Shown piece after piece: positions 1 through 64,000 of a stretch of DNA of 64,000 nucleotides; position 1 is the stretch's first letter; every line of letters starts with the position of its first letter. The notes under the pieces were generated by a model, which searched no databases, was not told where the DNA came from, and was given only the letters and a program-made list of their open reading frames with translations. Position numbers and translations under genes: made by a program. This stretch comes from Pseudomonadales bacterium (GTDB lineage: Bacteria; Pseudomonadota; Gammaproteobacteria; Pseudomonadales; Azotimanducaceae): contig JANQFF010000383.1 in the NCBI GenBank assembly GCA_028277965.1, forward strand, positions 2,325-66,324, read 5' to 3'.

Positions 1-134
1 ACCACAAGCAGGACAACGAGAGCGATCATCCAGTGGGGGATGCGCCTGCGCCTGGATGTCGCGTTGACCCGCAGAGCCTGTGACTTGTCCTGCTCTGCCT
101 GGTTTTTTTTCAGTGCGTCGAGGATATAGGACAT
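1..134 (-). CDS. exeB: ExeB/GspB family T2SS assembly factor, N-terminal part (runs off window edge)
   Basis: Not in the ORF track. Reading the minus strand from ATG 134 gives MSYILDALKKNQAEQDKSQALRVNATSRRRRIPHWMIALVVLLVV, the typical MSYILDALKK start plus a TM helix, 1 bp downstream of the exeA stop. Confidence 0.85.
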   Translation of the reverse strand, partial: MSYILDALKKNQAEQDKSQALRVNATSRRRRIPHWMIALVVLLV

Positions 135-135
135 C

Positions 136-1881
136 TCAGGGCACCAGGCTGGGCGCTGGCAGATCGAGTCGGTCTGCCAGGCGGATCCATGTCAGCGGCC
201 CCACAACACCGTCGGCCACAAGACCTTCAGCCAGCTGAAATTCGAGCACCATATCGGTGAGATCAGCGTCAAAGGTGTCATCGACCGACGTGGATCCATC
301 GACGTCGAGCTGCAACAAGCGCCGGTGTAACCAGGTAACGGTGGGGTGTCTGTCACCCTCGCGCAGACTGCCTTTGTATCTCGGTGGCGTCTGCCACAGG
401 ACAACATACTCTCCAAACCAGTGATCTCGCAGGTCCAGCGGCAGGACATTCTGGATCTCGTTACCGAGCAGCAGGGTGTAATCCTCACCGGTCTTTTCAA
501 GCAGACCGGCGTAGTAGGGGTTGCCTTCCAGATCGATCAACTCGAGAACGGCCGGTGTGTTCAGTTGATCCAGTTCCGTCCAACCCCCAATGCGTTTCAG
601 GCACTGCAGACCCGCCCGGGGAGCATAATCACAGGGTATCTCCTCGGCGTTCAACGGGTAGTCGACTTCCCATTCTGCAAAGACAGCCCGGTAAGCCAGG
701 CGCTGCAGGCGTCGGGTGCTGCCATCCGGCCGGGCGATTGACACAGACAATCGCTGCCGTGGAGGTTCGGGATCGGGTATGGCTGTATCGACAGATTCTG
801 CTGTCGTGGTGGGGTCAGGTGGCTGCGCGGCTGGCTCTTCTGCGATGAGGTCGGGTTCGGCGGCAGTTGGTCTGTCGACCGGGGCTGGCTCGATGGCAGG
901 AGGCGCGGTTTTTTCTACCGCTGAAGGCTCTTCTCCCGCTGAAGGCTCTCTTTCCGCTGAAGGCTCTCTTTCCGCTGAAGGCTCTCGGGTCACGTAAGCC
1001 CAGGTCATGAGGCCGGTCACCAGGATGACGAGCGCAGCGGCGCCGATGAAATAGTTGCGGTTTTCCCGCGGTCGATTACCGGAGACTTCTTTTGCGGCGT
1101 AACGCACCATCGCCACCGTGACCTGGTGTTTGCCCTCGACGTAAGCGCCCAGGAGCGCACGGTCTGCAATGATGTTGATGAGCCGCGGGGTGCCCTTCGA
1201 CGCAAAATAGAGCGCGCGTACCGCCCAGTCGGTGAAGATGCCAGGATTACCACCGGCCCGGGTCATGCGGTGATCGATGTACTGGCGAACCTCGTCCCGG
1301 TTGAGGGGTGTCAGGTGGTAACGCGCGGTGATGCGTTGAGCCAGTTGCCGCAGTTCCTTCCGATCCAGCATGTCAGCGAGTTCGGGCTGTCCCAGGAGAA
1401 TGATGCGAAGCAGTTTCTTCTCATTCGTCTCGAGGTTGGTGAGCAGGCGAATCTGTTCGAGGACAGCGGGGGAGAGATTCTGAGCTTCATCGATGATGAC
1501 GACCGTACTACGGCCGGCCTGATGGGTTTTCAGAAGGTGCCGGTTGAGAACATCGATGTATTGTTTGACGCTCTTGAGCTCCGGGGCGTCATAACCCACC
1601 CCCAGTTCGTCACACAGCGTTTCGAGAAGCTCACGGACGGTCAGACGGGGATTGAGGATAAACGCGACATCGAGTTCGGGGGGCGTCCGGTCCAGGAGGT
1701 TGCGCAAGAGCGTCGTTTTTCCCGTGCCCACCTCACCCGTGATGAGCACGAACCCACCATGGGAAAAGCCATACATGAGATGGGCGAGTGCCTCGTTGTG
1801 CGCATCGCTGAGGTACAGAAAACGCGGATCGGGCGCGATCGAAAACGGTTCCTGATCGAGACCAAAGTGTTCCTGATACAT
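136..1881 (-). CDS. exeA: ExeA/GspA AAA ATPase with C-terminal peptidoglycan-binding domain
   Basis: Walker A GEVGTGKT, Walker B IIDEAQNL, LLGQPEL, TM segment, Pro/Glu/Ala-rich linker, C-terminal FQLAEGLVADGVVGPLT PG-binding motif. Confidence 0.93.
   Translation of the reverse strand: MYQEHFGLDQEPFSIAPDPRFLYLSDAHNEALAHLMYGFSHGGFVLITGEVGTGKTTLLRNLLDRTPPELDVAFILNPRLTVRELLETLCDELGVGYDAPELKSVKQYIDVLNRHLLKTHQAGRSTVVIIDEAQNLSPAVLEQIRLLTNLETNEKKLLRIILLGQPELADMLDRKELRQLAQRITARYHLTPLNRDEVRQYIDHRMTRAGGNPGIFTDWAVRALYFASKGTPRLINIIADRALLGAYVEGKHQVTVAMVRYAAKEVSGNRPRENRNYFIGAAALVILVTGLMTWAYVTREPSAEREPSAEREPSAGEEPSAVEKTAPPAIEPAPVDRPTAAEPDLIAEEPAAQPPDPTTTAESVDTAIPDPEPPRQRLSVSIARPDGSTRRLQRLAYRAVFAEWEVDYPLNAEEIPCDYAPRAGLQCLKRIGGWTELDQLNTPAVLELIDLEGNPYYAGLLEKTGEDYTLLLGNEIQNVLPLDLRDHWFGEYVVLWQTPPRYKGSLREGDRHPTVTWLHRRLLQLDVDGSTSVDDTFDADLTDMVLEFQLAEGLVADGVVGPLTWIRLADRLDLPAPSLVP
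918..986. repeat. 18-bp in-frame tandem repeat (about 3.8 copies of CCGCTGAAGGCTCTCTTT) in exeA
   Basis: Units start at 918, 936, 954 and 972; encodes EPSAER-EPSAER-EPSAGE-EPSA. Confidence 0.95.
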
Positions 1882-1898
1882 CCCGGCGTGACCGTGTG

Positions 1899-2774
1899 TC
1901 AGATGCCGTTTTTCATCGCGTCAACAATACGCTGGTCTTTTTCGAGCCAGAGATTTTTGACCCATTGGGCCAGTGCAGACCGGCGTTTGGACTGATCTTC
2001 CAGATTACCCAGCGGCACCTCGTGAGGGGTCACTTCGATGTGGACGGACTGGCACTTACCCTGCAGGAATTCCCAGAAAGTAGGCACACCGTCGGGATAG
2101 ATGATTGTCACATCCAGCAAGCCGTCCAGGTGGCCTTCCATGCCTTCAAGGACATAGTCCAGGCCGCCGATTTTCGGTCGCAGCAGGTATTCGTACTCGC
2201 CGCCCTGGCGTTTGTGCTTTTCTTCGGTTCGTCGCGTGCCCTCGAGGAAATTGAGGATGCAGGTGGGGTGATTTTTAAACCCTTCGCACGCCGCGGCCGT
2301 GTTTTCGCGGTCTGCGTTCCTGAGTTTGGGATTGGCACGAATCTGATCTCTCGTTGCCCTTTTGACGTAGGGGAAGCCGAGAACGTACATCGCGAGGCCC
2401 ACACCCGGTACCCAGATGAGTTCCTGTTTGGTAAAGAACTTGAGCGGCGGAATGATCCCGTACAGGTAGCTCTGGAGGAGCAGGATATCTGTCCAGCTCT
2501 GATGGTTGGAGATCACCATGTACCACTTGTCGCGTGACATCTCCTCCTGCTGATGCCAGACAATTTCGGGTGCGGTCAGTCCCAGGGTTTTGATCATCTG
2601 GCGATTGCTGCCTGTCCACCACCAGATGATCTTGTCCATGCGGTGCTGAAGGCGGGAACGTGCTTCGCCCCGGGTCCAGGTGCGCCGTAAACACCACCAG
2701 GAGAGCGGTACCCAGACGGCAAAAGTCGTTACCGCGATGGAAACGATCGCGAGAATCCCTTTAACTAGATGCAT
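1899..2774 (-). CDS. 1-acyl-glycerol-3-phosphate acyltransferase family (YihG-like)
   Basis: NHQSWTDI (HxxxxD) and FLEGTR motifs; start taken at ATG 2774 (MHLVKG). Confidence 0.9.
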   Translation of the reverse strand: MHLVKGILAIVSIAVTTFAVWVPLSWWCLRRTWTRGEARSRLQHRMDKIIWWWTGSNRQMIKTLGLTAPEIVWHQQEEMSRDKWYMVISNHQSWTDILLLQSYLYGIIPPLKFFTKQELIWVPGVGLAMYVLGFPYVKRATRDQIRANPKLRNADRENTAAACEGFKNHPTCILNFLEGTRRTEEKHKRQGGEYEYLLRPKIGGLDYVLEGMEGHLDGLLDVTIIYPDGVPTFWEFLQGKCQSVHIEVTPHEVPLGNLEDQSKRRSALAQWVKNLWLEKDQRIVDAMKNGI

Positions 2775-2849
2775 GATGGACGGGTCATTCCCATAAAACC
2801 GCAACGTTTGAGGATGTGTATGTTGTCACCACCGTCTGGAGGGGGCAAC

Positions 2850-3962
2850 TTGACGGTCCGTCTGACTTTCCTGGCCGCCGTTCTGCTTGTTGCCGGTTGT
2901 GAGACGTTGTCGTTTTACAGTCAGGCTGCGCGGGGGCAGTGGCAGGTGTTAAACCGGGCTGAACCTGTGAGTGAGGTGATTTCAGCGCCGGGTCTCTCCG
3001 AAGAGACGAAGCGGCAGCTGGCACTTGCTCAGGAGGCCCTTGTTTTTGCAGAGCAACACCTCAGGCTCGATGTCGGGAAACGCTACAGGCGCTACGCTGA
3101 CCTGGAAAGGACAGCGGTTGTCTGGAATGTGTTTGCAGCGCAGCCCCTGGATTTAGGTGGCAAGCGCTGGTGCTATCCAGTGGCGGGGTGCACCAGCTAT
3201 CGAGGTTTTTTCAGGGAGGCTGCAGCGCACCGATATGCGCGCCGTATGGTGGAGAGGGGGTGGGAAACATACGTCGGCGCGGTACCTGCCTACTCGACCC
3301 TCGGCTGGTTTGACGATCCGATCTTAAGCACGTTTATCCACTGGCCGGAACCGGATCTCGTGAGCCTGCTGTTTCACGAACTGGCTCATGGTCGTATCTG
3401 GGTCAAGGATGACGTGTCCTTCAATGAGGGATTTGCCAGTTTTGTCGGTGAGGCGGGTTTGCGTGCGTGGATGGGGCGCAGGTACGAGGCGCGCGTCTAC
3501 GAAGACTACCTGGAGCGGCGGAAGGGGCAACGTCAGTTCCGACAATTCCTGGTGCGTGCCAAAACGGAGTTGACGAGCCTCTATGCCAGAACTGATTTGA
3601 ATCACGAGGAGAAGCTTGCGGGAAAAGAGGAGCTGATCGCTGCGGTCCTCGCGTGTTATGACACGCATCGCTCCGCCCTTGGCGGGGGCCGCTTCGATAC
3701 CCTCATGCATGAGCGGTTCAACAACGCTTACCTTGTTTCTGTTGGAACCTATGAGGACCGGGTGCCAGCTTTCAGGGTGCTGTTTGAGCAATCCGACGGT
3801 TGGGAGGATTTCTACCGACGCGTGGAGGCCCTGGCGGACCTCGAAGTCACTCACCGCGAACGTGAATTGTCATCACTGGAGGATGAGAAACATCAGCACA
3901 CTGATGACACCCGCCCCGATGAGGTTCACTGCGAGGCCTTCCCGGGCCATGGTGCTGACTGA
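2850..3962 (+). CDS. Zn-dependent aminopeptidase family lipoprotein
   Basis: FHELAH (HExxH) plus downstream FNEGFA, AYSTLGWFDDP motif, lipobox LVAGC; TTG 2850 follows GGAGGG RBS. Confidence 0.85.
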   Translation: MTVRLTFLAAVLLVAGCETLSFYSQAARGQWQVLNRAEPVSEVISAPGLSEETKRQLALAQEALVFAEQHLRLDVGKRYRRYADLERTAVVWNVFAAQPLDLGGKRWCYPVAGCTSYRGFFREAAAHRYARRMVERGWETYVGAVPAYSTLGWFDDPILSTFIHWPEPDLVSLLFHELAHGRIWVKDDVSFNEGFASFVGEAGLRAWMGRRYEARVYEDYLERRKGQRQFRQFLVRAKTELTSLYARTDLNHEEKLAGKEELIAAVLACYDTHRSALGGGRFDTLMHERFNNAYLVSVGTYEDRVPAFRVLFEQSDGWEDFYRRVEALADLEVTHRERELSSLEDEKHQHTDDTRPDEVHCEAFPGHGAD

Positions 3963-5258
3963 AAACCGTCCCGTCGAGAAGGTGATGACATTTGGTGGTG
4001 TCGCCACGGGCAGCATGAAGGCGCATGATGCGCTGAGTGCTGCCGGGATCATGAAGAGTTTCGGGTCGGTTCCGGCGCCGAGGGCCGCGGCCGCGAGAAT
4101 CGGCATGAGCAGCGTCGTTGTTGCCGTGTTGCTCGTCACCTCGGTGAGGAAGGTGACCGTCAGGCACAACACCAGGATCATCAGAAGGAGTGGCAGGACA
4201 GCCAGCTGTTCGAGGCTCGCGCCGATCGTCTGACTCAACCCGGAGCTGGTGAAAGCCGCGGCGATACTCATACCCGCGCCAAAGAGAATCAGCATGCCCC
4301 AGGGGATTTTGTTGGCGGTTTCCCAGTCGAGGAGCCGCCCACCCTCACCGTTGGGCACAAGAAAGAGGATCACCACACCGAGAAACGCCACAATTGCATC
4401 GTTCGTGTAGGGGATGTTCAGCCACTCGGCCCATCCACCCCATGGCTCTGAACGCGTCACCCATGCCAGGGCGGTCACTGTGAACACCAGAAAGACCCTT
4501 TTCTCGCTGGTGCGCCACGCGCCAACATCAGGCAGGTGGAATGTCCCCTCGAAGTTGAGACGCCGTGTCACCCACAAACCCGCCAGGGGTAGCAGCACGA
4601 GAACCACGGGTAAGGCCCAGGTCATCCAGGTCGAAAACGGAATGGTCGTTCCCGTTGTCTGTTCGTAGACCCCCATAAACACGACGTTAGGTGGAGTGCC
4701 TATCGGAGTGCCCATCCCGCCGATGCTCGCGCCGTATGCGATGCCGAGTAGCAAAGGTGTGGACAGGTTTTCATCTTCGCTGTTGTCGAGAACCGCAATG
4801 GCAACAGGCAGGAGCATGAGTACGGTAGCCGTGTTCGATATCCACATGCTCAACACGGCACTTGCCGTCATGAAGCCGAAGACCAGCCGCCTGGAGCTGC
4901 TGCCGCCGAAGGCGCGCACCATGGCCAATGCGATTCGCCGGTGAGCTCCGCTTTTTTCGAGCGCTGTGGCGAGAAGGAAGCCGCCCATGAGCAACAGCAC
5001 CAGGGGATGGCCAACTGCCGTTCCGATCTGCTGGGGCGTCAACACCCCACTTGCCGGAAACAGCGCCAGAGGCAGAAGAGAAGTTGCAGGGATTGGAATA
5101 GGTTCGGTCATCCACCAGATGACCACCCAGGCTGTGATGCCGAGTGTCATGGCAGCGTCGACGTTACCGCCGGAATACCACATGAGGCTGCCTGCCAGAA
5201 ATGCGACAATGGGTCCGGAAGGCAGCGCGATCGATTTAGACAAATTCGGTCCGGACAC
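3873..5258 (-). CDS. SLC13/DASS sodium:dicarboxylate or sulfate symporter
   Basis: SMWISNTAT, GGMGTPIGTPPN, TEVTSNTAT and LPVATPPN motifs with many TM helices; likely start GTG 5258 (ORF-track extension is hydrophilic and overlaps sbcB). Confidence 0.9.
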   Translation of the reverse strand: MSGPNLSKSIALPSGPIVAFLAGSLMWYSGGNVDAAMTLGITAWVVIWWMTEPIPIPATSLLPLALFPASGVLTPQQIGTAVGHPLVLLLMGGFLLATALEKSGAHRRIALAMVRAFGGSSSRRLVFGFMTASAVLSMWISNTATVLMLLPVAIAVLDNSEDENLSTPLLLGIAYGASIGGMGTPIGTPPNVVFMGVYEQTTGTTIPFSTWMTWALPVVLVLLPLAGLWVTRRLNFEGTFHLPDVGAWRTSEKRVFLVFTVTALAWVTRSEPWGGWAEWLNIPYTNDAIVAFLGVVILFLVPNGEGGRLLDWETANKIPWGMLILFGAGMSIAAAFTSSGLSQTIGASLEQLAVLPLLLMILVLCLTVTFLTEVTSNTATTTLLMPILAAAALGAGTDPKLFMIPAALSASCAFMLPVATPPNVITFSTGRFSVSTMAREGLAVNLIGAGVISVLMFLILQ

Positions 5259-5293
5259 TGTTGATATCTGAGGGTGGGGCGAGATTAGCTGAC

Positions 5294-6727
5294 ATGGCAG
5301 ACAGTTTCTATTGGTACGACCTGGAGACTTCGGGTACTGAACCGAAGTGGGACAGGATCGTTCAGTTTGCGGGTCAGCGTACCGACATGGACCTGAATCC
5401 CATCGGTGAACCCTATTGCACGTACGTTGAGTTGCCCGATGACGTGCTGCCGAATCCGCAGGCGAGCCTGGTAACCGGGATAACGCCTCAGCAGACACAG
5501 GCTCAGGGCATCTCAGAGACACAGGCACTCAAGGAAATACAGCGTATCCTGGGTGAGCCGGGAACCTGCACGGTCGGTTACAACAGCCTCCGGTTTGACG
5601 ATGAGTTCCTGCGCTACTGTTTCTACCGGAACCTGCTGGACCCATATGCGCGGGAATGGCAACAAGGAAATTCCCGCTGGGACATCATCGATCTGGTGCG
5701 TGCGACGGGGGCGCTGCGACGCGACGGTATTGTCTGGCCCGAAGATGAAGAAGGCCTGCCGGTTTACCGGTTGGAGGTACTGACAAAAGCCAATGGCCTT
5801 GAACATGGGTCTGCACACGACGCGTTGTCCGATGTCCGGGCGACCATAGCGCTCGCACGCCTCATCAAGGAAAAGCAGGGCAAACTTTTCGACTACTACT
5901 TCAGTATTCGCAACAAGAAAAAGATTCGGGCGATGCTCGAGCCATACGGGGCCCGTGTTCTCGTCCACGTGACAGGCATGTATCCCCGCGCGCGGTATGG
6001 AGTGGCGCCCATAGCTTCTGTGGCTCGTCACCCGTCAAATGCCAATTCAGTTGTGGTGGCGGATCTTGCTGAAGACATCGAACCGCTGCTCACCCGTTCT
6101 GCAGAGGAAATTGCCGAAGGCCTGTTTACACCTGGCACGGAAAACCGCGCTCCGTTGAAAGAGATACGGCTCAACCGTTGTCCGTTTGTGGCCCCTCTGG
6201 AAGTCCTGACGGAAGAAAACCTCGATCGGCTGGGGCTGGATCTGAAACTCGTTAAAGAACGCGCGAGGAGGCTGCAACAGCCGGGCTTGCAGGACAAGAT
6301 AGCGCGTGTTTACTCGCAGCCACCACCGGGAAAAAACGCCGATCCGGATGCGGCGCTTTATGACGGCTTTCTGCAGGATGAAGACAGGTCGCGTTGCCAT
6401 TACCTGCATGAAGAACTCGGTGGAGGCAGATGGCGGGAACTCGACTTCAAAGATGAGCGGCTCGCGCGGCTCGCGCGGCGCATGAAAGCACGCTCATACC
6501 CTGCGCTCATGGACCCCGAAGAGGTGTCCGGCTGGCGGAAATTTGTCTCGAACAAGCTCCTCGGGGATGGCGATTGGCTGAACCTTGAAGCTTACGAGGC
6601 CCACTTGAACGCGCTTGTCGGGGAGCAGATGTCGAACCCGGATCCAGCAGCGAGTGAACGAAACCTGGCAGTCCTTTCCCAGTTGGCCGCTCACGCGGAG
6701 GACCTGCGACTCCGCTACCAGCTGTAA
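5294..6727 (+). CDS. sbcB: Exodeoxyribonuclease I
   Basis: YDLETSG (ExoI), GYNSLRFDDE (ExoII), HDALSDV (ExoIII); start MADSFYWYD at ATG 5294. Confidence 0.95.
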   Translation: MADSFYWYDLETSGTEPKWDRIVQFAGQRTDMDLNPIGEPYCTYVELPDDVLPNPQASLVTGITPQQTQAQGISETQALKEIQRILGEPGTCTVGYNSLRFDDEFLRYCFYRNLLDPYAREWQQGNSRWDIIDLVRATGALRRDGIVWPEDEEGLPVYRLEVLTKANGLEHGSAHDALSDVRATIALARLIKEKQGKLFDYYFSIRNKKKIRAMLEPYGARVLVHVTGMYPRARYGVAPIASVARHPSNANSVVVADLAEDIEPLLTRSAEEIAEGLFTPGTENRAPLKEIRLNRCPFVAPLEVLTEENLDRLGLDLKLVKERARRLQQPGLQDKIARVYSQPPPGKNADPDAALYDGFLQDEDRSRCHYLHEELGGGRWRELDFKDERLARLARRMKARSYPALMDPEEVSGWRKFVSNKLLGDGDWLNLEAYEAHLNALVGEQMSNPDPAASERNLAVLSQLAAHAEDLRLRYQL

Positions 6728-6738
6728 GCGCTGCAACT

Positions 6739-7467
6739 GTGAGCTGTGTTGAATTCAAAGGGGTCACCAAGCGCTTTGGTGATCTGAAAGTGCTCACGGG
6801 TGTTGATGTCGCATGCCCGTCGGGACAGACATCAGCCATTGTTGGAGCGAGCGGAAGCGGTAAAACGACACTCCTGCAGCTCGTCAATGGTGTGCTCCGC
6901 CCGGACGAAGGATTGGTCTCGGTGTTTGGCAGGGAGGTGCCACGGGAGGGCATCGAGCAGTTCCGTCGCGGTATCGGTTACGCTGTGCAGGGTGCGGGTC
7001 TCTTCCCCCACCTGACGGCACAGGAGAACGTCACGCTGGTTGCACGCCTGGAAGGGTGGGAAGAAGCGTCAATGCGCGAGCGGTTCCTCGAGCTCCTGGA
7101 CGAGGTTGAGCTGTCGGCTGATGTATCTGACAGGTTACCCAGGGAGCTTTCCGGTGGTCAGCAGCAACGGCTCGGCCTTTGCCGGGCGCTGATGCTGAAA
7201 CCCGACCTGATGCTCCTGGATGAGCCGTTCTCGGCGATCGATCCCATCACACGGGTCGAGCTCTACGAACGGTTTGAACATATCAAGGCAACCCAGAGCG
7301 TGAGCTCACTTCTGGTTACACATGATCTAAGGGAAGCCAGACGCCTCGCTGAGCACCTGGTGATCCTGAATGGCGGGGTCGTTGAGCAGTCAGGTCCCAC
7401 TTCGGAAGTCCTGTCTCATCCGGATACCAGCTACGTTAGTTCTCTTGTTGAAAGCCAGCTGACGTGA
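6739..7467 (+). CDS. ABC transporter ATP-binding subunit, osmoprotectant (OpuA/OsmV-like)
   Basis: GASGSGKT, LSGGQQQR, LLDEPFSAIDP, VTHD. Confidence 0.9.
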   Translation: MSCVEFKGVTKRFGDLKVLTGVDVACPSGQTSAIVGASGSGKTTLLQLVNGVLRPDEGLVSVFGREVPREGIEQFRRGIGYAVQGAGLFPHLTAQENVTLVARLEGWEEASMRERFLELLDEVELSADVSDRLPRELSGGQQQRLGLCRALMLKPDLMLLDEPFSAIDPITRVELYERFEHIKATQSVSSLLVTHDLREARRLAEHLVILNGGVVEQSGPTSEVLSHPDTSYVSSLVESQLT

Positions 7468-8927
7468 CCAGACTTCTTTTTCTCCTCCTGATACCTCTGA
7501 CTGGTTTTGCAGCAGACCCGATCCGTGTTGGCAGCAAAAACTTCAATGAGAGTTATCTGCTCTCGGAGGTGGTAGCGCAGCTGCTGGAGACGAACGGTTA
7601 TGAAGTAGAGCGTAAGTTCGGTCTGGGTGGCACGCTCATCTGCTACGAAGCGCTCAAGAAAGGTGAAATAGATGTCTATGTCGAATACACCGGCACGCTG
7701 AGCCAGGCGATCCTGGATCTGCCTGGAAATCCAGGGCGGGAAACACTGAACAGGGAGCTGGGTGCACTGGGTCTGAAGCTGCTGGCGGAGTTCGGTTTCA
7801 ACAACACTTACGCGATAGCGGTGCGTCAGGAAGTCGCTGAAACCCGGGCTTTAGAGACCATCGGCGACCTGGCCGGACAGGCTGACTTGCCATTTGTGTT
7901 CAGCCACGAGTTCCTTGAGCGTGAAGACGGTTGGCCGGGTCTGGCTGCAAGGTACGGACTTGCGGGCCATAGGGTTCAGGGCATTGAGCACGGGCTTGCG
8001 TACCAGGCGATATCAGAAGGCGCCATTGGGGTTACAGATGCGTACAGCACCGACGGTGAGCTTGTCCGGTACGATCTGAAAGTACTCGAGGACAACCTTG
8101 CATACTTTCCGAGCTACTTTGCTGCTCCGCTGGTTGGTGAGCAGTTACCTGAAGAAGCACGGGTGCTGCTGGAGACACTGAGCGGGACGATTGACGATCA
8201 GCGTATGCAGGCGATGAACGCTGACGTGGTCTTCAAAGGCATGTCTTTTGGGGAAGTTGCCCAGGGGTTTCTCGCGTCCCGGGGGGTAGTCAGCGAGGTA
8301 CGCGGACAAAGCCTCTGGGAGTCACTGTTGCGCAATACCCTCCGGCATCTGCAGCTAACGGGCATTGCGCTTGGTTTTGCGATTCTCATCGGCATGTCGC
8401 TGAGTCTCATGGTCTACCGTAGTGAGCGAACCAGCGCAGTGATTATTTATGTCAGCGGTCTTATGCAGACCATACCGTCCATTGCGCTTCTGGCGTTGAT
8501 GATTCCGGTGTTTGGGATCGGTGTGGTCCCGGCCATTGTTGCGCTCTTTCTGTACTCGCTGCTGCCGATATTGCGTAACGCCATCACTGCTCTTGCAAAT
8601 GTCGATCCGACGCTGGTCAAGGTAGGTCAGGCGATTGGTCTCAGTCAGAGAGAACTGCTTCGGCATGTGCTGCTGCCAATGTCCCTGCCAGCCATCTTTG
8701 CCGGGATCCGAACAGCGGCAGTCATCAGCATCGGAACCGCAACACTGGCTGCGTTCATAGGCGCCGGAGGCCTGGGCGATCCGATTGTAGTAGGGTTGTC
8801 CCTCGATGATGTTGAACTCATTCTGCAGGGCGCAATTCCGGCGGCCCTGCTGGCGATCGTGACAGAACTGGCGTTTGGGCTTCTCGAAAACAGGCTGGTG
8901 CGACGCCCCAGACGTAAGAGGACGTGA
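7464..8927 (+). CDS. Fused betaine/OsmF-type substrate-binding protein and ABC permease
   Basis: Signal peptide; GSKNFNE, YVEYTGT, FNNTYAIAV, EFLEREDG, YFPSY SBP motifs; C-terminal permease with QTIPSIALL and IGAGGLGD. Confidence 0.88.
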   Translation: MTRLLFLLLIPLTGFAADPIRVGSKNFNESYLLSEVVAQLLETNGYEVERKFGLGGTLICYEALKKGEIDVYVEYTGTLSQAILDLPGNPGRETLNRELGALGLKLLAEFGFNNTYAIAVRQEVAETRALETIGDLAGQADLPFVFSHEFLEREDGWPGLAARYGLAGHRVQGIEHGLAYQAISEGAIGVTDAYSTDGELVRYDLKVLEDNLAYFPSYFAAPLVGEQLPEEARVLLETLSGTIDDQRMQAMNADVVFKGMSFGEVAQGFLASRGVVSEVRGQSLWESLLRNTLRHLQLTGIALGFAILIGMSLSLMVYRSERTSAVIIYVSGLMQTIPSIALLALMIPVFGIGVVPAIVALFLYSLLPILRNAITALANVDPTLVKVGQAIGLSQRELLRHVLLPMSLPAIFAGIRTAAVISIGTATLAAFIGAGGLGDPIVVGLSLDDVELILQGAIPAALLAIVTELAFGLLENRLVRRPRRKRT

Positions 8928-8952
8928 GAAGACGTGAGAATTAGGAGAATTT

Positions 8953-9720
8953 TTGCAACCACTTGAACGAGAGGGCATTCGGCTTGCGGCCACTGTCATG
9001 TTGATACGCGATACAGCTCCCGATCGGGAGGAGGGGATCGAGGTCTACATGGTGCAGCGACCGGGGGGCGAGGTGTTTCCCGATCTGCATGTGTTTCCCG
9101 GCGGGAAAGTTGACGAAGGCGACTGGGCCCCGGACATCTGCGACACGATCGACGATGTGGAGGCAAGTAGGGACCTTGGTGTCGAGGCTGGCGGTCTGCG
9201 CTATTGGGTAGCGGTTGCCCGGGAGTGTTTCGAAGAGTGCGGTGTGCTCCTGGCCCGGCAGGAAGGTGCCATGATCGACTTCGATGAGCCACAAAATGAA
9301 GTGCGTTTCGAAAAATACCGGGCAGACCTCCTGGCGGACAGAATAACGTTTGCGGATATCTGTCATTCCGAAAACCTGACAGTTGCGTGTGATCTCCTCG
9401 CCTACTTCAGCCACTGGATTACTCCCGAAATGGCACCGCGCCGATTCGACACGCGCTTTTTTCTTGCCGCAATGCCGGCAGACCAGGACACCCTGGCTCA
9501 CGATGACGAGGTAGCGGGCGATCACTGGGTCTCGCCTCAGGAAGCGCTTGGTCACTTTGAGCGTGGGGAGTGGCAGATGATTGATCCAACGCTCAGAAGT
9601 CTCGAAACCCTCAGCCGGTTCAAGACGATTGGAGACGCCCTGGCAGGTGTCAGGGGTGGCAACCACCTCATGCCGCTGACGCCCGAGCTCAACCGCCAGG
9701 GTATGCAGCCTTTGAGGTGA
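8953..9720 (+). CDS. Nudix hydrolase, NUDT19-like (split Nudix box)
   Basis: AATVMLIRD, VFPGGKVD...RECFEECG, HWITP, RRFDTRFF; TTG start after AGGAG. Confidence 0.85.
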   Translation: MQPLEREGIRLAATVMLIRDTAPDREEGIEVYMVQRPGGEVFPDLHVFPGGKVDEGDWAPDICDTIDDVEASRDLGVEAGGLRYWVAVARECFEECGVLLARQEGAMIDFDEPQNEVRFEKYRADLLADRITFADICHSENLTVACDLLAYFSHWITPEMAPRRFDTRFFLAAMPADQDTLAHDDEVAGDHWVSPQEALGHFERGEWQMIDPTLRSLETLSRFKTIGDALAGVRGGNHLMPLTPELNRQGMQPLR

Positions 9721-10397
9721 CATCTGAAGCAAAAGCTCCGGTCGTTGAAGGCCGCGGGCTCGGCAAAACCTACCGGGACGGCAGTCAGGCGGTCGAGGTA
9801 TTGCGCGGGGTGGATGTGGAGGTGCTCGCGGGCCGCTCCCTGGCACTCACGGGTCCCAGTGGCTCCGGTAAATCGACGCTCCTGAACCTCTTTGCGGGTC
9901 TCATATCTGCCGACACGGGAGAGCTTTACTTTACTGCGGACGGCCAGCGCCACAAGTGGCATCTCGCGAGCCAGCGTGAGCGCACGCGACTGCGCCGTCG
10001 TTACATCGGTTACGTACATCAGTTCTTCAATTTGATACCGACGCTGACCGTACTCGAGAACGTCCGCCTGCCGGGGCGGCTGAACGTCGGAAACAGGCTG
10101 GATGCCAGGGCACTCGAGCTTCTCGCGCAGTTTGGTCTCGATGACCGCGCCGGGGCGTTCCCCGATGTTCTTTCGGGTGGTGAGCAGCAGCGTGTTGCTG
10201 TGGCGCGTGCTCTGCTCCTCGAACCTCCGTTGCTCCTCGCCGATGAGCCCACCGGTAATCTCGATGCCGGGAATTCGAACCAGGTTGTTGAACTTCTCTT
10301 TGGTGCGGCTCGTGAGTCTGGCGTCTCCCTTATCATCGCGACACATAGTGAAACAGTTGCGGCGCAGGCGGATGACCGCCTGGATCTGGGCGGCTGA
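9717..10397 (+). CDS. ABC ATP-binding protein, LolD/AttE-like
   Basis: GPSGSGKS, LSGGEQQR, LADEPTGNLD, ATH. Confidence 0.92.
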   Translation: MTSEAKAPVVEGRGLGKTYRDGSQAVEVLRGVDVEVLAGRSLALTGPSGSGKSTLLNLFAGLISADTGELYFTADGQRHKWHLASQRERTRLRRRYIGYVHQFFNLIPTLTVLENVRLPGRLNVGNRLDARALELLAQFGLDDRAGAFPDVLSGGEQQRVAVARALLLEPPLLLADEPTGNLDAGNSNQVVELLFGAARESGVSLIIATHSETVAAQADDRLDLGG

Positions 10398-10399
10398 TA

Positions 10400-12697
10400 G
10401 TGCTCGCCCGCGCGCTCGGCCGGTTTGTCGTTCGATCCTTCTGGTCGACGGCGATGGCCGTCCTCGGGATCGCTCTGGGTGTTATGTCAGTGGTCAGTGT
10501 TCACATAGTGACGGCTGAAGTGGCTTCGGAACTCGAAGCCCTTACGCCGAGGGAGTTTGCGGATCTGACTCACTTTCTTCACCAGGATGATCTCTCAGCC
10601 GATGAGTACTTTGAGCTTCGCGCACGGTGGCACCGGGGCGCTTACCCGGATATTGAATTCCTCACACCGGTGATCGATGAGCCCGCAGTCATCGACGGCC
10701 AGTCAGTGCGGGTTCTGGGTCTCGATCTCATCGGCGGGGGATTTACCCGGCTGGATTTCACCTCCGGCACTGCCGACCCGCGTGGTGTCTGGGTGGACGA
10801 TACCCTCGCCGGAAGGCTGGATTTAAACGTGAACGGCAGTATCGAGGCGCCGGATGTGGTGCTCGCCGATATTGGTGTTGCCCAACAGCTTCTGGGCTGG
10901 CCAGCTGACCGGTTGTCTTACGTAGCGACGCGCATCCGCGATCCGATTCAGGAAGTGAAGGATTATGGCGAACATCTTCTGCCTGGACTGGGCGCGGGGT
11001 GGCCTGAGACCAGACCCGAGGTGGATCTGGATGACACGTGGCGCCTCCTGTCAGCGCAACAGCAGAATCCGGCCTCACAATTCGGAAAGTCGGTCCTGTT
11101 CAACCTGAGCGCATTGGCGATGCTGGGTGTGCTTGTGGCCTGGTTCCTCATTTATCAGGTGGCTGTCGCGTGGCTGCGGCGCCTGTGGCCGACACTCGAA
11201 CGGTTCCATCTTCTGGGTGTTGGCATGACAGTCCTGGTTTCGAGTTTCGTGCTGACACTGGTCACACTTGCATTGGTTGCAGGTGTCATCGGCACATATC
11301 TGGGTGAGTGGCTGGCTGAGTGGCTCTTTGCACAGGCGACAGGCGCAAGTGGAACGGATCTGGCGGTTAACGGGTGGGTGTTGTTGAAGGCGTTCGGGTC
11401 AGCGTTGTTCGTCGCGGTCGGGGGTGGGTGCTGGGCAGTATGGCGGCGAAATGACACAACACGTACTTACGCATGGTTGACGTGGTTTGCGGCGCTCATC
11501 CTCGTGGGTCTGACGATCTGGGGAGTGGTTTCAGCGGAAACGGGCCTGGCCGGGGCGTTTTTGAGCATAGCGACCCTCAGTGTCATCTCCATGTTGATTG
11601 TCCGCCCCTGGCTTGAATGGTCGCGCCGACGGGCGGGGTGGCTCAAAGGGCCGCTGCTGTGGGTGCTGGGATTTCGTGAAACAGTCTGGCATCCGGGAGA
11701 TCTGACGGTCGCCATTGGCGGTCTGGGGCTGGCGGTGGCAACGGCTATCGGGGTAGGGCTGATGGTTGACAGTTTCCGTGCTGACTTCGACCGGTTTCTG
11801 ACCCAGCGCCTGTCGTATGAGGTGGTTGTTGAAGGACCGAAAGACGCTTTGCGTGTCTTTTCACACGACAGAGCGCGTGATAATGCGGAAACGCAAGTTT
11901 ATCGTGAAGGCGAAATTCGTGTGGGCGGTGTCCCGACTGAACTCAGGGTGGCTGACCTCAACGTATTCGAAGCCGCCCGCTACGGACACGACGGCGTCTT
12001 GTCAGCATCGACGGTGCTTGTTAGCGAGCAACTTGCCCGGACCGCATCCCTGGAAGCAGGCGACAGTTTCACTGTGGCAGGTGTGACAAGCCGGGTCGCG
12101 GGTGTGTTTCCCGGATTTGGAGATATTGCCCCGCGGCTGGTGGTAGATGAGTCGCACCCTCTGGCGATGAGGGCGACAGAGGTGGACTCGATCGCGTTGC
12201 GCCACATGGACGCCGGAGAACGTGCCCGGGCTGGAGTGGCTTATCCGGATCTCAGGTTTATCGAGCAGACAACGATGCGGGACCAGGCACTCGCGACCTT
12301 CGACCAGACATTTGTCATCACAGGGATTCTCATCACGATCGCTCTTCTTGTCGCGGGTATCGGGATTTATGTTGCAACAACCTCTCTCCGTCTCAACCGC
12401 ATGGCAAGTGCGAGGCTCCTGACATCCATGGGTGTCAGCAGTTCTGAAAACCTGGGTATCGATCTGGCACGGGCTGCCGGAACCGCAGGAGCGGCGCTTG
12501 GTATTGCGTTGCCGCTGGGCATTCTATTCGGCTGGATATTGTGTCGTGTGATCAATCCGCGTGCCTTTGGCTGGACGGTCGAACTGGCGCTCAATCCGGC
12601 ACCCGTTCTGGAACCGCTTGGCTGGGGGCTCCTCGCAGCCCTTCTGGCTGGTGTGGTCAGGTTTGGATCCAATGAAGAATCGCAGACGGCTGGCTAA
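10400..12697 (+). CDS. FtsX/MacB-type ABC permease (two repeats, AttF/G-like)
   Basis: Two N-terminal TM plus periplasmic plus 3-TM units; MVDSFR and INPRAFGWT motifs. Confidence 0.85.
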   Translation: MLARALGRFVVRSFWSTAMAVLGIALGVMSVVSVHIVTAEVASELEALTPREFADLTHFLHQDDLSADEYFELRARWHRGAYPDIEFLTPVIDEPAVIDGQSVRVLGLDLIGGGFTRLDFTSGTADPRGVWVDDTLAGRLDLNVNGSIEAPDVVLADIGVAQQLLGWPADRLSYVATRIRDPIQEVKDYGEHLLPGLGAGWPETRPEVDLDDTWRLLSAQQQNPASQFGKSVLFNLSALAMLGVLVAWFLIYQVAVAWLRRLWPTLERFHLLGVGMTVLVSSFVLTLVTLALVAGVIGTYLGEWLAEWLFAQATGASGTDLAVNGWVLLKAFGSALFVAVGGGCWAVWRRNDTTRTYAWLTWFAALILVGLTIWGVVSAETGLAGAFLSIATLSVISMLIVRPWLEWSRRRAGWLKGPLLWVLGFRETVWHPGDLTVAIGGLGLAVATAIGVGLMVDSFRADFDRFLTQRLSYEVVVEGPKDALRVFSHDRARDNAETQVYREGEIRVGGVPTELRVADLNVFEAARYGHDGVLSASTVLVSEQLARTASLEAGDSFTVAGVTSRVAGVFPGFGDIAPRLVVDESHPLAMRATEVDSIALRHMDAGERARAGVAYPDLRFIEQTTMRDQALATFDQTFVITGILITIALLVAGIGIYVATTSLRLNRMASARLLTSMGVSSSENLGIDLARAAGTAGAALGIALPLGILFGWILCRVINPRAFGWTVELALNPAPVLEPLGWGLLAALLAGVVRFGSNEESQTAG

Positions 12698-13793
12698 CGT
12701 TGCGCTGACGGCAGGATTGCTGTTCGGGTGCGCGGAACCCGCGGATCAGTCACCGGCTTTTTCCGGGCTGCGGGTGAGCCAGGTTCTCGGTGCGGACGAT
12801 ACATCGCTCTGGGAGAAGGCAACCGTCGTCAGGCCGTTTGAGTTTCCTGCGGAGCACGGTCCGCACCCGACTTTCAGAAGTGAGTGGTGGTATCTGACTT
12901 CCGTGCTGACCGGGCCTTCCGGCGAAGACATCGGCGTGCAGTTTACCCTCTTTCGCCAGGGGCTCAGCGATCCCGGAGTGGGGCCCTGGCAGACTGGTCA
13001 GGCATACATGGGGCATCTGGGGATCACGGATGTGAGCGACGGGCGTCATGAATCAGCACTCCGCTTCACGCGTGGACACCCCCGTCTTGCTGGTGTTGAG
13101 GTGACGGAAACGAACTTCAGGGCTCACATCGAAGACTGGCGTCTCGAGGGGCTGACGGAACACGCCATAGCCTGGCGTCTGGTGGCCGGAGATGGAGACC
13201 GGCTCGCGGTTGATCTCGACATTCGGGAAACGAATCCACCGGTACTGCAGGGTGACGAAGGTCTTTCGCACAAGGGTCCCGGTTCAGCAAGCTACTATTT
13301 CTCGATGCCGCGTCTGACCACATCCGGGTTTGTTTCGATTGATGGAGAGGTGACGCCGGTCGAGGGGCTGAGCTGGCTCGATCGTGAGTGGAGTACGTCT
13401 GTCCTGGGAGATCATCTTCAGGGCTGGGACTGGTTTGCGCTGCAGCTCGCTGACGGCCGCTCGGTCATGATGTTTCAACTTCGGCGTAAAGACGGAGGCC
13501 GGGATGATTACGATCATGGCCAGTTGATCGACGCTGATCAGTCGACACATCTGGGTCCGGGCGACTACACCCTGACGCCTCGCCGTGTCTGGCACGATGA
13601 TGCGGGTGTTGGGTGGCCGGTGGAATGGCAACTCGAAATGCCGGTACTGGATGATGGGATACTGACCTTGCGAGCGCTGATTGATGATCAGCGTATGGCC
13701 CTCGGTGTTGTCTACTGGGAAGGCATCATCGAAGTGCTGCGCGATGGCAGACGGATTGGACGTGGATACATGGAACTGACGGGTTATGAGTGA
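12672..13793 (+). CDS. AttH/CrtC-like lipocalin-fold lipoprotein
   Basis: HGPHPTFRSEWWY, SWLDREWS, GWDWFALQL, YWEG, GYMELTGY; lipobox LLFGC; start ATG 12672. Confidence 0.88.
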   Translation: MKNRRRLANVALTAGLLFGCAEPADQSPAFSGLRVSQVLGADDTSLWEKATVVRPFEFPAEHGPHPTFRSEWWYLTSVLTGPSGEDIGVQFTLFRQGLSDPGVGPWQTGQAYMGHLGITDVSDGRHESALRFTRGHPRLAGVEVTETNFRAHIEDWRLEGLTEHAIAWRLVAGDGDRLAVDLDIRETNPPVLQGDEGLSHKGPGSASYYFSMPRLTTSGFVSIDGEVTPVEGLSWLDREWSTSVLGDHLQGWDWFALQLADGRSVMMFQLRRKDGGRDDYDHGQLIDADQSTHLGPGDYTLTPRRVWHDDAGVGWPVEWQLEMPVLDDGILTLRALIDDQRMALGVVYWEGIIEVLRDGRRIGRGYMELTGYE

Positions 13794-14370
13794 ATACGAC
13801 TGGGAGCATCTGGATTCAAAGTACGATCGTGAAGCGGGGTTGATCCTCTTTGATAAGCGCATCGATCGGATGAAAAATCCACGGAACGACAAGGTATTCG
13901 AACGCCTGGTCCTCGAATCTGTGGACTGGGTCAACATTGTGGCGCTCGATACTCAGGGACGATCGGTCATGATCCGTCAGTACCGCTTCGGGGTCGGCTA
14001 CACGACACTGGAAACGCCTGGCGGGATGGTCGACCCGGGTGAAGACAGCCGGGATGCCGCGATCCGGGAGCTGCAGGAAGAGACGGGATACGTCAGCGAT
14101 CAGTGGACCTACCTTGGTGCCGTAGAGCCGAATCCGGCCATCCACAACCATCTGTGCCATCATTGGCTGGCAGAAAACGCAACGCTGGACACGCCCCAGG
14201 AGCTGGGAGACGGAGAGCTCATTGGTGTCGAACTCATGAGCCCGGAAGAGGTTCGCCAGTCTGTCGAAACCGGTGAACTCAAACATGCGTTGGCGCTTTC
14301 AGCCCTTGCCCGGGTGATGCCGCTGTGGCCATTGCCTTTTGCGCAGAGGTTTACTCTCAAGGGTGGATAG
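13786..14370 (+). CDS. Nudix hydrolase (ADP-ribose pyrophosphatase-like)
   Basis: Canonical box GGMVDPGEDSRDAAIRELQEETG and upstream QYR. Confidence 0.9.
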   Translation: MSEYDWEHLDSKYDREAGLILFDKRIDRMKNPRNDKVFERLVLESVDWVNIVALDTQGRSVMIRQYRFGVGYTTLETPGGMVDPGEDSRDAAIRELQEETGYVSDQWTYLGAVEPNPAIHNHLCHHWLAENATLDTPQELGDGELIGVELMSPEEVRQSVETGELKHALALSALARVMPLWPLPFAQRFTLKGG

Positions 14371-14549
14371 CAGTTTGCTGTCAAATAGTTTGCCTTCAGG
14401 AACCGGAAACCCGCTACAATAGTGCTTTACGCACATCGGCAATCTTGGTCAAATGGGCGCTTCTCGACAGAATGAACGTTGTTGGTGCGCGCAACTCATG
14501 CAGAACGCACTGATGAGGTCAGTTTTCGAAATGTCACGATACGATCGAC

Positions 14550-16778
14550 ATGAGTGAACAACTGAGTCCCCGGGAGTCTCTCACAAAGATGATGAACCGG
14601 ACCGCTTCGGACCTGACTGAAGCGCGTCTGTTGCTCGTGGACGACAAACAGGAACTGCTCACCTCGCTCTACCATCTGGTGACGCTTTATGGCTATGAAG
14701 CGGACCAGGCGCTGGGCGGTGAGGCGGCCATGCAGGCGCTGGAAAAGGACGAGTACGACGTCGTCCTGCTCGATCTCATCATGCCGGGTATCAGTGGTCA
14801 CGATATCCTCGACTACGTGGCTCGCGAAAAGCTCAAGTGCAAGATCATCGTCGTGAGTGGCGATGCAAGTTTCAGCGGCGTCAAACACGCACTTCATTGT
14901 GGTGCTTTCGACTTTGTCAAAAAACCTTATGAAGCAGCCGAGCTCATTGCGACGATGGAAACGGCGCTGCGCCAGGTACGACTGGAGAATCAGGCTGAGG
15001 AAATGGAAAGCCAGCTCAAAGAGTCCGAAGAGCTGCACCGTTTCATCGTCAACAGTTCACCTGATCTCGTCTATATGCTCGACCGTAATGGCTGTTTCAC
15101 ATTCCTCAACGATCGCGTCCAGGACCTGCTCGGATTTACGAAGAGCGAGCTGATCGGAAAACACTATTCTGAAGTCATCGAGGAGGAAGACCTCGAGGCA
15201 GTTAACAATCTCTTCAACGAACGCCGTACCGGTGGGCGTGCAGTCCGCAACGTCGAGATCAGGCTTAAAAGTAAACTTCCGGACCAGCGTGGCGGCGGCA
15301 TGATGCGCACCCAGTCGGTATGGTCGGAACTCACGGCCATGGGGATCTACTCGGACAACAACGAACGGACCCGTCAGAACTTCATTGGGACGTATGGAAC
15401 GGCGCGGGACATCAGCCAGCGCAAGCAGGCGGAGGAAGTCATCAACTTCCAGGCGTACCACGACCTGTTGACACATCTTCCCAATCGCGCACTGCTGAAG
15501 GACCGCCTCAATCTCGCCATCACCCACGCCCGCAGAAACAAACGCAAGCTTGCTGCGATGTTTCTCGACCTCGACCGGTTCAAGCTTGTGAACGATACGC
15601 TCGGTCACAACATGGGTGACCGTTTGCTGAAAGCGGTGGCCAACCGGTTACAGGGCTGCCTGCGGAAAGGTGATACGTTAAGCCGGTTCGGTGGTGACGA
15701 ATTCACGTTGCTTCTCCCGGAGGTCAGAACCCGGGACGATGTCGTGGTTATTGCAGAGAAGATCCTCGATCGGCTCAACGAACCGTTTGTCATAGATGGC
15801 CACGAACTGTTCGTTGGCGCCAGCATCGGCATTGCCATGTATCCGGAAGCGGGAGACACAGGCGAAGGCCTGATCCAGAACGCTGACATAGCCATGTACC
15901 ACGTCAAAAGCCGGGGCAAGAACGGCTACCAGTTCTTCTCCGACGAAATGAACCATCAGTTCTCATCGAGACTGAGCCTGGAACGGGAGTTGCGCAACGG
16001 TCTGATCAACGGCGAGATCGAGGTGCACTACCAGCCTCAGGTATCGTTGCGTGAGGGCGCCATCTCAGGTGTTGAAGCCCTGGTCCGGTGGCGTCACGGT
16101 CATCGCGGCCTGGTAGAGCCGCGCGAATTCCTGCCGCTTGCCGAAGAAACCGGGCTCATCCTGCAGATTGACGAATACGTGCAGAACCAGGCATTTCATG
16201 ATGTGGCTGCCTGGCAGAGGGCGGGCCTTGGTGACATCTGTCTCAGCGTAAACATGACCGCGATGCAGATAGAGCAGGAAGGTTTTGTCGAGCGCTTCGT
16301 CGCATCGCTGAACGCCTCGGGGCTCGATGCGTCGAGCGTGAAGCTCGAAATCACCGAGAGCACATTGATGGAGGACCTCGAGGTCATCATTCCCAAGCTC
16401 AAGGAAATCCGGCGTCTGGGTGTAGCGATCGCCATTGATGATTTCGGCACGGGATATTCATCACTCTCATACCTGCAGCAGTTCCCCATCAACACACTCA
16501 AGATTGACCGCAGTTTTGTCGGCGACATACGCGCGGAGCAGGGTGGGGCGACAATTGTCGACGCCATTGTCGCGATGGCCCGTGGTCTCAAGCTCGATCT
16601 CGTCGCTGAAGGTGTCGAGAACCGCACACAACTCAAGTACCTCAAAGAGCAGGGTTGTGAAGAAGTGCAGGGTTATATCTTCTCCCCGGCTGTTCCGGCA
16701 GGGGATCTCGTTGAACTCCTCAAGGACAACAGCTTCAACCAGGTTCTGGGCGAAGTGCCCGTCGCCGCAACCGCTTAG
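14550..16778 (+). CDS. REC-PAS-GGDEF-EAL c-di-GMP signalling protein
   Basis: Receiver (VDD, DLIMP, KKP), PAS, intact GGDEF with RKGD I-site, EAL, DDFGTGYSS, EGVE. Confidence 0.95.
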   Translation: MSEQLSPRESLTKMMNRTASDLTEARLLLVDDKQELLTSLYHLVTLYGYEADQALGGEAAMQALEKDEYDVVLLDLIMPGISGHDILDYVAREKLKCKIIVVSGDASFSGVKHALHCGAFDFVKKPYEAAELIATMETALRQVRLENQAEEMESQLKESEELHRFIVNSSPDLVYMLDRNGCFTFLNDRVQDLLGFTKSELIGKHYSEVIEEEDLEAVNNLFNERRTGGRAVRNVEIRLKSKLPDQRGGGMMRTQSVWSELTAMGIYSDNNERTRQNFIGTYGTARDISQRKQAEEVINFQAYHDLLTHLPNRALLKDRLNLAITHARRNKRKLAAMFLDLDRFKLVNDTLGHNMGDRLLKAVANRLQGCLRKGDTLSRFGGDEFTLLLPEVRTRDDVVVIAEKILDRLNEPFVIDGHELFVGASIGIAMYPEAGDTGEGLIQNADIAMYHVKSRGKNGYQFFSDEMNHQFSSRLSLERELRNGLINGEIEVHYQPQVSLREGAISGVEALVRWRHGHRGLVEPREFLPLAEETGLILQIDEYVQNQAFHDVAAWQRAGLGDICLSVNMTAMQIEQEGFVERFVASLNASGLDASSVKLEITESTLMEDLEVIIPKLKEIRRLGVAIAIDDFGTGYSSLSYLQQFPINTLKIDRSFVGDIRAEQGGATIVDAIVAMARGLKLDLVAEGVENRTQLKYLKEQGCEEVQGYIFSPAVPAGDLVELLKDNSFNQVLGEVPVAATA

Positions 16779-16846
16779 AAAACTAATAACATTGGGGTCA
16801 GACCCCATTGTTACTAGTTTATGTTCTCCGTATAGTCCCGCGTCCG

Positions 16847-18070
16847 ATGAAAGGCTTTACGACACAAATTGTTCACAACGACCGGCTCGGAGGTATCGAG
16901 CACGGGTCGGTGCACAAACCCATCCACACGTCGGTGGCGTTCGGCTATGACGACACGCACGAACTGGCCGCTGTTTTCCAGGGCAAACAGCCCGGGTATA
17001 CGTACGGGCGTCAGATCAACCCGACAGTCGAAGCGTTGGAAGACAAGGTCTCCAAAATGGAGCGGGGTCTCAAAACCGTCTGTTTCGGGACCGGGATGGC
17101 TGCAATTGGCACGGCGGTCTTCTCACTTCTGCGCAACGGCGATCACATCGTCTCGAGCGCATATCTGTTCGGAAACACCAACAGCCTCTTCAATTCGTTT
17201 ACTGCACACGGCATTGACGTCACGTTTGTCGATGCAACATCTGCTGCTGAGGTTGAGGCCGCGATTACCGACAAAACCCGACTGGTGTTTGTCGAGACGA
17301 TTGCCAATCCACGTACCCAGGTAACCGCTCTTGCTGAAACTGGTGCGCTCTGTGCAGAACGTGGGCTGATATACATTGTCGACAACACCATGACGTCACC
17401 TTATCTCTTCCAGCCGGTTGATGTTCAGGCGACGTTTGTGCTGAACAGCCTGACGAAATACATCGGCGGACATGGGAACGCGCTGGGTGGCGCCATTACC
17501 GAGATGGGGCACTTCGACTGGGAAAAGTTCGACAACATCTACGAGACCTACAAGACGGGCAACCCGCAGATGTGGGGTCTGACGCAGATTAAAAAGAAGG
17601 GTCTGCGGGATTTTGGTGCAGCCCTCTCGGCGGAGGCGGCTCATCACATCAGCGTTGGGGCGGAGACGCTTGCGCTGAGATTGCAGAGGCAATGTGAGTC
17701 TGCGCAGGCGCTTGCGGAGTTTCTGAATAATCACAACAAAGTGCGCAAGGTATTCTATCCGGGTCTCGAGGATCATCCTGAGTACGGGCGCTCTAAAGAG
17801 CTGTTCCGCTATCCGGGTGCAATTCTCAGTTTCGAGCTTGCAGAGGATGTCGATCTCTGGGACTACATGGATCGTCTGGAAGTAATCATCAAGTCGACAA
17901 ACCTCGGGGACAATCGAACGCTTGCCATCCCGGTTGCTCATACCATTTACTACGAGATGGGTCCTGAGCGCAGGGCCAGCATGGGGATCGACGACTCGCT
18001 GATCCGCATTAGTGTGGGCATCGAGGATGTGGAAGATCTGATAGAGGATTTCAGCCAGGCGTTTGGTTAA
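16847..18070 (+). CDS. Cys/Met metabolism PLP enzyme (cystathionine gamma-synthase / homoserine sulfhydrylase family)
   Basis: YGRQINPT, ETIANP, DNT, SLTKYIGGHG PLP-lysine motif; start MKGFTT at ATG 16847. Confidence 0.92.
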   Translation: MKGFTTQIVHNDRLGGIEHGSVHKPIHTSVAFGYDDTHELAAVFQGKQPGYTYGRQINPTVEALEDKVSKMERGLKTVCFGTGMAAIGTAVFSLLRNGDHIVSSAYLFGNTNSLFNSFTAHGIDVTFVDATSAAEVEAAITDKTRLVFVETIANPRTQVTALAETGALCAERGLIYIVDNTMTSPYLFQPVDVQATFVLNSLTKYIGGHGNALGGAITEMGHFDWEKFDNIYETYKTGNPQMWGLTQIKKKGLRDFGAALSAEAAHHISVGAETLALRLQRQCESAQALAEFLNNHNKVRKVFYPGLEDHPEYGRSKELFRYPGAILSFELAEDVDLWDYMDRLEVIIKSTNLGDNRTLAIPVAHTIYYEMGPERRASMGIDDSLIRISVGIEDVEDLIEDFSQAFG

Positions 18071-18088
18071 CAGATTGGGGGGAGAGGC

Positions 18089-18853
18089 ATGGGTCGTCTT
18101 GACGGCAAGGTAGCTATTGTCACCGGCGGAGCCGGAGGGATTGGTCGTGCAGTCGGCCGGCGATTTGTTGAAGAAGGTGCAGATGTGCTGCTTGTCGATC
18201 TCGATGAGGCGGCACTATCCGAAGCTGTTTCCGAGATCGGCAGCAACAGGGTCAGCTACTGTGTGGCTGACATCACCTCAGCCGAAGACAACGCGAACGT
18301 TGTCGAAACTGCAACAGAACGATATGGCGGCGTGGACATATTTCTTGCGAATGCCGGTATCGAAGGTGATGTGTCTTCCATACTCGACTACGACGAATCG
18401 CGTTTTGACCAGGTCATGGACGTCAACGTCAAAGGCCCCTTTCTGGGTTTGCGTTCTGCAGTCCCGGCAATGCAAAAACGCGGTGGTGGCAGCTTCGTCA
18501 TCACGTCAAGTGTCGCCGGTGTGCGGGGTGCACCGGGGCTTGCGCCTTACGTCACGAGCAAACATGCAGTGATTGGGCTCATGAAAAGTGCTGCACGGGA
18601 ATTTGCCGGAGACAAGATCCGCGTAAACACCGTCAACCCGTCGCCAGTCGAAACCCGGATGATGCGCAGTATCGAAGAGGGTATTGCTCCAGGTGGCGCA
18701 GACGCGGCCAAAGCGCAGATGGAAGCGAACATCCCGATGGGACGTTACGCCGACCCGACAGACATCGCCAACGTCATGTTGTTCCTGGCGAGTGATGACA
18801 GTGCGTTCATGACAGGCTCGGTTTACATGGCAGATGGTGGGTCCACCGCCTGA
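18089..18853 (+). CDS. Classical SDR oxidoreductase
   Basis: TGGAGGIG, NAG, YVTSK. Confidence 0.93.
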   Translation: MGRLDGKVAIVTGGAGGIGRAVGRRFVEEGADVLLVDLDEAALSEAVSEIGSNRVSYCVADITSAEDNANVVETATERYGGVDIFLANAGIEGDVSSILDYDESRFDQVMDVNVKGPFLGLRSAVPAMQKRGGGSFVITSSVAGVRGAPGLAPYVTSKHAVIGLMKSAAREFAGDKIRVNTVNPSPVETRMMRSIEEGIAPGGADAAKAQMEANIPMGRYADPTDIANVMLFLASDDSAFMTGSVYMADGGSTA

Positions 18854-18870
18854 ATATGTTGTAGCGGCTC

Positions 18871-19212
18871 ATGGACTGGGTGACTTACAAGTCCCTGTGT
18901 GACCGGCCTGACTACTGGTCAGGCTGGATGCTCGAGCAGAGCGAACTCCTGCTCAGTCAGCTGGATGAGCAAAGGCTGGTGCTGGCCCTGCGCGAATCGC
19001 GCGCTGAGCAGCCGCTCGATGTGCCGGACGGATTCCAGGGACCGCATCATGCCAGGATGTACCACCTCAGCCTGCCGCCGATCATTCGGGCGGAAGTCTC
19101 ATATGCCATTCAACAGGCTGTTGAACAGGGCCTGACCACACCGGACACCGCCGATCGCGGGCTGGGTGGATTTGCTGAGGCGTGGCGTGAATTTGCGGAA
19201 CACCGTTCCTGA
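18871..19212 (+). CDS. Hypothetical protein
   Basis: 113-aa ORF filling the gap, TGATG-coupled to the next gene; no motif recognised. Confidence 0.7.
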   Translation: MDWVTYKSLCDRPDYWSGWMLEQSELLLSQLDEQRLVLALRESRAEQPLDVPDGFQGPHHARMYHLSLPPIIRAEVSYAIQQAVEQGLTTPDTADRGLGGFAEAWREFAEHRS

Positions 19213-20543
19213 TGGTCAGTAAGGTTCTGATTGCCAATCGAGGTGCCATTGCGCGCCGGGTCATCCGTGCGTGTTCGGAGATGGGCAAAGCGACTGTCGC
19301 CCTGTATTCGGATGCTGACGCTGACGCGGTGTATTTGAGTGAAGCGTCAGAGACTGCGCACCTGCCGGGCCATTCAGCGGTCGAGACCTACCTCAATCAG
19401 GACCTGATTCTGGACATCGCCCGAAGGTGTGGCGCTGACAGTGTTCACCCCGGCTACGGATTCCTCGCGGAAAACTCAGCGTTTGCCACCGCGGCGATAG
19501 ATGCCGGTCTCACTTTTATCGGTCCCAATCCAGAGTGGCTGGCTGCGATGGGAGACAAAGTGGCTGCGCGAAAGCTCTTCAGTGACCATGGATTTCCGGT
19601 GTTTGCCGGGTCGGGTCTGGTTGCAAGTGCGGCCGAGGCGGCTTCCGCTGCCCAGGCCATCGGCTACCCGGTGATGCTCAAACCCGCAGGCGGAGGCGGT
19701 GGGATGGGCATGGAGATCGTGCGGGATGAAGAAGAAGTGGAAGCGGCTTTCAAACGTGCCCAGGCCATCGCTGGGAGCGCATTTGATGATTCGTCGGTCT
19801 ATCTCGAGCAGTGGATCGACCGGCCGCGCCATATCGAATTCCAGATACTTGCAGACGGTCGTGGCGGGGCTGTTCACGCTTACGAAAGGGAATGTTCCGT
19901 ACAAAGGCGCAACCAGAAGTTGATAGAGGAAAGCCCGGCGCCGGGCCTGGATGCCAACCTGGTAGCTGAGACTGCACAAAAAGCGGCTGCTGTATGTGGT
20001 GAGCTTGGATACAACAACGTCGGTACCCTCGAGACGCTGTTCAGTCGGGATGGCGGAATTGGTTTTCTGGAAATGAACACGCGCATCCAGGTCGAGCATG
20101 GCGTGACAGAAATGGTTACGGGCCTGGATCTCGTGCAGGATCAGATCAGGCTTGCTGAAGGCGGATTGTTGCCGGACGTCCCCGAACGAAACGGCTACGC
20201 CATTGAAGCCCGGGTATATGCTGAAGATGCCGAAACGCTGCTCCCGTCAACAGGGAAGCTGCATGTCTTCAAACCACCGATGCTCACCGGTGTCCGCGTG
20301 GAAACCGGCTACGCCCAGGGTCAGACGGTGACACCGTTCTACGATGCGCTGCTTGCGAAAGTCATAGCACACGGTTCTACACGTGAGCTTGCGATCGGAC
20401 GTTTGACGGTTGCGCTCAGGGCGTTCGAAATCATCGGTGTTAAAACTAATGTCGCTCTGCTGACGTCCGTGCTGCAGGACGCTGAATTTCTCACGGGGAA
20501 CGTAGATACGGGTATAGTCAGTCGGCTATTGGGTAATGGGTAA
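19212..20543 (+). CDS. Biotin carboxylase subunit (stand-alone)
   Basis: ANRGAIA, HPGYGFLAEN, GGGGMGM, ECSVQRRNQK, EMNTRIQVEH, RVETG, YDALLAK. Confidence 0.95.
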   Translation: MVSKVLIANRGAIARRVIRACSEMGKATVALYSDADADAVYLSEASETAHLPGHSAVETYLNQDLILDIARRCGADSVHPGYGFLAENSAFATAAIDAGLTFIGPNPEWLAAMGDKVAARKLFSDHGFPVFAGSGLVASAAEAASAAQAIGYPVMLKPAGGGGGMGMEIVRDEEEVEAAFKRAQAIAGSAFDDSSVYLEQWIDRPRHIEFQILADGRGGAVHAYERECSVQRRNQKLIEESPAPGLDANLVAETAQKAAAVCGELGYNNVGTLETLFSRDGGIGFLEMNTRIQVEHGVTEMVTGLDLVQDQIRLAEGGLLPDVPERNGYAIEARVYAEDAETLLPSTGKLHVFKPPMLTGVRVETGYAQGQTVTPFYDALLAKVIAHGSTRELAIGRLTVALRAFEIIGVKTNVALLTSVLQDAEFLTGNVDTGIVSRLLGNG

Positions 20544-20568
20544 CAGGTAATTTGATGGGAGGCCTTTA

Positions 20569-20790
20569 GTGGCGCGACACGAAGTAGAAAGTGAAGTCAC
20601 CGGGAATGTATGGAAGATCCTGCTGGAGCAGGGCGCGGCGGTTGCTGAGGGTGATGTCATCATGATCCTCGAATCGATGAAAATGGAGATTCCCGTTGAG
20701 GCCCCGGCTGACGGCACGCTGGCGGAGATCTGTGTCGCTGTTGAAGATCAGGTAGAAGAAGACCAGGTGGTTGCCATTGTCGAAGACTGA
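20569..20790 (+). CDS. Biotin carboxyl carrier protein
   Basis: ESMKME biotinylation motif in a 73-aa protein. Confidence 0.92.
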   Translation: MARHEVESEVTGNVWKILLEQGAAVAEGDVIMILESMKMEIPVEAPADGTLAEICVAVEDQVEEDQVVAIVED

Positions 20791-21217
20791 TCGCATCTGG
20801 GTGATCGAGCCCGACATCGAAGCGCTGAACGGGCTTCATGAGAATACGGCGGTATCTCAGATGGGGATCCTGATCACCCGGGTTGGACCGGACTATCTGG
20901 CCGGCCAGATGCCGGTCGATCACCGGACCAGACAGCCGTTTGGACTCATGCATGGAGGAGCGGCTGCGCTCCTGCTGGAAACATTGGCGAGTGCTGCAGC
21001 AAATCACTGTGTCAATCCTGAAACCCACATCTGTGTGGGATTGGAACTCAACTGCAATCATCTGCGCGGCGTGCAGGAAGGTACAGTAACGGGTGTCGCC
21101 CGGGCGATTCACGTGGGACGATCGTCCATGGTCTGGGGATTGCAGGCGATAGACGATCAGAGCCGCGAGGTGACAGTAGGACGCCTGACGTCAGCGGTGA
21201 CGGAGCTGAAACGATAA
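20771..21217 (+). CDS. Hotdog-fold thioesterase (PaaI/YdiI-MenI family)
   Basis: QPFGLMHGGAAALLLET and GLELNCNH. Confidence 0.9.
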   Translation: MPLSKTDRIWVIEPDIEALNGLHENTAVSQMGILITRVGPDYLAGQMPVDHRTRQPFGLMHGGAAALLLETLASAAANHCVNPETHICVGLELNCNHLRGVQEGTVTGVARAIHVGRSSMVWGLQAIDDQSREVTVGRLTSAVTELKR

Positions 21218-21232
21218 GCGGGGCCAGACCGG

Positions 21233-21826
21233 ATGGGGATCAGGATCAAACCGGCAAAGAAAATCGCGGACGCAAACCAGCGCGCTGCCCTGGCCTCGCC
21301 GTTGCGGCTTGAAATTCTGAACCTCTTTGCCAGTGCCGAACCGCTGTCGATCTCCGACATGGCCACGATGATGAATCGGTCAGCCGGTTCTTTGTACCAT
21401 CATGTCCACATCCTCGAAGAAGCCGGTATCGTCCGCCAGACGGGCACGCGGCCAAAAGGCAAACGACATGAGGCGCTCTATCTCCCCACCGCTGCGCGAT
21501 TCGAATATGACACATCGTCCGGGGAAGAAGAGACGATAGCCAGCGCTGTCAAGCTGATGTCGACCGGTTTCCGGATGGCCGAGCGGGACCTGGAAGCGGC
21601 CCTTCGTTCCGACGATAGCGCGATGGAGGGGCCGGACCCGAACTTTTATGCGTTCAGGATGCACGTGCGCGCCTCTCCGGAACTGTTAGCGAAAATAAAC
21701 GAACATATGAACGCGGTTCTGGAACTGATATCGCCTGGTGAGATTACTTCGTCGGAATTTGGCCCTGACGACCAGCATGTGTCTCTGACGCTGGCGCTTC
21801 TCCCTATCAAAGGACGGGACCAGTAA
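21233..21826 (+). CDS. ArsR-like winged-helix transcription regulator
   Basis: ALASPLRLEIL...SLYHHVHILEEAGIV HTH. Confidence 0.85.
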   Translation: MGIRIKPAKKIADANQRAALASPLRLEILNLFASAEPLSISDMATMMNRSAGSLYHHVHILEEAGIVRQTGTRPKGKRHEALYLPTAARFEYDTSSGEEETIASAVKLMSTGFRMAERDLEAALRSDDSAMEGPDPNFYAFRMHVRASPELLAKINEHMNAVLELISPGEITSSEFGPDDQHVSLTLALLPIKGRDQ

Positions 21827-21836
21827 CAAGACGGCT

Positions 21837-22769
21837 ATGCGCATCCTGATCTACGGCGCCGGAAACATGGGCTGTGTGTATGCCGCCAGGCTCGCACAGA
21901 GCGGTCAGGACATCACAATTCTCGCGCGTGGTAATCGGTATGTCGCCCTGAGCGATAACGGGATAACGCTGGAGGATGGGGTTTCAGGCAAGCGTTCCTC
22001 GATCCCGGTTGCGGTTGTCGATCGTTTAGATCCTGCTGATACGTATGATCTCATTCTCGTGGTTCTGCCGAAGCCATCGCTTGGCGAGGTGTTACCGGTC
22101 CTGGCGGAGAACGCCACGCAGAGTGTCATGTTCTTTGGAAACAATGTCGCCGGTCCCGAACCGATGGTGTCGGCGTTGGGACCTGACCGGGTTCTTCTCG
22201 GATTTCCAGGCGCTGCCGCGGTTCCCAACAATGACGCGATCCGATACGTCATCACTTCCCGGGGTGAACAACCCACCACGATTGGGGAACTCGATGGCAG
22301 GCGCTCCGAACGTATACAGGCAATTGCGGGGATGTTCGAAGAAGCGGGTTTCCCTGCGTCGCTCTGCCGGGATATGGACGCCTGGCTGAAGACCCACGCT
22401 GCGAAAATCCTGCCAACCGGCGGCGCGCTCTTCTACGCGGGTGGGCAGGCCAGTCAGCTCGCGACAAACGATGAGGCGATCCGGCTGATGGTACGTGCGA
22501 TTCTCGAGGGCTTTGAGGTCCTGCGGGCCAATGGCGTCCCGATCACGCCGTCGAATCACCGCGTGCTCCTGTGGCTGCCTGAATGGCTGCTCGTGAAGAT
22601 CATGAAACGCATGTTCAGCGGCGAAACGACCGCGATCAAGATTGGACATGCGGAACAGGCACGCGATGAACTCCTGATTCTCGCCGGTGAATTCCGGGAG
22701 CTGAATGCCAGCACCCGGCTCCCCACACCGGCAATGGACAGGTTATTGGGGTATCTGCCTCCTCTTTGA
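21837..22769 (+). CDS. Ketopantoate reductase (PanE/ApbA) family protein
   Basis: GAGNMG Rossmann, ARG, WLKTH catalytic Lys region. Confidence 0.82.
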   Translation: MRILIYGAGNMGCVYAARLAQSGQDITILARGNRYVALSDNGITLEDGVSGKRSSIPVAVVDRLDPADTYDLILVVLPKPSLGEVLPVLAENATQSVMFFGNNVAGPEPMVSALGPDRVLLGFPGAAAVPNNDAIRYVITSRGEQPTTIGELDGRRSERIQAIAGMFEEAGFPASLCRDMDAWLKTHAAKILPTGGALFYAGGQASQLATNDEAIRLMVRAILEGFEVLRANGVPITPSNHRVLLWLPEWLLVKIMKRMFSGETTAIKIGHAEQARDELLILAGEFRELNASTRLPTPAMDRLLGYLPPL

Positions 22770-22818
22770 GTTGTCTGCCCATCGGCAAACTCATAACATG
22801 GCTGCCCCTTGAACAGAT

Positions 22819-23880
22819 ATGTCACCGATGTTGAACGAAGAAGCTATCCGCGATCTGGTCGCCACCCACGGCGGCACCGTAAACGAAGGCCGTCCGATCA
22901 GGCAGCTCATCGACGAGGGCGAGATCCCACGCCTGACCGGGTGTACGGTCCTCGAGGGTAAAGTTTCAGATTCTGTTTTCGGGGACAACTTAAAAACCTC
23001 GTCAGGAAAACCAATTCGCCTGATGTTCCGGAACAACCGGATATCGACCCACGATGTGAACCGGGGGGAGATACCGTTCAAAGACCAGGTTCTGGCGGTC
23101 AATCACGATCATATGCTGCAGTTGGTGAAGCCTGTTCTAGGGACTTCACAGTTTGAAGTTGAAGGGCTTGAGCCGACCTCCACTGTGATCCCTGCTGAGA
23201 ACCTCAACCTCCTTCAGGTTGAGAACGTTCTGCGCCTCTACAACGCGGAAAGTTCCACCTCCACCTCCTTGTATCAGCACTGGCTGGCGGCCAGGGAGGA
23301 GGGTCAAACCACGATGGACTACGCGGGGCACAAGCTCGATGTTGGCGCTCTTGAGCCGAATGGGCGGCTCCCGTACCTGATGGACACACCCAGCACAAAA
23401 GAAAAGGTCGACCGTACGACCGATGTGGATTACCTGATTCAGGCCGGTGCCTGTACAGAACATCAGTATATCCAGATGCGTAACGCGTCCCTGATGGCTT
23501 TCGGCATTGTCTCGCAGTATCTCTCGCAGAAGGGAATGGTGCTTGTCGATACCAAGACGGAGCACGGGATCAACGCTGACGGCGAGATCGTGTCAGCAGA
23601 CGAGCTCTACACCATGGACTCGTCCCGCTTCTGGCGGATGGACGAGAGTGGCGCTGTGATGACCCGGGACAGCAAGCCGGTCTCGTTCTCGAAAGAGTTT
23701 GCCCGCGGAATGGTGAAAGAGCAGGGGCAGCAGTTCACCCAGGAGCAAGCCAATGAAATTGCTGTTCGCTACATCCAGGGATTGCAGCACCTGACAGGGG
23801 ACGCCTTCGAGCCGGATCTGCGCCCGCGTGATCAGCGCATCATCGAGTCCACTAACCTCATCCTGGATACTCTGCTGTAA
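22819..23880 (+). CDS. purC: SAICAR synthetase (PurC)-like protein, divergent
   Basis: TPSTK, LVDTKTEHG, DELYTMDSSRFW, SKEFAR; several N-terminal motifs altered (see findings). Confidence 0.75.
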   Translation: MSPMLNEEAIRDLVATHGGTVNEGRPIRQLIDEGEIPRLTGCTVLEGKVSDSVFGDNLKTSSGKPIRLMFRNNRISTHDVNRGEIPFKDQVLAVNHDHMLQLVKPVLGTSQFEVEGLEPTSTVIPAENLNLLQVENVLRLYNAESSTSTSLYQHWLAAREEGQTTMDYAGHKLDVGALEPNGRLPYLMDTPSTKEKVDRTTDVDYLIQAGACTEHQYIQMRNASLMAFGIVSQYLSQKGMVLVDTKTEHGINADGEIVSADELYTMDSSRFWRMDESGAVMTRDSKPVSFSKEFARGMVKEQGQQFTQEQANEIAVRYIQGLQHLTGDAFEPDLRPRDQRIIESTNLILDTLL

Positions 23881-24091
23881 AATCTCCGGTCGGTCAGACG
23901 ACCGTCGTTACACCAGTCCTGAAAACGCGCTTGCTTTGCGGCTCAAATTCCCGCAAGGTGCGCGCCTTCTATCGTACGTGCTCGCTCCGCTTCCATTCCC
24001 GGAGTTGCCGATCCTTCCGAATTCACCCGTTGTCCTGATGCACGCCAAACGACGGCGGCACTAAGTCAACTACATAACAACAAGGTCTCAT

Positions 24092-25375
24092 TTGAAGTCT
24101 TCTGAATTTCCTGCTCTAGGCATACACGGGGTGCTCGCCGAAACGTTGGCGCGAGCCAACTTTGAAATGCCAACACAGATCCAACGCCAGGCGATACCGC
24201 TGGTCCTGAAAGGCCGCGACGTGGTGGGAATCGCGCAGACCGGAACCGGCAAAACCGCGGCGTTTGGCCTGCCGGTGCTGATGCAGATACTCGATGCGGG
24301 TAAACCCGCGCAATCAGGAAAGCCAGCCGCGCTTGTCCTCGCTCCAACAAGGGAGCTGGCTGCGCAGATCCACAGTGAACTCACCCGTTTTGCTGAAAAC
24401 ACCGGGCTCAAGCAAGTGTGCATTTTCGGGGGTGTGAAACAGGGTCGACAGGTACGCTCGCTGCAACAGGGCCTTCACGTGCTCATCGCCACACCTGGCC
24501 GTTTGCTTGATCTCATGGAACAGGGGCATGTATCCCTCGATTGCGTCCGGCACCTTGTCCTCGACGAAGCGGACCGGCTCCTCGATCTCGGTTTTGCCAG
24601 GGACATCAAACGTATTACCAGGAAATTGCCAGGGCGACGGCAGACCCTGCTGTTTTCAGCAACCATGCCCGCCTCCGTTGCAGCATTGGTGAAATCCCTG
24701 CTGTATAAGCCGCATCGTATCGACGTGTCTCCGAAGAAGGTCACTGTCGACAAAATCGACCAGTACGTTTCCTTCGTTCCGGCCAAACAGAAGCAGTTTG
24801 CTCTCCGGGCCCTGCTTGGGGACAAGGCGGTTTCGAAAGCGATTGTGTTTACCCGAACCAAGCGCGAAGCGGACCGGGTGGCCCGCAAACTTAATAACGG
24901 CGGTGTTGTTGCGGAGGCGATCCACGGCAACAAGACGCAGAACGCGAGGACCCGTGCGCTGAACAGTTTTCTGAGCGGGGACGCCTGGGTGCTGGTCGCA
25001 ACCGATATTGCCGCGCGCGGTATCGACATCAGCGGAATCTCTCACGTCATCAACTACAACCTGCCTCAGGATCCTGAAAGTTACGTACATCGAATCGGCA
25101 GGACTGGCCGCGCAGGCGCGAGCGGGTGTGCCTGGTCTCTGGTTGATGACAGCGAACGCGGCAAACTTCGATCCATCGAAAAGCTCACGCGCCTTCAGCT
25201 GGAAGAGTATCCGGTCGATTTTGGTGCGGATGGCGAGTTTATCTCGGGAGAACAGAATGGCCCTGCCGGGGGTAAACAGACGTCTCAGGAATCACGGGCT
25301 ACAGGCGACAGTCGTTCAGGTCGTCGCCGAAGACGCCGTCGGCCTAATCGCAAGCGTTCCCTGAAAGCCGCCTGA
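24092..25375 (+). CDS. rhlE: DEAD-box RNA helicase, RhlE-like
   Basis: Q motif, GTGKT, PTRELA, TPGRL, DEAD, SAT, ARGID, HRIGRTGR, basic C-terminal tail. Confidence 0.92.
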   Translation: MKSSEFPALGIHGVLAETLARANFEMPTQIQRQAIPLVLKGRDVVGIAQTGTGKTAAFGLPVLMQILDAGKPAQSGKPAALVLAPTRELAAQIHSELTRFAENTGLKQVCIFGGVKQGRQVRSLQQGLHVLIATPGRLLDLMEQGHVSLDCVRHLVLDEADRLLDLGFARDIKRITRKLPGRRQTLLFSATMPASVAALVKSLLYKPHRIDVSPKKVTVDKIDQYVSFVPAKQKQFALRALLGDKAVSKAIVFTRTKREADRVARKLNNGGVVAEAIHGNKTQNARTRALNSFLSGDAWVLVATDIAARGIDISGISHVINYNLPQDPESYVHRIGRTGRAGASGCAWSLVDDSERGKLRSIEKLTRLQLEEYPVDFGADGEFISGEQNGPAGGKQTSQESRATGDSRSGRRRRRRRPNRKRSLKAA

Positions 25376-25435
25376 AAGCTGTTTGGCCTGCGCTGCGAGT
25401 CGCGCCATGAAGTCAGCCGGGTTACGATCCTGGAC

Positions 25436-25876
25436 ATGAACGACGACATTGAACCCATCCGGGCCCTGGTGCACCGTTACTGCCACGCCGTTTGCGTGGG
25501 AGACACGGATGCCTGGGCAGATACCTGGGACGACGGCGCGGTGTGGAACATCGGCCGCGGTGAAGTCGTCGGGCGCGATGCCATACGCACTGCGTTTTCC
25601 ACGTCGATGGAGTTGTTTGATGCCGTCAAGCAGGTGGCACTCAGCGGGTGTGCGGATCTCAGCGACTCATCCGGACGCGGCCAGTGGTACTTCATGGAAT
25701 TGGCGCGCGCGAAGTCCGGGCGTAACGTGTTCTACCTCGCACACTACGACGACGAGTACCGGCTGGATGAACAGCGAGGTTGGCTGTTCACGGCACGTAC
25801 CATCACCTGGCACTACCAGGGTCCCCCCGACCTGACCGGGGTGTTCGGCGCGCCGGAGGGCTACTTCAGTAGCTGA
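25436..25876 (+). CDS. SnoaL-like / NTF2-family protein
   Basis: LVHRYCHAV...WADTWDDGAVW...GRDAI...YDDEY...WLF pattern. Confidence 0.82.
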   Translation: MNDDIEPIRALVHRYCHAVCVGDTDAWADTWDDGAVWNIGRGEVVGRDAIRTAFSTSMELFDAVKQVALSGCADLSDSSGRGQWYFMELARAKSGRNVFYLAHYDDEYRLDEQRGWLFTARTITWHYQGPPDLTGVFGAPEGYFSS

Positions 25877-25996
25877 ACTGGATCGGCTGGCGATTTCCCG
25901 CCCTGTGGTCCCGCATTCAGATGTACAGCACGGGCACCATTAGACAAAACCCAATCCAGTTCCTCGACAGCCTCTATTCAGATCCCCCTTTGTACC

Positions 25997-26041
25997 CTCT
26001 CGAAATGGAGGGGACGCGAGCTTTGTGTTTGTCAGTAGTCT
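25997..26041 (+). promoter_or_regulatory. Candidate activator-dependent promoter: palindrome CTCTC-GAAATG-GAGGG plus -10 TAGTCT
   Basis: Palindrome 25997-26012 and TAGTCT 26036-26041; the same arrangement occurs upstream of the amidohydrolase. Confidence 0.55.
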
Positions 26042-26072
26042 ACCGGGCGATAGGGGATACGGAGAGTTAAAC

Positions 26073-28412
26073 ATGCGGAACCAAATAATGAACTACTGTC
26101 TCGGGGCTCTAGCCTTTATGACGATGGCAATGCCAACAATCGTATTCGCGGAGTCGACCGAGGATTCTTCAGCCAGGGATACTACTATCGAAGAAGTTGT
26201 CGTCACTGCCCGGCGCAGAGCGGAAAGTCTGCAGGACGTACCTGTAACGGCCAGTGTGCTATCGGCCGATCTCATGGAGCGACAAGCTATCGACACCATG
26301 GATGAGATGGCGAATCGAATTCCCAATCTTGTCATCATCAAGGGTGCATCTGGTGGTGGCGGCTCATTGCGACTACGAGGAATTGGAACCAGCAACATCA
26401 GTGCGGCGTTCGACTCTGCAATTGCACTTAACATCGATGGTGTCGTTACCAACTCTATGAGGCTGGTGAACAATACGTTCATGGACTTAGAGCAAGTTGA
26501 ATTACTGAAGGGGCCACAGTCCTTGTACTATGGTAAAAGCGCATCCGCTGGTGTGCTAACGATGCGTTCAAACGATCCTGGCTCGGAATTTGAAGCGGAT
26601 GTGAGCGTCAGCTATGAGTCGGAACTGGATACAACGACGGTGTTTGGTGTGATATCCGGTCCGCTCTCAGATACCCTTGGAATGAGACTTGCACTGCAAA
26701 GCAAGGAAACCGACGAACTTTTCAAGAATACAGCCCCGGGAGTTCGTAATTCAGAACGAGGTGAGGAGAGTTTTGACGCTCGCTTAACAACCGTCTGGGA
26801 ACCATCAGACGTGTTGGATGTAAAGCTGAAACTCGCTTACTCCGACTTCGAAAACGATGGCACGTTGTCCAATCACGACATGTTGTGCCCAGGCACACAG
26901 CAAGATGTGATTGTCGGCGGAATTGTCTACGGCCCAAGTGGTCTCGACTGCGACCCGTTTGACCGCAAAATCCAGTTTGGAGATGCGAATCCAATCCTCC
27001 GAGGTAACTACCTGGGATGGGATGGGGTACCGTTCTCTGATCAAGAGGCAACTTTCGCCAGTCTTCAGATAGTGTACGACCTCTCCGATACCCTTACGCT
27101 TAACTCAACTACGGGTTATTTCGATATTGACGATGAGAGTGTAGATGCTTACGCCGGTAATCAGTTCGGTTTGGGCATAGGGCTGGCTCAGACCAGGCGA
27201 GAAGGTATATCCCAAGAAGTAAGAATTGAAAGCTCATTCGATGGGCCGCTCAACTTCATGGCGGGTGCCTACTATCAGGACCGCGAAATTGACTTTGAGT
27301 CAGGTGATGTTGCGCCGTTATTCCTGCCGATTTTCGGGCCGAATCCAGGAACTGGGGAAACGTTTGAGTGGCACAAGGTGCACGATACGGACGCAGAAAC
27401 CTGGTCTGCGTTTTTCAGTCTGGATTGGAGTGTTTCGGATCGACTGGATTTGACGACGGGTGTCCGCTACACCGATGAAGAAGTGTCCAACACGGTATCG
27501 TTGCCTTACGTCTACTTCTTCCTACCCGTGGCTATCCCCGTCGCCGGTTCGTCAGGGTTCCAGTCGTCGCCTATCGATTTCGACGACGACAACGTATCGC
27601 CCGAACTGAGCCTGCGATTCGCAGCGACTGATTCCACAATGATCTATGCGGCCTACAAAACCGGATTTAAGTCCGGCGGTGTAGACAATAGCGCGCTGCC
27701 CACCAACGTTTCGGCACCCGCTTTGCAGGGACTCATCTATGACTCGGAGACCTCTGATGGCTTTGAAGTTGGCACCAGATCTGATCTGTTAGACGGCAAG
27801 TTGCGCATCAACAGCACGTTTTATCGATACGTGTACGAAGACCTTCAAGTTCAAATATTTAATGGCGCGACCTTTCAGTATGTGACGCAGAACTTTGGTG
27901 AGGTGACAAGCCAAGGCGCTGAATTGGACTTAATCTGGGTCGTTGCGGGTGGTCTGGCTTTGAACGCGAGTCTCTACTATTCCGATTCTGAACTGACCGA
28001 CGACTTTTTTGATCAAACAAACGTAAATCAGAAAGGAGAGCAGATCACAGGAAACGCGGAGTGGACTGCTCAGTTAGGATTGGACTATTCCTGGGCTGTT
28101 GGCGACAACCTTAGAGCAGAGTTTTCTCTACACACGCGCTACTCAGACGACTACAACTTAGCCAATGAAAACCAGGTCTGGTACCGACAGGATTCTTATT
28201 GGGTTGTTGATGCCTATGCTGCCCTCGAAAGTGCGGACGAACGCTGGAGATTGTCGATTACGGGTATCAACGTGTTCGATGAAGACTATGCTCTCGATGC
28301 GGGTGCATCGACCGGTCGCATCCCTAACGTAGAAGACAATGGGCGTTTCGACCAAAGACTTACCATCGCACCGGGTCGTTTGTTTACCTTTGAAGCGAAG
28401 TATCGTTTCTAA
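26073..28412 (+). CDS. TonB-dependent outer-membrane receptor
   Basis: Signal peptide, TonB box EEVVVTARRR, LKGPQSLYYG, C-terminal YRF; ATG 26073 after GGAG. Confidence 0.95.
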   Translation: MRNQIMNYCLGALAFMTMAMPTIVFAESTEDSSARDTTIEEVVVTARRRAESLQDVPVTASVLSADLMERQAIDTMDEMANRIPNLVIIKGASGGGGSLRLRGIGTSNISAAFDSAIALNIDGVVTNSMRLVNNTFMDLEQVELLKGPQSLYYGKSASAGVLTMRSNDPGSEFEADVSVSYESELDTTTVFGVISGPLSDTLGMRLALQSKETDELFKNTAPGVRNSERGEESFDARLTTVWEPSDVLDVKLKLAYSDFENDGTLSNHDMLCPGTQQDVIVGGIVYGPSGLDCDPFDRKIQFGDANPILRGNYLGWDGVPFSDQEATFASLQIVYDLSDTLTLNSTTGYFDIDDESVDAYAGNQFGLGIGLAQTRREGISQEVRIESSFDGPLNFMAGAYYQDREIDFESGDVAPLFLPIFGPNPGTGETFEWHKVHDTDAETWSAFFSLDWSVSDRLDLTTGVRYTDEEVSNTVSLPYVYFFLPVAIPVAGSSGFQSSPIDFDDDNVSPELSLRFAATDSTMIYAAYKTGFKSGGVDNSALPTNVSAPALQGLIYDSETSDGFEVGTRSDLLDGKLRINSTFYRYVYEDLQVQIFNGATFQYVTQNFGEVTSQGAELDLIWVVAGGLALNASLYYSDSELTDDFFDQTNVNQKGEQITGNAEWTAQLGLDYSWAVGDNLRAEFSLHTRYSDDYNLANENQVWYRQDSYWVVDAYAALESADERWRLSITGINVFDEDYALDAGASTGRIPNVEDNGRFDQRLTIAPGRLFTFEAKYRF

Positions 28413-28431
28413 TTTGCTATAGGAGTAATTC

Positions 28432-29724
28432 ATGGAACCGAACTTACAAGACAAGCCTGTTGTACCGATGAGCGAGTACGTAGAACTACTCTCAGAGGGG
28501 TGGCGAGAGACGCTAAACAGCCGTCTCCAGATCTTCTTCAACCACATGAAAGAGACTTTGAGAGGCGAGACACAAACTATCTTATTGGTACTGAGGAATG
28601 CGCCACCGCATCTTTCGCTGGCGGACAATGTAGGCAAGCTCTCTATTGTCATTTCCGAATCGAAGGTCGAAGTCGCTCCCGATGGCAACGCCGAACCAGA
28701 CTTGATGATTGAAGCTGACTACACGCACGCCTTGCCTATTGCTCAGGCTGTTGGAGAAGAAGCGATATCCAGGGCGCTGCACGAAGCAAAACACAATTAT
28801 GGACAAGACTGTATTCGCGTCGAAGGCGCGTTGCCTGAGGGTCACCTGCGAACGATTCTGAGTGCAGCCTGGAACCATATGGCCAGACGTACGCTTGAGA
28901 ACCCAGACCTTGCTATGCGTGTTGTTAAGCAAGGGTTGACACGTCAGGTAAACGAGGTGGAAGAGCTCGGCTACACCGTGATTGAGAATGCCATTTCTCC
29001 AGAATTTACTGAATCTCTACGGAAGGTGATTCAGGAAGAGACGCTCTGTCACAACAATCTGCTGCAGGGCCGGGTCGATTCCAATGGTCTCCTCGGAAGA
29101 GGTCGATCTTTTGAGGACATTGTTCAAATACCGAAGCTCAGAACGGTGGCTGAGACAGCTCTCGGATGCAATATGACGCTCTATACAGTGGGTTCTGCTA
29201 TTTCGCTGTGCGGCCCCGGCAATGTACCCCTCCACACCGATATGCCAAATATTCCAGACCCGTACCCAGGCTGGGGGATGATCGGTGTTGCTGTGTGGGC
29301 GTTCGATGATTGGGTTGAAGAGGCGGGCACCACTTGGGTGATACCTGGCAGTCACAAGCTACGAAGATCACCAGGGCCTCAAGATACGATGGATGGCGGT
29401 GTTCCAATCTTGATGCCGAAAGGATCCGTGACGTTTTTTACTCACGGTATCCACCACTGGCAGGGAGACCGGAGCTTGCCGGAACCCAGAGTGACGCTTC
29501 ACAACGCGTACTGCAGAGCGTTTTTGCGACAGGCTGATGATTTCTCACATTTGGATGCCGCGTTGCATCGGAATTCACCGGTACTGTCGAATCTCGTTGG
29601 GCGCAATGATCACTGGGGATTGTCTGGGCATATGGGCCACGATCCAAGCCTTCAACAAACAGCGCTGAATCTAATGAACGACACCGTGCAACAAGCGTCG
29701 CTCAAAGCGGTTAGTGGAGGTTAA
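28432..29724 (+). CDS. SCP2-like domain fused to PhyH-family Fe(II)/2-oxoglutarate dioxygenase
   Basis: C-terminal domain has LHTD (HxD), WVIPGSH, distal HHW and R-x-T; the N-terminal ~150 aa resemble SCP2-like folds (LLSEGW, DLMIEADY). Confidence 0.78.
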   Translation: MEPNLQDKPVVPMSEYVELLSEGWRETLNSRLQIFFNHMKETLRGETQTILLVLRNAPPHLSLADNVGKLSIVISESKVEVAPDGNAEPDLMIEADYTHALPIAQAVGEEAISRALHEAKHNYGQDCIRVEGALPEGHLRTILSAAWNHMARRTLENPDLAMRVVKQGLTRQVNEVEELGYTVIENAISPEFTESLRKVIQEETLCHNNLLQGRVDSNGLLGRGRSFEDIVQIPKLRTVAETALGCNMTLYTVGSAISLCGPGNVPLHTDMPNIPDPYPGWGMIGVAVWAFDDWVEEAGTTWVIPGSHKLRRSPGPQDTMDGGVPILMPKGSVTFFTHGIHHWQGDRSLPEPRVTLHNAYCRAFLRQADDFSHLDAALHRNSPVLSNLVGRNDHWGLSGHMGHDPSLQQTALNLMNDTVQQASLKAVSGG

Positions 29725-29837
29725 CGCTTGGCGCTTGGGTAAAACTAACGCTGATTCCCCCCCGGCCTCCTCGCCCGTCCATGTGCTTACAAAAACTGAG
29801 TGATGGTCTGGCTGCTGGTGGATTCCGACCTATTCGA

Positions 29838-30644
29838 TCAAGGGTTCTCGTCGCGTCCAACGGTTCCAAGAAGACCGAACTGAACGGCCAATGCGACGCA
29901 GTGTGTAGCGCTGGCAGCGTTGAATTTAGTGCGACAATTATCAATATGGTATCTGACGGTGGTCGTTGATATGCCCACCTCTTCGGATACTTCTGCAAAG
30001 GACAGTCCGTTTGCAACAAGCTTTAGGCATTTCAATTCCTGTAGAGTCAGGTGTGGTAGAGATGCATCAATGGGATCTTTCGCATCAATGGTTTCCATGT
30101 GCGTCATAAACCTGTAGCCGAAATCCAAGAGCTCGGGAGATAGCTCATCCGCAATATTAGAAAGGACCTTGAGATCAACGGAACCACCCCATCCTATGTA
30201 CCCCACAGTTCCCATCGGTTGATGCAAGGGTATGACGAGTAGGTTTTCGACGCCGAGATCCTTCAACTGCTGATTGACGATCTTCTCATCCTGATCGAGC
30301 GGATCACGCCTCGTGTCTACAGTCAGGTTTGTGGCATATGGCAACCGGGTTGTCCAGACTCTCGAATCAGACTTGAGACTGAAGCGCCTTTTACGAACTC
30401 TTTCGAAAAACTCTGTCGGTAATCCTACGGCGTCCGCACCCGCAATAGATTCTGCGTTGTCCAGATTGAACACATCCCTGAACGCCACAGCTCGGCCAAG
30501 GCCGAACAGCGTTCCAGCGTCACTGAGCTTGTCGTAAGCGATTTCTTTTTGATCTAAGGAGCTAACCTCGCGTGAAATAGCGCGAAGTTCTTTCGCCAGC
30601 GCGGTCAGGTCGGATTCGCTTGTGATGCTCTCGTTTTGGTTCAC
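29838..30644 (-). CDS. LuxR-family regulator (autoinducer-binding-like domain plus HTH), no cognate luxI in window
   Basis: LTLQELKCLKLVANGLSFAEVSEEVGISTTTVRYHIDNCRTKF HTH; N-terminal IPLHQPMGTVG. Confidence 0.9.
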   Translation of the reverse strand: MNQNESITSESDLTALAKELRAISREVSSLDQKEIAYDKLSDAGTLFGLGRAVAFRDVFNLDNAESIAGADAVGLPTEFFERVRKRRFSLKSDSRVWTTRLPYATNLTVDTRRDPLDQDEKIVNQQLKDLGVENLLVIPLHQPMGTVGYIGWGGSVDLKVLSNIADELSPELLDFGYRFMTHMETIDAKDPIDASLPHLTLQELKCLKLVANGLSFAEVSEEVGISTTTVRYHIDNCRTKFNAASATHCVALAVQFGLLGTVGRDENP

Positions 30645-30783
30645 GCCACGCCCTGAGCTTTCGATGCGAGAGCAACCGCTTCATCAGCGTATGACTATGT
30701 TCTGGTTGCTCTAGGGCGTTGATTTTACATGAGATATCAGTTTGCACCTACACGCCTGAAACCAATGGCTGAACCTTGCAATC

Positions 30784-31596
30784 TCAGCTAAAAAAGATGC
30801 GTTCTGCTGTTTTCGAGGCGTAGTTTTCAGCAGCATCGCCAGTGAAGTGGTTGTTCGCTCCTTCAGGTCGCTTTTCATCAAATGAAAGTGCAGGAAAATC
30901 GGTTGCCCACATCAAGCGATCAGCTCCGTCATCGTTTCCAAAGTCGATAATCTCGCGGGGCAGTCGCTGCTCTGCGATGACTGATGACATCCAGTACAAC
31001 CTCGGCCACTTACGCATCAGGGCTACACATGAAGCGGCCCACGGTAGACCACCGTGACACATGACTACGTTAAGACTTGGGAAGTGCTCCATCACTGCAT
31101 CCAAGGCCATTGGATCCTGGAGCTGGTCAGAGATAGGAATATGGGGCATGCCCACTGTACAGCTAAGCACCAGACCTTCCTCTTCACAGGCTGCATAGAT
31201 AGGGAAGTACTTCGGGTGATCGTAGGGCAGACCGGAAAAGACACCTAGGACTTTGATGGATCTATAGCCCCGTTCCTTATAGCTTCGGATTTTGCGCATG
31301 TCTTCTAGCGCCGAAGAAGGTTGAACCGCCACACATCCGCCAAAGCGATCTGGGTGAGATTCTATTGCGGTATCAATGGCGCTTTGCAGGAGTTCCGAAC
31401 CGTAGGGATCTGTTAGCACCGCCTTTGTTACGCCACCCGAATCCATGAGATCAACTAAGGCATCCAAGCCGGTATACGCGGCTGAGTTCTTCAGCAGGTT
31501 AGGAGAACGCTTTGTACCGATCTCCAAGAGCTTTGGATCGAAGGGCGACGCAAATTCGGGGTGAAAAGCATTTATCCAGCAATCTATAAGTTTCAT
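30784..31596 (-). CDS. Amidohydrolase_2 family protein
   Basis: IDCW start, YFPIYAAC, CHGGLPW, WATDFP. Confidence 0.85.
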   Translation of the reverse strand: MKLIDCWINAFHPEFASPFDPKLLEIGTKRSPNLLKNSAAYTGLDALVDLMDSGGVTKAVLTDPYGSELLQSAIDTAIESHPDRFGGCVAVQPSSALEDMRKIRSYKERGYRSIKVLGVFSGLPYDHPKYFPIYAACEEEGLVLSCTVGMPHIPISDQLQDPMALDAVMEHFPSLNVVMCHGGLPWAASCVALMRKWPRLYWMSSVIAEQRLPREIIDFGNDDGADRLMWATDFPALSFDEKRPEGANNHFTGDAAENYASKTAERIFFS

Positions 31597-31668
31597 TGTC
31601 CTTCCAATCTCCCTTTTTTTGCCATGATCGATTGCCCGGTTGGCTTATCCGGTCCTAAAAACTGTTCG

Positions 31669-31776
31669 ATACTACCGTGAGCAGGTGAACTGAATACCCT
31701 CGATTCTGAGGGTCTTGTTGTAAGCGGAGCGGCTTTGGAGATCGATGCCAGCCACCTGCACCCTCGAAATAGAGGG
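31669..31776 (-). promoter_or_regulatory. Candidate promoter with two CCCTC-N6-GAGGG palindromes and -10 TAGTAT
   Basis: Palindromes at 31697-31712 and 31761-31776; TAGTAT on the minus strand at 31674-31669. Confidence 0.55.
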
Positions 31777-31848
31777 GACTCTGTTCTACTTCGAACGTCC
31801 CCTTCAGACCTCATAGCAGCCATGCAGTCTCTCTGGCACGATATTGGT

Positions 31849-32340
31849 ATGGACGCTTTTCACACCCTTGCTGAAGTTGCTGTCGCGATCGCGGGGTTCT
31901 CGTCTCTCGCAATAGTTTTTCGCGGGCAGCGCGTGGACTGGGACGGACAGGAGTACGTCAGCCTGGCGTTTGCCATGTGCTGGAGCATCGGGAGTGTATT
32001 TCTTGCCCTCCTTCCGGTCATCCTGAATAACTTTGGTTTCGACCTGATGACATCGTCCAGGGTTGGGCTTTTCCTTACGGCCGGTTACATGTTGCTGGTT
32101 GGTGGAATCCTCACAATGGTGCGGAGACGAATTCAGTCTCAAGGTGGTGGCAAGGCACGGCTCAGTCTGGGGCTCACCTCGCTCTATGGACTGATCATGG
32201 TGGGTGCCCTGGGGGCAGGATCGGGACTCATTCCGGGCCCGGCAGATGGCTGGTATGCGGTTGTGATTGCGCTCCTGATGGCGCATGCAACCGCAGAACT
32301 GGGGCAACTGGTGATCAAGGTGGTGCGCCAGGGCGGGTAG
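31849..32340 (+). CDS. Hypothetical integral membrane protein
   Basis: About five hydrophobic helices; start ATG 31849 (or 31822). Confidence 0.75.
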   Translation: MDAFHTLAEVAVAIAGFSSLAIVFRGQRVDWDGQEYVSLAFAMCWSIGSVFLALLPVILNNFGFDLMTSSRVGLFLTAGYMLLVGGILTMVRRRIQSQGGGKARLSLGLTSLYGLIMVGALGAGSGLIPGPADGWYAVVIALLMAHATAELGQLVIKVVRQGG

Positions 32341-32431
32341 TTCACTCATCAGCGAACACGGGTCGCTTGTGATAGCATCCCGCGCCTGATTTAAGGGAAG
32401 GCACTCTTTTGAAAAGCAGAGGGAAGGCACT

Positions 32432-33238
32432 ATGAGCGATGATCTCGTCACGATTGACGTGAATGACGGTGTGGCTGACGTTCGCCTCAACCGCGTTGAT
32501 AAATACAACGCACTGAGCGGCGAGATGTTCAAAGCCATTATCGAAGCCGGTGAGACGATTGCGGAGCGTGCGGACGTGCGGGCAGTTGTCCTGTCAGGCA
32601 ATGGCCGTGGCTTCTGCGCGGGTCTCGACATGGAGAGTTTTGCTGCCATGTCGGATGCACCTGGAGATACGACTGGCGGGTTGCTCAAAAAAGACGAGCG
32701 TCCGGAAAACCATGCCCAGCGGCCGGCATACGTGTGGAAGAAAATCCCGCAGCCGGTGATCGCAGCTTTGCACGGGGTGGCCTATGGCGGGGGTGCGCAG
32801 ATTGCCCTCGGTGCGGATATCCGCATCGCGGCCCCGGACATGAAAATGTCGGTCATGGAGATCAAATGGGGCCTCATCCCGGACATGAGCCTTACACAGA
32901 CACTGCGTGACGTCGTGCCCCTGGATGTCGCCAAGGAGCTGACCTGGACCGGCCGCATATTGAACGGTCCGGAAGCCAAAGAGATGGGGCTTGTCACCCA
33001 CGTATCTGAAACTCCGCTTGAGGACGCGCTGGAACTTGCCCGGGAGATTGCCGGGAAGTCACCTGACGCGATCCGCGCGGGGAAAAAGCTCCTCGAAGAT
33101 GCGTGGCACGCTGATGCGAGGACGGGCCTTGAACTCGAAGCGTCTCTGCAGACAGCTTTGATCGGCACACCGAACCAGGTAGAAGCGATCAAAGCCAACT
33201 TCGAGAAACGTCCACCGGATTTCAACGACCCGGAGTAA
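32432..33238 (+). CDS. Enoyl-CoA hydratase/isomerase (crotonase)
   Basis: FCAGLD, GGGAQIALGADIR, MEIKWGLIPD. Confidence 0.93.
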   Translation: MSDDLVTIDVNDGVADVRLNRVDKYNALSGEMFKAIIEAGETIAERADVRAVVLSGNGRGFCAGLDMESFAAMSDAPGDTTGGLLKKDERPENHAQRPAYVWKKIPQPVIAALHGVAYGGGAQIALGADIRIAAPDMKMSVMEIKWGLIPDMSLTQTLRDVVPLDVAKELTWTGRILNGPEAKEMGLVTHVSETPLEDALELAREIAGKSPDAIRAGKKLLEDAWHADARTGLELEASLQTALIGTPNQVEAIKANFEKRPPDFNDPE

Positions 33239-33242
33239 CGCC

Positions 33243-34796
33243 GTGAGCTGGGAAGCGGAAGTTAAAGAACTCGAGCGCCGTCGCTACCTCGCGAAGCAGC
33301 AGGGTGGTAAAGAGGGCATTGCCAAACAGCATGCGAAAGGCAGGCTGACAATACGTGAACGCATCGATGAACTGCTCGACCCTGGTAGTTTTCGTGAGCA
33401 CGGGCAGGCGACCGCAAGCCCGGTCTACGACGACAATGAAGAAATTGTCGAGTACGCGCCAGCAAACTACGTGGTGGGTTTCGGCAAGATCGAGGATCGC
33501 AGGGTCGTCGTCGGCGGTGAAGATTTCACGCTGAAGGGAGGATCTCCCAACGCTGCAGGGCTGCGTAAGAGCGTGTACGCGGAGCATCTGGCGGTCCAGT
33601 ATCGGGTACCGCTGGTAAGGATGCTGGAAGGCGGTGGCGGCAGCGTCAAAGGGTCCGGCAAGAAAGGCGGTACCGTCGGAGAACCGGTTTTCACAGAGCC
33701 TCGTTTCAAGATCATCGCTGATGCCATGTCCGAAGTGCCTATCGCTTCGGGTGCCATGGGCGCGGTTGCAGGTTTCCCGGCAGGACGTCTTGTCGCTTCT
33801 CATTTTGCGGTGATGACCAAACACACTGCGCAGGTACTGATAGGCGGTCCTGCCCTGGTTGAGCGGGCACTCGGCGTACGAATGTCAAAAGATGAACTCG
33901 GCGGCGCACAGGTTCATGCTGCGAGCGGCATCGTCGACAACCTTGCGGAAGACGAACATGACGTATTCCGCCAGGTCCGGCAGTACCTCAGCTATCTGCC
34001 CGGGAGTGTGTGGGAGCGAACACCGAGATACCCGAACGACGATCCGGTAGACCGGATGGAACAGGAATTGCTTTCGGCGGTCCCGAGAGACAGTAACGCG
34101 CCTTTCGATATGCGCGCGATCGTGAACATGATTGTCGATCACGAGAGTTTCTTCGAGATTGGGGCAACCTACGGTCCCAGCCAGATCTGTGGGTTTGCGC
34201 GCCTGGATGGCCAGCCGGTCGGGGTTCTCGCGAACGACTGCATGCACTATGCAGGCGCGATGACTGCCGAGGCGGCGCAGAAGTATCGTCGGTTTGTGGA
34301 AACCTGCGACACTTTCCACGTCCCTATCATCAACTTCGTCGATCAGCCGGGATTCATGATTGGTCCGGAATCGGAAAAGGCAGGCACCATTCGCTATGGC
34401 ATGGCTGCGGTGTCAGCAGCGGCCCAATCCTCAATACCCTGGGCAGTCATCCAGGTCCACAAAGGATTTGGCGTTGCCACGGCTGCTCACTACGCGCCAG
34501 GCAACTACGTCCTGGCATGGCCGTCTGTCGAGTCGGGTGCGTTACCGCTCGAAGGGGGTGTGGCGGTTGCCTTTCACCGGGAAATTGCAGGTGCTGACAA
34601 TCCGGATGCCAAGCGGAAGGAACTGGAAGAGGGTTTACGATCTGCGCGTTCCCCCTTCCCCCGTGCAGAATCATTTGGTGTCCACGAACTGATCGACCCG
34701 AGAGAGACCCGGCCGATCCTCTGTGAGTGGATAGACTGGATACAGCCACAACTCGATACACTGGTCGGTCCCGTTCGATTTGGGATGCGACCGTAA
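33243..34796 (+). CDS. Acyl-CoA carboxylase carboxyltransferase subunit
   Basis: GRLTIRERID, GEDFTLKGGS, IGGPALV, LGGAQVH, VDQPGFMIG. Confidence 0.92.
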   Translation: MSWEAEVKELERRRYLAKQQGGKEGIAKQHAKGRLTIRERIDELLDPGSFREHGQATASPVYDDNEEIVEYAPANYVVGFGKIEDRRVVVGGEDFTLKGGSPNAAGLRKSVYAEHLAVQYRVPLVRMLEGGGGSVKGSGKKGGTVGEPVFTEPRFKIIADAMSEVPIASGAMGAVAGFPAGRLVASHFAVMTKHTAQVLIGGPALVERALGVRMSKDELGGAQVHAASGIVDNLAEDEHDVFRQVRQYLSYLPGSVWERTPRYPNDDPVDRMEQELLSAVPRDSNAPFDMRAIVNMIVDHESFFEIGATYGPSQICGFARLDGQPVGVLANDCMHYAGAMTAEAAQKYRRFVETCDTFHVPIINFVDQPGFMIGPESEKAGTIRYGMAAVSAAAQSSIPWAVIQVHKGFGVATAAHYAPGNYVLAWPSVESGALPLEGGVAVAFHREIAGADNPDAKRKELEEGLRSARSPFPRAESFGVHELIDPRETRPILCEWIDWIQPQLDTLVGPVRFGMRP

Positions 34797-34820
34797 AGCG
34801 ATAAGCAGGAGAAAAACAAT

Positions 34821-35693
34821 ATGACTATCTCATTTGAAGGCCAGGTTGCCATTGTCACCGGGGCTGGCGGGGGCCTGGGCCGGTGCCATGCGCTGGAACT
34901 GGCGCGGCGTGGCGCCAGGGTTGTGGTGAATGACCTGGGTGGAGCGATGGACGGCACCGGTGGTTCTTCGGAAGCGGCCGAAGCGGTGGTTGCCGAAATC
35001 AAGGCTGCAGGTGGCGAAGCCATTGCCAACGGTGGGTCGGTTTCCGACCGGGTTGGTGCGAAAAGCATGGTGGATGACGCCATGAACGCCTGGGGTCGGG
35101 TAGATATCCTGATTAACAACGCCGGTATCCTGCGTGACAAGTCGTTCGCCAAGATGGAACTGGATGACTTCGAGATGGTGATGGATGTCCACCTCATGGG
35201 TGCTGTGAATTGCACCCACTTTGTATGGCCCATCATGCGTGAGCAGAACTATGGACGCATTCTCATGACAACCTCACCCACGGGTTTGTACGGCAACTTC
35301 GGACAAACGAACTATGGCGCGGCTAAGCTGGCCCAGGTTGGATTCATGCATTCTCTGAAGATCGAGGGCGCGAAGAACAACGTTCATACCAACACGATTG
35401 CTCCTGTTGCCGCGACGCGAATGACGGAAGACCTTATCCCTGAAGAAGCCCAGAAAAACCTGGGACCCGAACTCGTGACCCCGGCCGCCATGTTCCTGGT
35501 GAGTGAAGGTGCTCCCAACGGTGTGATCATGCAGGCCCAGGGTGGGACGTATTCGATCGCCTGCATCGTGGAAAACGCAGGTGTGGAACTCGGAGTCGAT
35601 GCGGACGCGGACGATGTCGCTGCAAACTACGAGCAGATTGCCGATCTCACAGGTGCAAAACCCCGGGGTATGTTGCAACTCAGCAGTATGTAG
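34821..35693 (+). CDS. SDR, MFE-2-like 3-hydroxyacyl-CoA dehydrogenase
   Basis: TGAGGGLG, VVVNDLG, NNAGILRD, GNFGQTNYGAAK. Confidence 0.92.
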   Translation: MTISFEGQVAIVTGAGGGLGRCHALELARRGARVVVNDLGGAMDGTGGSSEAAEAVVAEIKAAGGEAIANGGSVSDRVGAKSMVDDAMNAWGRVDILINNAGILRDKSFAKMELDDFEMVMDVHLMGAVNCTHFVWPIMREQNYGRILMTTSPTGLYGNFGQTNYGAAKLAQVGFMHSLKIEGAKNNVHTNTIAPVAATRMTEDLIPEEAQKNLGPELVTPAAMFLVSEGAPNGVIMQAQGGTYSIACIVENAGVELGVDADADDVAANYEQIADLTGAKPRGMLQLSSM

Positions 35694-35698
35694 GGATT

Positions 35699-35884
35699 GT
35701 GGCCGCCTTTATTCTGACAATGGCGACCTCGCTGTTCATCGGAGGTGGCCTCTGGCTTGCACTGGGTTCCAGGTTTTCGTTCAGCGATGACCCACAGCAG
35801 AACGAGGCGCTGAACTTTGCGGCCTTCTTTATCGGCTCTATGCCGGTGAGTTTTGTGCTGGTGTTCTTCGGACTGGGTGGCTAG
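35699..35884 (+). CDS. Small two-TM membrane protein
   Basis: 61 aa, two hydrophobic helices, 5 bp after the SDR stop. Confidence 0.6.
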   Translation: MAAFILTMATSLFIGGGLWLALGSRFSFSDDPQQNEALNFAAFFIGSMPVSFVLVFFGLGG

Positions 35885-35902
35885 TGCCACGCACTTGCCG
35901 GT

Positions 35903-36028
35903 CTAGTTGTAGCCCAGTACAAAGCTCTTTTCGATCTCTTCACCCTGATTGGCAGGCGGAGATTGGTTCTGGGGCTCCTCCTCGGCAGGCTGAGTCTGAA
36001 GCGGCAGTTGCTCGTTTGGCTCGTCCAT
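35903..36028 (-). CDS. Candidate small acidic peptide ending KSFVLGYN
   Basis: MDEPNEQLPLQTQPAEEEPQNQSPPANQGEEIEKSFVLGYN; purine-rich GGAAGAGAAG directly before ATG 36028. Confidence 0.45.
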   Translation of the reverse strand: MDEPNEQLPLQTQPAEEEPQNQSPPANQGEEIEKSFVLGYN

Positions 36029-36142
36029 CTTCTCTTCCGTGTAACGCATTGCCAGAATTATCAGATCTGAGCGGCACGTTCTGTGCGGCAGCTCACTGGG
36101 CGCGAATATTAGAGGGCGCAACAATAAAAATGCAACAAAAAT

Positions 36143-36769
36143 ATGAAGTTATCGATAGAAATTAATACTGTTCGAGGTTTTTTGGACCCGGAAGAGGGTG
36201 CCCGACTGTACAACCTGGCGTTGGAGGCAAGCGCGTTTGGACCGTGTCTCGAGGTCGGGAGCTACTGTGGCAAATCGACCATGTACCTCGGAACAGGCGT
36301 TCTTGATGGGGGCGGGCTTTTGTATGCGATCGATCATCACCGCGGGTCCGAGGAACACCAGCAGGGTGAGGAGTATCACGACCCCGAACTCTACGATGAA
36401 GAGCTGGGACGGATGGACTCCCTGCCGGAATTCCGGCGCAACATCGCGCGTGCCGGACTGGAGGACCATGTCGTTCCTGTGGTCACATCGAGCGCCAATG
36501 CAGGACTGTTCTGGAAGACACCACTTGCTCTGGTGTTCATCGATGGTGGCCACAGCGAAGCAGCCGCATTGACGGACTACCACACATGGTCGCCGCACGT
36601 GATGCCGGGTGGGTATCTCGCCATTCACGACTTGTTTCCGAATCCTGAAGACGGAGGGCAGGCGCCATACAATATCTACAAGCTCGCGATGGCCTCAGGC
36701 GACTACGAGGAATGCGAATGGACGAAAACGTTAGGTGTGTTGCGTAAACAGCGTGTGGGCGGACGATAG
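36143..36769 (+). CDS. meT1: Class I SAM methyltransferase, MeT1-like (MMP 1-O-methyltransferase homolog)
   Basis: RGFL, LEVGSYCGKS, IDHHRGSEEH, FIDGGH, IHDLF; context with manT and mmpH homologs. Confidence 0.72.
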   Translation: MKLSIEINTVRGFLDPEEGARLYNLALEASAFGPCLEVGSYCGKSTMYLGTGVLDGGGLLYAIDHHRGSEEHQQGEEYHDPELYDEELGRMDSLPEFRRNIARAGLEDHVVPVVTSSANAGLFWKTPLALVFIDGGHSEAAALTDYHTWSPHVMPGGYLAIHDLFPNPEDGGQAPYNIYKLAMASGDYEECEWTKTLGVLRKQRVGGR

Positions 36770-37738
36770 TTCGTAAAGCGCATCGGCAGCCAGCAATATG
36801 GCACCGGCTGTCCAGGTCGGGCGTTCGTCGGGCCAGTGTACGTCCTCATCGAACACATAACCGGTCCACCAGCTTCCATCTTCCACCTGGAATCGCTGCA
36901 GGCTTTCGAACAGGGTCTGCGCCCGCGGTCTGGCGTCTGCAGCAACACAAGCCATTGTGAGTTCGCATGTTTCTGCGACGGTGACCCACGGTCGTTCGAC
37001 AACGCAACGGCAACCATAGCCTTCTTCGACAAACTCGTGCCAGCGCTCGGTGAGCCGCGCCCGCGCTGCATCGCCGCGAACGACGCCGGTCATGACCGGG
37101 TAAAACCAGTCCATGGAATAGCGGGCTTTGCTTTCCCAGGTACGGTCGAAGCGGTCGGGGCGATTGATGAGCGCATCGCCAAGCCTGGTCCGTGATGTAA
37201 GAAATGGGGCAGGGTCGTCTCCGACGGCCGAGGCTATACGTGCGCCACATTCGAGAGATTTGAAGATTGAGCTGCAGCCGGTAACGAGCGCGTCGCGGCT
37301 GATGCCCTTGACGGCATCAACCGCCCAGAAAACTTCACCGGTGCCGGTTTGCAGTTCCATGACCCATTGCAGGGCCTTGCGCACCATTGGCCAGAAGACG
37401 TCCAGCGCGTTGTGATCGCCGCTGGCCAGATAGTGGTGCCACAAGCCAGTAGCTGGATAAGCGACGAAGTTGGTTTCAGCGCGGGTTGCGTCAGCGGGAC
37501 CTTCCGCCGTGTAACCTGCCCACCAGGCGCCGTCTTCCCGTTGGGCGTCTGCCAACCATTCGAATCCGTGGTGCACCTGGTCCTGGTAGCCGGCCACTGA
37601 GAGACCCATCAGGGCTTCAACATGGTCCCATGGATCGATGATACCGTCCTTGAACCACGGTACAGCCCCCTGCTCAGTTTGCAGGCTCGCGATGTAGGCC
37701 GCGGTGTTGCTCAGGCTGCTGTTCAGATTACTGTTCAT
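36731..37738 (-). CDS. mmpH: MmpH-like (alpha/alpha)6 glycoside hydrolase (often auto-annotated as prenyltransferase)
   Basis: GAVPWF...DPWDHVE, ETNFVAY, YSMDWFYPV, PWVTVAETCEL, PTWTAGA and Q-x-x-x-G-x-W type repeats. Confidence 0.72.
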   Translation of the reverse strand: MNSNLNSSLSNTAAYIASLQTEQGAVPWFKDGIIDPWDHVEALMGLSVAGYQDQVHHGFEWLADAQREDGAWWAGYTAEGPADATRAETNFVAYPATGLWHHYLASGDHNALDVFWPMVRKALQWVMELQTGTGEVFWAVDAVKGISRDALVTGCSSIFKSLECGARIASAVGDDPAPFLTSRTRLGDALINRPDRFDRTWESKARYSMDWFYPVMTGVVRGDAARARLTERWHEFVEEGYGCRCVVERPWVTVAETCELTMACVAADARPRAQTLFESLQRFQVEDGSWWTGYVFDEDVHWPDERPTWTAGAILLAADALYELSSAHTLFTQHT

Positions 37739-38433
37739 CTATTAACAAAGTACATCACGATACTTTTTCCAAGTATTGGGTTGAGAAGACGGTCCAGTGT
37801 GCGTGTCAACCACGGAGCCTCGAGAAGATCCCATACCAGCATCCGGTGATAGGTCCGGACAAGGGGATTATCGTCGGCGGTGTTCCAGAAGAGACATTTG
37901 AGCCACCAGTAGGGTACGTGCAATGCGTGCGACCAGTGTCTGGATACCCGCTGCATCTCATGAGCCTCGACAGCGTTGCGTAAACGCCGCGACCGGAAAA
38001 TGCGAACGTGACCACCCTCAACCTCGTGGTACTCGCGGCTCAGACGCCAGCACACCCATTCGGGGAAAAACCGGGGAACACTGACAGCGAAAAGCCCGTC
38101 CGGCTTGAGCACCCGTTTGATTTCTTCGAGAACGGCTTCATAGTCCGGGATGTGCTCGAGGACTTCTGCACAGATGACCTTGTCGAATGTCGAGTCTGCA
38201 AACGGCAGGTGCTTGCCGTTCCCGCAGATGAATGTGCACTCTGGGCTGGAGAAATCGCTCAGGCGCGAGTGAGCGACCTTGAGGTCATCTCTGGCCAGGT
38301 CAACACCGACTACCTGGCTTTTGGCGAGCAGACTTGCGGTGATCGCATGCCGGCCTTCGCCACACCCGAGATCGAGTATCCGGTCTCCATCAGCTATGTC
38401 GAGCAGTTCCCATCGGACTGTATCGAGACTCAT
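37735..38433 (-). CDS. Class I SAM methyltransferase (putative MMP 3-O-methyltransferase homolog)
   Basis: LDLGCGEGRH, AEVLEHIPD, VSVPRFFPE, GGHVRIF, HALHVPYWWLKC; 4-bp overlaps with both neighbours. Confidence 0.85.
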   Translation of the reverse strand: MSLDTVRWELLDIADGDRILDLGCGEGRHAITASLLAKSQVVGVDLARDDLKVAHSRLSDFSSPECTFICGNGKHLPFADSTFDKVICAEVLEHIPDYEAVLEEIKRVLKPDGLFAVSVPRFFPEWVCWRLSREYHEVEGGHVRIFRSRRLRNAVEAHEMQRVSRHWSHALHVPYWWLKCLFWNTADDNPLVRTYHRMLVWDLLEAPWLTRTLDRLLNPILGKSIVMYFVNR

Positions 38434-39722
38434 TGGGTCAACACCCGTCGGTAGTAGTCTTCGAGTTCTCGTGCAGCGCGGTCGGCGCTGAAGTGCTCCT
38501 CGATGCGGGAGCGACCCAGAATGCTGAGGCGTTCGCGTTCAGCCGGGTCGTGGAGCAATCCGGCGATTGCTTGTGCAAGCTGGTGGCTATCGCCCCGGGG
38601 AACGACAACACCCGCGTCACCAACGACTTCCGGTAGTGCGCCCCCATCAGCTGCGACAACGGGTACTCCGCAGGCCATCGCTTCCGCTGCGGGCAAGCCA
38701 AATCCCTCGTATTCGGAGGGGACAATGGCAATGGTCGCCTGGCTGTAAAGATCGGCGATATCCGTATCGCTGACCCCGTGGACAAAACGGATCGAACCGT
38801 TCAAGCCATGCGCTCGTATGAGCGATTCTGTGGCACCGCCTGGTTTAGGCTTGCCGATGAACACCAACTCCAGGTCAGGGAATGATTGTTTCAGTTCCGC
38901 AAATGCGGGGATGAGATGTTGAGTACCCTTCAACGGCTGGTCGGCACTGGCAGTAGTGATCAGCGTGTGAGATTCCCGGTTGAGGTTGTGCGGAGCAAAC
39001 AGATCGAGATTTATACCGTTTGGAACGACGCTGATTCTTTGTGCATCGACACCAAACGCGCGTGCGATGTCATTTCGCGAGTTCTCACTGACCGTGACGA
39101 TGTACTGAAGCTTTCGGGTAACCCGGGTCTGCATCCTGAGAAAGTGGTGCCAGCGTTTGATCAGCAGCCGCAGCCCCCAGTTCTCCGCGTGGGCAACGGC
39201 GATATCCCGGTCGTGAGTAATCGGATGATGGATGGTTGTAACCAGTGGCAGACCCAGGTCCTGCAGGGCGAGCACACCGGGTGAAAGCGTCTGATTGTCG
39301 TGAATGATGTCGTATCGTTTACCCGTTTCCTTGAGGTAGGCATAGACCCGCCGCCCGAAGGTATATGGTTCAGGGAAACCGCCTGTCATCATGCTCAGCC
39401 ACTCAAACGTATCGGTGAAGGACCGCAGGTGTCGGAGCCGTAGAGCCAGGGCGGGATTGGTTTTGTCGTACAGGTTCAGGCCGGGCAGGCGAATCAGCTT
39501 CACCGGTGAATCAGGTTCGAGGGAGGGGTAAGGCTCTCCGGCGATAATGTGAACCTCGTGTCCACGCGTTGCCAGGCCTTCAGCAACGTTTTTAATGTAC
39601 ACACCCTGGCCGCCGCTGAATGGATTGCACCGGTAGCCAAGCAGCGCGATGCGTAACGGCTGGTCAGTCAATCCGTCTGGAGTAGTAACTTCAGAAGTTG
39701 CGATGCGCGCGGCATCTGGCAT
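38430..39722 (-). CDS. manT: GT4 glycosyltransferase, ManT-like
   Basis: ALLGYRCNPFSGGQGVY, GGFPEPYTF, IHDNQ, TIHHPIT, PLKG, EGFGLPAAEAMACG. Confidence 0.75.
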   Translation of the reverse strand: MPDAARIATSEVTTPDGLTDQPLRIALLGYRCNPFSGGQGVYIKNVAEGLATRGHEVHIIAGEPYPSLEPDSPVKLIRLPGLNLYDKTNPALALRLRHLRSFTDTFEWLSMMTGGFPEPYTFGRRVYAYLKETGKRYDIIHDNQTLSPGVLALQDLGLPLVTTIHHPITHDRDIAVAHAENWGLRLLIKRWHHFLRMQTRVTRKLQYIVTVSENSRNDIARAFGVDAQRISVVPNGINLDLFAPHNLNRESHTLITTASADQPLKGTQHLIPAFAELKQSFPDLELVFIGKPKPGGATESLIRAHGLNGSIRFVHGVSDTDIADLYSQATIAIVPSEYEGFGLPAAEAMACGVPVVAADGGALPEVVGDAGVVVPRGDSHQLAQAIAGLLHDPAERERLSILGRSRIEEHFSADRAARELEDYYRRVLTQ

Positions 39723-39772
39723 CGAAGAGCGCCCTTCTTGTTATTTTGCTCGGGGCGCGGATTCTATGAATA

Positions 39773-40684
39773 TCAGTGAGTGTTGTCGACGACCAGCTCT
39801 GGCGCGGCGTGCCCGAGATCTTCCTGCGCTGTTCGGTTGTCAGCATGCAGGTGCCGGTAGAGGTTGGCAATCCATTGCTGCCCCTGCTGTGTTCGCCTGA
39901 GGTAGTCGAGCCCCTCCTTGATGTAGGGGTGAACCTGGTTGTAGAAGAACTCGGGGAACCCAGCCCTGAGATCGCCCGGGTTATCGAAGCCCATGCGCCC
40001 GGCATCACCGGTTTCGACGAATTCCGCGAAGAGACGGGAGAGTTTCTCGAGATACTGAGGGTCCGCCATCTGCCCGATGAGATCAGCCGAGCGGACAAGC
40101 CCGGGCAAGCTGTCTGTGTCCGTATAACCCGGTCCCGACGGTACCGGGAAGCGTGTCATTTCGATACAGGCTCCGATGGTTCCGGTATCGAGGGCGGGAT
40201 CGTTGGCGAATCGCTCGGTGACGTAGAGTTTTCCACGAGACACATGGTACGGGGTCATAAACGCATCGGTACATCCAGGCGGAGGTGAGATGCGTTGCCC
40301 TTCATCGTTGATAGCGCAGGAAGTTGCGTCGTCATCGGACAGAAGGTTGCGGAGGTACCCGACATCATGAAACAGCATCGCAACCACTGCCTGCAACCAG
40401 TCATGTGCAGTGAGGTCACCGCGTGCAAGTTGGCGGCCCTGCAGGATACTCTGACCCACGTCGGTCACGAGGATCGTGTGTTGCAGGTCGTGATACGGGC
40501 AGTCGCAATTCAGCAGCGTTTCGAGCGCGGTGCGAGTGGCCTGTTCGAGACTCTGCTCCTGAGCGCTGTCAGGGGCGGAAAACAGGCGACGGAACTCGTT
40601 GAGCGAGTGCTCGACGAACGCATCGATGATTCTGCTGTTGGGGTTGAACATGGAATGAGTGTACGGCAACGAAGTTGACGTCAT
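39773..40684 (-). CDS. HD-domain metal-dependent phosphohydrolase
   Basis: YHDLQHT, LFHDVGY, HVSR, SADLIGQ; start ATG 40684 or 40651. Confidence 0.85.
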   Translation of the reverse strand: MTSTSLPYTHSMFNPNSRIIDAFVEHSLNEFRRLFSAPDSAQEQSLEQATRTALETLLNCDCPYHDLQHTILVTDVGQSILQGRQLARGDLTAHDWLQAVVAMLFHDVGYLRNLLSDDDATSCAINDEGQRISPPPGCTDAFMTPYHVSRGKLYVTERFANDPALDTGTIGACIEMTRFPVPSGPGYTDTDSLPGLVRSADLIGQMADPQYLEKLSRLFAEFVETGDAGRMGFDNPGDLRAGFPEFFYNQVHPYIKEGLDYLRRTQQGQQWIANLYRHLHADNRTAQEDLGHAAPELVVDNTH

Positions 40685-40764
40685 CGTGCTCTGTGCCTCA
40701 CTTCCACAGGGTTCTGGCGCGGTGGTAGCGGGTTGCTGCGGACTAGTGACAGCCTGCCATAAAA

Positions 40765-40808
40765 TGAATATCATGCATGTTAACGACTTCCGGCATGAGC
40801 GAGATTCA
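40765..40808. promoter_or_regulatory. Two MetR-type boxes
   Basis: TGAATATCATGCA (40765-40777) and TGAGCGAGATTCA (40796-40808) versus consensus TGAANNTNNTTCA, just upstream of metR. Confidence 0.6.
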
Positions 40809-40821
40809 TGTCACACGAACC

Positions 40822-41751
40822 ATGTCACATATAGAACTCAGACACCTGCGCACCCTGGTTGCGTTACGGGATACCGGCAGTCTGGTGGAAGCTGCGGAAC
40901 GGGTGTTCCTGACCCAGTCTGCGCTCTCACACCAGATCAAAGAGCTCGAATCCAGGATTGGGTGCGCGCTTTTTGTACGTAAAACCCGGCCCGTACGGTT
41001 TACGAGTGCGGGAAACCGGCTGCTGCGCCTGGCGGATGAGGTGCTGCCGCGGGTACATAGCGCTGAACTCGACCTGCAACGTCTCGCCGGAGGTGAATCG
41101 GGACGACTGTTCATGGCGATTGAATGTCACAGCTGTTTCGAATGGCTGCTGCCTGCAATTGATCAGTATCGTGACGAATGGCCGGACGTGGAACTCGATA
41201 TTGCCAGTGGATTTCATTTTGCGCCGCTGCCTGCCCTGGGCCGGGGAGATCTCGATCTTGTCATCACCGCAGATCCGACAGATGAAGGAGATGTTCACTA
41301 CTTTCCGTTGTTCAGCTACGAGGCACAGCTTGCGTTGTCCAAAGATCACTTCCTGGTCAACAAGGAGTGGATCGACCCCCAGGATCTGGCTGAAGAAACC
41401 CTGATAAGCTACCCGGTGGACAGGTCCCGGCTCGATGTGTTTACCGGGTTTCTGGATCCAGCTGCGGTTGAGCCGAAGCGCGTCCGACATGCAGAGCTCA
41501 CAACCATGATTGTGCAACTCGTCGCATCGGATCGTGGTGTAGCCTGCCTGCCAAACTGGGCGTTACACGAATACACTGAAAAGGACTATCTGACCGCCAG
41601 GTCCCTTGGTGAAGAAGGTGTGTGGCCGACGCTCTACGCGGCTGTTCGCAAAGACCAGGCGCAGGCTGCGTTCATGCTGGGGTTTGTGGATATCGCGAAG
41701 AAAACGTGTTTTTCCAACCTGCACGGGATAGTCACCGCCGAATTAGATTGA
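40822..41751 (+). CDS. metR: LysR-family regulator MetR
   Basis: IELRHLRTL...LTQSALSHQ HTH and the MetR signature AIECHSCFEWL; start ATG 40822. Confidence 0.92.
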   Translation: MSHIELRHLRTLVALRDTGSLVEAAERVFLTQSALSHQIKELESRIGCALFVRKTRPVRFTSAGNRLLRLADEVLPRVHSAELDLQRLAGGESGRLFMAIECHSCFEWLLPAIDQYRDEWPDVELDIASGFHFAPLPALGRGDLDLVITADPTDEGDVHYFPLFSYEAQLALSKDHFLVNKEWIDPQDLAEETLISYPVDRSRLDVFTGFLDPAAVEPKRVRHAELTTMIVQLVASDRGVACLPNWALHEYTEKDYLTARSLGEEGVWPTLYAAVRKDQAQAAFMLGFVDIAKKTCFSNLHGIVTAELD

Positions 41752-41822
41752 AATCGCGGCTGAAGCCGCTCCCACAGTACATATCTCGCTATCTCCATGT
41801 GGGAGCGGCTTTAGCCGCGATT
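41752..41822. repeat. REP doublet (REPIN-like) inverted repeat
   Basis: 25-bp arms 41752-41776 and 41798-41822 match 24/25; unit TGTGGGAGCGGCTTTAGCCGCGA has an internal palindrome; lies between convergent genes. Confidence 0.85.
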
Positions 41823-41823
41823 C

Positions 41824-42393
41824 TTAAGGCACCAGCGTTCTCGTATGCCACTCTCCGTCGTTCAGGTACGAATACGTCCTCGCGTGGATACCGTTCTCCT
41901 GGGTCAGGTCCAGCCGCTCGATGGTCTGAATGTCGAGATACAGCCCTCGTGCATTGCCCGGTGCAACCAGGGGGTCAGGAAGCTCCAGGCTACCCACCTG
42001 GGCGAGCAGCTCGTCACGACTTTCGACAGGCGTGCTCTGGGGTGTGGTTGTCTGGTAGAACCAGTCCATCCGTTTCGGCGCATCAGGCCGCAACTGCCAG
42101 CTCTCGTGAACGAGTTCTGCGGGGATGGCTTCAGGCCGTACCTGCATCCTGTACTGAATCTGCACACTCGGCCAGTATGTGAGCACGGCAAATCCCGAGT
42201 GCAGCTGAGACCACTTCGGGCTGGTGGCGTTGACGAAAACAGCCAGGCGCTCTTCCATGTCCCTGAGAACGAGTGTGCGCAGTTGAGCATTTCCGTCGCT
42301 GTCCATATTGGCGACTGAACAGAGCGCAGCCATGGGATCACCCGCGTCACGGGCACGCTGGCGATCTTCAAAAAATGCCTCCAGCGGGTTCAA
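41824..42393 (-). CDS. Pyridoxamine 5'-phosphate oxidase-like FMN-binding protein
   Basis: RTLVLR, SPKW, YWPSVQIQYR, PQS, ERLDL. Confidence 0.8.
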   Translation of the reverse strand: MNPLEAFFEDRQRARDAGDPMAALCSVANMDSDGNAQLRTLVLRDMEERLAVFVNATSPKWSQLHSGFAVLTYWPSVQIQYRMQVRPEAIPAELVHESWQLRPDAPKRMDWFYQTTTPQSTPVESRDELLAQVGSLELPDPLVAPGNARGLYLDIQTIERLDLTQENGIHARTYSYLNDGEWHTRTLVP

Positions 42394-43262
42394 AGGTTCA
42401 GATCCGCCTGAATGATCTCTACCCAGCGCTCAGCAGAGATGAAGCCGCTGGCCCAGACCGCGTAGTCCTGCTGGATATCTGCAGCGATATCAGCCGCATC
42501 TTTTCCCTCCTGAAGAGCCATGCGGATGGCCGTGGCAGTTGTTTTGACGGTTGCGGTGGTGGTTTCGAGATCTTCTACAGTGGCCAGCGGACCGTGCCCG
42601 GGAATGATCTGTATATCTCCGGGAATCATGGCCAGAACGTTTTCAACGTTGGCGATAAAGCCATCCACCGAGCCACCGCTGTTGATGTCGACAAACGGGA
42701 AGCGACCGTTGAAGAAGAGATCACCCATGTGGATGACATTGGCCGTTTTGAACCAGACCACACTGTCCCCGTCTGTGTGCCCGCTGGGTAAGTGCATGAC
42801 GCTGATTTCCTCATCGTTGAAGTGAACATTGAGGTTTTCGTCATAGGTGACGAGGGGCAGGCCGCTGCGGGGATAGTTTTCCTCTCCGAGGAGCCTGACC
42901 CGGACGTTGTGGTGGGAGACAATTGTGCCGGTCTTGCCCATTTCGGGGTTGGACCCGGTGTGATCGCCGTGCCAGTGCGTATTCAGAATGAGTTTCGGTC
43001 GTCCGCCGCCGAGGCCGTCGAGGGCAGCAATGATCTTGTCAGCAAGGGGCGCAAACTGATCGTCGATGATCAGCGTGCCATCGGGTCCGATGGAAACGCC
43101 TATGTTGCCACCGGCACCTTCGAGCATATGCACGGTACCCGCCACGTGTGTGGCTTTCATCTCCACGTCAGCGAAACGGTCCGTAGCTGGACCTGCCTCC
43201 GCAAAATCTGGTGTGGTTGCGATAACACTGCACGCGATCACGATTGTGATGAGTTTTCTCAT
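42390..43262 (-). CDS. Exported metallo-beta-lactamase-fold hydrolase
   Basis: Signal peptide; THWHGDH, GHTDGD, GDL, PGHG. Confidence 0.9.
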   Translation of the reverse strand: MRKLITIVIACSVIATTPDFAEAGPATDRFADVEMKATHVAGTVHMLEGAGGNIGVSIGPDGTLIIDDQFAPLADKIIAALDGLGGGRPKLILNTHWHGDHTGSNPEMGKTGTIVSHHNVRVRLLGEENYPRSGLPLVTYDENLNVHFNDEEISVMHLPSGHTDGDSVVWFKTANVIHMGDLFFNGRFPFVDINSGGSVDGFIANVENVLAMIPGDIQIIPGHGPLATVEDLETTTATVKTTATAIRMALQEGKDAADIAADIQQDYAVWASGFISAERWVEIIQADLNL

Positions 43263-44032
43263 TGGGTTCTCCCAAAATTGATGTGCGTACCTGTTTTTGT
43301 GTGGTCCGCCCAGTCTTCCGGGGCGTTTGCCTGATGGGTTTTCATGATGCGATACAGAAAGCCGTGGCCACTGGCAGACAGGGCATCCTGAATCATGTTT
43401 TCCGAATCGACTTCGGCGGCTCTGCGTAACATGCGTTCGAAATTGAAGATGAAGTTGTTGGTGTGTCGGGCACGAATCTCTGTACCGTAGAAGAGATCGT
43501 GTTGCTCCTGTGGATCATCCAGTCGCAGATTGGCGGTCAACAGACGCCTTGAAAAGACTTCATCGTCTCCCTGGCTCTGGGTGGTAAACAGCTTTGCCAT
43601 CTCGTCGCCGTCGACGACGCCGGATCCCGAATCGCCATGGCTGCTGACGTAGAGAAGCCCGGCGATGGATCCCAGCTGGGAACTGATTGATTTGGAAATC
43701 TGCAGGAAAGCCTCCTGGCGCGCGTGCAGTTCGCTGGCGGCCAGGTTCTCTGACTGAATCACAGCCTGCTCTGCACTGCGCCGGATTTCAGTTGCCTGCA
43801 GTCTCAGCGCTTCGGTGTTCTGCTGTAACTCCTTCTGCTGGAGAAAGTAACCGATGACAAGCCAGAGGAATGCAAGAGGTGCGGAAGCGCCCTCGAGGAA
43901 GTTACCCATCCTTTCGGGGGGCAGAATGGTGAACTCAGCCCATCCGATGACCGATGCGATATATGCAAAACCCAGGAGAAGCCAGGTTGCGGTCAGTCCC
44001 AGCCCCAGCCAGATGCGCCAGTCCATGGACAT
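43259..44032 (-). CDS. Hypothetical membrane protein with coiled coil
   Basis: Two N-terminal TM helices (GNFLEGASAPLAFLWL) followed by Q/E-rich heptads. Confidence 0.75.
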   Translation of the reverse strand: MSMDWRIWLGLGLTATWLLLGFAYIASVIGWAEFTILPPERMGNFLEGASAPLAFLWLVIGYFLQQKELQQNTEALRLQATEIRRSAEQAVIQSENLAASELHARQEAFLQISKSISSQLGSIAGLLYVSSHGDSGSGVVDGDEMAKLFTTQSQGDDEVFSRRLLTANLRLDDPQEQHDLFYGTEIRARHTNNFIFNFERMLRRAAEVDSENMIQDALSASGHGFLYRIMKTHQANAPEDWADHTKTGTHINFGRTQ

Positions 44033-44034
44033 GG

Positions 44035-44268
44035 TCAGTCGTCGGTTGAATCACCATCGTCAGCGTCTGCAGCCTCGACTTCTGGTTCCGGTTCAGGTGC
44101 AGATGCGATCTCTTCAGGTGGTTCGGTCTGATCTTCGGTGCGACGACGAATTTCGGCAACGTCACGTTGAATTTCACTGAGCCGGAAGAGGATATCCGGA
44201 ATCTGATCGCTGATTCGCCAGGCGAGATAAGCTATCGCCAGCAGGACAACAAAACTGAAAAAACCCAT
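44035..44268 (-). CDS. Small single-TM protein with acidic tail
   Basis: MGFFSFVVLLAIAYLAW...; ATG 44268 after GGGAG. Confidence 0.65.
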   Translation of the reverse strand: MGFFSFVVLLAIAYLAWRISDQIPDILFRLSEIQRDVAEIRRRTEDQTEPPEEIASAPEPEPEVEAADADDGDSTDD

Positions 44269-44311
44269 TTGTGTACTCCCGTTGCTACCCGAATATTCTA
44301 TAACAGCTATA

Positions 44312-44983
44312 TCAGGGTGAGTCGAGCGACCCGGTGATGGATTTGCGCTGACTGATCTCGATCCAGTTGCCGTCGGGGTCACGCACAAAGGAAATGTAGG
44401 CGACGTCACCCAGGCGCAAAGGGGCCATACCTTCCGCGCCGCCATGGGTCAAAACATGCTCATGGGTACCGACAACGTCGAAAACCTGGAATGTCATGTA
44501 GCGGTAACCGGGAGCTGCCCGCTCAAAATCCCCCACCTCACCGGAGACAAGCTGGATCCGCGAAGCACCAACGGCAAAACAGGCGGGTGAGACCTCTTCG
44601 AGGCCCAGTGTGTCGCCGTAAAACTCACTCGATCGGGCGACGTCGTTTGCATTGAGGATGAGGTCCAGGTTGCGGTTTTCCTCGGCAGGCAGCAGCTGCA
44701 CCTCGTTACCGTCCGGATCGTAAAGCTCGATGGGCTCGTCTATAACGGTATCGTAGATCCTCAGGTTAGCGAGACCGGATGGTGGGCTGTCAGGCAGAGG
44801 GTCTCGGGAGTGGTTCACTTTCAGAACGCTCTCCCCGATGGCGTGACGATGCTGACGCACACCACCACCCACAGGCAACATCTCTGTGTACTGGAGATGC
44901 GCTTGCTCGTGCCAGAAGGCGAGCATAGCATCGAGGTTATTGGTATAGAGACCCACGTCCAAAGCCTGTTTTGCCAGTTCCAC
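44312..44983 (-). CDS. VOC/glyoxalase family protein (two modules)
   Basis: YDPDGNEVQL and VRDPDGNWIEI. Confidence 0.85.
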   Translation of the reverse strand: MELAKQALDVGLYTNNLDAMLAFWHEQAHLQYTEMLPVGGGVRQHRHAIGESVLKVNHSRDPLPDSPPSGLANLRIYDTVIDEPIELYDPDGNEVQLLPAEENRNLDLILNANDVARSSEFYGDTLGLEEVSPACFAVGASRIQLVSGEVGDFERAAPGYRYMTFQVFDVVGTHEHVLTHGGAEGMAPLRLGDVAYISFVRDPDGNWIEISQRKSITGSLDSP

Positions 44984-45891
44984 AAGAAATCTCCGCGTTT
45001 AAAGAACGATTAGAACAGATCCACGGTGCAAAAGTGACTGTGGACATCCTGAATGAACTCGAGCACGACGAGGTCCTGTCCTACTGGATCAACCCGCTCG
45101 TTGATGGCAAAAGCGAGGTTGAGTTCGATCCCGTGGGTGAGCCTGTTTCGGGTCAGTCCGGACTGTACCGGGTAACGAGGTCGAGTGGCCTGACGCAGAC
45201 TGAAGCTGCGACAACTGGACGGATTTACATACAGAACGCGTCGAGTTTCCTCGCGGTCAAGGTGCTCGACCCGCAGCCGGATGAAGAGATTCTGGATCTG
45301 GCGGCCGCTCCAGGCGGAAAGACAATTGCGATTGCGGCGGCCATGACAAATACAGGCCGCCTGGCCGCAGTGGAACCTGTCAAACAGCGTTTCTTCCGGC
45401 TGAAAGCGAATCTCGAGCGGTGTGGGGTGACAAACGTGCAGCTTTATCAGCGTGACGGCCGCGGTGTGGGCCGGGCGGTGCCGGACCGGTTCGACCGTGT
45501 CCTTCTGGATGCCCCCTGCAGTTCCGAATCCCATATGCGCTGGAATGATCCCTCGAGCTATCGTCACTGGTCACTCAGGAAGGTCAAAGAGTGTCAGCGC
45601 AAACAGAAAGGCCTGATTCGCTCCGCATACCAGGCGCTGAAACCGGGTGGGGTGCTGGTCTATTGCACGTGCAGTTTTGCCCCGGAAGAGAATGAAGCTG
45701 TGGTGGACTATCTTCTGAAGCGCAGTAGTGCCCGGGTTACCGCGATACCGGCGGTTGTAAATGATTGGCTTGCCGGTCTGACAGAGTGGCAAGGCCGGAA
45801 ATTCCATCCGTCCATTGGCGAGAGCAGGCGGATCCTGCCACGGGATGTCTGGGATGGGTTCTATCTCTGCAGAATTGAGAAACCTGCGTGA
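44971..45891 (+). CDS. RsmB/NOP2 family RNA m5C methyltransferase (catalytic core only)
   Basis: DLAAAPGGKT, LLDAPCS, YCTCSFAPEENE with both catalytic Cys. Confidence 0.9.
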   Translation: MPVPQEISAFKERLEQIHGAKVTVDILNELEHDEVLSYWINPLVDGKSEVEFDPVGEPVSGQSGLYRVTRSSGLTQTEAATTGRIYIQNASSFLAVKVLDPQPDEEILDLAAAPGGKTIAIAAAMTNTGRLAAVEPVKQRFFRLKANLERCGVTNVQLYQRDGRGVGRAVPDRFDRVLLDAPCSSESHMRWNDPSSYRHWSLRKVKECQRKQKGLIRSAYQALKPGGVLVYCTCSFAPEENEAVVDYLLKRSSARVTAIPAVVNDWLAGLTEWQGRKFHPSIGESRRILPRDVWDGFYLCRIEKPA

Positions 45892-45898
45892 GATACCA

Positions 45899-46393
45899 TC
45901 ACTGAGCGGGTTCTTCTTCGGGGCGGGTCGCGTTGGCGAATGTCGCGACATCAAAATAGTCCCGCCATACCCTAATTCTGCCGTTTTCCATCTCGAACAC
46001 GCCGACACATGGTAAGTCGACCTTCCGGCCGCCGATGACTGTGCGATCGATCCTTTCGGCAAATACCAGGTCATCCTGCGCAACGATGGTTACCATTTCC
46101 CAATCCGTCTTGTCCCAGGACTGCAGGAAGTTACGGATATACTCACGCACGTTGTCCCGGCCGCTCACTGGCTGTAGCGGCATATTGAAGTACGTGCCGT
46201 CCTCGGTGAAATAACCCGCCAGTTCGTCTGCATCCAGGCGCGACCAGGCAGCAACGAAATCGCGAATGATCTGCTCGTTGTCTGCTTCGCTTGCTGTGTT
46301 GCCTGTCTGGATCGACTGACACCCGCCCAGAAACGCAGACAGCGCAATTGCCATGGCAATCATCAAAGTCCTGGAAGTTCTGTTTTTTAACAT
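45899..46393 (-). CDS. Limonene-1,2-epoxide hydrolase family lipoprotein
   Basis: YFN, ERID, WRDYFD catalytic motifs; lipobox FLGGC. Confidence 0.85.
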   Translation of the reverse strand: MLKNRTSRTLMIAMAIALSAFLGGCQSIQTGNTASEADNEQIIRDFVAAWSRLDADELAGYFTEDGTYFNMPLQPVSGRDNVREYIRNFLQSWDKTDWEMVTIVAQDDLVFAERIDRTVIGGRKVDLPCVGVFEMENGRIRVWRDYFDVATFANATRPEEEPAQ

Positions 46394-46404
46394 AATGAAG
46401 ATCC

Positions 46405-47634
46405 CTACTTTGGTGGCGGTGGGCCAATTGGAACGCCTGCCCCACCGGCAAATTCAGCGGACGGTTCGTGACCCAGCAGGATCGCTCCCAGGTCCTCGTA
46501 CAAAGGATGGGCAATCCAGCGGTGGCTGGCTGTCCCATGTGCATCCCTGAGCTGTCTTTCCAATGGGCTGTGCATGCGCATGGCACTTGTCCCGGCGGTA
46601 TTGTGCAGCATGTCGACAATTTCCATACATTCGTTCCCCGCGTGCACACAGGCAAGCCGGGCGTCCTGGGTCGTTTTTGCACCAGGCAGATCGTCATTAC
46701 CTTTGAGCTCTTCCTCCATTGCCGCCATGGCTTCCATCAGGAACGCGCGGCACGATCGGTACTTCGCTTCCGCAAGGCCCATACGCCACTTGGCAATGCC
46801 ACGATTTGCCAGCGATGACGACGACAACATCGGTATCTTGTTTTGAGCGACGTCAGCAAACACCTGTAAAGCGCCTCTGGCGATACCGAGCGCGATCGCT
46901 GCTTTGTTGTACGCAAGGCGCATGCCGGTAGGCATGCGATAGACCGGGTTTGGATAGTGTGCGGGAACGGTCCACAGGCTCACACCGGCGAATCTCGCAG
47001 GTATCACCGCACCGTCCGCTTTGACGTCGTGAGATCCGGAACCTCTCAAACCCGCTACATCCCATGTATCCATAATCTCCCATTGATCCCGCGGCAGCAT
47101 CCAGACGTTGAATATCGGTACACCGTTTTCATCGAGTTCCATCTCGTCGCCTTTCATGAGGGGTGCGGGCATGAAACACCAGGTCGCGTTGTGACAACCC
47201 GATATGAATGTCGTCTGCCCCCAGACTTTGATGCTGCCGTCAGGTTGGCGCTCTGCGCGGGACGGCGTGCTACCCGGTCCACCCCCGCCGCACATGATTA
47301 CGCGCGGATTGTCGAGATAGACTTCTTGCGCGAGTTCCGGATCCATCCCGCCAACCGCCATGGCATTGATTTCCGAACCGAGCATCACGTTCCACGCCAC
47401 AGACGCATCGATGGCAGCCATGTGTTCCAGGATCTCGATGGTTTCCATGGAGCTGGCATTTTCGCCGCCCATCTCCTCGGGTAGGGCAAACCGGAAAAAG
47501 CCCTCGTCGACCAGGGCCTCGACAACATCGTCGGGCAGCCGCCGCAGTTCCTGGCCCTCGTCGCCGCCTCTGGCGATGATCGGACGCATTTCTTCGATCT
47601 TTGCCAGACGGGTCTCGTGAACTTCACGCGCCAT
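46405..47634 (-). CDS. Flavin-dependent monooxygenase oxygenase subunit (HsaA-like, acyl-CoA dehydrogenase fold)
   Basis: DASVAW, FISGCHNATW, DTWDVAGLRGSGSHD, LERQLRDAH. Confidence 0.87.
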   Translation of the reverse strand: MAREVHETRLAKIEEMRPIIARGGDEGQELRRLPDDVVEALVDEGFFRFALPEEMGGENASSMETIEILEHMAAIDASVAWNVMLGSEINAMAVGGMDPELAQEVYLDNPRVIMCGGGGPGSTPSRAERQPDGSIKVWGQTTFISGCHNATWCFMPAPLMKGDEMELDENGVPIFNVWMLPRDQWEIMDTWDVAGLRGSGSHDVKADGAVIPARFAGVSLWTVPAHYPNPVYRMPTGMRLAYNKAAIALGIARGALQVFADVAQNKIPMLSSSSLANRGIAKWRMGLAEAKYRSCRAFLMEAMAAMEEELKGNDDLPGAKTTQDARLACVHAGNECMEIVDMLHNTAGTSAMRMHSPLERQLRDAHGTASHRWIAHPLYEDLGAILLGHEPSAEFAGGAGVPIGPPPPK

Positions 47635-47777
47635 CAGGTGGTTCCTTCTAGTGTGTCGCTACAGACGGACGGAACTAGCTACGCTACAAAACCCACTGCT
47701 GTGCTCAATCCGTAGAAGCGCGTAGGCGCGGTGGCCGGAAATGAGGACCTTGACCTGGCCTCGCCGCGTGCCAACAT

Positions 47778-49193
47778 GTGGCGGTGACCAGGCCCAACAT
47801 CATTTTCATCTTTGCTGACCAACATCGTCATGATGCGATGGGTTGTGCTGGCAATGCACTGATTGAGACCCCTAACATAGATCGTTTGGCAGCCAGGGGT
47901 GTTCGCTATACAAATGCCTGGTGCCAGTCGCCGATATGTCAGCCCTCCAGGGCAGCGCTCATTACCAGCCGCTATCCTTCCGAAATAGGCGTCCTGCGAA
48001 ATTTCGGCCCGGATATGAACGCTGAGTGGCCTACTTTTATGAAGCAGTTGCAAGCTGCGGGCTACGCAACAGCGAACATTGGCAAAACGCACTACTACGC
48101 GAAAGGTCTGGTGGAAGCTGGTGGCAGCGTGGATATGCGAGACATGGAACCACAGGTCGCGAAATTTGGTTTTGACCACGTCGTTGAGGAGTTCGACCGT
48201 TACGTGCACGCCATGGATGGGGTGACTACGCCGTATACTGAATACCTCAAAGGCGAAGGGGTATTTGAGATCTACCGCGATCAAATCAGGTCCATATGGA
48301 GACTGACTGAGCAACACTGGGATGGTGTTACAAGTCCACTCACAAAAGAGCAGGATCTAACAAGTTTTCTAACGCGTGAAGCGCAGAGCTGGATTGGCGC
48401 TCAATCTCCGGATCAGCCGTTTTTCCTGCAGCTCTCCTACGTCCAGCCACATGTGCCTTTGATGGGGGATCCTGAGTGGGCCGCATACTATTCCGGTGTG
48501 GATATTCCCCGAGGCAGTCAAGCTGACAAATTTGAGAACGAACCTGTCTGGGCGGATTATCTCTCATGGTGTGGACATCATGCGCAATCTCACCGCTTGT
48601 CCGATGATTATGTGCTGCGGGGTGCACGGCAGTACTACGCGATGATTTCCCTGATCGATGAGTGTGTCGGAAGAATAGTGAGTCAGGTAGACGCACTTGG
48701 GCAACTGGATAACACCATGATCGTGTACAGCTCAGATCACGGCGAGATGCTGGGCGATCACGGATTGATGGCCAAATTCAACTTCTACCGGAGCTCAGTT
48801 CAGGTGCCTCTGATCATCATGCCGCCGGGCGGGTGTTCAGCTCGCACGAGTGAAGCGTTGGTTGAATTGGTTGATATCGGCCCGACACTTATTGAAGCAG
48901 CCGGTGCCGAGCCGCTGCAGAACACTCAAGGTCAATCCATTCTCAATCACACGAACGGGCGTGATTACCTGTTCAGCGAAATCCAGAAACAGAGTCGCCG
49001 GGATGTAGCGCCGACGTTTAGAGCTGCCCGCGACCAGCGTTATCGTTGCACCATCGAGACAACAACCAACACCATATGCGAGTTGTTCGATCTACAACGC
49101 GATCCTGAAGAAACGCAAAATCTGATTCACGACGCCGAACACCGCGACACGATGGATCAATTCCGGGAGCGCATCGCAGCCAAAGTGACATAA
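47778..49193 (+). CDS. Cys-type sulfatase (choline-sulfatase-like), cytoplasmic
   Basis: FADQHR, CQPSR (CxPxR), GKTH, PH, SSDHG; no signal peptide. Confidence 0.92.
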   Translation: MAVTRPNIIFIFADQHRHDAMGCAGNALIETPNIDRLAARGVRYTNAWCQSPICQPSRAALITSRYPSEIGVLRNFGPDMNAEWPTFMKQLQAAGYATANIGKTHYYAKGLVEAGGSVDMRDMEPQVAKFGFDHVVEEFDRYVHAMDGVTTPYTEYLKGEGVFEIYRDQIRSIWRLTEQHWDGVTSPLTKEQDLTSFLTREAQSWIGAQSPDQPFFLQLSYVQPHVPLMGDPEWAAYYSGVDIPRGSQADKFENEPVWADYLSWCGHHAQSHRLSDDYVLRGARQYYAMISLIDECVGRIVSQVDALGQLDNTMIVYSSDHGEMLGDHGLMAKFNFYRSSVQVPLIIMPPGGCSARTSEALVELVDIGPTLIEAAGAEPLQNTQGQSILNHTNGRDYLFSEIQKQSRRDVAPTFRAARDQRYRCTIETTTNTICELFDLQRDPEETQNLIHDAEHRDTMDQFRERIAAKVT

Positions 49194-49207
49194 GCGTCGC
49201 TTACAAA

Positions 49208-50182
49208 TCAATCGACCAGGCTTTTCAGAAACGTTCCAACCTCATCGACCACCCGTTGGTCAGCTGCGTAAGTCCCCTGTATAGGACTCACGGTAACCGT
49301 GAGGGGCTTAAGAACATGGGTTTCGCTGGTTGCAGCGTTGTCCTGCGGATACCCGGCGCTCGATGCGGGCACCGCAACGCTGACGGCAGGCAGTCGCAGT
49401 TCCGGCGATATACCGGCACGTTGCGCAAAGGGACTGTTACCCAGGTCTTCGACAAACTCCAGACCGACGTTGCTGGAGGTACCAATTTGGGTGAAGTGAA
49501 ACTTGAAGTCCGCAGCGGTGGACCGGGCTGCATCGATGGGCGGCATGTTGACGTTCAGTCCCACACCCCTCGGGAGTCTTATTCTACCGTCGTGGTTTAA
49601 TGCCTGAAGCAGTGTAACCGTGAGATCTGCAACCACTGCAGCCTGCTCCGGATCGCCGCTATCCGCGCTGACAGCGATGGCGGGAAGCCCCTTGTTGAGT
49701 GCCGTCACCGTAGCGCCCAGCGTGCCGGAGTGCGGTGTGAGAATGCCCAGGTTGTTACCCTCATTGGGCCCCGATATGACAAGATCTGGAAACCGGCCCC
49801 AGGTCCGCCTGGCCTGAATATCAATACCGTACAAAACCGCCACTGCCGGTGAGCCATCTACATAGAATTGCTGCGGTCCAAGACCGGTAGCGCCAACACC
49901 GGGTGAACCTTGCGGCAAGGTGCCACCCGGCGATTTCTCGCGAGTAGGTCCAATGGGACGCAGAACGCTGATCATCCCGCCCGTGCCACTCTGACCTGAA
50001 TATGGTGCGGACATGATGACGTCATGCCCGGCCGCCCGAAGCGCGCGAAACAGGGCCTGGACGTTGGCAGTTTCGAATCCATCGTCGTTGGTCAGAACGA
50101 TATTGAGCGACAGCGCGGGCGCCGCAAAACAAAGGAGCAAACTCAGGCAGAACAATCGAATCATACAGCCGTCCACTTTCAT
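49208..50182 (-). CDS. surE: SurE-family 5'/3'-nucleotidase, exported
   Basis: LTNDDG, SGPNEGNN, SGT; signal peptide; start ATG 50182 or 50164. Confidence 0.88.
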   Translation of the reverse strand: MKVDGCMIRLFCLSLLLCFAAPALSLNIVLTNDDGFETANVQALFRALRAAGHDVIMSAPYSGQSGTGGMISVLRPIGPTREKSPGGTLPQGSPGVGATGLGPQQFYVDGSPAVAVLYGIDIQARRTWGRFPDLVISGPNEGNNLGILTPHSGTLGATVTALNKGLPAIAVSADSGDPEQAAVVADLTVTLLQALNHDGRIRLPRGVGLNVNMPPIDAARSTAADFKFHFTQIGTSSNVGLEFVEDLGNSPFAQRAGISPELRLPAVSVAVPASSAGYPQDNAATSETHVLKPLTVTVSPIQGTYAADQRVVDEVGTFLKSLVD

Positions 50183-50183
50183 T

Positions 50184-50579
50184 CTATGACTCTGGGATCC
50201 TGCGAATGCCATCAATGTTTGTGGCCCAGGGCATTCCAGATCCGCAAAACCCCTGCGCCTTCGGAATCAGCTTATCACGCTGCCTGATGACACCGACGCG
50301 TAGATTGAAATGCCTTTCATCTTTCGTCGAATAGAGCGCCGAACCGCAGTCTCCACAGAACGCAATCGAGACCTTCCGGCCGCTTCCCCCGGTCTTGATG
50401 TAGGTCTTCGGAGTACCTTCAAGCCGGATGTTTTCCGATGGAACTCCGAACACACTGACTCGATACGGTGCGCTGGAAAAGGTCTGGCAATCGGTGCAAT
50501 GGCAAATCACAACGTGATCAGGGTTGATCTCGGCTTCGTACGTAACGCGCCCGCAGTGGCAGCTTCCATCGACTTTCAT
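50184..50579 (-). CDS. GFA / CENP-V family protein
   Basis: GSCHCG, CHCTDCQ, FCGDCGS. Confidence 0.92.
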   Translation of the reverse strand: MKVDGSCHCGRVTYEAEINPDHVVICHCTDCQTFSSAPYRVSVFGVPSENIRLEGTPKTYIKTGGSGRKVSIAFCGDCGSALYSTKDERHFNLRVGVIRQRDKLIPKAQGFCGSGMPWATNIDGIRRIPES

Positions 50580-50634
50580 TCAGTCATCCTAAAAGTTCGT
50601 GGTTCTGACGACAATCCACGACTGAATTCAATCG

Positions 50635-51525
50635 TTACGGCATGATGAACAGATAGTTCGTGTCCCGAACCAACTCCACCTGATAGCCCAGGTCGGTAAG
50701 AAATAGCCGAGTTTCCTCAAAGTGCGCACGTTCCTCTGGTGTCCCTTCAGCACCGTGGATTTCCACGATGACTGCAGGCTGACTTGATCTCAGTGTCGCG
50801 ACCGCACCCCGCAGAACCTCGAGTTCGTATCCTTCGACATCGATTTTGATGAGTGAGACATCCTTGAAGCCAAATCCATCGATGTCCCTCAACTCGGCAG
50901 GATCGCCACCCTGCCCAACCGCCGTACCGCCCTCGTTACCCGTGACTGCAGGATTCATTTCAATGATCATTGCCGGAGCCTGGCCAATCGCATAGCGGAG
51001 GGGAACAACGTTCTTCATTCCATTCAGACGCATGTTGTGTGTGAGCTCAATAAACAGCTTCGTTTGCGGCTCAAACGCGTAGATACGACCCCACGGTCCA
51101 ATTGCCCGAGCCATCAGCAGACTATGGGTGCCGATGTGAGCGCCAATATCCAATGCAACGGTGTGCGGCTCGATGCGGTCGAGAATGACTTCCGATACCG
51201 TTTTCTCCCAGGTCCCGCCCTCGACCAGGCGCGCCTTGATCATGTCATCTGGCTTATCGATATAGAATTGCCCGAGACCCACAACCTTCGCGATTGTGTA
51301 CTCGCTCTTCGGGAAGGCCTCAACCAGGTCAGCGACCGCGCCTGTGTCCATGAGCAGGCGCGGACCCAGGGTGTCAGCTGATGGCAATCGTGGACGCGTC
51401 CCGGGTTCGGTCCAGCTGTCTGCATCGGGAAGGCGATCGTACAACTCTGTTTCGCATCCCGCCGCCAGGATAACGCTGACAAGGAGCAAAAACCGAACCG
51501 GGGCTTCCTTTGGTGTTACCTTCAT
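50635..51525 (-). CDS. FkbM-family methyltransferase with lipoprotein signal
   Basis: LDIGAHIG, AFEP, IKIDVEGYE; lipobox LAAGC. Confidence 0.85.
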   Translation of the reverse strand: MKVTPKEAPVRFLLLVSVILAAGCETELYDRLPDADSWTEPGTRPRLPSADTLGPRLLMDTGAVADLVEAFPKSEYTIAKVVGLGQFYIDKPDDMIKARLVEGGTWEKTVSEVILDRIEPHTVALDIGAHIGTHSLLMARAIGPWGRIYAFEPQTKLFIELTHNMRLNGMKNVVPLRYAIGQAPAMIIEMNPAVTGNEGGTAVGQGGDPAELRDIDGFGFKDVSLIKIDVEGYELEVLRGAVATLRSSQPAVIVEIHGAEGTPEERAHFEETRLFLTDLGYQVELVRDTNYLFIMP

Positions 51526-51581
51526 TGTGTCCCCGTCCGTCCCTGTTGCTGCACAGCGGAGCAGCCTGGTAACACTTTCCT

Positions 51582-52934
51582 TTAGGAGACTACCGACGCA
51601 TCAATCCAGCTGCCGTGGAAACCGTTGGGAATGCGAGGCAGTTCCACGCTGGCCACCGGCTCATCGTCCATGCTCGCGGCATCCATGATGACAAAGCTGC
51701 TGCTGTCGGTGGATGCGTCATAGACGTAGGTCATCAGGTAACCGTCGTCCTCGTTCTGCGGGTTGGCTGAAGGGACAAATACCGGCTCGCCACCCATGCG
51801 GCCCTGGCCGAAGTCGATTTCGCTGCGTTCGCCCGTTTCCCGGTCGTATTTGAGGATGGCTCCGCGGGACGCCATCGGGTCCTCGGGAGAGTTCATGCCG
51901 GACATGGCCATCATGTAGCCGTAGCGGTGTTTCAGGCCGATGACACTGTCAGCAACACGCGGGAACTCCGCAGCGCGATCGTCGATCTGTTCTTCGTGAA
52001 CCGTGCCTTTGGCCGTATCGATCGTCCAGCGCCAGAAGTTCGGTGATGGGAAGTCCAGCGAAGATTCCCGCCACATGTGACTGAAACGGCACACGTCGAG
52101 AATGATCCGGTCACCCTCTTCGTACGAGTTCAGTGGATGGAAGACATAACATGGGTTGATGTCATACCAGGTCACCTGGGAATCATTACCGTCTCTTGGC
52201 ATAACTCCCAACCGTGCCGGGTAGTTGTCGTCCCACCGGATGGGCATGTCCCCGCTCATCGCAAGGTTCATGTCAAAGACCGCAGGCAGATCCATGAAAA
52301 TCACGTGATTCCGGGTAACGTTGAAGTCATGCATCATCGTCGGTCCGCCAACGGTGATGTTCTCGGTCTGCACCAGTTCGCCTTCCGCGGAGACGCGCAG
52401 ATATCGCAGGTACGGTTCGAATGCCGAGTAACCGAACGCCAGGAGTTCCCCCGTCACCGGACAGATTTTGGGATGGGCGGTGAACGAACCTTTCAGGACC
52501 CCGTTGAAGTCTGTCGGCCCAACCGTTTCGAGGTTACCGTCGAGGACGTAAGGGAAGTGTCCCTCTTCGAGCGCCAGGACCTTCCCGGCATGGCCAACCA
52601 CATGGGTATTGGCTTTGGACGCGGTCATGTCCATCAGTAGTTCGGGGTCGAGATTGTTGGCATCGGGGTTCTTGATGAACGGCGTCTGTACGTAGCGGTT
52701 TCTGTACCACTCGGCTTTACCGTCTCGTACGCGGACACCATGGACCATGCCGTCACCGAAAAAGGGGTGTACGCTGTATCCGGTCACGGGGTTTGCTCCG
52801 GTGCGGACATAACGACCGTCGAGATCAGCCGGAATCGATCCGGTGACTTTGAGATCGGTTAGGGTCCGTTCCTCATTGATGGGTCGGCCGTTGCCGAGCA
52901 GGTGTGAGGGAAGTTCTTCTGGAACCGCTGCCAT
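51582..52934 (-). CDS. Carotenoid/stilbenoid cleavage oxygenase family
   Basis: FFGDGMVH and four iron-ligand His motifs: TAHPK, MMHDF, VFHPLN, GFHGSW. Confidence 0.93.
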   Translation of the reverse strand: MAAVPEELPSHLLGNGRPINEERTLTDLKVTGSIPADLDGRYVRTGANPVTGYSVHPFFGDGMVHGVRVRDGKAEWYRNRYVQTPFIKNPDANNLDPELLMDMTASKANTHVVGHAGKVLALEEGHFPYVLDGNLETVGPTDFNGVLKGSFTAHPKICPVTGELLAFGYSAFEPYLRYLRVSAEGELVQTENITVGGPTMMHDFNVTRNHVIFMDLPAVFDMNLAMSGDMPIRWDDNYPARLGVMPRDGNDSQVTWYDINPCYVFHPLNSYEEGDRIILDVCRFSHMWRESSLDFPSPNFWRWTIDTAKGTVHEEQIDDRAAEFPRVADSVIGLKHRYGYMMAMSGMNSPEDPMASRGAILKYDRETGERSEIDFGQGRMGGEPVFVPSANPQNEDDGYLMTYVYDASTDSSSFVIMDAASMDDEPVASVELPRIPNGFHGSWIDASVVS

Positions 52935-52987
52935 TGTTTATTCTCCTGATGAGATGAGGATGGTAGTGAGTGTAATTCTCCTCGCAT

Positions 52988-53014
52988 GATAAATCTACCC
53001 GTGGTAATTTAATC
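52988..53014. promoter_or_regulatory. Imperfect palindrome, candidate TetR operator
   Basis: GATAAATCTACC-CGT-GGTAATTTAATC in the 83-bp divergent spacer. Confidence 0.4.
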
Positions 53015-53017
53015 CGC

Positions 53018-53641
53018 ATGTCGAATCACCCTGCAACGAGACCTCGCGGACGGCCCAGAGGACGCACAAGCGCAGACGGTGTCATAGCCGATCGGGAAAC
53101 CCTTTTGTCGGCGGCAGAAAAGCTGGTGCGAGACAACGGCCCTTCCGTATCCCTTGAAGCGGTCGCCAGGGGAGCAGGTGTTACAAAACCCACACTCTAC
53201 AGGGAAGTGGGAGACCGTGACGCGCTCGTTCAGGCCATTGCGGAGCGTCTTGCTGTCCGCATGGCGGAGTCGATTACAAACCTCATTGCCGAGGCATCGA
53301 CAGCCCGGGAAGGTTTATGCCAGCTGGTCGCCGGATACCTCGATCTTGCAGCGCAGGAGCGCAACCTTTATCTGTTTGTGACTGCTGGCGGAACAAGTGA
53401 AGATCGTCTGCAACAGTCTCTGCTGCTGGCTGACGGTGCCGCGGAGCAGTTTGCAGAACCCATTGCCGCATACCGTCGCGCGCACGGTGCTGACCCCGGG
53501 GTTGCCAACGTCTGGTCTTATGGTCTCCTTGGGGCGTTGCACTTTGTGACTCTCTGGTGGCTGCGGGAGCAGAGTGCTCCGGTCGACCGTGTGGTGGACC
53601 AGATCAGCGAACTCCTCTGGTCTGGTATGAAACTGGAATGA
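53018..53641 (+). CDS. TetR-family regulator
   Basis: SLEAVARGAGVTKPTLY HTH. Confidence 0.93.
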   Translation: MSNHPATRPRGRPRGRTSADGVIADRETLLSAAEKLVRDNGPSVSLEAVARGAGVTKPTLYREVGDRDALVQAIAERLAVRMAESITNLIAEASTAREGLCQLVAGYLDLAAQERNLYLFVTAGGTSEDRLQQSLLLADGAAEQFAEPIAAYRRAHGADPGVANVWSYGLLGALHFVTLWWLREQSAPVDRVVDQISELLWSGMKLE

Positions 53642-55047
53642 CAGAAAGCTCTGTGCCCTCGGCCCAGCGTTACCCGATGGGCCAGCTCAACTTTCGCGAC
53701 AGCGTGTTGTTCATCATGGGTGCCCCGGGCTGGCAGATCACGGCAACGATCGTCATTTCCATCGGTATCTATTTTTATCTTCCCCCGGAAGGAGCTGGCC
53801 TTCAGGCTCAGGTTTCAGAGGAAATCTTTCTTGGTGTTCTGACGGCTTACGGTTTAGCCCGACTCATCGGTGGGTTCGTCGACTCTCTCGCCGACCCGCT
53901 GATAGGGCATTTTTCCGATCGTTCCCGATCGCGTCTGGGCAGGCGGCGCGTGTTTCTGATATTCGGCGTGGTGCCGATGGTGGTGACACCGGCACTGCTC
54001 TTCTTCCCTCCGGGTGAACCGGGTACTCACGAGGTCTTTGTCTACCTGACGGTTCTGTTGAGCCTTTACTATGTCTTTTTCACCGTATACGTGGCGCCTT
54101 ACAACGCGTTGACACCCGAAATTGCAAAAACCGAAGCGGAGCGGGTTGAACTCGTACGCATTCGATCCGCAATAGCAGGTCCCATCGCCATGACTTACGG
54201 CATCCTGTGGCTGGCTGGCATCAAGTTCTTTCGTGAAATGGGGCTCGATGCCAACAGCGCTGTGCAGATGGTGGTGGTCATCTCCTGTGTGATTTCTTTT
54301 GTCTTCTGTATCTGTCCGATCTTTGTCGTGCGGGAAGAGGAGATGGATTTCAAGCCGACGACGCTGAACCTCAGGTCAGCGCTTTCGACAACACTCGCGA
54401 ACAGACCATTCCTGTCATACCTCTTTGCTCAGGTCATTTTTTTCATGGGGATCACGATGAGCGGTCCTGCAATTCCGTACTTTGCCCGTGTCATTCTGGG
54501 CCGGGATGAAGGGTTTGCGGCTATCCTTTCGCTCACGATGCTGCCCGGCATTCTGATCGGGTTCATCTTCATTCAGAAGGTCGTCGACATCATCGGCACC
54601 AAAAAAACACTGGTTGGGTCGGTTCTGATCCTGGGGCTTGCCCATGTGCCGTATGGATTTCTCACCCCGAGCGCACCCGGGGATGCCCATGACTTTTTCA
54701 ACGTATCGTTTGTGCTGGGTCTGTCAGCGTTCAAGGGTCTGGCGATCGCCGGATGGATGATCCTGCCGACGGTCATCCTGGGGCAGCTGATCGATCTGGA
54801 CGAGGCCCGCACCGGGGCCAGTCGGTCGGCGACGTACTATGGCGTGCAGGGACTGCTGACAAAATGGGTGTATGCGGCTTCGGCTGCAATCATGAGTTAC
54901 CTGTTGTCAGCGTATGGCCGGAGTGCTGAAGAGCCCCTGGGGGTCCTGCTCATTGGCCCGGTCGCGGGAGGGTTGTGTCTGATTTCGGCACTCATCTATG
55001 CGTGTTATCCGGAAAAGCGGGTCCAGAAAGAAGCGCGGGGTCTGTAG
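53638..55047 (+). CDS. GPH/MelB-type MFS transporter
   Basis: DSLADPLIGHFSDRSRSRLGRRR, PYNALTPE; ATGA overlap with tetR. Confidence 0.9.
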   Translation: MTESSVPSAQRYPMGQLNFRDSVLFIMGAPGWQITATIVISIGIYFYLPPEGAGLQAQVSEEIFLGVLTAYGLARLIGGFVDSLADPLIGHFSDRSRSRLGRRRVFLIFGVVPMVVTPALLFFPPGEPGTHEVFVYLTVLLSLYYVFFTVYVAPYNALTPEIAKTEAERVELVRIRSAIAGPIAMTYGILWLAGIKFFREMGLDANSAVQMVVVISCVISFVFCICPIFVVREEEMDFKPTTLNLRSALSTTLANRPFLSYLFAQVIFFMGITMSGPAIPYFARVILGRDEGFAAILSLTMLPGILIGFIFIQKVVDIIGTKKTLVGSVLILGLAHVPYGFLTPSAPGDAHDFFNVSFVLGLSAFKGLAIAGWMILPTVILGQLIDLDEARTGASRSATYYGVQGLLTKWVYAASAAIMSYLLSAYGRSAEEPLGVLLIGPVAGGLCLISALIYACYPEKRVQKEARGL

Positions 55048-55054
55048 GGTAAAG

Positions 55055-56716
55055 ATGGCGACATGGGATGAAGAGACAGATCTTGTCGTGGTTGGTTCGG
55101 GCGCCGCCGGGCTGACAGCTGCGGTCGTTGCCGATCGCGAAGGTCTGGAGGTCATCGTGTTGGAGAAGGAAGCTGTGTATGGCGGGAGCACGGCACGCTC
55201 CGGTGGGGTGGCCTGGATACCGAACAATCATGTCATGGCGAAAGAAGGAATATCGGATTCTCCTGAAGATGCGCTGACCTATCTCAAACACAACATTGGC
55301 AACCGGGTGGCGGCTGCCAAGCTCGAGGCGTTTGTCGAACATGCGCCGCGCATGGCTGCATACATCGCTTCCAACAGCGAACTCGAATTCAATCTCGTTC
55401 ATGGATTCCCGGATTATCGACCGGAAACACCCGGCGGGAGCGAAGGAGGACGTTCGATCGATCCGAAGGTGGTATCCGGGCGACGCCTGAATGACCTGGA
55501 CCGGCTGGCGTACACAAATGTGCGACTTCCCGGCGGGCTCGTGGGTTCTGTCACCGAAATGAGACGACTGGCTTTTTTCAGATCGGCGCCATTTGCGATG
55601 CTCAAGGTCTGGCGGTTCTTTCCTCGTAATCTGTGGAATCTGGTTGGGCGGCGTCAGCACCTGTCGAACGGCCGGGCATTGATTGCGGGGTTGCGGCTGA
55701 CGATGCAGCGCCGCGGTATTCCTCTCTGGCTGGAATCACCTCTCGATGAGCTCGTTGTGGAAGAAGGGGCCGTTACAGGTGTGCTCATAAGAAAAGACGG
55801 GAAGAAATTCAAAATACGCGCACGGAAAGGTGTCGTCATGGCCGCTGGCGGTTTCGAACACAATGCGGAGATGCGGGGGGAATACTTCAAGGACAGTTCT
55901 GCAGAGTGGCGCGAAGGTCGTTACACCTCGGGGGCTGGTGGCAACACAGGAGACGCGATCCAGGCAGGCGCCAGGGTCGGTGCCGCCCTGGACCTCATGG
56001 ATGACATGTGGTGGATGCCTTCCACAATGCCCCCTGGCGGGCGACCGGTGATTGTCGTGTTCGAACGGGGGCTACCGCATATGATGATCGTCAATGCCCG
56101 CGGGGAACGATTTGCCAACGAGGCTCGTCCATATAACGAGCTGGGCCGTATTCTCTACGAGAGTGATGCGCCTCCTGCCTACCTCATCTTCGATGACACG
56201 TACAAGTCGAAGTACACCATAGGTGGAATGCTCCCGGGTGTCCCCCCGGAAAGCTACGTTCGCGATGGCTACGTCAAACGAGCCGATTCGATCGAGGATC
56301 TCGCCCGGTCGGCAGGGATCGATGTTCAGAGCCTCACTCAAGCGGTAAGTCGATTCAACGACATGGCCGCTCGGGGTGAAGACGAAGATTACGGTAAAGG
56401 AAACAGTGCGTTTGATCGTTACGCCGGGGATCCCGCTCATAAGCCCAATCCGTGTCTCGGCCCGATAGGTAAGCCACCGTTTTACGCGGTTGAGATCCTG
56501 GCCGGGGATCTCGGTACCAAGGGGGGCCTGTTGACGAATGAACACGCGCAGGTTGTGGGAGGCGACGGTGAGGTTATCCCGGGTTTGTATGCAGCCGGAA
56601 ACAATTCGGCCTGCGTTATGGGCGAGTACTACCCTGGAGCAGGCGGTACCATCGGTGCCGGAATGACGTACGGTTACATAGCCGCGCAACATGCAGCCGG
56701 GGCGAAATTGTCTTGA
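55055..56716 (+). CDS. kstD: 3-ketosteroid delta1-dehydrogenase-like flavoprotein
   Basis: GSGAAG, GGSTARSGGVAWIPN, three tyrosines at KstD catalytic positions (PDY, RPYN, YYPGAG), GDLGTKGG. Confidence 0.8.
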   Translation: MATWDEETDLVVVGSGAAGLTAAVVADREGLEVIVLEKEAVYGGSTARSGGVAWIPNNHVMAKEGISDSPEDALTYLKHNIGNRVAAAKLEAFVEHAPRMAAYIASNSELEFNLVHGFPDYRPETPGGSEGGRSIDPKVVSGRRLNDLDRLAYTNVRLPGGLVGSVTEMRRLAFFRSAPFAMLKVWRFFPRNLWNLVGRRQHLSNGRALIAGLRLTMQRRGIPLWLESPLDELVVEEGAVTGVLIRKDGKKFKIRARKGVVMAAGGFEHNAEMRGEYFKDSSAEWREGRYTSGAGGNTGDAIQAGARVGAALDLMDDMWWMPSTMPPGGRPVIVVFERGLPHMMIVNARGERFANEARPYNELGRILYESDAPPAYLIFDDTYKSKYTIGGMLPGVPPESYVRDGYVKRADSIEDLARSAGIDVQSLTQAVSRFNDMAARGEDEDYGKGNSAFDRYAGDPAHKPNPCLGPIGKPPFYAVEILAGDLGTKGGLLTNEHAQVVGGDGEVIPGLYAAGNNSACVMGEYYPGAGGTIGAGMTYGYIAAQHAAGAKLS

Positions 56717-56719
56717 GAT

Positions 56720-58618
56720 CTACCCGGGCAGAAGGCATCCCTCAAAGAACGACGCCATTTCTTCGTGGGCGTTTAGAGGGAGAACGTGGGCAACGTATTG
56801 ATCGGGACGCACGATGACCAGCGCGCCCTCACTGCGATCAATCCCGCGCATGTCGAATATGTCAGTACCTTTTTTCAGATCGGCACAGAAAACTTTTTCA
56901 TAATCCGTCAAACCAAACGGACCTTTGGAGGGGCGCAACAGAGAGGGCATGTCGCGGTGTTCAAGCTCGCGGAAACCCTGCTGGAAGACAACGCGGAGAT
57001 CGATGACAGCGTCGTTGTCTTCACCGGACCGTGTATACCTGCGTACTGGTGAGCTGGCGGTGTTTTCCAGGAAGGCACACAGTCGTTCGATCGCTCCCCC
57101 CATCCGGCCCTGATCCTCGCGACCGGCAAATACGTAGATCCGCCAACGGCCGTCTGCTTCAGCGACGTGCCCAAGTTGCATGGGTCTGGCATCAGACAGG
57201 CGTATGACCGGTGCGGAATGAAACCGCTTGCCGATCGTCTGCCCTCTCGCAAGCGTCTGATAGCGGCCGGGCCCCGTCACAATCGATGGCTCGTAGTGAA
57301 CTGCAAGCCCACCTGTAAACTCGAGGTTTTCGATGAACTGCTGCTGGATGCGTGGTGCGCCGGAGCCATCGAGTTCCGATTGTCCGGGCGGTGCGCTCAT
57401 GATCCGGGCCCACTCATGGTCGGTGTCGATCAGCCGTTTCGCCTCGAGCCAGCGTTCTTGAGAATAGGTTCGAAGCAATTGTGGTGGTGCGCGACCGCGT
57501 AACACGTGCGCGAGTTTCCATCCGAGATTGAAGGCATCCCCCATGGAGACATTCATCCCCTGACCGGCTTTGGGGCTGTGCGTGTGACAAGCGTCACCGG
57601 CGGTGAATACACGGGGCATCCTGTTGTCATCGTCTGCAGGGACATCGTCGAACCGGTTCGTCAATCGATGGGCTATCTCGTATATGGACCACCAGACAAC
57701 CTCTTTCACGTCGAGGGTATAAGGCGCCATGATCCGGTTTCCCGCCGCAATGATGTGCTCGAAAGTGAGCTTGCGGTTGGAGACCCTCTCATCGGGATTG
57801 AGCTTGTCGAGTTCGACGTACATGCGGAAGAGATAGCCTCCCTCGCGGGGCAGGATCAGCACGTTACCCTCGTTTGCGGATGCAACCACACACTTCATCC
57901 GGACGTCCGGAAAATCCGTGACCGCCAGAATGTCCATGACACCCCATGCCTGGTTTGCGGCGTCACCTTCGAGCGTGGCGCCAATAGTTTCGCGAACGGT
58001 GGATCGTGCCCCGTCACATCCGACGACGTAGTTCGCATGAACGGTCAGAAGTTCACCATTGTTCTGGTCTTCGAGCATGACGCGTACCGGGTGATCGGGT
58101 GTTCCGGTGTTTATCTCCAGGTCGCGTACGGCAAGTGAGTAATGTGGCTCGAGGCGGGAAGGTGCGTTTCGCATCGTGTCGAGGAAAAGTTCGTGTACCC
58201 GGGCCTGGTTCATCAGCGTGTGGGGCATTTCGGACTGATCGTCCGCAACATCCTGAACACGTCCATGGCGTTTGATGTGGCCCGGATTGTCCGGGTCCGG
58301 CATCCAGAAGGTGGTCTCGTTTACCCAGTACGCTTCCCGCTTCACCTTTTCTGCGAACCCGAAAGCCTGAAACATTTCCATGGAACGCACACTCACGCCG
58401 TCAGCCTGCCCTTTTTCGATTGGCCCCGGCTTCGGTTCGACAATCATCGTGTGTATATCCGGGAAAGCGGAGAGCTGGGCAGCCAGGCACAGACCAGCAG
58501 GACCGCAACCGGCAATCAGGACGTCAACTTCGGTGGGCATGGCTGAGCGTGGCGCACCGGGCGCTGCCTTTTGTATGTCAGGATCGCCAGGCTTGAAGCC
58601 GTCGACGTAGTACTGCAC
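56720..58618 (-). CDS. mobA: 3-hydroxybenzoate 4-monooxygenase / phenol hydroxylase family
   Basis: GCGPAG, AFPDI, GQADG, NQARVH, GDACHTHSPKAGQGMN, C-terminal IVRPDQYV; closely resembles Comamonas MobA as I recall it. Confidence 0.8.
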   Translation of the reverse strand: MQYYVDGFKPGDPDIQKAAPGAPRSAMPTEVDVLIAGCGPAGLCLAAQLSAFPDIHTMIVEPKPGPIEKGQADGVSVRSMEMFQAFGFAEKVKREAYWVNETTFWMPDPDNPGHIKRHGRVQDVADDQSEMPHTLMNQARVHELFLDTMRNAPSRLEPHYSLAVRDLEINTGTPDHPVRVMLEDQNNGELLTVHANYVVGCDGARSTVRETIGATLEGDAANQAWGVMDILAVTDFPDVRMKCVVASANEGNVLILPREGGYLFRMYVELDKLNPDERVSNRKLTFEHIIAAGNRIMAPYTLDVKEVVWWSIYEIAHRLTNRFDDVPADDDNRMPRVFTAGDACHTHSPKAGQGMNVSMGDAFNLGWKLAHVLRGRAPPQLLRTYSQERWLEAKRLIDTDHEWARIMSAPPGQSELDGSGAPRIQQQFIENLEFTGGLAVHYEPSIVTGPGRYQTLARGQTIGKRFHSAPVIRLSDARPMQLGHVAEADGRWRIYVFAGREDQGRMGGAIERLCAFLENTASSPVRRYTRSGEDNDAVIDLRVVFQQGFRELEHRDMPSLLRPSKGPFGLTDYEKVFCADLKKGTDIFDMRGIDRSEGALVIVRPDQYVAHVLPLNAHEEMASFFEGCLLPG

Positions 58619-58630
58619 TGCTAGTTGACC

Positions 58631-59809
58631 TTATGACGCGAGCGCGGTGATCTCGCTTTGGGTATTCGTCAGGTAGTCGACATCAAATCCGTACAGATCC
58701 GCCGCGTTACCGTATAGCGTCTTGTCCGCGTCAGCACCGAGCTTTTCGCGAATCAGGTCGATGCTTGACTGGCTCTCCGGCCAGGTACCCTCATCGTGTG
58801 GGTAGTCGTTCCCCCACAGGAATCGATCTGAGCCGGTGAATTCGATGTTGTTTAACGCCACCGGATCGTCGGTGATTGTGACGTAACCCTGCCGCAGGAA
58901 GTATTCACTTGCCTTCAGCGGCAGGTCTTTACGGTAAAGATGACGGCGTCGCTGCATCTGGTCCATCGCCTGCAGAGCCCAGGCGAGCCAGCCGCATTCA
59001 CTCTCCGTGATGACAAAACGAAAATCAGGGTGCCGTTCGAGGGTGCCCGAAGAGGTCAGTTCCAGTATAGGTGCCATGCCTGCTGCCATACCGATGACGG
59101 TGTCCAGGTGCTCGGAGTGATTCAGCTTGTCCCGTCCATGCTCGATGGTACGGGCCAGACGTTCCTCACTCATCTGACCGGCATCGGCGAACTCACCTCC
59201 CTGCGAGAGATTGCCGCTGAAAACGTGGAAGGTAACAGGGAGTCGAGCTTCCTCCATCAGGCTCCACAGCGGCTCCCAGACGGGTAATCGGTAAGGCTGC
59301 CATGGTACGACACAGGGTAAAAACACCGTGGCGAATCCCTCATCGATGCAGGTTCTGGCTTCTGCCACGGTATCTTCAATGTTGTCGGTTGGCAGCATCG
59401 CGGCCGGTTTGAAGCGTCTCGATTCGGCGCTGAACACATCCTGTACGTACTCGTTGTACGCACGAGCAAAAAGCTTTGAATACTCGCCAGATTTGTCGCT
59501 GCCACCGCAGTTGAGCCCGACGTTGGGAAAGATGACCTGGGCGTCGACCCCTTCCCGCGCCATGTCACGTTTACGCCGTTCCAGGTCCGTGCCGAGGGAG
59601 GGATCGTTGCGGAATTCGAGCTCACGGTCACGCTCGGACAGCGTTTTCCAGGATGAGCGGTTGATATGTTTGCCGTTGATCTCCGAATCGAGATCGCCGT
59701 TTTTGCCAGGGATCAGCAAAGGCATCTTCATGCCGAGGTCTCCGGGCATGCGGGCTCTAAGGTCTTCGTTTTCAGCCACATGGGCATCGGCTGTGATGAG
59801 CAGTGACAT
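58631..59809 (-). CDS. Amidohydrolase_2 family protein
   Basis: DAHVAE, FHV, WGNDYPHDEG. Confidence 0.88.
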   Translation of the reverse strand: MSLLITADAHVAENEDLRARMPGDLGMKMPLLIPGKNGDLDSEINGKHINRSSWKTLSERDRELEFRNDPSLGTDLERRKRDMAREGVDAQVIFPNVGLNCGGSDKSGEYSKLFARAYNEYVQDVFSAESRRFKPAAMLPTDNIEDTVAEARTCIDEGFATVFLPCVVPWQPYRLPVWEPLWSLMEEARLPVTFHVFSGNLSQGGEFADAGQMSEERLARTIEHGRDKLNHSEHLDTVIGMAAGMAPILELTSSGTLERHPDFRFVITESECGWLAWALQAMDQMQRRRHLYRKDLPLKASEYFLRQGYVTITDDPVALNNIEFTGSDRFLWGNDYPHDEGTWPESQSSIDLIREKLGADADKTLYGNAADLYGFDVDYLTNTQSEITALAS

Positions 59810-59837
59810 GGTTCCCCCTTATGTCTGTCGCAGACAG

Positions 59838-61016
59838 TTATACGATACCGCGTTTCTCCCGTTCTTTTTGCAGCCGCTCAGCATCAGCGCTTTGGAGCAG
59901 TGACCTATACTGATTCTGCAGCTGCCGGGTGATGACGACGTTCTGGATCTCCGTGGTACCGTCGATGTACTCGGCGATTTTGGCGCAGGCCAGATGCCTT
60001 GCGAAAGGAAACTCCTGTTTCAGGCCGTCAGCGCCCATCGCCTGCATACAGGTTGCGATGCCCTTGAGAGCGGCCCGCGTTGAGAATTTCTTGGCGTGAG
60101 CCGCGGCCAGGATGGCAGGTTGAGCGTTATCGATGAGACCGGCTGCTTCCGTCGTCAGCGCGCGACTGGCGGCGAGGTCAGTGGCGACATCGGCAATCTG
60201 CCAGGACAACCCTTGTTGGTGCACGAGCGGCTGACCAAAGGCTTCCCGCTTTTTCAGACGCGGCATGACTGTATCGATAGAGGCCTGCAGCATGCCGCAA
60301 CACATACTAGCCACCACGATACGGGCAATGTCGATACCTCCGAGTGCAGCTTTAAAACCCTCTCCGGGAGGAACGAGCAACTGATCGGGCTCAACGCGCA
60401 CGTTGTCGAATCGAAATCCTCCGGCGCCCATGGCATAGCCGCCTAACAGGTCGTATGTGTCGAGTCGCTGCACGCCTGCACTGTCTGCAGGTATTTGAAA
60501 GCTCGCTATCCCCGCAGCACCGCTCTCAGGGTCAGTCTGGGCGAAGACATTCAGAAGGTCGGCGTGGTTGGAGTTTGTGATCCAGGCTTTATCACCACTG
60601 ATCCGGTAGCCGTCACCGTCGACCGTCGCTGAAGTCGAGATTTTTGCAGCGTCACTGCCACCCTGCGGTTCCGTCAGCAGGAAAGCACCCACTGTCCGTC
60701 CCGCAATCATGGACGGCAGCCAACGCTCTTTCTGTGCTGGTGTCCCGGAGGCAGCGATAGCGCGCACGTGATTGTTGTGAACGATCAGGGCAAAGGCTGC
60801 TGCCATGTCGACATAAGCAAGCTTTTCGACAATCTCGGCGAACGTTGCGAAATCGACGCCCTGCCCGCCATCTTCCTCGGAGGCGAGGAGGCCGCATAAC
60901 CCTGCTTCAGCTGCATGCTCGAACATGTCACGTGGCATATGCCGGTTGTATTCCCAGGTCTCGGCATGGTGGCTCAGATAGTCGGATGCGAAAGCTGAGG
61001 CTGCTGCGACTGTCAT
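59838..61016 (-). CDS. Acyl-CoA dehydrogenase
   Basis: LTEPQGGSD, KAWITN, REAFG, IDGTTEIQ. Confidence 0.92.
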   Translation of the reverse strand: MTVAAASAFASDYLSHHAETWEYNRHMPRDMFEHAAEAGLCGLLASEEDGGQGVDFATFAEIVEKLAYVDMAAAFALIVHNNHVRAIAASGTPAQKERWLPSMIAGRTVGAFLLTEPQGGSDAAKISTSATVDGDGYRISGDKAWITNSNHADLLNVFAQTDPESGAAGIASFQIPADSAGVQRLDTYDLLGGYAMGAGGFRFDNVRVEPDQLLVPPGEGFKAALGGIDIARIVVASMCCGMLQASIDTVMPRLKKREAFGQPLVHQQGLSWQIADVATDLAASRALTTEAAGLIDNAQPAILAAAHAKKFSTRAALKGIATCMQAMGADGLKQEFPFARHLACAKIAEYIDGTTEIQNVVITRQLQNQYRSLLQSADAERLQKEREKRGIV

Positions 61017-61032
61017 CCTCTCTGCCCTCCCA

Positions 61033-61875
61033 CTAGTCTTCCCACCGGATCAGGCCTTCCTGGACACAGCTCGCAATCAGCCGGCCTTTCTGATCGTAGA
61101 AGTAACCCTGGGCCGAACCCCGGGCATGACCGGTTGCGATGACGTGCTGATCAAAGAGCAGCCAGTCGTCAGCCTTAACGCTGTTATGAAACCACATGGC
61201 GTGATCGAGGCTGGCGCCGTTGAGTGCCTGATTCTGCCAGCGTCGTCCCTGGGGCAGCACTGTGTGGTCGACCAGGGTGGAGTCTGAAAGATAGGCGAGG
61301 CCCGCTTTGTGGATCGCCGGATCTGCAGGAAGGGCCTCCGATATGCGTGTCCACAGCCTCTGCGGTTCTGTGACCGGCACCCCGGGTGGTGCATCGGGTG
61401 GGTTGATGTAAAGCAGATCCATTGGTCGCGCAGCGCCATCCCAGTCGGGTGCTTCGCCGTTGGCGAAGCTGAACTCGGTATATGTTGTGGCGACTGAATC
61501 AGGTGATGGCACGTCGGGCATGGTCTCGGCTGTGTATTCGTCACCATCCTCCGGAACGTGGAACGAGACCATCATGCGAAACAGTTCTTTGCCCTCCTGG
61601 AGCAGCTTTACCTCACGAGCGCTGAAAGACCGACCGTCGCGGACACGGTCCACCTCGACATCAAGTGGTGCCTCAACGCTTCCAGCCCTCAGGAAGTAAG
61701 CATGGAGCGAATGGACCTCGCGGTCGTCATCCGTTGTGAGACAGGCTGCGGCCAGGCCCTGGGCGAGAAATTGACCACCGTACATCCTGCCTGTGCTCTC
61801 CGGCGCGGTTGGTGCCTGAAAACGATCGTCTCCCGTCTGTTTCAGGTGCACCAGATCGCTGAAGACAGTCATCAC
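61033..61875 (-). CDS. tesB: Acyl-CoA thioesterase II
   Basis: YGGQFLAQ, SLHAYFL, RDGRSFS, YLSD, SLDHAMWFH, QEGLIR. Confidence 0.88.
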   Translation of the reverse strand: MMTVFSDLVHLKQTGDDRFQAPTAPESTGRMYGGQFLAQGLAAACLTTDDDREVHSLHAYFLRAGSVEAPLDVEVDRVRDGRSFSAREVKLLQEGKELFRMMVSFHVPEDGDEYTAETMPDVPSPDSVATTYTEFSFANGEAPDWDGAARPMDLLYINPPDAPPGVPVTEPQRLWTRISEALPADPAIHKAGLAYLSDSTLVDHTVLPQGRRWQNQALNGASLDHAMWFHNSVKADDWLLFDQHVIATGHARGSAQGYFYDQKGRLIASCVQEGLIRWED

Positions 61876-62598
61876 TCACTCGACACCGAGAGATCCTTTC
61901 AGCCAGCCGACCAGGGCGGGTTCGAGGTCAGCGTTGGTGGCGAACATCGGCAGGCCGTGTTCGGGACCGCCGTAGATCATCGCCTTCGAGTCGGGATGTG
62001 CAGAACCATCGACGGCAGCCTGCAGACGCTCAGCCACACCCGGGGTGATCGGGTCGTCCGTTGCGGCTGCGGCAAATACGGCCAGGTCTGCCCTGGTAGC
62101 CATATGCGATACGGCGTTGTCACTTGGTGGACCCGACAAGAGCATGAGCGTAGCGATGGATGGATTCGCTGCCGCGAGGTCCGCTGTCAGCATCGCACCG
62201 CAACTCGCGCCGCCAGCACCGAGACGGGCGCCGTCGACACCGCTCTGCTCAGTCAGGTGATTGAACGCAAGGGCTACATCTCCCGTGGCCGTGGCAAGGA
62301 ACGCGGGGAAGCCGCCCGCTTCGCGTATGCCTTTCCCCTGACTTTCGCCAAATCCCCGGAGGTCCAGCGTCATGACATGAACCCCGGCGTCAACGAGCTG
62401 GTCTGCAAGGAAATCCCACATACCGCGCGTCTGGTTGCACTGGTGAATGAGTAACATGCCTGGCCCCGGTTTCCCGGGAGATTTGTATGTGGCTTTGAGA
62501 ACGGTGCCGTCTCCGGCCACGAGATCGACATCGGTTGATGCGGCAGAAGCGGTGCAGGTCATCAGCACCATCGCCACGGCTGTCATGAGAAATCGCAT
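61876..62598 (-). CDS. Exported alpha/beta hydrolase
   Basis: Signal peptide, LDLRGFGES, GASCG nucleophile elbow, EHG; start ATG 62598. Confidence 0.85.
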   Translation of the reverse strand: MRFLMTAVAMVLMTCTASAASTDVDLVAGDGTVLKATYKSPGKPGPGMLLIHQCNQTRGMWDFLADQLVDAGVHVMTLDLRGFGESQGKGIREAGGFPAFLATATGDVALAFNHLTEQSGVDGARLGAGGASCGAMLTADLAAANPSIATLMLLSGPPSDNAVSHMATRADLAVFAAAATDDPITPGVAERLQAAVDGSAHPDSKAMIYGGPEHGLPMFATNADLEPALVGWLKGSLGVE

Positions 62599-62674
62599 CC
62601 TTCCCTCCTCCTCTGTAAAAGTATGCAAAGATTGACAGTACTCAACCTATCACACACTTAAAGGTGACTCATAG

Positions 62675-64000
62675 ATGGGCATCATCGTCCAACAGGTGAG
62701 ATTGTTTGTGTTTTCTGGCTTGTTGACGCTGGGCGCTGGTGCTCAGGCTCTGGATGAGCTTCTCGAGTCGCCCTGGTGGCTGTTCGAAGGCGCAAATTTC
62801 ACCGTTGCAACGAATCAGCCCGAAAGCGGGCCGGATCTTGTCGGGCAACTCGAATTGTTTCGTGCGGTGGTGCTCCGGTTTACCGGCCTTGAGCCGGTGC
62901 GTGCCCGGCTGCCCACGCGGGCGGTCATCTTCGGGGATCACGGCGAGTTCACAAAGGTGGCTGGGGTTGGCCACGTCCTGGGATTCACAAACACGAGCCT
63001 GCGGCACAATCGCATGGTTTCTTCCGGTGGACGCATCGACGTTGAACGTAGCCACATCATGTTTCATGAATACGTGCATTACCTTTTGCGCACGTCGACG
63101 CAGGAGAGCCATCCCTCATGGTATGACGAAGGACTCGCGGAGTATCTGAGCACAACCTTCGAGCATGACGGCACAGTCACCGTTGGTACTCCGCCCGTTC
63201 TCCACCGGTTACTGCTTGCGAATCGGGACCTGACGATTCCGGTGAGCCGGTTTGTGCACGCTGATCACCCGACAAATCTGCGTCCGCAGAACAAAGGCGC
63301 TTTTTACGCAATGTCCTGGGCGCTTGTGAACTACATCTACGCAGACCGGAAAGGAGAGCGGCTGGAGGGGCTGAACCGGTATCTGGCCTATCTGCGTGCT
63401 GGTGAACCGAGGGAAGAATCATTTCGCGCGGCGTTCGGAACGTCTGCGAGACGATTCATCGACCGGGCGAGGAAGGTTGCTGAGCGCAGACGAGGCGTGC
63501 TCATAACCTATCCGCTGGAAATGTTCGAAGTGGACGAGAGTCTCGTATCACGCCGAATGACAATCGATGAAGTAGCGAAAGAGCTGACGTACCTGGCTGT
63601 CTTCAACAATACTGACTTCGCCCGCCGTATTGCGGAGGAAATGCTCGAACTCGACCCGGCAAACCCACACATGCTGACGGCGCTTGCGGTTGGACATCAG
63701 GCTGATCAGGAGTATGAGCGGGGAGCAGAGCTTGCGCAGCAGGCGCTTGCTGAAGCAGCCATGCGGGAGATCCGGGACGTCACTCTCGAGATCGATTTTG
63801 CCGATCTCCTGATGGTGTGGAATGGTGATGCGTGCCCTCGCGATGCGGATGAGGCTCCAGCGACAGCGAAGGAGAAACGTGAGGTAAACCAGGACGATGA
63901 GGCAACCTGCCGGGCGCGGTACCTGGCAGCCCGGGATGCATACCGAAGAGCGCTGCAGCTGGAACCTGACAATCCGGAGGTCAGGTCGGGGCTGGGATGG
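62675..64000 (+). CDS. Exported gluzincin-like (DUF1570-type) peptidase domain plus TPR protein, truncated by window edge
   Basis: Missing from the ORF track (no stop in window). ATG 62675 gives MGIIVQQVRLFVFSGLLTLGAGAQA signal, in-frame FHEYVH (HExxH), WYDEGLAEY, and later TPR-like ALQLEPDNPE. Confidence 0.85.
   Translation, partial: MGIIVQQVRLFVFSGLLTLGAGAQALDELLESPWWLFEGANFTVATNQPESGPDLVGQLELFRAVVLRFTGLEPVRARLPTRAVIFGDHGEFTKVAGVGHVLGFTNTSLRHNRMVSSGGRIDVERSHIMFHEYVHYLLRTSTQESHPSWYDEGLAEYLSTTFEHDGTVTVGTPPVLHRLLLANRDLTIPVSRFVHADHPTNLRPQNKGAFYAMSWALVNYIYADRKGERLEGLNRYLAYLRAGEPREESFRAAFGTSARRFIDRARKVAERRRGVLITYPLEMFEVDESLVSRRMTIDEVAKELTYLAVFNNTDFARRIAEEMLELDPANPHMLTALAVGHQADQEYERGAELAQQALAEAAMREIRDVTLEIDFADLLMVWNGDACPRDADEAPATAKEKREVNQDDEATCRARYLAARDAYRRALQLEPDNPEVRSGLGW

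Follow-up and report, generated by a model that had tools for sequence, protein, structure and literature searches.

In the 64-kb window (the whole stretch of DNA that was analysed), a palindrome recurring in the promoter regions of a four-gene cassette is probably the operator of the LuxR-type regulator encoded in the same cassette, and would act as a class II activator site. The switch is of an ordinary kind and the prediction of the regulon is well-supported; the observations behind it are the enrichment of the motif, its conservation, its fixed spacing to a hexamer, its co-occurrence with one clade of regulators and the predicted fold of the regulator. The proposed operator has the form 5'-[A/C]C(C/T)CTC-(A/T-rich N6)-GAG(G/A)G[G/T]-3'. 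The features of the region, with scores in the position weight matrix (PWM) where they apply, are as follows.

25974..31787, unstranded: four-gene cassette, a low-GC island of 5.8 kb (limits by blastn; GC about 0.51 inside and 0.58 outside)
25995..26014, unstranded: site 1, 20-bp operator candidate CCCTCTCGAAATGGAGGGGA with the 16-mer core CTCTCGAAATGGAGGG at 25997-26012 (22.3 bits), upstream of the receptor-dioxygenase operon; kept at the same place in L001, L002, L003, L006 and L007-9
26036..26041, + strand: predicted -10 hexamer TAGTCT, 23 nt past site 1; predicted start near 26048
26073..28412, + strand: TonB-dependent outer-membrane receptor gene (Pfam Plug and TonB_dep_Rec_b-barrel)
28432..29724, + strand: PhyH-like Fe(II)/2-oxoglutarate dioxygenase gene (Pfam PhyH, E = 1.6e-12)
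29838..30644, - strand: LuxR-type regulator gene, 268 aa, with a divergent autoinducer-binding-like N-domain and a GerE helix-turn-helix (HTH)
30784..31596, - strand: Amidohydro_2 metal-dependent hydrolase gene (Pfam Amidohydro_2, E = 3.2e-28)
31669..31674, - strand: predicted -10 hexamer TAGTAT, 22 nt past site 2; predicted start near 31662
31695..31714, unstranded: site 2, promoter-proximal operator candidate TACCCTCGATTCTGAGGGTC with the core CCCTCGATTCTGAGGG at 31697-31712 (21.1 bits), upstream of the amidohydrolase gene and probably serving the LuxR gene too; kept in L002, L004, L006 and L007-9
31759..31778, unstranded: site 3, distal operator candidate CACCCTCGAAATAGAGGGGA with the core CCCTCGAAATAGAGGG at 31761-31776 (23.3 bits)

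The first-pass annotation had placed three 16-mers at the core positions listed above, and all three were found there, each of them intergenic and of the form C(C/T)CTC-N6-GAG(G/A)G. Its description of them as three copies of CCCTC-N6-GAGGG holds for sites 2 and 3, the only two exact N6 copies in the window, both in the island and 64 bp apart (86 bp in L004 and L007-9); site 1 has one mismatch. This site is best read as carrying a C-to-T change at half-site position 2, not another spacing, and the same change recurs in relatives. An N8 register for site 1 (CCCTC-N8-GAGGG from 25995) was rejected, since alignment with L001 and L002 keeps the N6 register and shows half-site position 2 to be substituted. 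As had been proposed, the motif is restricted to the promoter regions of the island, in that the three sites are the sole intergenic copies in the 64-kb window. The other matches, namely four further one-mismatch copies (3700, 12946, 17622 and 47501) and two with N7 (12157 and 38704), have GC-rich spacers and were rejected as members of the regulon because all lie within long ORFs.

In the window, seven matches were counted with one mismatch allowed (2.84 expected), and five copies of the exact half-sites with a spacer of 4-10 (0.54 expected). In 166 kb of non-redundant sequence, comprising the window and eight related loci, 16 copies of C[CT]CTC-N6-GAG[GA]G were counted, where 0.93 would be expected and 200 simulations gave at most 4. 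Every one of these copies is intergenic, upstream of genes and adjoining LuxR-type gene clusters, with none in coding DNA; the consensus of the symmetric 20-bp matrix is CACCCTCAAATTTGAGGGTG. The half-sites are short, and one might suspect a chance similarity or a dispersed REP-like repeat; however, this is hardly credible in view of these counts, of about 150 kb of control loci in which no high-scoring matrix match was found, and of the lack of any Rfam family match. An RNA element was rejected as well: the region 25700-32100 gave no Rfam match at E <= 1, and the palindromes would form only weak hairpins of -4 to -5.4 kcal/mol. Among the 16 sites, most changes at half-site position 2 or its mirror position lack a compensating partner, which, together with the weakness of the hairpins, argues for recognition by a protein and not for a folded nucleic acid. 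A terminator at site 2, suggested by a terminator-like signal on the + strand, was also rejected, since no gene of that strand ends at this place.

The same cassette is found in other bacteria from coral and sponge metagenomes with unrelated flanks. By blastn, L003, L007 and L009 are 88-90% identical to the window over 25974-29725 and 29820-31787, outside of which the flanks are unrelated; the complete four-gene cassette, with its sites retained, stands in unrelated flanks in L001, L006, L007 and the window. No site was found in front of the amidohydrolase gene of L001. Insertion sequences have struck the cassette twice. These insertions, and the different placement of the cassette across genomes, could be taken to mean that sites 1 and 3 serve to mobilise the cassette, as terminal repeats or as recombination sites, and have no regulatory role. 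In the same direction, the two ends of the island share a direct repeat of 17 nt with 94% identity (25999-26015 and 31763-31779), and homology to the other cassette copies stops 11-23 bp outside sites 1 and 3. However, site 2 is internal, the end-points of homology vary among the copies, the cassette itself encodes neither a recombinase nor a transposase, and in L010, L011, L015 and L017 the motifs lie within clusters, 5' of genes and not at the ends of shared elements. Furthermore, a constant distance to a -10-like hexamer would be meaningless for a recombination site. We therefore consider a purely recombinational role very improbable.

Conservation of the palindrome extends beyond the cassette copies and favours the operator reading. 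The intergenic DNA of L001 and L002 is not alignable with that of the window by blastn, and what survives is the palindrome and a TAnnnT 22-23 nt downstream. In an ungapped alignment of the promoters of the window, L002, L001 and L011, anchored on the motif, the half-sites are 90% and the hexamer 78% identical, against 48% for the spacer and 33-36% for the upstream and downstream flanks. The motif also stands beside its own set of neighbour genes in L010, L011, L015, L017 and L022, whose regulators are only 32-36% identical to that of the window. The sites of L015, L017 and L022, none of which was used in building the matrix, score 19.1-25.0 bits, against a best score of 13.5 bits in 22 HTH-only control loci and the loci of more remote full-length relatives. 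In L021 (11 kb, 33% identity), no site was found. Confinement of the motif to the promoters of the cassette, with which it travels, and its reappearance beside related regulators fit the self-contained regulon that had been predicted.

Conceivably, the palindrome could be the operator of a different, host-encoded regulator, with the cassette LuxR binding something else. Only 64 kb of the genome was examined, and binding of the cassette LuxR to the sites is a prediction. However, the sites follow the LuxR-type gene into unrelated contexts (the motif-bearing loci range in GC from 0.46 to 0.63 and have little in common besides a regulator of this clade), they are absent from the loci of other LuxR-family genes, and the cassette contains no second regulator gene. 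This alternative is thus quite improbable, and the regulator of the cassette itself is the preferred candidate for binding the palindrome.

The geometry of the promoters is what suggests activation. TAGTCT on the + strand and TAGTAT on the - strand, noted in the first pass, are both present, and the accompanying arithmetic is correct: if the hexamers occupy -12 to -7, the centres of the palindromes fall at -43.5 and -42.5. At the distance found for site 1, TAnnCT is present in 5/5 cassette lineages, and the identical TAGTCT occurs at 23 nt twice in L011; at the distance found for site 2, TAGTAT or TAAGAT is present in L002, L004, L006 and L007-9. Across lineages, TAnnnT lies exactly 22 or 23 nt off one side in 14 of the 16 sites, always toward the gene where one is assignable, against a background frequency of 0.0015-0.016 per position. 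Among the three independent loci, the strict TAnnnT at 22-23 nt is present in L017 only; in L015 the hexamer is TATCCA (23 nt) and in L022 TATAGA (34 nt). The sigma-70 scan found neither a -35/-10 pair nor a -35 consensus in these promoter regions. On neither side of site 3 does a hexamer stand at 22-23 nt, which suggests an auxiliary site; it is probably a helper for cooperative binding. A third promoter at site 3, serving the ORF 31822-32340, was rejected for the same reason, and this ORF is outside the conserved cassette.

From these features we infer how binding, start sites, activation, feedback and the ligand might fit together. A dimer of the regulator would bind both half-sites through its C-terminal GerE HTH domains; since the half-site centres are 11 bp apart, these domains would lie in consecutive major grooves on the same face of the helix. 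The dyad is centred some 42.5-43.5 bp before the predicted start, adjoining or overlapping the position that the missing -35 would have, so that the bound dimer would recruit RNA polymerase as a class II activator. The receptor-dioxygenase operon would be switched on in this way, and the divergent amidohydrolase gene likewise, and read-through from the latter into the regulator gene would produce positive feedback.

The same protein and sites could also suit a repressor, or a regulator released by its ligand, which would block RNA polymerase by binding over the -35 until the ligand arrives. EsaR, and ExpR of Pantoea and Pectobacterium, are LuxR-family members that repress in the apo form. The dyad spans the position where a -35 would be, and one site of L011 is just 43 bp before the start codon of the regulator itself, a typical position for autorepression. 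However, the lack of a recognisable -35 is a hallmark of activator-dependent promoters, and the rigid distance to the hexamer is needed by a class II activator, whereas a repressor tolerates variable placement. Repression is thus unlikely, although less so than the other alternatives, and activation remains the preferred reading. Public RNA data covering the promoters consist of assembled metatranscriptome contigs from a roughly 90% identical relative, in which the cassette genes are represented (sponge metatranscriptomes). In L007 coordinates, two contigs (X15 and X16) stop 9 and 21 nt past the predicted starts, while contigs in X17 and X18 cross the palindromes, and the contig evidence at the promoters is therefore ambiguous.

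The enclosed protein had been called a LuxR-family regulator, and profile and predicted fold agree that it is a divergent one of the quorum-sensing type. The GerE/LuxR-type HTH (PF00196) was identified at residues 199-252 (E = 2.8e-12). Autoind_bind (PF03472) did not match the regulator of the window directly even at E <= 10, but remote members of the family carry it (best E = 5.4e-14). With the family profile, both domains could be aligned to CviR, TraR and LasR (E = 8e-4 for the ligand-binding domain of LasR alone), and the 33 best PDB matches of an AlphaFold model (pLDDT 81.5) are TraR, QscR, RhlR, CviR, SdiA and LasR; an earlier model from five sequences (pLDDT 42) was unusable. On these three indirect lines, the relatives, the profile and the model, we count the autoinducer-binding fold as present. 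Identity to the solved receptors is below 20%. In the profile alignment, W57, Y61, D70 and W85 of TraR, its conserved AHL-contact residues, are replaced by F79, V83, S92 and T/A. These substitutions suggest a non-AHL ligand, as in other LuxR solos, and the inducing ligand is probably not an AHL; plausibly, it is the compound that the cassette imports and degrades. No Pfam family of LuxI-type or other autoinducer synthases was found among the called genes of the eight loci with Pfam tables.

Two-domain quorum-sensing-type LuxR regulators bind dyad-symmetric lux boxes as dimers (PMC10134790, PMC5449634). The proposed system shares with the lux box and LuxR of Vibrio fischeri luxI, and with the class II tra boxes of TraR, a regulator with an autoinducer-binding fold and a GerE HTH and a dyad of about 20 bp with the 7-6-7 layout. 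It is also predicted to share the arrangement of their class II promoters, which is that of the luxI box of V. fischeri, with the centre at about -42.5 and no -35. The classical lux boxes in the control loci (ACCTGTCAGATTTGACAGTT) have the same geometry as the matrix consensus. However, the lux-type half-site is CCTGT(A/C), whereas here it is (A/C)C(C/T)CTC, with CCCTC where the classical boxes have CTGTC. Instead of the canonical CTG-N10-CAG, C(C/T)C-N10-G(G/A)G was found in 16/16 sites, and the classical boxes in the control loci reach at most 12 bits with the matrix. At one position of the recognition helix, the profile alignment places aspartate D235 of the window regulator opposite what is presumably a DNA-contacting arginine in TraR. 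The VjbR box is asymmetric, unlike this palindrome, and we found no description of the same box in the literature.

Non-AHL LuxR solos, such as the plant-associated OryR/XccR/PsoR and PluR/PauR of Photorhabdus (reviewed in PMC10134790, PMC3824090), have in common with the window regulator the substituted AHL-contact residues, the lack of an adjacent LuxI gene and the predicted control of neighbour genes via a promoter box. The window regulator differs from them in belonging to a separate, very small clade, for which 1.84 billion representatives yielded 14 relatives at E <= 0.001, in having TonB-dependent receptor, oxygenase and hydrolase genes as neighbours, and in residing on a cassette that changes its genomic place. 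The best NCBIfam match reaching into the N-domain is the PA1136 family of autoinducer-binding regulators (TIGR03541, residues 122-257, E = 3.1e-8), yet at 33 bits against a cut-off of 215.6 the protein is not a member. The logic of a single regulator whose proposed sites govern the entire set, an outer-membrane importer and two modifying enzymes included, is shared with the substrate-induced operons of TonB-dependent receptors. Such uptake and catabolism operons usually have local regulators of other kinds, and a quorum-sensing-type LuxR is unusual among them. Neither enzyme could be given a specific function from sequence searches of NCBIfam and the PDB: the dioxygenase had no match in either, and the sole PDB relative of the amidohydrolase is an uncharacterised protein.

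The understanding of LuxR-type regulation is unchanged by these results, which add a case in which a receptor of the quorum-sensing type appears to have been recruited for local control of an uptake and catabolism module. They also offer a concrete operator sequence and promoter architecture for a LuxR-type clade that is named in no database and is seen almost exclusively in uncultured bacteria associated with marine hosts; it is found in coral and sponge metagenomes, and the plasmid collection contained no relative of the regulator. One possible, tentative explanation is that coral and sponge symbionts carry the cassette as a mobile, self-regulating module for sensing, importing and degrading, in which a LuxR-type receptor no longer able to recognise AHLs would sense a small molecule of the host or its microbiome. 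If so, the sensed molecule would switch on a dedicated importer and two enzymes that modify the same molecule, and the whole clade might be catabolic-substrate sensors that have grown from quorum-sensing receptors, each using a CCCTC-N6-GAGGG box. Because operator, regulator and targets lie together on 5.8 kb, the circuit could be rebuilt in a laboratory host and would then provide a compact reporter for finding the ligand. Elsewhere in the clade, the neighbours are other oxygenase, hydrolase and receptor genes, including Rieske, flavin and PQQ oxidoreductases, hydrolases and CoA ligases.

The palindrome repeated in the promoter regions of the cassette is probably the operator of the LuxR-type regulator encoded within it, and sequence comparison suggests, with somewhat less confidence, that this regulator activates from the class II position. 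The first-pass annotation had proposed a lux-box-like operator, CCCTC-N6-GAGGG, at the class II position and a regulon of a LuxR solo. Sequence analysis supports this interpretation to the extent that it can, and the three 16-mers and two hexamers that it described were found in the sequence at the following positions and strands, together with the four genes:

25997-26012, site 1 (receptor side), 16-mer CTCTCGAAATGGAGGG
26036-26041, plus strand, hexamer TAGTCT, 23 nt after site 1
26073-28412, plus strand, TonB-dependent receptor gene
28432-29724, plus strand, PhyH-like dioxygenase gene
29838-30644, minus strand, LuxR/GerE-type regulator gene
30784-31596, minus strand, Amidohydro_2 hydrolase gene
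31674-31669, minus strand, hexamer TAGTAT, 22 nt after site 2
31697-31712, site 2 (amidohydrolase side), 16-mer CCCTCGATTCTGAGGG
31761-31776, site 3 (amidohydrolase side), 16-mer CCCTCGAAATAGAGGG

Taking the hexamers as -12 to -7 puts the centre of the dyad at -43.5 for site 1 and at -42.5 for site 2. The exact CCCTC-N6-GAGGG occurs only twice in the 64-kb window, both times in a single intergenic region and at a distance of 64 bp. When one mismatch is allowed, there are 7 matches (2.84 expected), and exact half-sites with any spacer of 4-10 give 5 matches (0.54 expected); the remaining matches in the window all lie within long ORFs and have a GC-rich spacer. The sites are not accounted for by chance. 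The apparent mismatch in site 1 is a C/T alternative at position 2 of the half-site, which is seen again in several lineages, with G/A as its mirror image at position 15; thus, the motif is better written as C(C/T)CTC-N6-GAG(G/A)G with an A/T-rich centre. The motif is unlikely to be a folded RNA or DNA element: there was no Rfam match, the folding energy is only -4 to -5.4 kcal/mol, and changes in the "stem" are mostly uncompensated.

In 166 kb of non-redundant sequence, we found 16 motif sites against 0.93 expected (200 simulations gave at most 4), and every site is intergenic. Fourteen of them have TAnnnT to one side of the palindrome and not the other, at a distance of exactly 22 or 23 nt; the background frequency of TAnnnT is 0.0015-0.016 per position. 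The hexamers are TAGTCT, TAACCT, TAATCT or TACGCT in receptor promoters and TAGTAT or TAAGAT in amidohydrolase promoters, and no sigma-70 -35/-10 pair was found in these promoter regions. This predicted arrangement, a dyad adjoining the missing -35 at a rigid distance from the -10, is that of promoters which depend on a class II activator. The same protein could instead repress from these sites, but the absence of a -35 and the rigid spacing make this much less likely, in our view, than activation.

The palindrome precedes the receptor gene in every cassette copy that reaches this promoter (L001, L002, L003, L006 and L007-9) and the amidohydrolase gene in L002, L004, L006 and L007-9; it is absent before the amidohydrolase gene of L001. 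In L001 and L002, whose regulators are 71% and 76% identical to that of the window, the intergenic DNA cannot be aligned by blastn. When promoters of the window, L002, L001 and the distant L011 were anchored on the palindrome without gaps, mean pairwise identity was 33% in the 60 nt upstream, 90% in the half-sites, 48% in the 23-nt spacer, 78% in the hexamer and 36% in the 31 nt downstream, a pattern typical of a footprint in two blocks.

Site 3 and its counterpart in the 88-90% identical copy L007 have no TAnnnT at 22-23 nt on either side and look like auxiliary sites. The distal and proximal amidohydrolase sites are 64 bp apart in the window (interval 31713-31760) versus 86 bp in relatives of about 90% identity (L004 70-139, L007 8878-8947). 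This 22-bp indel is about two helical turns, so both sites keep the same DNA face, which suggests cooperative binding. Site 3 also lies 46 bp before the ATG of a 172-aa ORF just beyond the cassette (31822-32340, plus strand), with no -10 at the usual distance; this ORF has no significant Pfam or NCBIfam family, and a BacA-like match was weak and sub-threshold (E = 0.0048). A fourth site is present in the relatives of about 90% identity, 58 bp upstream of the receptor-proximal site (L007 14738-14753, L003 4882-4897, L009 14742-14757). Its TACGCT hexamer, 23 nt away, is directed away from the cassette, with no convincing ORF beyond; the site may belong to a divergent promoter that yields a small or non-coding transcript. 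It is missing from the window, since homology to the cassette stops at 25974.

GC content is about 0.51 in the four-gene stretch bracketed by the sites versus 0.58 outside. Only four relatives of the regulator exceed 70% identity among 5.8 billion protein clusters, and all four, together with three MAG contigs from a genome collection, share the four-gene arrangement. The window comes from a coral metagenome and relatives from sponge metagenomes. Since blastn homology to the copies of about 90% identity starts at 25974 and ends at 31787 and the flanking genes differ in every genome, the stretch is a 5.8-kb cassette whose location changes. There is some support for the palindromes acting as its terminal repeats: a 17-nt direct repeat (94% identical) lies at both ends, and homology stops 11-23 bp outside the outer sites. 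However, site 2 is internal, the cassette has no recombinase, and distant loci carry the motif before genes within clusters. A 15-nt direct repeat (87% identical) was also noted, TGTTCTACCTCGCAC at 25728-25742, inside a SnoaL gene 250 bp left of the cassette, and TGTTCTACTTCGAAC at 31782-31796, exactly at the right end of homology; it is probably due to chance, and could be the trace of an insertion event. Two independent cassette copies carry insertions: a roughly 1.7-kb DDE transposase element within the amidohydrolase gene of L006 (7421-9096), where the regulator was called as a 168-aa remnant, and about 1.4 kb of high-GC foreign DNA separating the amidohydrolase and regulator genes of L014 (304-1727). 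The near-identical copies L007 (Pseudomonadales MAG) and L008 (Candidatus Binatia MAG), filed under very different phyla, reflect either recent horizontal transfer or a binning error on a 10-kb contig.

The nearest outgroup regulators, P0005 and P0006, are 33% and 32% identical, and the surrounding clusters are quite different. The L010 cluster (GC 0.46) carries PQQ dehydrogenase, aldehyde dehydrogenase, esterase and SnoaL genes, and the L011 cluster Rieske oxygenase, Amidohydro_2 and TonB-dependent receptor genes. Each contains the motif twice, in intergenic DNA; one of the four copies is a perfect 22-bp palindrome, GAACCCTCATTAATGAGGGTTC, and all four have TAnnnT at 23 nt (TATAGT and TATTGT in L010, TAGTCT twice in L011). 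A 20-bp matrix built on 12 sites was used to scan 32 further metagenome loci. Three loci outside the training set, with regulators 33-36% identical, scored 19.1-25.0 bits, the sites lying before a flavin monooxygenase gene (L015), upstream of a CoA-ligase-type gene and 22 nt from TAATAT (L017), and within a Rieske and TonB-dependent receptor cluster (L022). No score exceeded 13.5 bits in 22 HTH-only loci or in those of remote full-length relatives (L012, L013, L016, L018-21, L023). Motif-positive regulators have in common the recognition-helix string TT[VI]R[YFH][HF][IL]D[NT]. Because the motif tracks this regulator clade through unrelated genomes, the sites are unlikely to belong to a foreign regulator. 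In seven loci (L010, L011, L013, L015, L017, L022 and the window), clade regulators lie repeatedly near genes for SnoaL-like proteins, Abhydrolase_3 esterases, Amidohydro_2 proteins, oxygenases (Rieske, FMO-like, PhyH) and TonB-dependent receptors, which hints at one substrate class, possibly lactones, esters or lipid-like compounds. A different C/G-ended palindrome, ACCCCCACATATTAGGGGCG, precedes the more remote relative P0010 (L012, about 3255-3275) and may serve as the box of that protein.

Pfam detects only the C-terminal GerE domain in the cassette regulator, even at E <= 10. A profile of its N-terminal 190 residues found, in 1.84 billion representatives, just 14 proteins with E <= 0.001, most of them full-length LuxR-type proteins carrying Pfam Autoind_bind. 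A family profile built from 14 sequences can be aligned to CviR, TraR and LasR over both domains, and to the LasR ligand-binding domain alone. Furthermore, the 33 best PDB matches to an AlphaFold model (pLDDT 81.5, from the family alignment) are all quorum-sensing receptors (TraR, QscR, RhlR, CviR, SdiA, LasR). By these alignments and matches, the regulator is a very divergent quorum-sensing-type LuxR. The positions aligned with the AHL-contacting W57, Y61, D70 and W85 of TraR are F, V, S and T/A; thus, an AHL is an unlikely ligand. No LuxI-type family is listed for the called genes of the eight loci with Pfam gene tables, and the regulator is a candidate LuxR solo as judged from 64 kb of its genome.

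No RNA run contains a match to the window's own sequence. Sponge metatranscriptome contigs cover all four genes of the L007-type cassette (about 90% identical). On the L007 numbering, transcription is predicted to start at 14644 for the receptor and at 8998 for the amidohydrolase. A contig in X15 stops at 14635 and one in X16 starts at 9019, which places these ends 9 and 21 nt within the respective transcripts as predicted, but contigs in X17 (14625-14824) and X18 (8743-8988) cross the palindromes. All these contigs are strandless and may include DNA, which leaves them ambiguous at the promoters.

LuxR-type receptors bind as dimers to dyad-symmetric boxes of 18-20 bp and are mostly activators (PMC10134790, PMC5449634). 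A literature search found no paper on the present box. Classical lux boxes such as ACCTGTCAGATTTGACAGTT, found near other LuxR-family genes in control loci (L024 1261-1280 and 2231-2250, L025 626-645), served as a geometry reference; their 7-6-7 geometry equals that of the consensus here, CACCCTCAAATTTGAGGGTG, so "lux-box-like" is accurate for the shape and not for the sequence. The cassette regulator resembles LuxR/lux-box systems in protein architecture, operator geometry and predicted operator position, the lux box of V. fischeri being centred at -42.5. It differs in the half-site sequence, in the loss of AHL-contact residues, in its neighbours, which code for an importer of the outer membrane and for oxidative or hydrolytic enzymes, and in being carried on a small mobile cassette of coral and sponge bacteria. 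In four control loci, a recurrent 20-mer, AACTCTCGAAA(C/G)TCA(C/T)AGGT, precedes unrelated LuxR-family genes by about 650 bp (L026 5352-5371, L028 5347-5366, L029 3071-3090, L032 5347-5366); the left half of this 20-mer is similar to the CTCTC half-site and the right half to that of a classical lux box.

Follow-up and report, generated by a model that had tools for sequence, protein, structure and literature searches.

A predicted gammaproteobacterial counterpart of the mycobacterial methylmannose polysaccharide gene cluster

The 64-kb stretch of DNA analyzed here (the window) contains four intact ORFs between positions 36143 and 39722, three of which lie on the minus strand in the order GT4 glycosyltransferase, methyltransferase, and barrel protein, with a second methyltransferase gene convergent to them. 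The first gene of the minus-strand series encodes a ManT-like GT4 glycosyltransferase of 430 aa (38430..39722), assigned by the Pfam GT4 match and by phmmer against 7QSG. It is followed by a pMeT3-like class I SAM methyltransferase of 232 aa (37735..38433, minus strand), which matches Pfam Methyltransf_11/25/31 and was assigned by BLASTP against Mycolicibacterium pMeT3, and by an MmpH-like (alpha/alpha)6-barrel protein of 335 aa (36731..37738, minus strand) assigned by phmmer and Foldseek against 7QSJ. The gene on the plus strand (36143..36769) encodes a MeT1-like Methyltransf_24 enzyme of 208 aa (PF13578; phmmer against 6G7D). A preliminary description of this DNA had proposed that the glycosyltransferase, the SAM methyltransferase, and the barrel protein, which carries the motif DPWDHVE, are coupled by 4-bp overlaps and that the second methyltransferase converges on them with a 39-bp overlap. 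Both proposals agree with what we find: ATGA start/stop overlaps are present at 38430-38433 (GT4/methyltransferase) and 37735-37738 (methyltransferase/barrel), and by the ORF list and the sequence, mmpH and meT1 share 39 bp (36731..36769) where their 3' ends converge. A promoter-like site, TCGACA-17-TAGAAT (39761..39789, minus strand), precedes the manT start codon by about 40 bp, and the ribosome-binding site AAGAAGGG follows it ahead of manT; because this site is a consensus match alone, and promoter-type consensus sites are no more numerous in the region than in shuffled sequence, it is weak evidence for a manT promoter. The genes neighboring the module are acyl-CoA metabolism genes and regulators. 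Neither RNA elements (Rfam) nor tRNAs were found in the 64-kb window, and it likewise holds no genes for GDP-mannose synthesis and no exporters linked to the cluster.

The methylmannose polysaccharide (MMP) of mycobacteria is a cytoplasmic linear chain of 11–14 alpha-(1->4)-linked 3-O-methylmannose units with a 1-O-methyl aglycon, and its gene cluster and MeT1 were reportedly the subject of work by Ripoll-Rozada in 2019. The cluster has been described as meT1-mmpH-pmeT3-manT in M. hassiacum and M. smegmatis (Maranha et al. 2023; PMC9883506). In phmmer searches of PDB sequences, three of the window proteins have M. hassiacum ManT, MmpH, and MeT1 as their best matches, with the next match far behind. 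In BLASTP comparisons with a Mycolicibacterium cluster, the window proteins are 42.5% (ManT), 43.5% (pMeT3), and, for the other two, 45% and 48% identical at coverages of 94–97%, and the gene order, the orientation, and the convergent overlapping meT1 of that locus are all as in the window. Conversely, a tblastn search of the 64-kb window with the four Mycolicibacterium MMP proteins yielded matches in these four genes alone (e values from 3e-59 to 7e-95), which indicates that the four-gene arrangement is not due to chance. Judged by sequence, the four window ORFs and the four mycobacterial MMP genes correspond specifically, one to one. The makeup given in the preliminary description for the MMP locus (ManT, a putative 3-O-methyltransferase, MmpH, and MeT1) is thus recovered here in full and in the mycobacterial arrangement, and the reciprocal searches that it proposed lead back to the same enzymes in both directions.

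The GT4 protein matches M. hassiacum ManT (7QSG) in phmmer with an e value of 2.4e-93, compared with 4.7e-24 for the next PDB match, and shares 42.5% identity with Mycolicibacterium ManT at 94% coverage, differing from mycobacterial ManT in about 22 additional N-terminal residues. ManT residues G15, H142, K240, E313, G314, F315, L317, and E321 are kept in the window protein as G37, H165, K265, E339, G340, F341, L343, and E347, and the GT-B signature and the donor-binding residues of ManT are all kept, including the guanine-contacting Asp D293, which corresponds to D319. Most gammaproteobacterial homologs have T or A at this position, where the window protein has Asp. Conservation is about equal in the acceptor (N-terminal) domain and the donor domain (43% vs. 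46%). The protein is predicted to be a GDP-mannose-dependent alpha-(1->4)-mannosyltransferase. A Pfam "GT4-conflict" match raised the possibility of a defense or conflict system, which we rejected, as PADLOC yielded generic methyltransferase similarity and no more.

The barrel protein contains the motifs DPWDHVE from residue 35 and AETCE from residue 255 and matches MmpH (7QSJ) in phmmer with an e value of 5.8e-86, the next match being at 0.038. Its AlphaFold2 model (pLDDT 93.5, pTM 0.93) retrieved 7qsj_A first in Foldseek, with TM scores of 0.94/0.91 and an rmsd of 1.1 A over 326 columns; the next match has a TM score of 0.68. The superposition on MmpH that had been suggested for this protein is therefore close, at least for the model. 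The catalytic residues of MmpH are D47, D50, and E262 (Maranha et al. 2023; PMC9883506), and hydrophobic subsite residues are thought to hold the mannose unit at the adjacent subsite (PMC9883506). MmpH D47, W49, D50, N101, F102, T163, M215, Y219, E262, E265, and W315 correspond to D35, W37, D38, N90, F91, T153, M209, Y213, E256, E259, and W309 of the window protein, so that 11 of 11 active-site and subsite residues are kept, and these are nearly invariant over 84 aligned sequences. The D-P-W-D pair and the AETCE glutamate, which the preliminary description had matched to the catalytic acids of MmpH, are thus the published residues, all retained. From sequence and model, the barrel is a predicted endo-alpha-(1->4)-(methyl)mannosidase.

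The 232-aa methyltransferase is 43.5% identical to Mycolicibacterium pMeT3 (e value 2e-74, 97% of its length), and this match takes in the family-specific C-terminal region, the C-terminal extension being conserved, whereas generic methyltransferases from the PDB reach about 2e-17 at best. It is a predicted mannose 3-O-methyltransferase, a role that is putative for pMeT3 even in mycobacteria (PMC9883506). A MeT3::MmpH fusion is present in an Actinomycetota MAG. The 208-aa methyltransferase shows full-length homology to M. hassiacum MeT1 (6G7D; phmmer e value 8.5e-58) and is 48% identical to Mycolicibacterium MeT1. The blocks GxYCGKS, DHHxGSEEHQ, FIDGGH, IHD, and GGxAP are common to the window and mycobacterial MeT1 and are largely kept among 76 aligned sequences; the predicted activity is that of a reducing-end 1-O-methyltransferase. 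The maximum Kyte–Doolittle 19-residue mean is at most 1.39 in all four proteins, and by this simple hydropathy test, which was used in place of a dedicated predictor, none of them has a signal-like N-terminus or a hydrophobic or membrane segment. By this measure the four enzymes are soluble and cytoplasmic in character.

The window locus thus resembles the mycobacterial MMP cluster in its four protein families, their order and orientation, the convergent overlapping meT1, the catalytic and subsite residues of MmpH and ManT, the MmpH fold, and the soluble cytoplasmic character of the proteins. It differs in its host, a Gram-negative marine gammaproteobacterium, in its genomic neighborhood, in the ends of the MeT1 and MmpH proteins, which are shorter than in mycobacteria, and in that its product is a predicted one.

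The preliminary description had also proposed mapping the cluster across Proteobacteria, and we find it in many Gammaproteobacteria. Identities to the 80 genome loci that match best, which include complete chromosomes, are 52–67%, and all but one of these loci are labeled Gammaproteobacteria or an order thereof. The four module genes were found in 76, 76, 80, and 77 of these loci; flanking ORFs are each present in 33 or fewer, leaving the four module genes as the sole conserved ORFs, and no further conserved partner gene was found across the 80 loci. An HD-domain gene upstream of the cluster is specific to one clade. Carriers include Halieaceae, Litorivivens, and Oceanicoccus, the cultured strains Teredinibacter turnerae T7901, Congregibacter brevis IMCC45268, and Litorivivens lipolytica CECT 8654, and the complete genomes CP136865 and CP001614, and the cluster is also present in a second Pseudomonadota lineage. 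The layout, with co-directional manT, pmeT3, and mmpH and a convergent meT1, is kept in 76 of 82 loci, and in 76 of 82 the convergent meT1 and mmpH either overlap or are no more than 100 bp apart; the 3' relation of meT1 to mmpH involves 4 bp in Mycolicibacterium, 50 bp in T. turnerae, and 75 bp in a Chloroflexi contig. In a Chloroflexi variant, two GT4 genes are present and MeT3 is missing. T. turnerae and a Thermodesulfobacteriota contig have a hexapeptide acyltransferase gene adjoining the cluster; the window cluster has none beside it.

In GC and GC3, the four genes equal their flanks, about 12 kb of flanking sequence is syntenic with the nearest MAGs at identities comparable to those of the cluster, and in a neighbor-joining (NJ) tree the gammaproteobacterial clade is apart from the mycobacterial clade. 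Vertical inheritance, as opposed to recent transfer, is favored by composition and by this synteny, and recent horizontal transfer was rejected on the composition together with the separation of the two clades. We also considered whether the cluster is anomalously divergent compared with its flanks, given about 66% identity to the nearest MAGs versus about 89% for the SDR and LysR genes; this was rejected, as 15 neighboring genes span 57–89% and the cluster falls within that range.

On this evidence and by analogy with mycobacteria, we consider it likely (probability about 0.7) that the locus is orthologous to the mycobacterial MMP cluster, has been inherited vertically within Gammaproteobacteria, and specifies a cytoplasmic, self-priming 3-O-methyl-alpha-1,4-mannan pathway. 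As in mycobacteria, the four soluble cytoplasmic enzymes would sustain a stock of 3-O-methylmannose chains that are short, linear, and alpha-(1->4)-linked. The MmpH-like barrel would make oligomers by internal cuts in existing chains, the MeT1-like enzyme would methylate the freshly exposed reducing-end 1-OH, the ManT-like GT4 would lengthen the non-reducing end with GDP-mannose as donor, and the pMeT3-like enzyme would 3-O-methylate the residues just added. Because the barrel would cut chains into oligomers that are then capped and extended, new chains would be primed by fragments of old ones, the mechanism described in mycobacteria (Maranha et al. 2023; PMC9883506). We infer the enzyme specificities from this analogy, and likewise that the polymer exists, how large it is, and how it is methylated. 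Against this reading, the window has no GDP-mannose synthesis genes, and the mycobacterial rationale, modulation of FAS-I, does not transfer in any obvious way to a Gram-negative that makes its fatty acids by a type II system; to our knowledge the FAS-I and mycolate context of mycobacterial MMP is absent in the window host. The polymer may serve in acyl-chain buffering or cold adaptation, as proposed for mycobacteria.

A homologous cluster could instead make a chemically different cytoplasmic methylated glycan, with another chain length, acylation, methylation pattern, sugar, or linkage. We regard this as rather unlikely. In its favor, the mycobacterial enzymes are just 43–48% identical to those of the window, a level that leaves sugar, linkage, and chain length unfixed. 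The variability of the ManT D293 equivalent among gammaproteobacterial homologs points in the same direction, and the Chloroflexi variant indicates that the family diversifies. Streptomyces griseus, whose ManT homolog is 53% identical to that of M. hassiacum, produces an acetylated MMP, AMMP (PMC9883506), and in this light the acyltransferase beside the cluster in T. turnerae and the Thermodesulfobacteriota contig would favor such a product. The S. griseus case resembles ours as an MMP-type polymer of a non-mycobacterial producer with a homologous ManT, and differs in the actinobacterial host and in the acetylation, the window cluster having no adjoining acyltransferase. Against a different glycan are also the complete retention of the MmpH subsite residues, including the hydrophobic ones for the mannose at the adjacent subsite, and the equal conservation of the ManT acceptor and donor domains. 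Mycobacteria also have MGLP, a 6-O-methylglucose lipopolysaccharide; it is the second cytoplasmic polymethylated polysaccharide for which acyl-CoA sequestration has been proposed (PMC9883506). It differs in sugar, primers (glucosylglycerate), and enzymes, and we saw no MGLP genes here.

Methyl-capped polymannose O-antigens exist in Gram-negatives, and GT4 enzymes and methyltransferases are generally known to be common in O-antigen loci, so that the genes might build or modify a surface polymannose, namely an LPS O-chain or a capsule with 3-O-methylmannose. Homopolymers of 3-O-methylmannose are cited for the LPS of one Gram-negative, an example of a 3-O-methylmannose O-chain being that of Oligotropha carboxidovorans (PMC9883506). 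These cases share with the proposed pathway a 3-O-methylmannose polymer or cap in Proteobacteria; they differ in their alpha-(1->2)/(1->3) linkages, lipid carrier, export, and surface location and in their unrelated enzymes, which include no endo-hydrolase. We consider a surface polymer very improbable for the window locus, as no ABC, Wzx, or Wzy exporter, polyprenyl-phosphate glycosyltransferase, or chain-length regulator is found within the module or next to it, the four genes stay linked while their flanks vary between clades, the four proteins are orthologous to cytoplasmic MMP enzymes and have no membrane segments, and an endo-hydrolase would make no sense in an O-antigen assembly locus. 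Least credible to us are a catabolic locus that scavenges the methylated mannans of other organisms, for which the homology of the barrel to a glycoside hydrolase might speak, and an artefact of assembly or binning, with actinobacterial DNA placed in a contig of gammaproteobacterial origin, which could be suspected since the contig is from a metagenome assembly. Catabolism is at odds with three of the four genes being biosynthetic and with the lack of transporter, binding-protein, or secretion signals. An artefact is contradicted by an identity of about 45% to actinobacteria versus 52–67% to the 80 best-matching loci, by GC3 equal to that of the flanks, by the 12 kb of synteny with related MAGs, by the separate gammaproteobacterial clade in the NJ tree, and by the presence of the locus in the complete genomes CP136865 and CP001614.

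MMP and the alpha-(1->4)-mannosyl linkage have been described as rare, with MMP chemically shown so far in mycobacteria and Streptomyces alone (PMC9883506). In the literature that we searched, there is no report of MMP, methylmannose, or polymethylated polysaccharide in Gammaproteobacteria, Halieaceae, Teredinibacter, or marine bacteria, and none of such MMP genes outside Actinobacteria; the preliminary description, which confined the chemical demonstration of MMP to actinobacteria, is in line with both. Dozens of related marine species share the gene set, so the distribution of this "actinobacterial" polymer is probably far broader than published reports suggest. More tentatively, cytoplasmic polymethylated polysaccharides could be a widespread bacterial device with the same self-priming hydrolase/transferase cycle, found in marine Gammaproteobacteria (OM60/NOR5 Halieaceae, Teredinibacter, and others) and in some Desulfobacterota and Chloroflexota, rather than a peculiarity of actinobacteria bound up with FAS-I and mycolic acids. 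If so, a general role such as acyl-chain or lipid buffering or cold adaptation would be implied, and the methylated sugars of these polymers could feed into marine organic matter. For decades, debate over what these polymers do physiologically has been conducted entirely in terms of lipid synthesis in mycobacteria. With a cluster that is complete, conserved, and apparently functional in ecologically abundant marine Gram-negatives, this question shifts to hosts that have no mycobacterial envelope, among which are fast-growing cultivable strains where knockout and sugar analysis are straightforward. The family assignment also flags hundreds of genes annotated as "prenyltransferase" or "hypothetical protein" as probable methylmannan hydrolases.

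At 36143–39722 the window holds four open reading frames (ORFs) that the preliminary description had taken for a biosynthetic cluster of the methylmannose polysaccharide (MMP) type, and its account of their layout, overlaps, and motifs is borne out in every detail by the ORF list and the sequence. A GT4 glycosyltransferase of 430 aa with Pfam GT4 domains (ManT-like; 38430–39722, minus strand), a methyltransferase of 232 aa matching Pfam Methyltransf_11/25/31 (pMeT3-like; 37735–38433, minus strand), and a barrel protein of 335 aa (MmpH-like; 36731–37738, minus strand) are coupled by ATGA stop/start overlaps, and a second methyltransferase of 208 aa matching Pfam Methyltransf_24 (MeT1-like; 36143–36769, plus strand) converges on the barrel gene, their 3' ends overlapping by 39 bp. 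The barrel protein carries DPWDHVE from residue 35 and AETCE from residue 255, and its only Pfam match is a subthreshold, squalene-cyclase-like one. NCBIfam gave no specific family for the four proteins, and no hydrophobic segment or signal-like N-terminus was found in any of them. Upstream of manT there is a promoter-like site followed by a putative ribosome-binding site, both of which are weak evidence for regulatory signals.

In a PDB sequence search, the best match of the barrel protein was MmpH from M. hassiacum (7QSJ, e value 5.8e-86; next match 0.038), that of the GT4 was ManT (7QSG, 2.4e-93; next match 4.7e-24), and that of the 208-aa methyltransferase was MeT1 (6G7D, 8.5e-58), both from the same species; the runners-up to MeT1 were designed repeat proteins aligned over a short stretch. 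The 232-aa methyltransferase, whose family has no MMP structure, matched only generic methyltransferases (approximately 2e-17). To test this protein, we used M. hassiacum MmpH as a query and retrieved the genomic locus (L081) of one of the matches, the Mycolicibacterium MmpH P0142. This locus has the architecture of the window cluster: overlapping genes in the order GT4 (411 aa), methyltransferase (241 aa), and MmpH (354 aa), met by a Methyltransf_24 gene (234 aa) that runs convergently and overlaps by 4 bp. BLASTP against L081 aligned ManT with 42.5% identity (e value 3e-104), pMeT3 with 43.5% (2e-74), MmpH with 45.0% (9e-93), and MeT1 with 48.3% (2e-66), the query coverage being 94–97% in each case, and a reverse tblastn search of the whole 64-kb window with the L081 proteins matched these four genes only. 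The reciprocal comparison with the mycobacterial enzymes that had been proposed was, therefore, positive, and the four window genes are almost certainly orthologs of the mycobacterial MMP genes.

Asp47 and Asp50 are the candidate catalytic acids of MmpH and Glu262 is the base, whereas Trp49, Asn101, Phe102, Thr163, Met215, Tyr219, Glu265, and Trp315 line a subsite (Maranha et al. 2023, PMC9883506). All 11 residues are kept in the window barrel protein, with D35, D38, and E256 as the counterparts of the catalytic three, and they vary little or not at all across an alignment of 84 sequences; the preliminary description is therefore correct in matching the acidic residues of DPWD and AETCE to catalytic residues of MmpH. 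The barrel protein was modeled with AlphaFold2 (pLDDT 93.5), and the model superposes on mycobacterial MmpH: Foldseek placed 7QSJ first (TM 0.94, rmsd 1.1 Å), and all other structures had a TM of 0.77 or lower and an e value of 5e-9 or worse. The ManT residues discussed by the same authors (Gly15, His142, Lys240, Asp293, Glu313-Gly314-Phe315, Leu317, and Glu321; PMC9883506) are likewise all kept in the window GT4; at the Asp293 position, most of the other gammaproteobacterial homologs carry Thr or Ala, usually next to an acidic residue. The acceptor-binding N-terminal domain of ManT is conserved to the same degree as the donor domain (43% vs. 46%). The pMeT3-like protein and mycobacterial pMeT3 have a family-specific C-terminal region in common, and the MeT1-like protein shares blocks including DHHxGSEEHQ and FIDGGH with mycobacterial MeT1.

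Mycobacterial MmpH cuts mature MMP into two sets of products, tetra-/pentamannosides that are 1-O-methylated and hepta-/octamannosides whose reducing end is free. ManT lengthens all these products using GDP-mannose, MeT1 transfers a methyl group to the free 1-OH, the presumed role of pMeT3 is the 3-O-methylation of newly added residues, and strains without MmpH make no MMP and grow more slowly at 15 °C (PMC9883506). Because the MmpH fragments are elongated and capped, new chains are seeded from old ones. The gammaproteobacterium would run the same self-seeding cycle, by analogy, because it has counterparts of all four enzymes in the same arrangement, with the tested active-site residues of MmpH and ManT kept. 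We put the probability of an MMP-type polymer being formed by this route at roughly 0.7. One speculation is that the overlap between the convergent mmpH and meT1 genes, which is deeply conserved, might couple expression of chain capping and cutting. Genes for acyl-CoA enzymes are among the cluster neighbors in several lineages, which offers only anecdotal support for a lipid-related role of the predicted polymer.

The serious alternative, to which we assign a minor but real share of the probability, is that the cluster makes a chemically different methylated glycan. A role in building a surface O-chain is improbable, given that export and lipid-carrier genes are lacking and that the cluster includes an endo-hydrolase. 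Least credible is that the locus is catabolic or an artefact, including one of assembly, which gene content, synteny, and composition exclude. PADLOC found no defense system.

The MmpH-like family is large, with more than 4,600 matches in a word-indexed search; named matches come from Pseudomonadota or gammaproteobacterial metagenome-assembled genomes (MAGs) and are labeled "prenyltransferase" or "hypothetical protein." When one genome per species was scanned, at least 588 loci proved to encode a relative. The best 80 of these, with 52–67% identity, are all from Gammaproteobacteria except for one bin labeled SAR324, and they include Congregibacter, Halioglobus, Haliea, Luminiphilus, Pseudohalioglobus, Seongchinamella, Litorivivens, and Oceanicoccus as well as many Pseudomonadales MAGs, some of them with complete chromosomes. 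By tblastn with the window proteins, 73 of the 80 loci have manT, meT3, and mmpH in this order with a convergent meT1, and the remaining seven are mostly interrupted by a contig end. Only the four ORFs are conserved across the set (76, 76, 80, and 77 of 80), any flanking ORF being found at 33 loci at most, and meT1 and mmpH overlap or lie within 100 bp of each other at 76 of 82 loci. The cluster also occurs in Teredinibacter turnerae T7901, a shipworm symbiont in culture, and in another lineage of Pseudomonadota. Further isolates that carry it are Congregibacter brevis IMCC45268, C. variabilis IMCC43200, Litorivivens lipolytica CECT 8654, and Pseudohalioglobus lutimaris HF004. An exhaustive search yielded 1,504 clusters (50% identity, e value up to 1e-3), 209 of which reach 1e-30, with labeled members from Desulfovermiculus, Thermodesulfobacteriota, Chloroflexota, Acidimicrobiales, Phycicoccus, and Dermacoccus. 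Among the homologs from the word-indexed search and from the search with M. hassiacum MmpH, the name "MMP endo-(1,4)-3-O-methyl-alpha-D-mannosidase" is attached only to matches to the mycobacterial query. The 2023 survey of MMP was limited to Actinobacteria (PMC9883506), and our full-text literature searches found nothing relevant on methylmannose, MMP, or PMPS in Gammaproteobacteria, Halieaceae, Teredinibacter, or marine bacteria. Judged by its genes, this is the same MMP-type system in a previously unreported phylum, where it is widespread and where the MMP-type reading is open to direct test in cultured strains.

Two soil/sediment MAG contigs (L047 and L044) have an intact MmpH amid fragmentary tblastn matches to ManT, MeT3, and MeT1, reflecting either a decaying cluster or frameshift errors in the assemblies. 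The MmpH of the SAR324-labeled bin falls inside the clade of gammaproteobacterial sequences, and its meT1 is placed upstream instead of convergently; either misbinning of the contig or transfer and rearrangement of the module may account for this.

Neighbor joining grouped the gammaproteobacterial sequences into a single clade, sister to Teredinibacter and well apart from the mycobacterial clade. GC and GC3 of the four window genes equal those of their neighbors, approximately 12 kb of flanking gene order is common to the window and the nearest MAGs (ECH, carboxyltransferase, SDR, small ORF, cluster, HD, LysR, MBL, and others), and the identity of the cluster genes to these MAGs (61–69%) falls inside the range of the flanking genes (57–89%). 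On these sequence features the cluster is a long-resident chromosomal module, and recent import is ruled out. The HD-domain gene (39773–40774), which precedes manT by 50 bp on the minus strand, belongs to the Npun_R2479 family (NCBIfam 292 bits, under the 400-bit cutoff; Pfam PF28239); tblastn found it at just 26 of the 80 loci, chiefly the ones closest to the window, and it is therefore outside the conserved module. The small ORF (35720–35884, plus strand), set within the 450 bp that separate the SDR gene from meT1, encodes a two-helix hydrophobic protein of 54 aa and is kept in the nearest MAGs at the DNA and protein level (53–63%). Elsewhere in the window, the stretch at about 26000–32000 may be an acquired island because of its lower GC (0.51 vs. 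0.56–0.60 elsewhere) and its gene content, namely a TonB-dependent receptor, a PhyH-family dioxygenase, a LuxR-type regulator, and an amidohydrolase.

Variants of the cluster occur in other lineages. A Chloroflexi metagenome contig (L085, 3330–7644) encodes a tandem GT4 pair, MmpH, and a convergent Methyltransf_24 protein without a pMeT3-like gene, and its product may be a polymer with different methylation or linkage. In an Actinomycetota MAG (L088, 5001–6773), a pMeT3-like methyltransferase and MmpH are fused into a 590-aa protein flanked by GT4 and convergent MeT1 genes, a Rosetta-stone fusion that ties 3-O-methylation to hydrolysis; genes for an acyl-CoA thioesterase, a fatty-acid hydroxylase, and a G3P acyltransferase adjoin it. 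A hexapeptide-repeat acyltransferase gene, absent from the window, adjoins the cluster of T. turnerae T7901 (L084, 7670–8395) and of a Thermodesulfobacteriota locus (L087, 1912–2703), which hints at acylated polymer variants and suggests a likeness to the acetylated MMP of Streptomyces griseus. Finally, a 740-aa protein with an MmpH-like C-terminal domain (L089, 5001–7223) is encoded among genes for acyl-carrier-protein and AMP-binding (adenylation) functions, with GT4 and methyltransferase genes lacking, and the barrel has therefore been recruited to a different pathway there.
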